Part shown: piece by piece, positions 1-10,602 of the stretch
Numbering within the stretch: position 1 is the first letter of the stretch
Layout of the letters: each line of letters begins with the position of its first letter
NCBI GenBank assembly: GCA_039679545.1
Contig: JBDKUT010000126.1
Coordinates: forward strand, 1-10,602
Source of the DNA: Thermotogota bacterium
GTDB lineage: Bacteria > Bipolaricaulota > Bipolaricaulia > UBA7950 > UBA9294
Length of the DNA stretch: 10,602 bases
Direction: 5' to 3'
Notes under the pieces: model-generated
Database searches by the model: none
What the model was told of the DNA's origin: nothing
What the model saw: the letters and a program-made list of their open reading frames with translations, nothing else
Position numbers and translations under genes: made by a program

Positions 1-355
1 CGGAGAGCTGGACGAAGACGAGCGGGCCGGACTGGGGAATCGATTCAAGCGGAAAGGCGTAGGCGGCACCCGCAGTGACCGGCACGTACCAGCGTCGGGT
101 CGGGTGCGTCCCCGTCGGCATGGAGAGGAAGACGAAGCGCGCCGCGGAGTCGATCGCCAAGCTGAACCGGCCACTCGCGTCGGTTCGTACGACGGTCACG
201 CCGTCGCTGACGACGGCGCCGGCGACGCCGGCCTCCCCCGCGTCGAGGGTGCCGTTCCGGTTTCCATCGATGAAGACCCAGCCTTCGGCGCCCCACGCGT
301 ACGCTCCGAAGGCAAGAAGAGCCACGAACAAGACCCCCATGCGCTTCCCGTTCAC
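1..355 (-). CDS. Secreted calcineurin-like metallophosphoesterase, N-terminal part (runs off the window; absent from the ORF track)
   Basis: Manual translation from GTG at 355, with SD AAAGGAGG at 361-368: MNGKRMGVLFVALLAFGAYAWGAEGWVFIDGNRNGTLDAGEAGVAGAVVSDGVTVVRTDASGRFSL...FVFLSMP...LVFVQLS. It has a signal-peptide-like N-terminus, a VFxDxNxNGxxDxGExG..VSDG..TD..G pattern typical of the MetallophosN domain, and ends at the FVQLS(D) start of the catalytic domain. Confidence 0.8.
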   Translation of the reverse strand, partial: MNGKRMGVLFVALLAFGAYAWGAEGWVFIDGNRNGTLDAGEAGVAGAVVSDGVTVVRTDASGRFSLAIDSAARFVFLSMPTGTHPTRRWYVPVTAGAAYAFPLESIPQSGPLVFVQLS

Positions 356-356
356 G

Positions 357-1130
357 CTAGCCTCCTTTCGTCCCGTGGACGGCGGCAACAAGGGAACGCA
401 CCACGGCCGCCGGATCCTTCGCTCCGAACACCGTTCGCCCGAAGGCGACCCCCGCCGCGCCACGTCGGACGGCCTCCCGCGCGGTCCCCACGGGGTCCTC
501 GGCCGTCGCCCCGCCGGCGACGAGCACGGGAAGCGGGCAACTCTTGGGAACCTCGGCGAACGTCGGCTCTCCGGCGCCGTACACCTTAACGACGTCCGCT
601 CCGAGCTCGTAGGCGACGCGTGCGCCGCGCGCGATCGACGGGATGTCGTTTGACTTGGCAGGGTCAGCAATCAGCATCTCGGCAACGAGCGGCATCCCCC
701 AGCGATCGCAATCGGCGGCGATCTCCGCGAGGAGGGCGAGCGACGCCGCCTCGCCCGAGCTTCCAAGGAAGCCCATCGCGATCACGGCGTCGGCGCCGAG
801 TGCCGCAGCGCGCTCGACCGAGGCGATCGGCCGGTGGTAGTCGAAGATCGGGTTTGCGTCAGTGCTCGCGCCTGTGATGCGCAGGATGAGGGCGCACCGG
901 CCGGCGTAGCGGGAGACGCAATCTCTGAGGGCCCCGGGGTTCAGGATCACCCCGTCTGCGCCGCCGCTTGCCGCCTGCTCGACCGCTTCGGGCATCGACC
1001 GCAGGCCGTCCATCGGGCCCTTGAACTGGGCGTGGTCGAGGGCGATCACGACCGCCCTCCGGTCGTTACGGAACAGCCGCGCCAGACGCGTCGTTTTTCC
1101 GATAATTTCGATCTCCTTAGCCGCACGCAC
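357..1130 (-). CDS. Class I (DhnA/LsrF/ADH-synthase-like) aldolase; true start may be ATT at 1106
   Basis: GKxxRLxRLF N-terminus, IALDH, GADAV, ARVAYELGADVVK (Schiff-base Lys), PVLVAGG and GVAFGRTVF motifs. Confidence 0.88.
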   Translation of the reverse strand: MRAAKEIEIIGKTTRLARLFRNDRRAVVIALDHAQFKGPMDGLRSMPEAVEQAASGGADGVILNPGALRDCVSRYAGRCALILRITGASTDANPIFDYHRPIASVERAAALGADAVIAMGFLGSSGEAASLALLAEIAADCDRWGMPLVAEMLIADPAKSNDIPSIARGARVAYELGADVVKVYGAGEPTFAEVPKSCPLPVLVAGGATAEDPVGTAREAVRRGAAGVAFGRTVFGAKDPAAVVRSLVAAVHGTKGG

Positions 1131-2098
1131 GTTCCCCCGGGAATCAGTGTCGACGTGAGCAGGAGCGAGTCTTCGCTCCCGTCGAGAAGGCGGCGCCCCG
1201 CTTCCTGTCCAATCGCGTACGCGGGGACCTCGACCGTCGTTAACTGGGGCCGGACGAGGGCCGCCCAGGGGACGTGGTCGAAGCCGGCGACGCCAAGGTC
1301 GTCGGGAACGATGAGGCCGCGGTCCTCGGCAGCCCGGATCGCGCCGATGGCCATCAGGTCGTTGGCCGCGATCACGGCGTCGACCGAGCGCCGACCGAGG
1401 AGGGCCGAAGCGTGGTCGTACCCGGACTGGAACGTGAACTGGCCCCGCACGACGGCGGCGGGCGCTCGGCTGGCCGTCCTCATCGCGTCGCGGAATCCGG
1501 CCAGCCGATCCTCGGCGGTGCTGACCTCCTCCGGACCGGCAATGTAGGCAATCTCGCGGTATCCGAGGTCGAGGAGGTACGTCGCCAAGTCGCAGCTCCC
1601 ACCGACGTTGTCCGCGTCCACGGTCGTCAGCCCGTTCACGCGGCGGTCGGCGACGATGACCCGGACCCCCCGATCCGTCAAACGCTGCACGAGGTCGAGG
1701 TCAGGGCGCCCGACGGGGACGAAGACGATCCCGTCCACACCCTCCGAGAGCAGGAAGTCGAGGTAGGCCGACTCGCGGTCCGCCTCGTGATTGCTGTCGC
1801 AGACGAGGGTCGAGAACCCCTCCGTGAACGCTACAGACTCGACGCCCCGTGTCAGGAGGGAGAAGTAGAGGTTCGAGATGTCGGGGATGAGCACGCCGAG
1901 CGCCTGGGTCTTCCGGCGGCGGAGTCGCTGCGCCGCTCGAACCGGCGTGTAGTCGAGCTCCTTGATGGAGGCGAGGATCCGCTCTTTCGTCTCCGGCCGC
2001 ATATGGTCTGCGTCTTGGCCATTGAGAACACGGGACACCGTGCTCGGAGAAACACCCGCGTGCGCCGCAACGTCGCGAATCGAGATCCGCTGGTCCAT
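1046..2098 (-). CDS. LacI/GalR-family transcriptional regulator
   Basis: HTH ISIRDVAAHAGVSPSTVSRVLN; ligand-binding domain motifs IPDISNLYF, IAANDLMAIG, VPDDLGVAGFD, PQLTTV. ATG at 2098 is preferred over GTG at 2107. Confidence 0.95.
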   Translation of the reverse strand: MDQRISIRDVAAHAGVSPSTVSRVLNGQDADHMRPETKERILASIKELDYTPVRAAQRLRRRKTQALGVLIPDISNLYFSLLTRGVESVAFTEGFSTLVCDSNHEADRESAYLDFLLSEGVDGIVFVPVGRPDLDLVQRLTDRGVRVIVADRRVNGLTTVDADNVGGSCDLATYLLDLGYREIAYIAGPEEVSTAEDRLAGFRDAMRTASRAPAAVVRGQFTFQSGYDHASALLGRRSVDAVIAANDLMAIGAIRAAEDRGLIVPDDLGVAGFDHVPWAALVRPQLTTVEVPAYAIGQEAGRRLLDGSEDSLLLTSTLIPGGTCVRLRRSKLSEKRRVWRGCSVTTGGRS

Positions 2099-2133
2099 TC
2101 GCCGCACCTTCTCCGAGAATCTGCGGTACTTGA

Positions 2134-2160
2134 GGAAAACGTTTTCCGAAAACGTTATCC
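2134..2160. promoter_or_regulatory. Two tandem LacI-type operators
   Basis: Perfect 14-bp palindrome GGAAAACGTTTTCC (2134-2147), abutting a near-copy GAAAACGTTATCC (2148-2160). The central AACGTT is typical of LacI-family sites, and both lie just downstream of the -10 box of the lacI-type gene. Confidence 0.85.
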
Positions 2161-2161
2161 C

Positions 2162-2190
2162 AGTCTAGCGGAGCACACGACGATTGTCAA
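2162..2190 (-). promoter_or_regulatory. Sigma70-type promoter
   Basis: TTGACA (2190-2185), 17-nt spacer, TAGACT (2167-2162). Confidence 0.85.
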
Positions 2191-2241
2191 GACAGGAAAC
2201 GGCTTTCGCGATGGCAACGAGCGTTTCCCCAACAGCCGACA

Positions 2242-2346
2242 ACCGCAGAGCGCGGAGACTCGGATCAGGCCCCTCGCGACAAGGCCCGGCTTCGCACAAC
2301 GAGAACGTCGATCCTCGGAACTGCTCTTCTCTGCGCTCTCTGCGGT
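2242..2346. repeat. Intergenic REP/MITE-like palindromic element
   Basis: Arms ACCGCAGAGCGCGGAGA (2242-2258) and TCTCTGCGCTCTCTGCGGT (2328-2346), with inner GGATC/GATCC and GGCC stems. Confidence 0.7.
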
Positions 2347-2366
2347 GAGTCGATTCGACCGGCGAA

Positions 2367-3149
2367 CTACCGAGTCACGACGCGGCCGGTGCGCACCCAC
2401 TGCGCCCAGTCGGGAAAGCCGTTCCGGGCGGCTTCGTCGGCCGCGGCGTCGGCGCCGTAGGGAATCGGGATGAGTTCGACGCTGAGGTCATCGTCGTCCC
2501 AAGCGACAACCGCATACCGGGCGTGCGGCGATCCGGTTTCCACGATGTGCGCCTCGGGGACGCCGTCCGCGTACGCGGGACACCCCACGCTCCCCGGGTT
2601 CACGATCGCTCGCTCCTCGTCGAGGCGGACGACCGCCGGCGTGTGATCGTGGCCGCAGAGGATGGCGGGCTCTCGGATCTCTTCAAGCAGACGCGCGACA
2701 GCGTCCGCCGGACGCGCGACGAGGCGGCCGTCTCGCGGTTGCGTCAGGAGGTAGACTGCGTCATCCGCCGGGGTGCCGTGAAAGAGAACGAGGTCGTCGA
2801 CCCGCACGATTCGCGGCAGCGCGGCAACCCAGTCCAAGTGTCGGCGGGTGAGGCGGTCGATCGTGAACCTCGCGGTCCGCGAGACCGCCGCTCCTGCGGC
2901 GCCCTCGACAAGGACTCGGTCTTCGTTTCCGGAGACGGTGGGGATCTCGAGCTCGAGGAGTCTGTCGGCCACGAGACGGGGATCGAACGGCCCGTACAGG
3001 CAGTCGCCGAGGTTCACGAACCGCTCGATGCCGCGCCGTTTGGCGTCGGCGAGAACCGCGTCGAGGGCTCTCCAGTTGCCGTGGATGTCCGAGAGCACGG
3101 CGACCGGCCCGAAGACGGCTTCTTCGCCTCCGCTTCGCGCGGTCCCCAC
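2367..3149 (-). CDS. Metallophosphoesterase (YfcE/PPP-like)
   Basis: SDIHGN, NLGD, SGNED, FHG, GHDH and NPGSVG motifs; AGGAG upstream of the GTG start. Confidence 0.9.
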   Translation of the reverse strand: MGTARSGGEEAVFGPVAVLSDIHGNWRALDAVLADAKRRGIERFVNLGDCLYGPFDPRLVADRLLELEIPTVSGNEDRVLVEGAAGAAVSRTARFTIDRLTRRHLDWVAALPRIVRVDDLVLFHGTPADDAVYLLTQPRDGRLVARPADAVARLLEEIREPAILCGHDHTPAVVRLDEERAIVNPGSVGCPAYADGVPEAHIVETGSPHARYAVVAWDDDDLSVELIPIPYGADAAADEAARNGFPDWAQWVRTGRVVTR

Positions 3150-3158
3150 AGCGGTCTC

Positions 3159-4256
3159 CTAGGCGCCGAGCAGCTCGGCCAGCGCCGCCACGAGCTGCTC
3201 GTTCTGCGTTTCCGTTCCGATCGAGATGCGCAGGAAGTCGGGGAGGTCGTAGCCAACGCACGGGCGAACGATGATTCCCCGCCGCAGGAGCGCACGCTGG
3301 ACGTCGACGGCGTTCGGGCCGATTCGCACCAGGATGAAGTTCGTGTGGCTCTCGGCTTGCTCGAGACCCAGTCGGTCGAACGCCTCGCGGAGGAATCGGC
3401 GTCCCTTCCGGTTCTCACCTATCGTGAAACGCACGAACTCGTCATCCTCGAGCGCCGCGATCCCCGCCGCCTGCGCCAGGACGTTGACCGTGAACGCCGG
3501 CTTGACCTTGAACATCGGAGCGATGGTCTTCGCATGCCCGAACCCATACCCCAACCGAACGCCGGCGAGGCCGTACACCTTGGAGAAGGTCCGCAGGACA
3601 AGCACGTTCTCCCGCCCCTCACGCACGTAGGCAAGGCCGTCCGGAAACTCGTCCGAGTCTGCCATCTCCGCGTACGCCTCATCCAAGACGACGAGAACGC
3701 GGTCGGGGACAGCGGCGAGGAACCGATCGATCTCGCCTGCCGTCGACATCGTTCCGGTGGGATTGTTGGGGTTGCAGACGAAGACGAGCTTCGTCTTCGG
3801 AGTGACCGCGCGAGCCATCGCGTCGAGGTCGATGCGGTGGCCGGACGCAAGTGGGATCTTGATCAGAATCGCCCGCATCGCGTGGGCGTAGATGTCATAG
3901 ATCGGGAACGACGAGCGGCTGGTGATCACCTCGTCGCCTTCGTCGAGGTAGGCCATCGACGCGTGAAGGATCACGTCGTCGGCGCCGTTTCCGACAGCAA
4001 TCTGGTCGAGGGCGAAGCCGAAGTGCCTGGCCAGAGCGCTGCGAAGGTCGTAGCTTGCGCCGTCGGGGTAGAGGTACGCGTCCGCGAGCGCGTCCCGCAT
4101 CGCCGCGAGCGCCTTGGGCGAGACGCCGAACGGATTCTCGTTCGACGCGAGTTTGACGACGTCGTGAAGGCCGTACTCGCGCTCCACCTCGCTGATCGGC
4201 TTTCCCGGAACGTACGGCTGGATCTTCTCCAGGCCGCGCTGCGGACGAATCGTCAT
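3159..4256 (-). CDS. hisC: Histidinol-phosphate/aromatic aminotransferase family (PLP)
   Basis: YVPGKP, KLASNENP, NPNNPTG, DEAY, RTFSKVYGLAGVRLGY. ATG at 4256 follows a GGGAGG SD and overlaps the upstream stop (ATGA). Confidence 0.92.
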   Translation of the reverse strand: MTIRPQRGLEKIQPYVPGKPISEVEREYGLHDVVKLASNENPFGVSPKALAAMRDALADAYLYPDGASYDLRSALARHFGFALDQIAVGNGADDVILHASMAYLDEGDEVITSRSSFPIYDIYAHAMRAILIKIPLASGHRIDLDAMARAVTPKTKLVFVCNPNNPTGTMSTAGEIDRFLAAVPDRVLVVLDEAYAEMADSDEFPDGLAYVREGRENVLVLRTFSKVYGLAGVRLGYGFGHAKTIAPMFKVKPAFTVNVLAQAAGIAALEDDEFVRFTIGENRKGRRFLREAFDRLGLEQAESHTNFILVRIGPNAVDVQRALLRRGIIVRPCVGYDLPDFLRISIGTETQNEQLVAALAELLGA

Positions 4257-6397
4257 CGACTGCCTCCCCACTCTCTTGTTGGTGACGCGTTGCGCCTCAC
4301 GGCGCGCGCGTCTCCTACCACGAGCCCAAGCTCACCAAGGAACACAGGGTTCAAGTCCAACTCCTCGAGATCGGTGTACCGGAATGGAAGCCGGGACACG
4401 TCCGCAACGAGGACTGCAGCCACGTTGAGATCTCGGGGCGCGGCTCCTCGCGCCCCTTGCAGGATCGCGGCGCCGCGCAGCTCGTCGAGCATCTTCCGTG
4501 CCTCGGCGGCGCCCACTGGTGCGACGCGAAGCGACACGTCACGGAAGACCTCGGTGTACACGCCACCCAGGCCAACGGCGATCACCGACCCGAACTGCGG
4601 ATCGTGCGACAGCCCGACGAGGAGCTCGACCGCGCCGCGCACCATCGGCGCCGCAAGGACACCGCGAAATGCCTCCCCCCCGATGCGGCGCAGCCGGTCG
4701 AACGCCTCGCGCGCTTCGGCCTCTGTTTCGACGCCAAGGATCACGCCGCCGACGTCCGTCTTGTGCGAGATTCCCGACGCCACAAGCTTCAGAACGATGG
4801 ATCCGCCGAGCGCGCCAACCGCGTCGGCCGCTTCGTTGGCCGACGCCACGAGTCGCCGCTCCGGGGTCGGAATCCCTTCGCCCTCCAGCCAATCGAGAAC
4901 CTCGGGTTCCAGTCCCTCCCCCCTCCACGGCAGACGTTGGCTCTCTCGCTCGGTTTGCACTGCGAACCGCGCACTGCGAACTTCGCACCGCGCGCTCTCA
5001 TGGCGCGCAACCTCCGCGATCACGGTATCGTCAGCCGAAGCGCACAACGCTTCGGCCCTAGCTGTCCACGCGGCGATCCTAGAGATCACGTGGACAGCCC
5101 GCTCCCCTGTGGCGAAGTTCGGCACCCCGCCTTCCTTCAGAACCGGGAGCCCCGTTGCGACCGTCTTCCCCGCCATGAAGCACGCCGCCACGGGCTTGCG
5201 GGTCGCCCGCGCCGCCGCGACGACTCCCCGCGCGATCGGCGCTGCATCGATGTACGGGGTGTTCACGTCGATCGCGAGCGCGGCGTCCGCCTCGTCGAGC
5301 GCCGCCACGAGGGCCTCGCGGTATCCGTCCTCTGTCCCCTGCACGGTGAGGTCGATCGGGTTCGCGAGCGAGCCGAGCGTCGACAGGTGCGGCGACGCCT
5401 GCAGCCCTGCACGGAGCGCCTCGCTCGGGGCCGCCACCTCGAGGCCCGCCGCCTCCGCGGCGTCGGCGGCAAGGACTCCTGGGCCGCCGGAGTTCGTCAC
5501 GATGACAAGGCGCTTCCCACGAACCGGCGGCAGCGTCGTGAACCCGCGACACAAGTCGAACATCTCCTCGACTCCGGCGACGCGGATCGCTCCGCACTGA
5601 CGTAGAGCGGCGTCGTAGACGGCGTCCGACCCGGCGAGCGACCCGGTGTGCGACAGCGCCGCGCGCACCCCCGACAGCGACCGTCCCGACTTGATCACGA
5701 CGAGCGGTTTCACCGCGGTGAGGCGCGCCGCCGCGTCGAGGAACGCGCGCCCGTTCGAGACCGTTTCCACGTAGAGCGCCACGACCTTCGTCTCCACGTC
5801 CGTCGCCAGGACGTCAAGGAAGTCGACGTCGGTGAGATCGACGCCGTTCCCATAGCTCACGAACTTCGAGAACCCCACGCCTTGCTCCTCGGCCCACGAG
5901 AGGACCGCGCCGCCGAGCGCGCCGCTCTGCGACACGAACGCCACGTCGCCCGACGGAGGCCGCGTCTCGAGCGTCGGGAAGAGGCGAGCCTTCGTGTTCA
6001 CGATCCCGGCGCAGTTCGGCCCCACGATTCGCAAAGCGAATCGTTCAGCAACTTGCTGGAGAGCTTGCTCTCCAGCTACGTTGCCAACCTCGGAGAACCC
6101 GGCCGTGAGGACGACGGCGACCTTGGCGCCGGCGCGGCCCGCGTCCTCGATCACGCCCTGCACGGTGTCCGCCGGAGACGCGACGACGACGAGGTCGGGA
6201 GCTTCGGGGATCTCGCCGATCGATCGAAAACCCGGGACGCCAAGTACACCTTGCCCTTTCGGACCCACGACCGACACGCGGCCGAAACCGCCGCCGAGAA
6301 GTTGCTCGATCAGCACGCAGCCGAGCTTTCCCGGCGACGCCGAGCCGACGACGGCCACGGACCTGGGTTCGAACAGCGCCTGGACCCAAGACATCAC
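4253..6397 (-). CDS. ADP-forming acyl-CoA synthetase (acetate-CoA ligase family), fused alpha/beta
   Basis: PRSVAVVG, GPNCAG, SQSGALG, SHTGSLAG (phospho-His), TNSGGPG, NPIDL; ATP-grasp motifs HKTDVGGV, DPQFG, ELDLNP. Confidence 0.93.
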   Translation of the reverse strand: MMSWVQALFEPRSVAVVGSASPGKLGCVLIEQLLGGGFGRVSVVGPKGQGVLGVPGFRSIGEIPEAPDLVVVASPADTVQGVIEDAGRAGAKVAVVLTAGFSEVGNVAGEQALQQVAERFALRIVGPNCAGIVNTKARLFPTLETRPPSGDVAFVSQSGALGGAVLSWAEEQGVGFSKFVSYGNGVDLTDVDFLDVLATDVETKVVALYVETVSNGRAFLDAAARLTAVKPLVVIKSGRSLSGVRAALSHTGSLAGSDAVYDAALRQCGAIRVAGVEEMFDLCRGFTTLPPVRGKRLVIVTNSGGPGVLAADAAEAAGLEVAAPSEALRAGLQASPHLSTLGSLANPIDLTVQGTEDGYREALVAALDEADAALAIDVNTPYIDAAPIARGVVAAARATRKPVAACFMAGKTVATGLPVLKEGGVPNFATGERAVHVISRIAAWTARAEALCASADDTVIAEVARHESARCEVRSARFAVQTERESQRLPWRGEGLEPEVLDWLEGEGIPTPERRLVASANEAADAVGALGGSIVLKLVASGISHKTDVGGVILGVETEAEAREAFDRLRRIGGEAFRGVLAAPMVRGAVELLVGLSHDPQFGSVIAVGLGGVYTEVFRDVSLRVAPVGAAEARKMLDELRGAAILQGARGAAPRDLNVAAVLVADVSRLPFRYTDLEELDLNPVFLGELGLVVGDARAVRRNASPTREWGGSR
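4954..4995. repeat. Six degenerate heptamers in frame in the synthetase linker
   Basis: tttgcac tgcgaac cgcgcac tgcgaac ttcgcac cgcgcgc (42 bp, 14 codons). Confidence 0.65.
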
Positions 6398-7008
6398 GCG
6401 CGCCCTCCGTCAAGAGCCTTCTCGCCTGAGCGGAACGCCACGAGGTTCGCGTCCGCCGCCCGCGGCCACCGCGCAGCAATCGTCTTTTCCACGGCGTCCG
6501 CCCCGATGAGCTCGGACAGCACCGTCGCCGCGACGAGCGCACCGAGCGTGAAGACATTCGGGGACGCTGGCTTCCCGCCGACTGTGGGGCACAACGCCGG
6601 GTCGAGGAGGATCGGACGGGCTCCGGTCGCCGCGATCGCCTCGAGAACCCGCTCGCGGGTCGGGTACTCGTCGACGCCGAGCATGACGCCCGTCGGCTCC
6701 CAGACCGAGTCGTAGAGCACGAAAGCGCCTCCCGGCTTCGCGAACGCAAGACCTTTCAACGCCTCTGAACGCTCCATCGCCACCACCGCGTCCGCGCCGC
6801 CGACGCGGATCCTCGGGCCTGCGTCGCCCGCGCCGAGGCGAAGCTCGGCCTTCACGAACCCGCCGCGTTGCGCCATGCCTTTCGTCGGGGAGAACATCGC
6901 CTCGACGCCGCCCGCCGCGGCCGCGTCGAGGAGGATCTCGCCGATCGTCAAGACTCCCTGACCGCCCACGCCGATCAGGACAACATCACACCTAGTCGCA
7001 CGCGTCAC
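6394..7008 (-). CDS. iorB: Indolepyruvate:ferredoxin oxidoreductase beta subunit
   Basis: IGVGGQGVL, GMAQRGG, ERSEAL and NVFTLGAL motifs; GTGA overlap with the iorA stop. Confidence 0.9.
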   Translation of the reverse strand: MTRATRCDVVLIGVGGQGVLTIGEILLDAAAAGGVEAMFSPTKGMAQRGGFVKAELRLGAGDAGPRIRVGGADAVVAMERSEALKGLAFAKPGGAFVLYDSVWEPTGVMLGVDEYPTRERVLEAIAATGARPILLDPALCPTVGGKPASPNVFTLGALVAATVLSELIGADAVEKTIAARWPRAADANLVAFRSGEKALDGGRA

Positions 7009-9356
7009 GGTTGGCCTCCACGTCCCTTGTTGAAGCCCACTCTCGCCGGCTTCGACCCCAGCTGCTCACAGCTGACGTTCGGTGGGCAGCCCAGAGCGTG
7101 AGTAGGACAGGCCGTCGCGCACAGTCCGCATCCGTTGCACAGAGCCGCGTCCACCGTGATCCTCTCTCGGCCAGCAGAACCGGACGGTCCGGGCACTCGG
7201 TTCTGCCCTAACTGCTCGGCACCGTCGCTCGCCGAACAGCCAAGGGCCGGGCAGCCAGTCACTTTGATGCACCGCTTGCACAGCACGCACTTCGCAGCGT
7301 CGAAGGCGACTGCAGCAGCGGCGCCGTGGCGACGCGCCTGAATCGCGCACTCGCGACGGGCAAGAACAACCTTCACTCCCGGTTCTCTCAGGCCGTCGGC
7401 GAGAACGGTCGTCATCGCGGGCAGGTCGTAGGGATCGACGATGTCGAACCGATCGGCGCCAAGGGCGGGGAGGATGCGGGCGAGGTCGATGCGCCGACCG
7501 CCGGCCTGGAACGCGTCGTCCGTGCCCGGGTTCACCTGCATCCCCGTCATGGCGGTCCAACCGTTGTCCATGACGACGAGCGTAAGCGGCACGCGCCGTT
7601 GCACGGCGTTCAGGAGGCCCGGCATCCCTGCGTGGAAGAACGTCGAGTCGCCGATCGTGGCGATGACCGGAGTCTTGATGCCGGCGTGAACGTAGCCCTG
7701 CGCCAGGGAGACGCTCGACCCCATCGAGACCTCGTTCCATATCAGCTCGAACGGCGGGTTCATCCCGAGAATCGTGCAGCCGATGTCGCCGGTGACCATC
7801 ACGGCGTCCTTCGAGAGGCCCGCCTTCTTGATCGCCGCCTCGATCGCCATGTACGTCCCGCGGTGAGGACAACCAGCGCACACAGTGATGGGGCGGGGAG
7901 CGGGTTCAACGTCACCTCTCCGCCCCTGAGTATCACGAAGTGCGCTGGGGAGAACGGACGCGGTCCGTTCTCCTTTCAGGTCGTCCTCGGGGGGACGACC
8001 GACCCCGGCGCAAACCGTAATTGGCCGTGGAGCAGGCGTGGGCGATGCTCCACGGCTAGCGTCCTCTCTACCCGTTAGGTCTGCGAGGGGGAGAACCGTC
8101 GAAGATGGTTCTCCCTTAAGGTCGTGCTCGCCACCACGACCGGCACCGGCGCACACCGTGATGGGGCGAGGCGCCGCCTCGCAGACTGCGCCTCGCTCTT
8201 TGGGCTCACGGTTTGCGCTAGCGAGAACGGCCTTCGGCCCTTCTCGGCGCACAGGTGTGTCTTGGAGGGCAACCGATAGCCCCTCCACAACCTCGTCCAC
8301 CCCATACTCCCCGAGCCGCGACAGGGTCCCGTCGAGCTTCCCGACGATGCGGGCGTCGCTCTGGATCCGTCGCGCAGCAATCCACAACTCTCGCTCAAAG
8401 AACGGCTCCAGCTCTTCCAGAACAAGGACCGTGCCACAGTGGCGGAGGAGTGTCTCCGCCTCCTCTCGCGGGAAGGGCGTCGTCGCTACAGCCTTGAGGA
8501 TCGATACCTGTTCGGGTTTGAGCCCCGTGACGGCGAGCGCTTCGGTCAAGTAGGCGTAGGTCGACCCCACCGCAACGGCGCCGACGCCCCCGGGCTTGCC
8601 CGCGAGTCGAAGATCGTTCAGGCCCATTGCGCGGATCACGCCGCCGGCGACATTCAGCCGCTCGATCAGGTCCCGGTGCTGGTCAAGGCAGATCTTCGAC
8701 CCTGCCTTCGTGTAGCGGGCGATATCGCGTTCGAGGATGACACCACGGCCAAGTGCCGCGCCGCCGGACTCGCCAGCTCTCGTTTCACCGCCAGGTGGTT
8801 CTCCCGGCGCCAGTGTCGGCGGAGCCACTTCATCCGACACCTCGATGCAAGCACTGGTGAGCGCCACCGCCGTCGTGAGGCGAAGGAAGACGGGGGTTCG
8901 CGCCCGCTCGGAAACCTCGAACGCTGCGACGACGAACTCATAAGCCTCCGCCACCGACGACGGCTCGAGCATCGGAAGGTCCGAGAGGAGAGCGAACCCA
9001 CGCGAGTCCTGCTCCGCCATGCCGGCACTTACGCCGGGGTCGTCAACGACCAAGATAACGAGGCCGCCGTTCGTCCCGGAGTAGGCAATCGAGATCAGAG
9101 CGTCGTAGGCGACGTTCACCCCCGACATCTTCATCGTCGTGAGCGCTCGCTGGCCGGCCCACGCCGCACCGGCGGCAATCTCGAACGCGACCTTCTCGTT
9201 CGTCGACCACTCCACGTGTCGACCCGGAAGCTCCATCGTGAGCAGGTGCTCGACCACGCCCGTCGACGGAGTTCCTGGATACCCCGTGACAACTCGCACC
9301 CCTGACCGGAGTGCTCCCAGAGCGACAGCTTGGTTACCCGTGACGATTCGCCTCAT
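7005..9356 (-). CDS. iorA: Indolepyruvate:ferredoxin oxidoreductase alpha subunit, lengthened by in-frame insertions
   Basis: TGNQAVALG, GYPGTPST, EWSTNEKVA, EQDSR, CAGCPHR, GDIGC, GDSTFFHAG..DN (TPP motif) and two CxxCxxC...CP ferredoxin motifs. Confidence 0.93.
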   Translation of the reverse strand: MRRIVTGNQAVALGALRSGVRVVTGYPGTPSTGVVEHLLTMELPGRHVEWSTNEKVAFEIAAGAAWAGQRALTTMKMSGVNVAYDALISIAYSGTNGGLVILVVDDPGVSAGMAEQDSRGFALLSDLPMLEPSSVAEAYEFVVAAFEVSERARTPVFLRLTTAVALTSACIEVSDEVAPPTLAPGEPPGGETRAGESGGAALGRGVILERDIARYTKAGSKICLDQHRDLIERLNVAGGVIRAMGLNDLRLAGKPGGVGAVAVGSTYAYLTEALAVTGLKPEQVSILKAVATTPFPREEAETLLRHCGTVLVLEELEPFFERELWIAARRIQSDARIVGKLDGTLSRLGEYGVDEVVEGLSVALQDTPVRREGPKAVLASANREPKERGAVCEAAPRPITVCAGAGRGGEHDLKGEPSSTVLPLADLTGREDASRGASPTPAPRPITVCAGVGRPPEDDLKGERTASVLPSALRDTQGRRGDVEPAPRPITVCAGCPHRGTYMAIEAAIKKAGLSKDAVMVTGDIGCTILGMNPPFELIWNEVSMGSSVSLAQGYVHAGIKTPVIATIGDSTFFHAGMPGLLNAVQRRVPLTLVVMDNGWTAMTGMQVNPGTDDAFQAGGRRIDLARILPALGADRFDIVDPYDLPAMTTVLADGLREPGVKVVLARRECAIQARRHGAAAAVAFDAAKCVLCKRCIKVTGCPALGCSASDGAEQLGQNRVPGPSGSAGRERITVDAALCNGCGLCATACPTHALGCPPNVSCEQLGSKPARVGFNKGRGGQP
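7872..8246 (-). repeat. Three in-frame tandem units each ending in APRPITVCAG, built of stem-loops
   Basis: APRPITVCAG is encoded at 8145-8174, 8004-8033 and 7872-7901 (periods 141 and 132 nt). The spacers share DLKGE and VLP. Confidence 0.9.
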
Positions 9357-9514
9357 GGTCGACGGCCCACCTCTCGATCGCTCCTACACGCACGCAACAA
9401 GCTGTGACGTCTAGCCCACACGGGCGAATCGTGTAAGTGCGCCGCCGGCGCACGACGCGCGCCCAGCGCGCCGAGGGCCACCGCCTGATTACCCGTCACA
9501 ATCCGTCTCGTCAT
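9353..9514 (-). other. 53-aa upstream ORF beginning with a duplicate of the IorA N-terminus (leader peptide or gene-start relic)
   Basis: MTRRIVTGNQAVALGAL.. versus IorA MRRIVTGNQAVALGAL..; its TGA overlaps the iorA ATG (ATGA). Confidence 0.75.
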
Positions 9515-9536
9515 CTCACATTCCCACCGAACGATC

Positions 9537-9796
9537 CGCACACCCGCTCTCCCAACACGAACGTCGCACACAATGGTGCGGTGCGCTCTCGCGTGAGAAC
9601 CGAGCGCATAGACGCTACGCCCGTCCACGCACCGCACACGCCTCTCTCCCAACACGGACGTCGCACACGATGGTGCGTGCGCTCAACGACGTAGCGTCGT
9701 GAGCTTGGCTCTCGGCGCTTCGTCTTGGTGCCGAGAGCTTGCCTCCGACGTTCTCGCCGAGCGCATAGACGCTGCGTCCGTCCACACACTGCGCAC
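9537..9796. repeat. Imperfect tandem duplication (unit about 96 bp) with a variable central loop
   Basis: CTCTCCCAACACG(A/G)ACGTCGCACAC(A/G)ATGGTGCG occurs in units starting at 9537 and 9633; CCGAGCGCATAGACGCT occurs at 9600 and 9757. Confidence 0.85.
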
Positions 9797-9810
9797 CCCG
9801 AACCACGCCA

Positions 9811-9841
9811 GGAGAAGCCACCTCTCCCACGTGGCTTCTCC
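9811..9841. repeat. Perfect 11-bp inverted repeat downstream of the Mo-enzyme gene
   Basis: GGAGAAGCCAC-9 nt-GTGGCTTCTCC, with no U-tract. Confidence 0.7.
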
Positions 9842-9877
9842 CGAGCGACTCAGCAAGTCGAGCCGCCGAGTCGCCAG

Positions 9878-10602
9878 TCACCATCTCCGATCCGGCCTCA
9901 CCACGGTGCGGCTACGTTCGACGGCCTTCAGCACACGATCGGGGGTGAGCGGAAGCTCGAAGATCCGTACCCCGAGCGCGTCGGCCAGCGCGTTCGCCAC
10001 GGCCGGCGCCGCCGGCGTCAAGGACGGCTCGCCAATCCCCTTCGCGCCGAACGGCCCAATGCCGGTCCCCGACTCAAGCGCAATCACCTCGGTGTCCGGG
10101 AAGTCGCAGGACGTCGGGATCAGGTACTCGGCGAACGACGGCGTCTTCGTCACCCCCCTGTCGACGACGTACTCCTCCATGAGCGCGTAGCCGAGTCCCT
10201 GATGGCTCCCGCCGGCGATCTGGCCACGCACCGCGGCGGGGTTGATGGCTCGGCCGACATCGTGGCAGGCGACGCACTTCAGAAGCTCGATCTCGCCCGT
10301 CTCTGTGTCCACGGCAATCTCGACCGCCTGGGCTCCAAACGTAAAGTCCGGCCAGATGTCGCCCTGTCCCGTCTCCGGGTCGATCCCGTCCGTGAACGGC
10401 GCGTTGAACTGGGCTAGATTGGCGAGTGGCAGGCCACTGGCAGCAGCTCTTGCCGCGACGTCCGAGAGCGGCAAGCGCTGAGCGCCAGTGGCTCGGGAGT
10501 TCCCGCCCGCGGGAACTCCTGGCTCATGTCGACTCGCCGCCACCTCCGCGAGCGGAATCCCGACCTGCTCTGGTCCGGTCTTCCCACCGTAGGTCTCGGC
10601 TT
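9878..10602 (-). CDS. Xanthine dehydrogenase/aldehyde oxidoreductase family molybdopterin-binding subunit, C-terminal part (5' end outside the window)
   Basis: The frame is open to the window edge. Motifs VDTETG, HDVGRAINP, GQIAGGSHQGLGYAL and GPFGAKGIGEP (catalytic Glu). Confidence 0.92.
   Translation of the reverse strand, partial: AETYGGKTGPEQVGIPLAEVAASRHEPGVPAGGNSRATGAQRLPLSDVAARAAASGLPLANLAQFNAPFTDGIDPETGQGDIWPDFTFGAQAVEIAVDTETGEIELLKCVACHDVGRAINPAAVRGQIAGGSHQGLGYALMEEYVVDRGVTKTPSFAEYLIPTSCDFPDTEVIALESGTGIGPFGAKGIGEPSLTPAAPAVANALADALGVRIFELPLTPDRVLKAVERSRTVVRPDRRW

Follow-up and report, generated by a model that had tools for sequence, protein, structure and literature searches.

Motif copies, hairpin modules and copy-number variation in the linker of an iorA-like gene of Bipolaricaulota

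Why does a single iorA-like gene encode the ten residues APRPITVCAG three times in different codons, when only the last copy continues into the Fe-S cluster motif? The gene lies on the minus strand of the window, i.e. the whole 10,602-nt stretch of DNA analysed here. An earlier note, made from the sequence alone, had described each copy as one strand of a hairpin of its own and had proposed that an in-frame element or process duplicates, recodes and sequesters a conserved coding site.

The host gene and its repeated linker

The gene belongs to an operon with the following members:

7005-9356, minus strand: iorA-like gene of 783 aa, comprising POR_N, a linker, TPP_enzyme_C and two 4Fe-4S motifs (ORF, translation, Pfam)
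6394-7008, minus strand: iorB-like gene with a POR domain (Pfam PF01558, E 1e-27), adjoining iorA
4253-6397: ADP-forming acyl-CoA synthetase (Pfam)
3159-4271: aminotransferase (Pfam)

The product shows the fused POR_N and TPP-binding domains and the two 4Fe-4S motifs of an IorA, with CxGCPH at aa 493-498, and its homologues are annotated in their sources as indolepyruvate ferredoxin oxidoreductase alpha. Arylpyruvate activity is putative; the operon context, with an aminotransferase and an ADP-forming acyl-CoA synthetase, speaks for it. The beta subunit of a solved 2-oxoacid:ferredoxin oxidoreductase (5b46_B) aligns with IorA from aa 484 onward, and the repeat stretch is the linker joining the N-terminal half of IorA to this beta-like Fe-S/TPP domain, where the modules probably form a disordered surface linker. 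The features of the stretch, in the direction of the gene, are:

8245-8262, minus strand: possible fourth motif relic, decayed and frame-shifted, translated DTPVRRE (tentative; direct repeat)
8223-8245, minus strand: short hairpin of module 1, GAGAA...GTTCTC type, translated EGPKAVL (inverted repeat)
8145-8226, minus strand: two-part hairpin of module 1, 82 nt, arm (ASANREPKERGA...) plus copy 1 (arms, covariance model 86 bits, pair counts)
8145-8174, minus strand: APRPITVCAG copy 1, internal, aa 395-404 (translation)
8004-8144, minus strand: module 2, 141 nt, with hairpins 8120-8144 and 8089-8115, an arm region and copy 2
8034-8072, minus strand: 39-nt segment missing in the closest relative, G005 (alignment)
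8004-8033, minus strand: APRPITVCAG copy 2, aa 442-451 (translation)
7872-8003, minus strand: module 3, 132 nt, with hairpins 7979-8000 and 7949-7973, an 82-nt two-part hairpin at 7872-7953 (covariance-model match 70.7 bits) and copy 3
7872-7901, minus strand: APRPITVCAG copy 3, the working copy, aa 486-495, followed by CPHRG (translation)
7863-7871, minus strand: CPH codons of the CxGCPH cluster motif (translation)

The three codon strings quoted in the earlier note are exact, and the copies differ by synonymous codons only: 7 differences separate copies 1 and 2, 4 separate copies 1 and 3, and 8 separate copies 2 and 3, all of them at third codon positions and none at positions 1 or 2. As the note had also stated, the continuation at 7863-7871 follows copy 3 alone, and the internal copies lack two residues of the cluster motif, its second Cys and its His. 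The codon choice of copy 2 is that of the terminal, working copy in G005.

The modules form a tandem, head-to-tail array of one type, with three shared helices and a direct repeat at a spacing of 141 that is 73% identical over 93 nt. The contention that this is not a plain tandem duplication therefore fails as regards the architecture, but it holds as regards age, the modules being old and diverged. Tandem Repeats Finder reported nothing in the repeat region, as the units are too diverged. All module lengths are multiples of three, the reading frame stays open across the gaps between the copies (47 and 44 codons), and GCCGGT occurs twice in tandem at the module junction. The possible relic at 8245-8262 shares an exact 9-mer with copy 1, local alignments being weak, and a series of relics is seen in relatives. 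The 39-nt segment of module 2 carries an 11-nt arm (8046-8056) fully complementary to the opening codons of copy 2, and it is present without gaps in a contig from an unrelated study (X3, 8004-8267).

Folding strength and covariation of the hairpins

An inverted-repeat search recovered the following arm pairs (length and match):

Copy 3, 7873-7889 with 7932-7948: 17 nt, 82%
Copy 3, 7890-7900 with 7916-7926: 11 nt, 91%
Copy 2, 8024-8034 with 8046-8056: 11 nt, 100%
Copy 1, 8149-8161 with 8206-8218: 13 nt, 92%
Copy 1, 8166-8179 with 8183-8196: 14 nt, 86%

Five of the pairs quoted beforehand were thus retrieved; the remaining one, 8009-8020 with 8075-8085, was not recovered by the repeat search and, judged by eye, needs one mismatch and a one-base bulge to pair. 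Hairpins absent from the first description lie at 8120-8144, 8089-8115, 7979-8000, 7949-7973 and, upstream, 8223-8245. The claim that each copy is paired with its own upstream arm agrees with duplex energies, by which the own copy is the best partner in all three cases, with a small margin for arm 3 (-44.4 with copy 3 vs -42.4 with copy 1).

Folding against codon-shuffled controls, the test that the earlier note had named, revealed a marked excess of hairpins: the region folds at -211.6 kcal/mol, compared with -167.7 +/- 7.0 kcal/mol in shuffles that preserve the peptide and the codon set (z -6.3, 0/200 as good), and windows of the gene clear of the linker lie between z -0.8 and +1.5 in the same kind of control. 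RNA folding of 7860-8260 gave z -8.6 against 100 dinucleotide shuffles, none of which was as good. Together with the covariation below, the codon-shuffle result substantiates the proposal of an in-frame structured element sequestering conserved codons. Its designation as undescribed also stands, since an Rfam search of the region at E up to 1 returned three chance rows far under the gathering scores, and a literature search found no published description of a recoded hairpin-module array in iorA. The chance rows were mir-515, on both strands, and flg-Rhizobiales. Reading the short hairpins as a terminator on the plus strand was rejected for want of a conserved T run.

The hairpin is genuine, and it is conserved among relatives. 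In a gapless alignment of the 82-nt hairpin from 16 sequences (15 distinct), 80.7% of the cells pair, falling to at most 42% when slid, and 54 cells are changed on both sides, compared with 20.5 +/- 3.4 in shuffles (0/500). Covariation occurs at every silent motif position (column 58, for example, reads AU6 CG3 GC3 UA2), and where the motif base is invariant, the arm position opposite pairs with it in 14-15 of 15 sequences. Mean downstream third-position identity among these genes is 0.65, with values of 0.62 for the arm and 0.42 for the loop; the 82-nt geometry is fixed, with no indel in the 16 sequences, and the remaining linker cannot be aligned. RNAalifold, applied to 8 modules, yielded three helices with 12 of 29 pairs compensated, including compensated pairs in each helix. 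In the outer helix the partner of a silent motif position is the first position of an arm codon, and thus the linker peptide (ASAN, ASTD or ASAH, then R, G, S or C) follows the pairing. In a second class of hairpins (24-nt gap, 9 units), silent pairs number 22 of 27 vs 14 +/- 3, although some permutations also reach 22; a strict 18-nt arm anchor found only 4 units. Single mismatches inside stems are A.C in 25 cases vs G.T in 8, or 17 vs 7 after repeated contexts were dropped; these counts, being few and related, indicate that the hairpin has no sense-strand bias and nothing beyond that. One relative (L159) carries 3 silent-site mismatches between motif and arm.

Distribution, copy number and origin of the modules

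The hairpin-module linker is not private to the window; it is found in one family of Bipolaricaulota, where modules of 105-141 nt consist of two short hairpins and then the long hairpin, whose 3' strand consists of the ten codons that open the next domain (APRPITVCAG). Most of the phylum is without it. In 151 genomes searched, the covariance model matched iorA only; with strict filters, matches came from 5 of the 54 genomes sampled in the family and from none of the 96 from other families. Among short-linker IorA genes, z exceeds 2 in 7/92 units vs 28/62 units in long linkers.

One reading of these data is that the hairpins are selected as a functional nucleic-acid element, acting in ribosome slowing at the domain boundary ahead of synthesis of the Fe-S/TPP domain, in mRNA stability or processing, or as single-stranded DNA, with the extra modules as by-products or as dosage tuning. 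The fixed geometry, the pairing opposite invariant motif bases, the persistence of the hairpin through turnover of arm and loop, the compensated pairs in all three module helices and the position at a domain junction (the 5b46 beta subunit begins at aa 484) are consistent with such selection. However, an mRNA helix predicts the reverse of the observed 7 G.T vs 17 A.C, L159 tolerates its three mismatches together, relatives have by our reading lost the long hairpin except for stubs such as ASNAG ahead of the next module, and the element is absent from most of the phylum and from short-linker IorA genes. We consider this reading unlikely, and it opposes only the neutral, self-maintaining palindrome part of the recombination explanation given below. 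As a tentative possibility, the 82-nt hairpin may be a selected intragenic nucleic-acid element of a new kind, with the Fe-S motif codons as one strand, a linker peptide that obeys the pairing, and a use as a pause or processing site or as an antisense spare copy for template-switch correction, the array spreading between alleles.

Within its own genome the module occurs in one place only, with no copy found outside iorA, and a search of 74 family genomes outside iorA gave only two chance matches in ordinary genes. As there are no copies outside iorA, the modules are not a dispersed mobile element, and we think it very improbable that a small MITE-like palindromic element entered the gene in frame, duplicating its target, even though in-frame palindromic inserts in a metabolic gene recall the Rickettsia palindromic elements (RPEs; PMC10969869), and the genome has a few hairpins elsewhere that share the stem base. 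All modules share a single frame and a single orientation, and the repeats on either side, 30 nt in length, differ at 4-8 silent sites, unlike the short, identical target-site duplication expected of a MITE. Genome-wide, GAGAAC...GTTCTC occurs 30 times vs about 19 expected, with only some six extended palindromes, and the 227 perfect stems of at least 11 are mostly ordinary; a large genome-wide hairpin family was rejected on these counts. Of the linker peptides of relatives, the QATSH type had 0 matches within the genome itself; for the CGLW type there was 1, a suggestive hairpin between genes on contig C2, and a pattern for this hairpin had no match among 205 loci.

Another possibility is that the extra modules are excised from the RNA, or skipped by ribosomal bypass with matching codons for take-off and landing, as the earlier note had suggested in outline. 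Removal between the repeats would give a canonical IorA, and a strong hairpin follows each motif copy; however, linkers from LEELEP to CPHRG are stop-free by script in 154 of 160 fetched loci, and the other six comprise two that are stop-free by eye with variant motifs, two cut by a contig end, one masked and one with a stop outside the linker. Since every readable linker is in frame, with neither stop nor frameshift, this suggestion is unsupported. Module lengths divisible by three and the lack of any intron or ribozyme in Rfam also count against it, as does the absence of a stop after the putative take-off codon, the copies ending in GGT, GGG and GGT rather than in matched codons throughout; we regard it as the least probable of the readings considered. 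An intein or self-splicing intron was rejected, the modules being 44-47 aa long without terminal splicing motifs (an intein exceeds 130 aa and has terminal Cys/Ser and His-Asn) and Rfam giving no intron match, and an internal start at the motif Val codon was excluded because many relatives carry GTT or GTC there.

Copy numbers of 1, 2 and 3 were found in 135, 8 and 1 of 144 distinct linker DNAs, and the two-copy genes of the same build come from 8 other loci and several sources. The relative P0003 has one copy, G005 two and the window three, at 83-88% protein identity, and the extra 132 nt of the window relative to G005 lie exactly between copy 2 and CPH. These series, together with a contig that skips module 3, bear out the gain or loss of copies at the DNA level, which the earlier note had listed among its options.

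That contig comes from runs X1 and X2, the likely source, in which the assembly graph branches at 8004. It covers 8004-8800 with 1 difference and continues for 48 letters past 8004, which on the minus strand read CPHRGTYMAI with 4 silent differences in 30; it departs from the window at the end of copy 2 and merges again about 20 nt past CPH. Module 3 is thus missing from it, as from G005, and a form without module 3 seems to co-occur in the likely source sample. In runs X3 and X4 module 3 (7912-7962) has zero cover, and the two RNA runs listed contain almost none of the stretch. The source genome was binned from a metagenome (163 contigs, 3.6% contamination), and in X1 and X2 the graph branches at 8004 and no single contig spanning 7853-8034 with both flanks was found, all of which raises the question of whether the third copy is an assembly artefact, with variants of two strains strung together via the shared 30-nt motif. 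Against this, an independent assembly of two runs produced a 201-nt contig with 0 differences that runs from the CPH-side flank through the whole of module 3 into copy 2, of which it has the last 21 nt; no second upstream partner of module 3 is seen, each run having one contig only over 8004-8800; and the same build recurs at the other two-copy loci. We consider an artefact improbable, although the link between modules 3 and 2 and the two-copy form are unproven by contigs because the identical 30-nt node cannot be phased at k = 31.

Within genes, the copies differ at 67/110 silent positions vs 11/220 at positions 1-2. Among the 120 proteins that best matched the repeat-containing query, a list enriched for multi-copy forms because the query contained the repeats, the core is intact in 18 of 21 internal copies, and 3 of 21 show changes that no terminal copy has, loss of Cys among them; more decayed motif forms in relatives make up a graded series. 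The excess of silent differences, the intact cores and the junction type motif + AG[RSQ], which occurs in many diverged lineages, could reflect an old in-place tandem triplication whose peptide copies are selected at the protein level, e.g. for docking or domain swapping. However, the internal copies are without the second Cys and the cluster His, some have lost the first Cys or more, one or two copies suffice in close relatives, and the breakpoints of mosaic genes coincide with the copies; we find a triplication of this kind rather improbable.

We lean towards the explanation that recombination between diverged alleles adds and drops modules, the copies being former working copies of which the internal ones decay. 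Modules would be gained or lost exactly at the boundary between motif and CPH, with one homologous joint within the highly conserved downstream sequence and a second joint at short homology in the Ala-Gly codons that close the motif and also precede a module. Every motif copy would once have been the working copy of some lineage for most of its history, which would account for the identical peptide, the scrambled silent sites and the arms that fit their own copies, and the internal copies would be young relics, later to decay or to be deleted. The idea of a special recoding process does not survive the comparison of silent-site identity, which is 3.9/10 within genes and 3.3 +/- 1.6 between unrelated genes, a near-equality expected if the copies evolved as working copies in their own lineages and were then recombined. 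Complementarity between arm and motif is preserved via paired changes, which may have been brought about by template-switch (quasipalindrome) correction in replication, by selection on the hairpin, or by both.

Mosaic genes point in the same direction. The gene of the window is a mosaic of three relatives; two loci, L119 and L120, are 95-100% alike from module 2 onward and 56-90% alike upstream; and in L159 the 3' half of the motif is that of L055 and the arm fits a different codon set. A search of 195 loci gave no donor of module 3, the best match being 71% over 97 nt, and donor tracts are hard to see because the downstream sequence is so conserved. Recombination must nevertheless be weighed against the facts that the intact internal cores also fit purifying selection, that the shared motif + AG[RSQ] junction could mean one old duplication, and that deletion between copies yields the same 3, 2, 1 series, so that gain over loss is a presumed direction. 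An origin by inverted triplication (copy, inverted copy, copy) was rejected, as it clashes with the order of the arms and short hairpins. Homologues of ComEC and DprA are present, which lends weak support to recombination.

Significance and comparison with known systems

The locus offers a clean example from nature of a protein whose sequence is set in part by base pairing and not by what the protein does: where the conserved motif changes silently, the linker that pairs with it changes in amino acids. It indicates that a long hairpin can survive on an essential coding site through deep divergence and that linker growth is possible as an orderly array of hairpin modules. If the hairpin is merely self-maintaining, it would be a field example of template-switch correction within a gene; if it is selected, it would belong to a class of elements inside genes that has so far gone unrecognised, in an uncultured phylum. 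For 'recoded' peptide repeats in metagenome bins, recombination scars should be assumed before more exotic readings, and strain mixtures should be checked too.

In homology-facilitated illegitimate recombination, one joint forms in conserved sequence and the other at a few shared bases. On this mechanism, a probable one for iorA, the iorA array would resemble its products in that a diverged duplicate of a segment lies beside the incoming copy, and would differ in that the joint recurs in frame at the same two codons, giving an orderly array. Translational bypass elements (phage T4 gene 60 and the yeast mitochondrial byps) are inserts in an ORF with matching flanking codons and a hairpin at their start, and the bypassed gaps are untranslated and carry stops; the iorA modules, in contrast, have no stops and a length divisible by three in every gene seen. 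In HIV-1 RNA, structure at protein domain junctions has reportedly been proposed as a ribosome pause. Similarly, a very stable structure lies exactly at the inter-domain linker of iorA, but its mismatch pattern does not favour the sense strand.

Work on quasipalindromes in Escherichia coli is said to have dealt with template-switch mutation. Template-switch mutations create and maintain hairpins (Monttinen and Loytynoja 2022, PMC8794818). As in such hairpins, the reverse-complement copy in iorA adjoins its source, multi-base paired changes keep the stems, and there is no sense-strand excess of G.U intermediates. Unlike them, iorA has as one strand a strongly selected coding motif in which only silent sites are free, its arm is translated, and its hairpin belongs to a tandemly multiplying module. 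RPEs (PMC10969869) are in-frame palindromic inserts of about 100-150 nt that are translated in metabolic genes and tolerated by the protein, and the iorA modules are likewise in-frame, translated palindromic inserts of about 100-150 nt. RPEs are dispersed in many copies through unrelated genes (PMC10969869), whereas the module was found in iorA alone, keeps to a single site and frame, and contains a copy of the codons next to it.

The iorA-like gene and its three motif copies

The window is an entire contig (10.6 kb) from a 2.35 Mb metagenome bin, which consists of 163 contigs and is 93.6% complete with 3.6% contamination; homologues carry the database label Candidatus Bipolaricaulota. Since an iorB-like gene, an ADP-forming acyl-CoA synthetase and an aminotransferase lie downstream, the cluster is predicted to be an intact arylpyruvate-oxidising operon. 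The motif APRPITVCAG occurs three times in the encoded protein.

Features of the iorA-like gene (motif copies from translation)
7005-9356, minus strand: iorA-like gene, 783 aa, with POR_N, TPP_enzyme_C and two 4Fe-4S motifs
8145-8174, minus strand: motif copy 1, aa 395-404
8004-8033, minus strand: motif copy 2, aa 442-451
7872-7901, minus strand: motif copy 3, aa 486-495, the sole copy continuing into CPHRG

In a 2-oxoacid:ferredoxin oxidoreductase of solved structure, the beta subunit is a separate chain (5b46_B), and its N-terminus, at residue 3, aligns at IorA aa 484. The beta-like domain of IorA thus opens with the motif, and the sequence ahead of the motif is inter-domain linker throughout. 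A second Pro/Gly-rich stretch, APPTLAPGEPPGGETRAGESGGAALGRG, at approximately 8740-8830 (IorA aa 176-205), aligns with none of eight relatives and is possibly a further variable insert of this protein. Short tandem peptide repeats are also found in another loop, around the GKLDG motif, of iorA from other phyla (loci L096, L097, L185 and L130), for example PSAVGPR repeats in L096 and NAECGMR-like repeats in L185.

The codons given in the earlier note for the three copies match exactly, as does the restriction of CPHRG to the last copy. When copies within a gene were compared, 67 of 110 silent positions differed versus 11 of 220 other positions, and silent-site identity was no higher within genes (3.9 of 10) than between unrelated genes (3.3 +/- 1.6). 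These values lend no support to the recoding process proposed earlier; such low silent identity, combined with a conserved peptide, suggests that every copy evolved long and separately under peptide selection. The internal copies lack the remainder of the cluster motif, 3 of the 21 in a list of 120 proteins show changes, such as a lost Cys, that terminal copies never have, and internal copies are probably dispensable. In addition, decayed relics, each followed by the next short hairpin, form a graded series from APRPITVCDAPRE to forms such as RPTTVADAPQE and APRPAPSVRRE; the window's own DTPVRRE (8245-8262) is perhaps the end of this series, with weak support at the DNA level.

Hairpin modules of the inter-domain linker

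Each module is a linker unit of 105-141 nt ending in motif codons, which pair with an upstream arm to form a long hairpin. A repeat search recovered the arms named in the earlier note, apart from the pair 8009-8020 / 8075-8085, and each module holds two further hairpins besides the motif hairpin. Folding of the linker reached -211.6 kcal/mol versus -167.7 +/- 7.0 kcal/mol in 200 shuffles preserving peptide and codon set (z -6.3, 0/200 as good), and iorA windows away from this region gave z of -0.8 to +1.5 in the same test; the secondary structure of the linker is real. The best pairing of every arm is with its own copy, arm 3 pairing nearly as well with copy 1. The module 1 arm (8208-8218) is complementary at 11 of 11 positions to motif copy 2 (8008-8018) and has one mismatch with its own copy 1; since copy 1 of G005, a close relative with two copies, retains the matching codon, this mismatch reflects a recent silent change in copy 1 of the window.

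One class of 82-nt motif hairpins comprises 16 units (15 distinct, two from the window) in a gapless alignment. In its two-helix structure 80.7% of cells pair, versus at most 42% with the partner slid, and both sides have changed in 54 cells versus 20.5 +/- 3.4 in 500 shuffles (0 as high), a control that ignores relatedness and thus overstates significance. The genes of this class are diverged, with a mean third-position identity of 0.65 downstream, 0.62 in the arm and 0.42 in the loop. The covarying pairs are silent positions of the motif: AU (6), CG (3), GC (3) and UA (2) occur opposite the second Pro-codon position, and CG (5), GC (5), AU (2) and UA (1) opposite the Thr codon. Four pair types at one position, however, cannot stem from a single inherited change. 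In the outer helix, a silent motif base lies opposite the first base of an arm codon, so that the linker peptide varies with the silent choice (ASAN, ASTD or ASAH, then R, G, S or C); in this helix the nucleic acid determines the peptide. Independent of the 82-nt analysis, RNAalifold on eight whole modules predicted three helices, in which 12 of the 29 pairs are compensated. In a second hairpin class of 9 units the arm is shorter, the gap is 24 nt and the signal is weaker. Folding and covariation in relatives together establish the in-frame structured element that had been proposed.

The distance from LEELEP to CPHRG is about 85 aa in canonical IorA (Anaerolineae and others) versus 88-188 aa in Bipolaricaulota-type genes, whose long linkers are assembled from recognisable pieces. 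Motif hairpins fitting their own codon choice better than synonymous recodings at z > 2 were found in 28/62 long-linker units and in 7/92 units of short-linker iorA genes. The hairpin-module linker is a clade feature, not private to the window. Three collections together gave 144 distinct linker DNAs, of which 135 contain a single motif copy and eight contain two, three being found in the window only; at least two copies occur in 20 of the 120 best protein hits, a list enriched for multi-copy forms because the query contained repeats.

The module matched no known RNA family in Rfam. No second module copy was found in its own genome, and in 74 family genomes the sole DNA matches besides iorA were two in ordinary genes, both put down to chance. 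With strict filters, a covariance model of the 82-nt hairpin had hits in the bin itself and in 5 of the 54 family genomes sampled, always in iorA; across ten other families, 96 genomes gave no hit. A dispersed mobile element was rejected, as in the genomes searched the module was confined to iorA, the two chance matches aside. Elsewhere in the bin, an intergenic hairpin (contig C2:24255-24335), the sole instance in the genome, has a stem like that of the 'ACGLWPV ... QATSHxPQA' modules that make up the iorA linker in other Bipolaricaulota lineages. The GGAGAAC ... GTTCTCC stem base of short iorA-module hairpins also recurs on other contigs (C48:3050-3078, C48:3660-3690, C130:29655-29690, C130:29759-29795 and C64:13620-13650); one such hairpin is read in frame (KGEPPRAVLQ) between apparently two fused oxidoreductase subunits, and the others, which are intergenic, may be terminators.

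By script, 154 of 160 fetched loci are stop-free through the linker. The remaining six comprise two loci with variant motifs but no stop, two truncated at a contig end, one with masked sequence and one whose stop lies elsewhere than in the linker. Module lengths are divisible by three. Neither RNA excision nor ribosomal bypass, both proposed earlier, gains support from these open linkers, and on the evidence of sequence the modules stay in the mRNA. Locus L195 has a stop codon within the conserved LEELEP of an otherwise intact iorA; the gene is dead or, alternatively, the stop is a sequencing error.

Copy number and probable exchange between diverged alleles

Motif copy number is one in the close relative P0003 (83% identical), two in G005 (85-88%) and three in the window. 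By codon choice the working copy of G005 is the window's middle copy, and the window's extra 132 nt lie exactly between the middle copy and CPH. From the interpretation in the earlier note, the structured in-frame element and a change of copy number at the DNA level stand, and the recoding process, excision and bypass lack support.

The recoded copies and the dispensable internal ones would both be explained if copies were joined from diverged alleles, and our comparisons fit such a history. The window iorA is a mosaic: its first 54 bases equal those of locus L135, its middle part most resembles G005, and locus L134 matches it at 98% over the 90 bases that follow the motif. The mosaic edge at the gene start is sharp, 9303-9356 being 100% identical to L135 and the next 200 nt 84-87%, with other relatives reaching 62-79% at 9303-9356. 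Between loci L119 and L120, similarity is 95-100% from the second module's start on and 56-90% upstream of it. Locus L159 has the 3' motif half and the downstream sequence of L055 but an arm suited to another codon set, which results in three silent-site mismatches. These mosaics are, on sequence comparison, likely direct signs of allele exchange.

Two runs of one study, containing 95-97% of the window's words and probably its source, were assembled independently.

Contigs of the independent assembly, in window coordinates
7300-7853: first contig
7824-8024: second contig, 201 nt, no differences, covering module 3 and both junctions
8004-8800: third contig, one difference, running 48 letters beyond 8004

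Past 8004, the third contig reads CPHRGTYMAI on the minus strand, four of 30 bases differing silently from the window. The upstream contig has a word depth of 6.5, and module 3 one of 4.6 or 3.6. This suggests a co-occurring allele without module 3, the same upstream and different just after the motif, the contigs being unphased across a 30-nt identical node. Such a pattern is predicted by foreign-DNA replacement, not by duplication or deletion in place. GCCGGT occurs twice in tandem at the motif/module joint, and Ala-Gly also precedes the module in single-module relatives, by our reading. In-frame arrays would arise from a short-homology joint at the Ala-Gly codons combined with a homologous one downstream, where the sequence is very conserved. 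ComEC and DprA homologues are present, which says little in support of recombination.

Maintenance of the hairpin

In E. coli quasipalindrome work, imperfect palindromes are reportedly hotspots for template switching (PMC7202029). Template switching in replication can produce reverse-complement copies and mend stems in a single step (PMC8794818). By this process the motif would repeatedly serve as template for the arm, and the arm for silent motif sites; replacement changes arising in the working motif would be purged, and the structure would require no function. Sense-strand stem mismatches show no excess of G.T (7 versus 17 A.C, repeated contexts removed), which, like the mismatches tolerated by L159, fits template switching. 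Both observations count against the alternative that the hairpin is kept by selection, as a selected element; this we consider rather unlikely, although three points speak in its favour: the geometry of the 82-nt class is fixed, arm bases facing invariant motif bases are almost perfectly conserved, and the hairpin has persisted through deep divergence.

Taken together, the events proposed here are of known kinds, and the interesting core is a covarying hairpin on an essential coding site. A literature search on in-frame palindromic repeats, and on the phylum and enzyme with repeats, returned nothing on this feature, and the structured in-frame iorA element is apparently undescribed. The nearest described systems are the palindromic elements of Rickettsia (review PMC10969869) and template-switch hairpins (PMC8794818).

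What the first reader, a model, noticed from the sequence alone, without database searches (positions are those of the whole stretch)
7949..8246. Compensatory base changes between hairpins of the repeat units
Seen: GGAGAACGGAC-GCG-GTCCGTTCTCC (7949-7973) versus GGGAGAACCGTC-GAA-GATGGTTCTCCC (8089-8115) show a G-C to C-G swap, an A-T to T-A swap and one G-T pair. GGTCGTCC/GGACGACC (7979-8000) versus GGTCGTG/CACGACC (8120-8141) show a C-G to G-C swap. A third variant, CGAGAA-C-GGCC-TTC-GGCC-C-TTCTCG (8222-8246), precedes copy 1. In these spacers the amino acids vary while pairing is kept. Inference: structure in RNA or ssDNA, not peptide, is what is maintained here, either by selection or by template-switch palindrome correction.
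Basis: partly seen in the sequence, partly recalled or inferred. Interest (0 to 1): 0.78.

Follow-up and report, generated by a model that had tools for sequence, protein, structure and literature searches.

The report
Hairpin DNA translated inside enzyme linker
The paired hairpins are real and keep their base pairing while the encoded amino acids change, but they sit in frame in a floppy linker of a metabolic enzyme gene and look mostly like tolerated palindromic DNA, a kind of thing already known from other bacteria.

Summary
Observation confirmed. The stretch folds far better than shuffles (z -7.0 sense, -8.4 antisense; control coding +0.2).

It lies inside an intact 783-aa gene on the minus strand, an IorA-like indolepyruvate:ferredoxin oxidoreductase of a Bipolaricaulota MAG. 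It falls in the predicted-disordered linker between the N-terminal domains and the TPP/Fe-S domain.

The repeat is three in-frame copies of the codons for PRPITVCAG, the last being the native copy. They are separated by 141- and 132-nt units, each with three hairpins.

Relatives carry 1, 2 or 3 copies. A two-copy haplotype coexists in a second sample.

Across 7 units, 12 of 30 stem pairs change on both sides (0 of 500 shuffles). One arm tracks synonymous changes in the conserved codons.

Evidence leans to DNA-level palindromes:
- Some arms are perfect inverted copies of neighbouring codons.
- Swaps include transversions, and G-U pairs are few.
- Close relatives show uncompensated mismatches.
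- The GGAGAAC...GTTCTCC hairpin belongs to a low-copy hairpin family of this bacterial family.

Selection on mRNA structure is not excluded.

The scan has found in-frame palindromes in linkers on other DNA before, but not this sequence.

The parts
7005..9356 (-). iorA-like gene, 783 aa, intact reading frame. Domains: POR_N 14-163, TPP_enzyme_C 524-660, 4Fe-4S 689-755. An iorB-like POR gene follows at 6394-7008.
7872..8277 (-). Whole hairpin-rich, in-frame linker array (residues about 360-495). Predicted disordered.
   Evidence: AlphaFold2 pLDDT is below 50 for residues 367-497.
8145..8277 (-). Pre-unit: hairpin HP0 (REGPKAVLA), a spacer, and the first extra copy (c0, 8145-8171) of the PRPITVCAG codons.
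   Evidence: (model hit at 8145-8277, E 3.9e-4)
8004..8144 (-). Unit A, 141 nt (47 codons): HP2A, HP1A, spacer hairpin, and copy c1 (8004-8030).
   Evidence: 94 bits
7872..8003 (-). Unit B, 132 nt (44 codons): HP2B, HP1B, spacer, and copy c2 (7872-7898). c2 is the native copy and runs on into CPHRG.
   Evidence: 89.2 bits
7949..7973 (.). HP1B: 11-bp perfect stem, 3-nt loop. Read as GERTASVLP.
   Evidence: (I13)
8089..8115 (.). HP1A: 12-bp stem with one G.T (an A.C on the mRNA). Read as GEPSSTVLP.
   Evidence: (I12)
8222..8246 (.). HP0: 11-bp stem with one mismatch. Read as REGPKAVLA.
   Evidence: (I19)
7979..8000 (.). HP2B: GGTCGTCC/GGACGACC, 8 bp. Read as GRPPEDDL.
   Evidence: (I4)
8120..8141 (.). 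HP2A: GGTCGTG/CACGACC, 7 bp. Read as GRGGEHDL.
   Evidence: (I4)
8024..8056 (.). Spacer hairpin of unit A, 11-bp perfect arms. One arm encodes the APRP of copy c1, and the other arm is its inverted copy.
   Evidence: (I15)
8149..8218 (.). Long-range hairpin. The codons for ITVCA of copy c0 pair with an inverted copy that is read as SANRE. Arms of 13 nt, 92% complementary.
   Evidence: (I11)
7873..7948 (.). Long-range hairpin. The codons of the native copy c2 pair with an inverted copy that is read as SALRD. Arms of 17 nt, 82% complementary.
   Evidence: (I6)
7174..7206 (-). Second in-frame hairpin insert in the same gene, GCAGAACCG...CGGTTCTGC (9-bp stem), between the two Fe-S cluster motifs.
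   Evidence: Read off the sequence. The homologous insert in G151 has tandem GGAGAAT...ATTCTCC hairpins.

Best explanation
The hairpins are short DNA palindromes that lie in frame in a disordered inter-domain linker of IorA and are translated as passenger peptide.

Shown:
- The linker is an array of three copies of the codons for PRPITVCAG, which begins the TPP/Fe-S domain. The copies are separated by units that each hold three hairpins.
- One hairpin type, GGAGAAY-top-loop-top-RTTCTCC, belongs to a low-copy hairpin family. Members occur elsewhere in this genome and across this Bipolaricaulota family, including other inter-domain junctions.
- Other hairpins have one arm that is an exact inverted copy of the neighbouring conserved codons.

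Inferred:
- The palindromes are made, and re-made perfect, at the DNA level, either by template switching (fold-back copying of one arm from the other) or by replacement with fresh copies.
- This yields instant 'compensatory' changes of any kind. The peptide is free to drift because the linker has no fold.
- Unit number goes up and down by unequal recombination between the repeated PRPITVCAG codons.
- Units A and B are probably diverged versions of one module, joined in tandem by such an event.

On this reading the structure is a property of the DNA's mutational history, not a selected RNA signal.
For: Location and frame:
- The gene has an intact 783-aa frame and IorA domains.
- AlphaFold2 gives pLDDT below 50 and no secondary structure for residues 367-497.

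Copy number varies:
- 18 of the 120 listed homologues have 2 or more copies of the motif. Only this protein has 3.
- G005 has 2 copies and P0003 has 1, at 85-86% protein identity.
- In run X2, one contig covers unit B exactly (7824-8011, 0 differences, depth 3.6). Another covers 8004-8600 (1 difference, depth 6.48) and, before 8004, runs straight into CPHRGTYMAI codons with 4 synonymous differences in 30 letters. That is a coexisting two-copy form.

DNA-level palindrome making:
- 9 of 106 distinct linkers carry a perfect inverted copy, 9-14 nt long, of the RPITVCAG codons just upstream. All 9 are hairpin-rich linkers of this type. The overall mean is 5.9 nt against 5.4 nt in codon shuffles.
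- Orthologous HP2 hairpins share the identical loop GTTGCGAG but have stems GGTCGTC/GACGACC, GGTGGTC/GACCACC and GGTCGTG/CACGACC. These are transversion swaps that cannot pass through G-U.
- Of 210 stem cells, 186 are Watson-Crick, 8 are G.U, 2 are A.C and 14 are other.
- Family members have loops GAA and TTC, which are inverse complements of each other.

Not strictly maintained:
- Window and G005 differ by uncompensated stem changes.
- 8106 is C in G005, X3 and X4.

Hairpin family:
- GGAGAAC...GTTCTCC is the most enriched inverted 7-mer pair in the genome: 12 observed, 1.28 expected, Poisson 1.2e-8.
- In 74 genomes of the family it occurs 114 times against 18 for the control pattern (my sum of the table).
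- The same hairpin type lies in frame at the CoxM-CoxS junction in G000 (C48) and G005, with different complementary tops, and in an ACS alpha-beta linker in G178.

Parallel case: in two Chloroflexota genomes the iorA-linker hairpin is a copy of a genome-wide palindromic repeat, 88 and 112 copies against 0 for the control.

Literature: template switching can create perfect stems and compensatory changes in one step (PMC8794818, passages read). Intragenic REPs and in-frame RPEs are known (PMC3733652 and PMC10969869, passages read).
Against: - The hairpins persist across genera, and 12 of 30 pairs covary. This includes pairs whose 3' partner is a synonymous site of a conserved codon. Pure neutral decay would not give that unless re-copying is frequent.
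- Between G000 and G005 the linker differs at only 3 of 35 four-fold sites, against about a third of such sites in the flanks. A second low-divergence block, residues 691-735, coincides with the other hairpin insert. This fits nucleotide-level purifying selection as well as recent recombination.
- G.U outnumbers A.C on the mRNA strand, 8 to 2. This is weak and not significant, but it points toward RNA.
- The whole unit is not a dispersed element. 16 of the 19 model hits in 74 genomes lie in iorA.
- The hairpin family is low-copy, at 0-12 per genome.
- The genome's one Y1 transposase gene has no such hairpins beside it, so no mobilising enzyme is identified.
- No ancestral reconstruction was done, so no single template-switch event is demonstrated.
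- The extra PRPITVCAG copies keep their amino acids through many synonymous changes. A pure 'junk' reading does not explain this without invoking repeated recombination with native copies.
Confidence: 0.5

Rival explanations
1. The hairpins are selected mRNA structures. Placed between the two halves of the enzyme, they would slow the ribosome, or stabilise or process the message, just before the Fe-S-binding CxxC motif is made. Selection keeps the pairing and ignores the peptide.
For: - Covariation is seen in all three helices.
- The fold z-score is -7.0 on the sense strand.
- Third codon positions in the linker are more conserved than first and second positions, and far more conserved than silent sites in the flanks.
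- G.U outnumbers A.C on the sense strand, 8 to 2.
- Hairpins sit at the same gene position in two phyla.
- The same hairpin type occurs at other subunit junctions, CoxM|CoxS and ACS alpha|beta.
Against: - Orthologues in several genera have no hairpins at this site (G013, G009, G007, G010).
- Close relatives carry uncompensated mismatches.
- Stems are almost all perfect Watson-Crick, with 3-nt loops and transversion swaps.
- Some arms are exact inverted copies of neighbouring codons.
- In Chloroflexota the hairpin is simply the genome's common repeat.
- There is no Rfam match.
- No RNA data are available. The one RNA run laid (X21) does not cover the stretch, so this says nothing either way.
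Confidence: 0.25
2. The repeated module has a protein-level role, and the hairpins are incidental. For example, the extra PRPITVCAG segments could serve as spare or decoy N-terminal strands of the Fe-S/TPP domain.
For: - Non-native copies of PRPITVCAG differ from each other almost only at synonymous sites. For example, the first copy in L051 and in the window differ by 6 synonymous and 0 non-synonymous changes.
- At the protein level the extra copy is conserved in 18 of the 120 listed homologues.
Against: - The rest of each unit shows no protein-type constraint.
- The linker is predicted disordered.
- Copy number is 1, 2 or 3 among close relatives and within one population.
- The extra copies lack the second cysteine of the CxxC motif.
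- Repeated unequal recombination with native copies would also keep the amino acids (inference).
Confidence: 0.1
3. The units are copies of a mobile miniature element (REP/MITE/RPE-like) that transposed into the gene, and the repeated PRPITVCAG codons are a target duplication.
For: - The insertion is in frame and palindromic, as in RPEs and intragenic REPs.
- A hairpin family is present genome-wide.
- The Chloroflexota parallel fits this reading.
Against: - The full unit is found only in iorA: 16 of 19 model hits, and the other 3 are single hairpins. BLAST finds no other copy in the genome.
- A 27-30-nt 'target duplication' with different synonymous codons is unlike any known transposition.
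- There is no GTAG or CGTC tag.
- No hairpin-flanked Y1 transposase was found.
Confidence: 0.1
4. The tandem array is an assembly artefact, a chimera of two strains' alleles.
For: Two haplotypes coexist in run X2 and branch exactly at copy c1.
Against: - A contig from X2, a different sample, spans 7824-8011 without a difference. It joins CPHRG, copy c2, all of unit B and the first 8 letters of c1, including its distinctive CCC.
- The reading frame is intact.
- Two-copy forms are assembled independently in several genomes and metagenomes.
Confidence: 0.04

Closest known systems
Intragenic REPs and Rickettsia palindromic elements (RPE): palindromic repeats inserted in frame in protein-coding genes (Ogata et al. 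2000, as cited in PMC10969869; Di Nocera et al. 2013, PMC3733652)
   Same: - Short hairpin-forming DNA is read through in frame.
- It adds 20-50 residues in a permissive part of a known enzyme.
- The same site is hit in different lineages.
- Singles, dimers and grouped repeats all occur.
- The hairpin type is shared with non-coding copies elsewhere in the genome.
   Different: - There is no GTAG or CGTC tag.
- The family is very low-copy (12 in this genome).
- The full 132-141-nt unit is confined to one gene.
- Units are separated by repeated copies of the host gene's own conserved codons.
- Some arms are inverted copies of those codons rather than imported sequence.
Template-switch mutations that create and maintain hairpins (Monttinen and Loytynoja, PNAS 2022, PMC8794818)
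   Same: - Perfect stems occur next to their reverse-complement source.
- Compensatory changes of any base type occur.
- Loops appear in both orientations.
   Different: - That work concerns RNA genes. Here the hairpins lie in a protein-coding linker.
- No ancestral reconstruction was done here, so the events are inferred from present-day sequences only.
Coding minisatellites or tandem repeats in protein linkers that change copy number by unequal recombination or slippage (general knowledge, recalled)
   Same: - The units are in frame, 44-47 codons long.
- 1-3 copies are seen among close relatives and within a population.
   Different: The units are only 73% identical, are built of palindromes, and are bounded by a conserved catalytic-domain motif.

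Membership tests
IorA (indolepyruvate:ferredoxin oxidoreductase alpha subunit) | POR_N, TPP_enzyme_C and 4Fe-4S domains in one chain, with an iorB (POR gamma-like) gene next to it | tested here: met
   Pfam matches: POR_N 3.4e-15, TPP_enzyme_C 4.9e-17, Fer4 8.6e-09. The gene downstream has a POR domain, 1.1e-27. Sources name the homologues IorA. Substrate was not tested.
GTAG/CGTC-tagged REPs (Di Nocera et al. 2013) | Tetranucleotide GTAG or CGTC at one end of the stem-loop | tested here: not met
   The stems begin GGAG and end CTCC. The flanks are CTGG/TTTC and AGGG/CTTA. CGTC occurs only at the stem top of HP1A.
GTAG/CGTC-tagged REPs (Di Nocera et al. 2013) | Dispersed family of many copies per genome | tested here: inconclusive
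   This genome has 12 copies against 1.28 expected. The 74 family genomes have 0-12 each, 114 against 18 for the control in total. The pattern is enriched but low-copy.
REP/RAYT systems (REPtrons) | A Y1 (RAYT) transposase gene flanked by the repeats | tested here: not met
   There is one Y1_Tnp gene, at C150:26948-27274. No hairpin of the family lies within 1.5 kb on either side.
Rickettsia palindromic elements (RPE) | A palindromic element of about 100-150 bp inserted in frame in many unrelated genes | tested here: not met
   In frame: yes. In unrelated genes: no for the unit, since 16 of the 19 covariance-model hits in 74 genomes lie in iorA. Only the single 25-nt hairpin type recurs elsewhere.
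Template-switch-generated hairpins | One arm is a reverse-complement copy of adjacent pre-existing sequence | tested here: met
   Perfect inverted copies of the conserved RPITVCAG codons, 9-14 nt long, lie upstream in 9 of 106 linkers. The codon-shuffle mean is 5.4 nt.
Template-switch-generated hairpins | Several linked changes, or a loop inversion, arising on one branch of a tree | not tested
   No ancestral reconstruction was done. Only present-day variants were seen: GAA and TTC loops and transversion swaps.
Structured cis-acting RNA | Covariation that supports the helices | tested here: met
   12 of 30 pairs change on both sides, 0 of 500 shuffles, and slid controls pair at 35-46%. Caveat: the structure was derived from these same sequences.
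Structured cis-acting RNA | Strand-specific G-U tolerance, transcript evidence, or a known family | tested here: inconclusive
   8 G.U against 2 A.C on the sense strand. No Rfam match at E up to 1 other than chance-level hits. No RNA run covers the stretch.
Intrinsic terminator | GC-rich stem followed by a T tract | tested here: not met
   None of these hairpins is called a terminator on either strand in 6800-9600.

The most novel reading that the evidence does not exclude
The GGAGAAY...RTTCTCC hairpins could be a functional nucleic-acid signal of this Bipolaricaulota family, placed at the junctions between formerly separate subunits that are now fused in one reading frame: IorA N-half|TPP-FeS half, CoxM|CoxS and ACS alpha|beta. 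It would be a translated relic of intercistronic hairpins that still acts on the mRNA, as a ribosome pause before cofactor-binding motifs or as a processing or stability site. Selection would keep it as structure, with a fixed base and a free but complementary top, while the encoded peptide drifts.
Probability: 0.15. Interest if true: 0.75.

Novelty: new variant of a known kind. Interest (0 to 1): 0.45.

Why it matters
This is a clean natural case in which nucleic-acid pairing and peptide sequence are visibly uncoupled inside a working enzyme gene.

- It shows how a disordered linker can grow by palindromes and by repeats of the neighbouring conserved codons.
- It offers a test bed for a live question: do 'compensatory' stem changes come from selection on RNA, or from template-switch copying in DNA?
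- For annotation, it warns that covariation alone does not prove a functional RNA, and that odd peptide repeats such as GE....VLP in these proteins are translated hairpins.

If the junction-signal reading were true, it would be a new kind of coding-sequence-embedded regulatory element.

Tried and rejected
- Rfam scan of the whole window at E up to 1: only three chance-level hits (mir-515 on both strands, flg-Rhizobiales), all far below gathering scores.
- BLAST of 7880-8260 against the window's own genome: no second copy, only short hairpin-like hits with E of 0.1 or more.
- Survey of all perfect hairpins (stem of 9 or more, loop 3-8) in the genome: 304 distinct, against 105 in one mononucleotide shuffle that was not de-duplicated. 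No high-copy family appeared. My crude coding/non-coding split (157 inside ORF-like frames, 28 near ORF ends, 119 outside) was not decisive.
- Terminator and promoter scan: the hairpins are not terminator-like.
- RAYT link: one Y1 transposase gene, with no family hairpins beside it.
- Protein-level test for recombination (N-half against C-half identity to 15 homologues): no incongruence seen.
- RNA evidence: the RNA run from the same study (X21) laid only one 36-nt piece of something else, so nothing can be said about expression.
- Metagenome and genome scans for the duplicated motif mostly returned single-copy iorA genes. Only L051, L052, L131/L022 and L132 had full-length matches.
- Considered from the sequence and set aside: ribosomal bypassing (the frame is open throughout, so none is needed), an intein (too short), and a DGR or retron (no reverse transcriptase nearby; differences are not adenine-specific).
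- Literature: 'Bipolaricaulota' plus 'palindromic' gave 2 papers, both on defence systems (listing only). 'Repetitive extragenic palindrom' / 'within coding' / 'compensatory' gave nothing on this case (listing only).
Full report
**What is there**

- HP1B, 7949-7973: 11-bp perfect arms.
- HP1A, 8089-8115: 12-bp arms with one G.T.
- HP2B, 7979-8000, and HP2A, 8120-8141.
- A third variant at 8222-8246 with one mismatch.
- Two 93-nt stretches, 141 nt apart, are 73% identical.

The region 7872-8160 folds far better than dinucleotide shuffles. It gives z -7.01 as mRNA sense and -8.35 as the other strand, with 0 of 200 shuffles as good. A control piece of the same gene gives z +0.17.

**Where it lies**

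- The whole stretch is inside one intact 783-aa reading frame on the minus strand, 7005-9356.
- Pfam finds POR_N (14-163), TPP_enzyme_C (524-660) and 4Fe-4S domains (689-755).
- The next gene has a POR domain. Further downstream are an ADP-forming acyl-CoA synthetase and an aminotransferase.
- Homologues are named IorA and come from Candidatus Bipolaricaulota.
- The hairpins fall in the linker between the N-terminal half and the TPP/Fe-S half. AlphaFold2, run on a 16-sequence alignment, gives pLDDT below 50 (block means 22-39) and no secondary structure for residues 367-497.

**Anatomy**

Read on the gene strand, the linker has this order:
1. HP0 (REGPKAVLA), a spacer, and copy c0 of the codons for PRPITVCAG.
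2. Unit A: HP2A (GRGGEHDL), HP1A (GEPSSTVLP), a spacer hairpin, and copy c1.
3. Unit B: HP2B (GRPPEDDL), HP1B (GERTASVLP), a spacer, and copy c2.
4. CPHRG follows c2. Copy c2 is the native start of the Fe-S/TPP domain.

Each HP1-type hairpin, GGA GAA ... GTT CTC C, is read as G-E-x4-V-L. This explains the odd peptide motif seen in many homologues. Each copy of the ITVCAG codons also pairs with an inverted copy of itself a little upstream, read as SANRE, SALRD or SRGA (I6, I11, I15).

**Relatives**

- Of the 120 homologues listed, 18 have two or more copies of the motif. Only this protein has three. That list is biased toward insert-bearing proteins, because the query was the linker.
- In 184 genomes of the phylum, 23 (this genome included) have this iorA type, all in one family. 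Matches that also span the extra copy occur in G005, G137 and G176 besides this genome, the G176 match starting at model position 8 of 49.
- Other genera (G013, G009, G007, G010) have short linkers without these hairpins.
- I extracted 107 distinct linker DNAs.
- Hairpins of the same type but with different complementary tops occur at the equivalent place in other lineages:
  - GAGAACCGTC/GACGGTTCTC
  - GGAGAACGGCC/GGCCGTTCTCC
  - CGAGAATCGCA/TGCGATTCTCG
  - CAAGAATCAGC/GCTGATTCTTG
  - GAGAATGCTC/GAGCATTCTC

**Covariation**

First test: 14 hairpins of 25 nt.
- 95.5% of stem cells pair, against 77.1% in shuffles.
- 8 of 11 pairs change on both sides, 0 of 500 shuffles.
- These 14 were picked because they are hairpins, so pairing is partly by construction.

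Second, less biased test: 7 whole units chosen by their protein motif, with three helices.
- 92.4% of cells pair, against 81.3% in shuffles and 35-46% with slid partners.
- 12 of 30 pairs change on both sides, 0 of 500 shuffles.
- In the third helix the 3' arm is the conserved TVCAG codons. Their synonymous sites are tracked by the upstream arm.
- The structure was derived from these same sequences, which inflates the 'paired' figure.

**Peptide or nucleic acid?**

Between this genome and G005:

| Region | Position 1+2 identity | Position 3 identity | Four-fold site identity |
|---|---|---|---|
| Flanking domains | 0.92-0.95 | 0.69 | 0.64-0.67 |
| Linker codons 366-428 | 0.889 | 0.937 | 0.914 (32 of 35) |

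So in the hairpin parts the peptide is not the conserved thing.

The PRPITVCAG copies behave the other way. They differ almost only at synonymous sites. For example, the first copy in L051 and in the window differ by 6 synonymous and 0 non-synonymous changes.

**Selection or DNA-level copying?**

Several observations point to the DNA.
- (a) 9 of 106 linkers hold a perfect 9-14-nt inverted copy of the RPITVCAG codons just upstream. The other 97 have 4-8 nt, which is the level of codon shuffles (mean 5.4). Point mutation under selection is an unlikely way to build a 14-nt exact complement of a conserved coding segment. Fold-back or template-switch copying does it in one step (PMC8794818, passages read).
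- (b) Orthologous HP2 hairpins with the identical loop GTTGCGAG have three different stems related by C-G/G-C swaps. The A/B differences in HP1 are also transversion swaps. Such swaps have no G-U intermediate.
- (c) Of 210 stem cells, 186 are Watson-Crick and only 8 are G.U, 3 of them at a terminal pair. 2 are A.C and 14 are other mismatches.
- (d) Maintenance is not strict. The window and G005 differ by uncompensated stem changes. The window's T8106 is C in G005 and in relatives from two other studies.
- (e) Loops GAA and TTC, which are inverse complements, both occur in the family.

Two observations point the other way.
- Silent divergence in the linker is about five times lower than in the flanks. 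A second low-divergence block, residues 691-735, coincides with the gene's other hairpin insert.
- The G.U to A.C ratio of 8:2 favours the mRNA strand.

Recent recombination could also produce the low-divergence blocks. The first block runs from residue 349, inside the folded domain, to about residue 428.

**Copy number and recombination**

In run X2, a different sample of the study that probably gave the assembly, contigs tile the whole stretch.
- One contig covers 7824-8011 without a difference (depth 3.6).
- Another covers 8004-8600 with one difference (depth 6.48). Before 8004 it continues directly into CPHRGTYMAI codons that differ from the window's at 4 of 30 letters, all synonymous by my reading.
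- So a two-copy haplotype lacking unit B coexists, and the two forms branch exactly at copy c1.

G005's native copy resembles the window's c1, not c2. P0003, at 85% identity, has one copy.

I infer that copy number changes by unequal recombination between the repeated codons. I also infer that units A and B may be diverged alleles joined in tandem. Identity of the N-half and the C-half to 15 homologues shows no incongruence, so this remains an inference.

**Is it a dispersed element?**

- It found 19 places in 12 genomes.
- 16 are in iorA genes, checked.
- The other 3 are lone HP1-type hairpins.
- The unit is therefore specific to this gene. BLAST finds no other copy in the genome.

The single hairpin type is a small family.
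- GGAGAAC...GTTCTCC is the most enriched inverted 7-mer pair in this genome: 12 against 1.28 expected, Poisson 1.2e-8, uncorrected over 16,384 words.
- It occurs 114 times against 18 for the control pattern across the 74 genomes (my sum).
- Most listed matches have further complementary bases inside, and several sit in local clusters (by eye).

Members lie in frame at other inter-domain junctions:
- The CoxM-like|CoxS-like junction, as GEPPRAVLQ in this genome (C48:3053-3077) and GERSSTVLP in G005, with different complementary tops.
- The alpha|beta linker of an ACS in G178, as TGETPKGVSP.
- The Fe-S insert of iorA in G151.

A telling parallel comes from two Chloroflexota genomes. The hairpin in their iorA linker (GAAACCNGGTTTTT...AAAAACCNGGTTTC) is simply a copy of a genome-wide palindromic repeat, at 88 and 112 copies against 0 for the control. 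This linker evidently accepts whatever hairpin DNA a genome carries.

**Comparison with known things**

In-frame palindromic repeats are known.
- RPEs in Rickettsia (PMC10969869, passages read).
- Intragenic GTAG/CGTC REPs, often dimers encoding 20-30 residues, sometimes at the same site of a gene in different species (PMC3733652, passages read).

This scan has logged many such cases in linkers of other genes in other genomes, but not this DNA.

Membership in the tagged REP families fails.
- There is no GTAG or CGTC tag.
- Copy number is low.
- The one Y1 transposase gene has no such hairpins beside it.

Three things differ from the known cases:
- Repeated copies of the host's own conserved codons act as unit boundaries.
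- Some arms are copied from those codons.
- The result is a polymorphic coding array.

My two literature searches found no description of this hairpin family in Bipolaricaulota.

**Verdict**

- The inference 'structure, not peptide' holds for the hairpins but not for the repeated motif.
- The most likely cause is DNA-level palindrome formation and recombination in a tolerant linker (about 0.5).
- Selected mRNA structure is a live rival (about 0.25).
- This is a new variant of a known kind, of moderate interest.

Noticed in passing
L165 and L189 (iorA linkers of two Chloroflexota genomes, G184 and G185): The 15-bp-stem hairpin in their iorA linkers (read as KETWFFEKNQVS / EETGFFPKNPVS) is a copy of a genome-wide palindromic repeat. 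Copy numbers are 88 and 112, against 0 for the control. The stem centre is mostly A/T in one genome and G/C in the other.
   Followed up: partly
own genome C48:3053-3077, and G005:C97:6627-6651 (L253): CoxM-like and CoxS-like reading frames run into each other without a stop, through a GGAGAAC-type hairpin read as GEPPRAVLQ or GERSSTVLP. The two congeners have different complementary stem tops.
   Followed up: partly
L244 (G178:C105, about 4787-4851): A GGGAGAAACGCC-TAAA-GGCGTTTCTCC hairpin is read in frame as TGETPKGVSP. It lies in the linker between the CoA-ligase half and the ATP-grasp half of an ADP-forming acyl-CoA synthetase.
   Followed up: no
own genome C133:14769-15441 and C91:44-420; window 10496-10519: A second enriched hairpin family, GGAGTTC...GAACTCC (11 observed, 1.36 expected). 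Most copies sit in spacers of tRNA gene clusters. One perfect 11-bp copy lies in the window inside the MoCoBD_2 reading frame.
   Followed up: partly
own genome C133:15170-15560: Next to real tRNA genes there are three tandem units of about 159 nt. Each contains what looks like a tRNA 3' half followed by a strong hairpin.
   Followed up: no
window 7174-7206 (residues about 717-728 of IorA): A second in-frame hairpin insert lies between the two Fe-S cluster motifs. Residues 691-735 also form a block of unusually low silent-site divergence from G005 (third-position identity 0.93).
   Followed up: partly
window 2134-2160: A near-perfect 13-nt inverted repeat, GGAAAACGTTTTC/GAAAACGTTATCC, lies just upstream of the LacI-family regulator gene (1046-2107, minus strand). 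It is probably an operator.
   Followed up: no
protein P0039 (homologue), C-terminus: Three tandem copies of a peptide of about 23 residues (RERLGEKRQPNDRFSKDQTQNGH-like) are appended to the IorA C-terminus. Related LGEKP/LGSKP tails occur in this protein and in several homologues, and they may be translated hairpins as well.
   Followed up: no
own genome C150:26948-27274 (L254): A single Y1 (IS200/RAYT-like) transposase gene of 287 aa has no flanking hairpin repeats.
   Followed up: partly

Follow-up and report, generated by a model that had tools for sequence, protein, structure and literature searches.

How does a gene come to be preceded by a second copy of its own start that spells the same residues in largely different codons? 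The question is raised by iorA in the window, by which we mean the whole 10,602-nt stretch of DNA analysed here. The window is an entire 10.6-kb contig of an assembly of 163 contigs with an estimated contamination of 3.6%. The genes that matter for the argument are as follows.

7005..9356, minus strand: functional iorA, 783 aa; Pfam POR_N, TPP_enzyme_C and Fer4
7008-6394, minus strand: iorB, after iorA; Pfam POR
6397-4253, minus strand: ADP-forming acyl-CoA synthetase, after iorB; Pfam Succ_CoA_lig and ATP-grasp_5
9878..10600, minus strand: 3' part of the upstream gene, encoding a molybdopterin cofactor-binding domain protein; Pfam MoCoBD_2, E 1.7e-36

Two iorA starts encode one peptide

Two features between the upstream gene and iorA define the problem.

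9464..9514, minus strand: upstream copy, the apparent native iorA start, ATG plus 16 codons (MTRRIVTGNQAVALGAL), now the head of the upstream ORF
9353..9514, minus strand: upstream ORF, 53 codons plus stop, out of frame with iorA

Both copies of the start lie on the minus strand. The upstream ORF begins with ATG ACG at 9514, and the 15 codons that follow (AGA CGG ATT ... CTG) occupy 9508-9464. The iorA ATG is found at 9356-9354 and its next 15 codons (AGG CGA ATC ... CTC) at 9353-9309. The encoded peptide, RRIVTGNQAVALGAL, is identical at 15/15 residues in the two copies, with 13 of the 15 codons differing; 32 of 45 nucleotides are identical and all 13 differences fall at third codon positions. 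The offset between the copies is 155 nt, which places them in different frames. Of the 15 codons, 11 end in G or C in the upstream copy and 8 do so in the gene copy. The identical peptide, the 13 differing codons and the 155-nt offset had been reported in an earlier, sequence-only reading of this DNA, and our re-reading of the sequence agrees.

When 13 random substitutions were introduced into the upstream copy, the peptide remained intact in none of 200,000 trials. The resemblance is thus beyond what chance or decay in place would give. The substitutions between the copies run in mixed directions (G>A and G>C three times each, T>C twice and five other types once each). Together, the restriction to third positions, the mixed directions and the outcome of the trials indicate that both copies were functional during their divergence.

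We scanned the whole genome for identical peptides of at least 10 residues that lie close together and are encoded with less than 90% nucleotide identity, and listed 26 pairs. Among the pairs listed, the two iorA starts have the lowest nucleotide identity (0.71) and are one of four pairs that are out of frame. A low-identity pair at C161 was considered as a second example in the genome and rejected: it consists of two adjacent paralogous permease genes and contains no gene-start duplicate. The peptide APRPITVCAG had earlier been taken as an instance of the same duplicate-and-recode pattern; its copies are instead in-frame tandem repeats in a variable linker, and they number three in the window, two in G005 and one each in L006 and L040.

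Comparison with an uninterrupted iorA

We used the upstream gene (9878..10600) as a synteny anchor for comparing relatives. A genome of the same genus, G004, has the same upstream gene (84.6% nucleotide identity over 592 nt), a similar leader and an uninterrupted iorA that continues straight from that leader. Relative to G004, the window contains a clean 155-nt insertion. The intact start in G004 and the clean insertion both argue that the upstream copy is native. Comparison of the two copies with this relative points the same way: at the iorA start, 37 of 42 nucleotides of G004 match the upstream copy and 31 of 42 match the gene copy. The upstream copy is thus, as far as such alignments can tell, the native iorA start, displaced by an insertion. 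Of the displaced-start interpretation put forward earlier, the part that made the upstream copy the original stands; the part that had the downstream copy "rewritten or locally hypermutated" does not, for reasons given below.

Composition and boundaries of the insert

The inserted DNA forms a cassette of about 197 nt (9463-9267) that consists of a spacer, the new ATG and about 29 codons of low GC3.

9357..9463, minus strand: 107-nt spacer, the 5' part of the cassette; absent from G004
9267..9356, minus strand: iorA 5' patch of apparently foreign lineage, containing the working ATG and codons 2-30; low GC3; right boundary approximate, about 9290-9255

Within the spacer, an SD-like GAGAGGTGG precedes the new ATG by 10 nt. 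Neither the spacer nor the cassette was found a second time in this genome. By eye, the spacer looked like a diverged copy of the native leader, an idea that was abandoned because 387 of 500 shuffled sequences score at least equally well. The similarity between the two repeat units is confined to the 45-nt coding part.

In the patch, GC3 is 0.5-0.6, as against 0.8-0.9 downstream (genome median, 0.81; 5th percentile, 0.60). Synonymous codon differences from G004 are concentrated in the patch (19/26, as compared with 41/125 in codons 31-165; p=0.0003). Against L040, one of two metagenome contigs from other data sets (L039 and L040), the patch shows 2/30 such differences and codons 31-165 show 43/124 (p=0.0016). 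On the right, the cassette grades into conserved iorA sequence around codons 26-32, where identity to G004 climbs from 0.69-0.73 to 0.87. The left junction is sharp and lies at 9464/9463 or up to 9455; it shows no clear microhomology, and its GCGCG-rich surroundings would allow 5-7 nt of it but are ambiguous. We regard it as shown, at the level of sequence, that the insert came from outside the resident iorA lineage.

The N-terminal peptide of IorA is nearly invariant across genera. Its coding DNA in eight orthologues of the family matches the patch at 58-65 of 87 nt (67-75%), and the distance of the patch from the upstream copy (32/45) equals its distance from other genera (30-33/45). Because so invariant a peptide is encoded by DNA that is only 67-75% identical, the apparent recoding is most probably ordinary synonymous divergence between two iorA lineages. 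The earlier argument that a dead relic should have accumulated non-synonymous changes does not apply here, since the divergence would have arisen in working genes of different lineages.

The cassette in other lineages

The arrangement is present in at least two lineages, with an identical left junction. Over the cassette, the window matches L039 and L040 at 186-191 of 197 nt (94-97%), the spacer alone at 101/107 (L039) and 103/107 (L040). The flanks are less similar (62-87%): 53/86 in the leader, 42/51 in the upstream copy and 102/117 in codons 31-69. This difference in identity indicates that cassette and flanks have had separate histories. In the 3-kb alignment of the window with L040, no stretch is better conserved than the cassette (96-98% in 100-nt windows). 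Between L039 and L040 themselves, which overlap by 714 nt, all 9 mismatches fall within the cassette. G004 lacks the cassette, although in the upstream gene it is nearer to the window than is L039 (79.3% over 803 nt). The contrast between cassette and flanks, the position of the L039-L040 mismatches and the absence from G004 cannot be explained by a one-off neutral scar alone; they call either for a later lateral exchange or for selection acting on the cassette.

A similarity search with the spacer through 74 genomes of the family and 184 of the phylum returned no match. In the same genomes, the closest sequence to the coding patch was 78% identical (G047). Exact-pattern scans for the cassette, with two patterns each in genome_contigs and viral_contigs, gave 0 matches in both collections. 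No donor emerged from these searches.

Origin of the arrangement

Our preferred reading, to which we assign a probability of about 0.72, is that the native start was stranded when a start of roughly 200 nt from another lineage's iorA was imported by recombination. A fragment of a more distant, unsampled iorA lineage would have been inserted into native iorA immediately behind codon 17-19, bringing with it about 107 nt of donor upstream sequence, a start codon and the first 29 codons or so. At its downstream end, the fragment would have recombined with homologous sequence of iorA near codon 30, and its upstream end would have been joined without homology. Homology-facilitated illegitimate recombination (HFIR) would be expected to leave such a combination of one homologous and one non-homologous end, and we infer it to be the most likely origin of the arrangement. 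A simple tandem duplication is ruled out, since the spacer is single-copy and unlike the native leader.

The outcome would be a net insertion of 155 nt that left the native promoter, the leader and the first 17 codons upstream. These 17 codons would now form the beginning of the 53-codon upstream ORF, which is out of frame and terminates at the new start, and iorA would be translated from the imported ATG. Expression probably still starts from the native promoter, and ribosomes that reach the end of the upstream ORF may start again at the ATGA overlap.

Events of this type are known to arise by HFIR. According to two reports, HFIR anchors an incoming fragment by homology at one end and joins it non-homologously at the other; the end of the resident gene is displaced and persists as a fragment beside the new one (PMC3240628; PMC5361080). 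The iorA locus resembles the HFIR scars proposed for T6SS effector-immunity arrays and Rhs/CDI loci in that the iorA body from about codon 30 would be the anchor and the native start the displaced piece. The cases described concern 3' ends or whole toxin/immunity modules at polymorphic loci, whereas here a 5' end of a core metabolic gene is affected. The iorA insert also differs from them in being only about 200 nt long and in replacing a part that encodes the same protein, and the displaced iorA start is still positioned for translation, in an ORF whose stop overlaps the new start codon.

The upstream ORF and a possible regulatory role

The TGA of the upstream ORF overlaps the iorA ATG as ATGA (CCATGAGG), which confirms the earlier observation that this ORF stops exactly on the iorA start. 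Such a stop-start overlap supports termination-reinitiation in bacteria. It is conceivable that the cassette, although of the same recombinational origin, now functions as a selected regulatory module: the old start would load ribosomes, these would translate the 53-codon ORF and re-initiate at the ATGA, and iorA translation would be coupled or tuned in this way. Selection would keep the cassette near-invariant and would have helped it to spread between lineages. We consider this unlikely.

The upstream ORF is open, of equal length and ATGA-ended in all three full sequences (the window, L039 and L040), in line with a present-day function, as is the high conservation of the cassette in the L040 alignment. 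Two of the three frames, however, are open through the spacer, and one of the three possible frames yields an ATGA overlap, so the overlap alone is not significant. The iorA frame itself carries two TAG stops inside the spacer, and no slippery site for programmed frameshifting or bypass from the upstream ATG was noticed.

Between lineages, the upstream copy differs at 8 codons; as read from the alignment, 5 of the differences are synonymous and 3 change a residue (R>K, V>L and Q>E). This mostly synonymous or conservative pattern would suit a maintained ORF but is also expected from a gene that was working until recently. In the spacer-encoded part, the residue changes are mixed (V>I/M, L>S, D>N and E>K), so the peptide itself does not look constrained. 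A search for the upstream ORF as a called protein in a collection of 5.8 billion proteins, in which ORFs this short are rarely called, found three candidates that shared words with it, none of which scored.

At the RNA level, we compared start regions with random genomic 72-mers, for which the 95th percentile of the minimum free energy (MFE) is -14.4 kcal/mol. The native upstream start regions have MFEs of -13.0 to -15.7 kcal/mol, and the cassette start gives -25.0 and -19.8. The native start regions are thus predicted to be unusually unstructured and the cassette start to be ordinary, which would make ribosome loading easier at the old ATG, as the regulatory role supposes. A less structured initiation region had also been considered as the selective rationale for the cassette itself; the MFE values indicate the opposite and this idea was dropped. 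Folding z-scores point to no significant RNA structure either in the cassette (-0.65) or in 9540-9300 (+1.35). Scans for promoter- and terminator-like consensus sequences returned 0 sites each, although such a scan is uninformative for a GC-rich organism. No Rfam family was found at threshold, the one match being at chance level (E 0.23) and outside the cassette. The one RNA run of the source study contained next to none of the sampled words. Nor does constraint by itself account for the fact that the differences between L039 and L040 are confined to the cassette. As compared with known ATGA-coupled upstream ORFs, the iorA upstream ORF likewise terminates on the downstream start codon; it differs in being, on our preferred reading, a by-product of recombination headed by a dead copy of the gene that follows, and the coupling is putative.

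Somewhat more doubtful again is the notion that the ~197-nt cassette is a small selected start-replacement module that moves between related species. This would explain the conservation of the cassette, the strain differences confined to it and the existence of a closer relative without it. If true, it would turn the resident start into a coupling upstream ORF and rewire the translation of an amino-acid-fermentation operon.

Alternative origins

The arrangement might also be the scar of an integrative element that targeted the 5' end of iorA, supplied a replacement end and later lost its body by deletion. Elements of this type yield gene-end duplicates with synonymous differences, and repeated entry would explain the separate history of the cassette. 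The e14 prophage, which inserts at the 3' end of E. coli icd, carries an integrase. At iorA, only 107 nt separate the copies; they contain no integrase or other element gene, the sole ORF being the upstream ORF. One report places an element of roughly 15 kb between the two icd copies and describes an icdC fragment left behind (PMC13626634). By that account, e14/icdC shares with iorA a duplicated gene end of which one copy works and one is stranded, with mostly synonymous differences that reflect two lineages (PMC13626634). The iorA copies differ from e14/icd in affecting the 5' end, in being 107 nt apart and in lacking element genes and a shared att core: the upstream copy ends at codon 17-19 and the patch at about codon 30. 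In addition, the identical left junction would demand an identical secondary deletion in each of two lineages, and viral_contigs held no exact match to either cassette pattern. An integrative origin is very unlikely.

Duplication of the 5' end in place followed by recoding, whether through hypermutation, diversity-generating mutagenesis or selection on both copies, would account for identical residues and for differences that are synonymous throughout. We consider it highly improbable. The 107 nt between the copies match nothing nearby, and the 155-nt units are alike over 45 nt only. The 13 changes comprise eight substitution types and are neither deaminase-like nor adenine-specific, the divergent patch extends past the duplicated part to about codon 30, and the genome contains no template copy. 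The patch also differs from the upstream copy to the same degree as from other genera, as given above. Against the hypermutation or rewriting proposed earlier stand the mixed directions, the reach of the low-GC3 patch and the occurrence of patch and spacer together, at 94-97% identity, in other lineages.

The junction in independent assemblies

The run data that we examined are assembled contigs, not raw reads. A contig from a different study (X3) spans 9304-9579 with 3 differences, and contigs from a third study (X4) span 9258-9465, 9436-9517 and 9436-9503, the last two bridging the junction. L039 and L040 align through the leader, the upstream copy, the spacer and the gene. The junction thus recurs in contigs of other studies, which argues that it is no artefact of assembly. 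The X2 data do not cover 9504-9547, and runs X5-X21 contained small shares of the sampled words; neither gap counts for or against the junction. The X4 pieces have depths of 16.3, 6.5, 5.98 and 3.8, and they may stem from different organisms; with that reservation, the depth of 16.3 downstream as against 6.5 on the cassette hints that insertion-free alleles persist in the population.

A repeat-containing region lies beside the locus.

9536..9803, minus strand: intergenic region with dispersed repeat elements and internal repeats; outside the cassette

Copies of these repeats occur elsewhere in the genome (C135, C32, C8, C97, C17 and C163), and in X1, X2 and X4 the contig depth over 9548-9635 greatly exceeds the depth of the flanks.

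A chimera that joined two strains or species in this metagenome-assembled genome, for which one could cite that the window is a whole contig of a 163-contig assembly with 3.6% contamination and that the junction (9465) is where the X2 contig and one of the X4 contigs stop, has a negligible probability given the bridging X3, X4, L039 and L040 contigs and the lack of any long identical word for a mis-join between copies whose differences (32/45 identity) are spread throughout.

Implications

The locus provides a worked example of how an apparent "recoded duplicate" can be a stranded native start beside a short imported 5' end. Where a peptide is highly conserved, no special recoding process has to be invoked for identical residues in different codons. 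In practice, this iorA could be given a wrong start by gene callers or be misaligned in comparative pipelines. The cassette is conserved between species and variable between near-identical strains, a history decoupled from that of its flanks. If this decoupling reflects selection or repeated transfer, the cassette would count as a unit of adaptive introgression, and a very small one, that acts on the translation start of a gene.

The locus and its duplicated start

The window is the complete contig C126 (10,602 nt) of an assembly of 163 contigs, 2.35 Mb and 65% GC (completeness 93.6%, contamination 3.6%). Its relevant features are as follows.

Features of the iorA locus
Ends at 9878, minus strand: 3' part of a gene with a molybdopterin-cofactor-binding domain
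ATG at 9514, minus strand, 5' of iorA: upstream ORF, 53 codons; its TGA overlaps the iorA ATG
9356-7005, minus strand: iorA, 783 aa (domains POR_N, TPP_enzyme_C, Fer4)
7008-6394, minus strand: iorB
6397-4253, minus strand: ADP-forming acyl-CoA synthetase

The 15-residue peptide RRIVTGNQAVALGAL is encoded twice, by codons 3-17 of the upstream ORF (9508-9464) and by codons 2-16 of iorA (9353-9309). As the sequence-only reading had claimed, 13 of the 15 codons are unlike, and the upstream ORF does stop on the iorA ATG; the 13 nucleotide differences all fall at third positions. The peptide was kept in none of 200,000 trials of 13 random substitutions. A genome-wide search listed 26 pairs of closely spaced identical peptides, each 10 or more residues long and below 90% in nucleotide identity. 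Of these, the iorA pair had the lowest nucleotide identity (0.71) and was one of four out-of-frame pairs; most of the others, at 82-89%, were paralogues or domain repeats in the same frame. The duplication thus exceeds chance. A further pair, on contig C161 of the same genome (minus-strand positions 442 and 1663; 12 identical residues, VLTLAFLERTRE; 75% nucleotide identity), was rejected as a gene-start duplicate, being an ordinary pair of neighbouring permease-like paralogues.

Reality of the junction

An assembly chimera, which had been named as a possible refutation, was checked in sequencing runs, where all data were assembled contigs able to show presence and bridging only. A contig from run X1, possibly the source run, spans 8800-9587 with zero differences. 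In X2, a second sample from that study, cover extends over 8800-9465 and ends there. In X3, from a different study, a 276-nt contig over 9304-9579 (3 differences) bridges both copies. X4, from a third study, yielded a piece over 9258-9465 with 6 differences in 208, and pieces over 9436-9517 and 9436-9503 with 9 and 8. In addition, metagenome contigs were searched for an exact 24-nt match, which turned up L039 and L040, belonging to two data sets; both align unbroken across leader, upstream copy, spacer and gene. The arrangement stands, and a chimera is effectively excluded.

The upstream copy as native start

With IorA as query against 40 relatives, G004 (contig of 2,989 nt) was the only same-genus genome found to include the iorA 5' end. 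It resembles the window in the upstream gene (84.6% nucleotide identity over 592 nt) and in iorA (83.8%). Its leader can be aligned to that of the window and continues directly into the G004 iorA start (MTTRIVTGNQAVALGALRAG...), so that the window carries one clean 155-nt insertion after codon ~17-19. The G004 codons match the upstream copy at 37 of 42 nt and the gene copy at 31 of 42. This comparison argues that the upstream copy is the native start and that the working start lies inside inserted DNA, in agreement with the earlier proposal of an original start displaced by an insertion.

The same-genus iorA contigs are short and end within the gene (G004:C33, L021, 2,989 nt, at ~residue 268; G005:C98, L022, 3,333 nt, at ~residue 118), so the locus assembles poorly in the genus, possibly because of repeats and strain variation. 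The intergenic region 9536-9803 has 2-3 copies of a dispersed repeat (core ~60-77 nt), which is also present on six more contigs at 89-97% identity (C32, with 3 copies, C135, C8, C97, C17 and C163) and 5' of iorA in G004. Its contig depth was far above that of the flanks in X1, X2 and X4, and the repeat at 9536-9803 matched no Rfam family.

Extent and origin of the inserted DNA

No further copy of the 107-nt spacer (9463-9357) was found in the genome. Its likeness to the native leader was not above chance (387 of 500 shuffles scored equal or better); the spacer is therefore not a diverged copy of that leader, which excludes a tandem duplication. The foreign signature reaches beyond the 15 duplicated residues. 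The share of G or C at third codon positions (GC3) is 0.5-0.6 in iorA codons 1-30 and 0.8-0.9 in the rest of the N-terminal domain (genome median 0.81, 5th percentile 0.60), and codons differing synonymously from G004 number 19/26 in codons 1-30 versus 41/125 in codons 31-165 (p=0.0003). Together with the spacer, this signature suggests an inserted or replaced unit of about 197 nt, from 9463 to ~9267, comprising spacer, new ATG and ~29 codons (the cassette).

The sequence-only reading had also considered that the gene copy was rewritten or hypermutated. This part did not hold: the 13 changes comprise eight substitution types in mixed directions, and thus carry no hypermutation signature. The peptide ...(I/L)(V/L)TGN(Q/E)A(V/L)ALGAL... 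is nearly invariant among the iorA starts retrieved for other genera in this family, whereas in DNA these starts (8 orthologues) agree with the low-GC3 patch at only 58-65 of 87 nt. The patch shares 32/45 nt with the upstream copy and 30-33/45 with those genera, a similar distance. Identical residues with different codons are what would be expected of two iorA lineages.

Other stretches of iorA also vary. At 8846-8757 (codons ~171-205) there is a lineage-specific Gly/Pro/Glu-rich insertion (GC3 0.55-0.6), where G004 lacks ~19 residues and G005, another same-genus relative, and L040 align poorly; it is a second hypervariable linker in the gene. At 8177-7872 (minus strand), in the linker ahead of the CAGCPH motif, (A/P)APRPITVCAG recurs in frame at the head of three tandem units; the first two measure 141 and 132 nt, and the third is the true domain start. 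GC3 is low (0.5-0.6) over codons 401-500. The ten common residues vary only synonymously (unit 2 versus unit 3, for instance, 22/30 nt), and the remainder of the units is diverged. The window has three units, G005 has two, and L006 and L040 have one each.

A separate history of the cassette

Identity to the window by segment
Native leader: L039 53/86; L040 53/86
Upstream copy: L039 42/51; L040 42/51
Spacer: L039 101/107; L040 103/107
Gene codons 1-16: L039 47/48; L040 48/48
Codons 17-30: L039 38/42; L040 40/42
Codons 31-69: L039 102/117; L040 102/117; G004 figure equal

In 100-nt windows, the cassette was the best-conserved stretch of the entire 3-kb alignment of the window with L040, with synonymous codon differences at 2/30 in the patch versus 43/124 in codons 31-165 (p=0.0016). 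L039 and L040 have identical flanks, and the nine mismatches in the 714 nt over which they overlap are all in the cassette (chance ~9e-6, assuming an even spread). Although it has no cassette, G004 is nearer to the window in the upstream gene (84.6%) than L039 (79.3%). These observations point to a cassette history separate from that of the flanks. Codons 20 and 28 have three states each among the three alleles (GTG/GTA/GTC and CCA/CCC/CCG, all synonymous); outside them the cassette is nearly invariant.

The cassette would form an island of non-homology relative to insertion-free alleles. Homologous recombination in the flanks could then carry it between lineages, and the flanks may afterwards give way to local sequence as far as the edge of the non-homologous stretch. 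Selection acting on the cassette is an alternative to this flank-recombination account; the RNA folding scores (z = -0.65 and +1.35) do not support a structural constraint.

Present-day expression

A scan for sigma-70-like promoters and terminator-like sites across 9250-9900 found none, a result that carries no information in this organism. The spacer has an SD-like GAGAGGTGG 10 nt upstream of the new ATG. Native start regions were weakly folded (-13.0 to -15.7 kcal/mol), whereas folding of the cassette start was ordinary (-25.0 and -19.8 kcal/mol; random genomic 72-mers, mean -23.5, sd 5.7). We therefore rejected the idea that the cassette provides a better initiation region. The folding result does fit a putative coupling, in which ribosomes would still start at the old ATG, read through the upstream ORF and begin again at ATGA. 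In all three full sequences the upstream ORF stays open over the same length, but the ATGA overlap is what one of the three possible frames would give.

Relation to known systems

A similar-looking duplicate is given by e14/icd/icdC, which depends on an element lying between its two copies and on an att core common to both (PMC13626634); neither was found when the iorA locus was tested for them. The anatomy of the iorA scar fits homology-facilitated illegitimate recombination, in which the incoming DNA has a homologous joint at one end and a non-homologous one at the other (PMC3240628). Displaced gene ends at T6SS and Rhs loci have been proposed to arise by this process (PMC5361080). The iorA scar is a further example of a type of recombination scar already known, and the separate history of its cassette is one unexplained, mildly interesting property of that scar.
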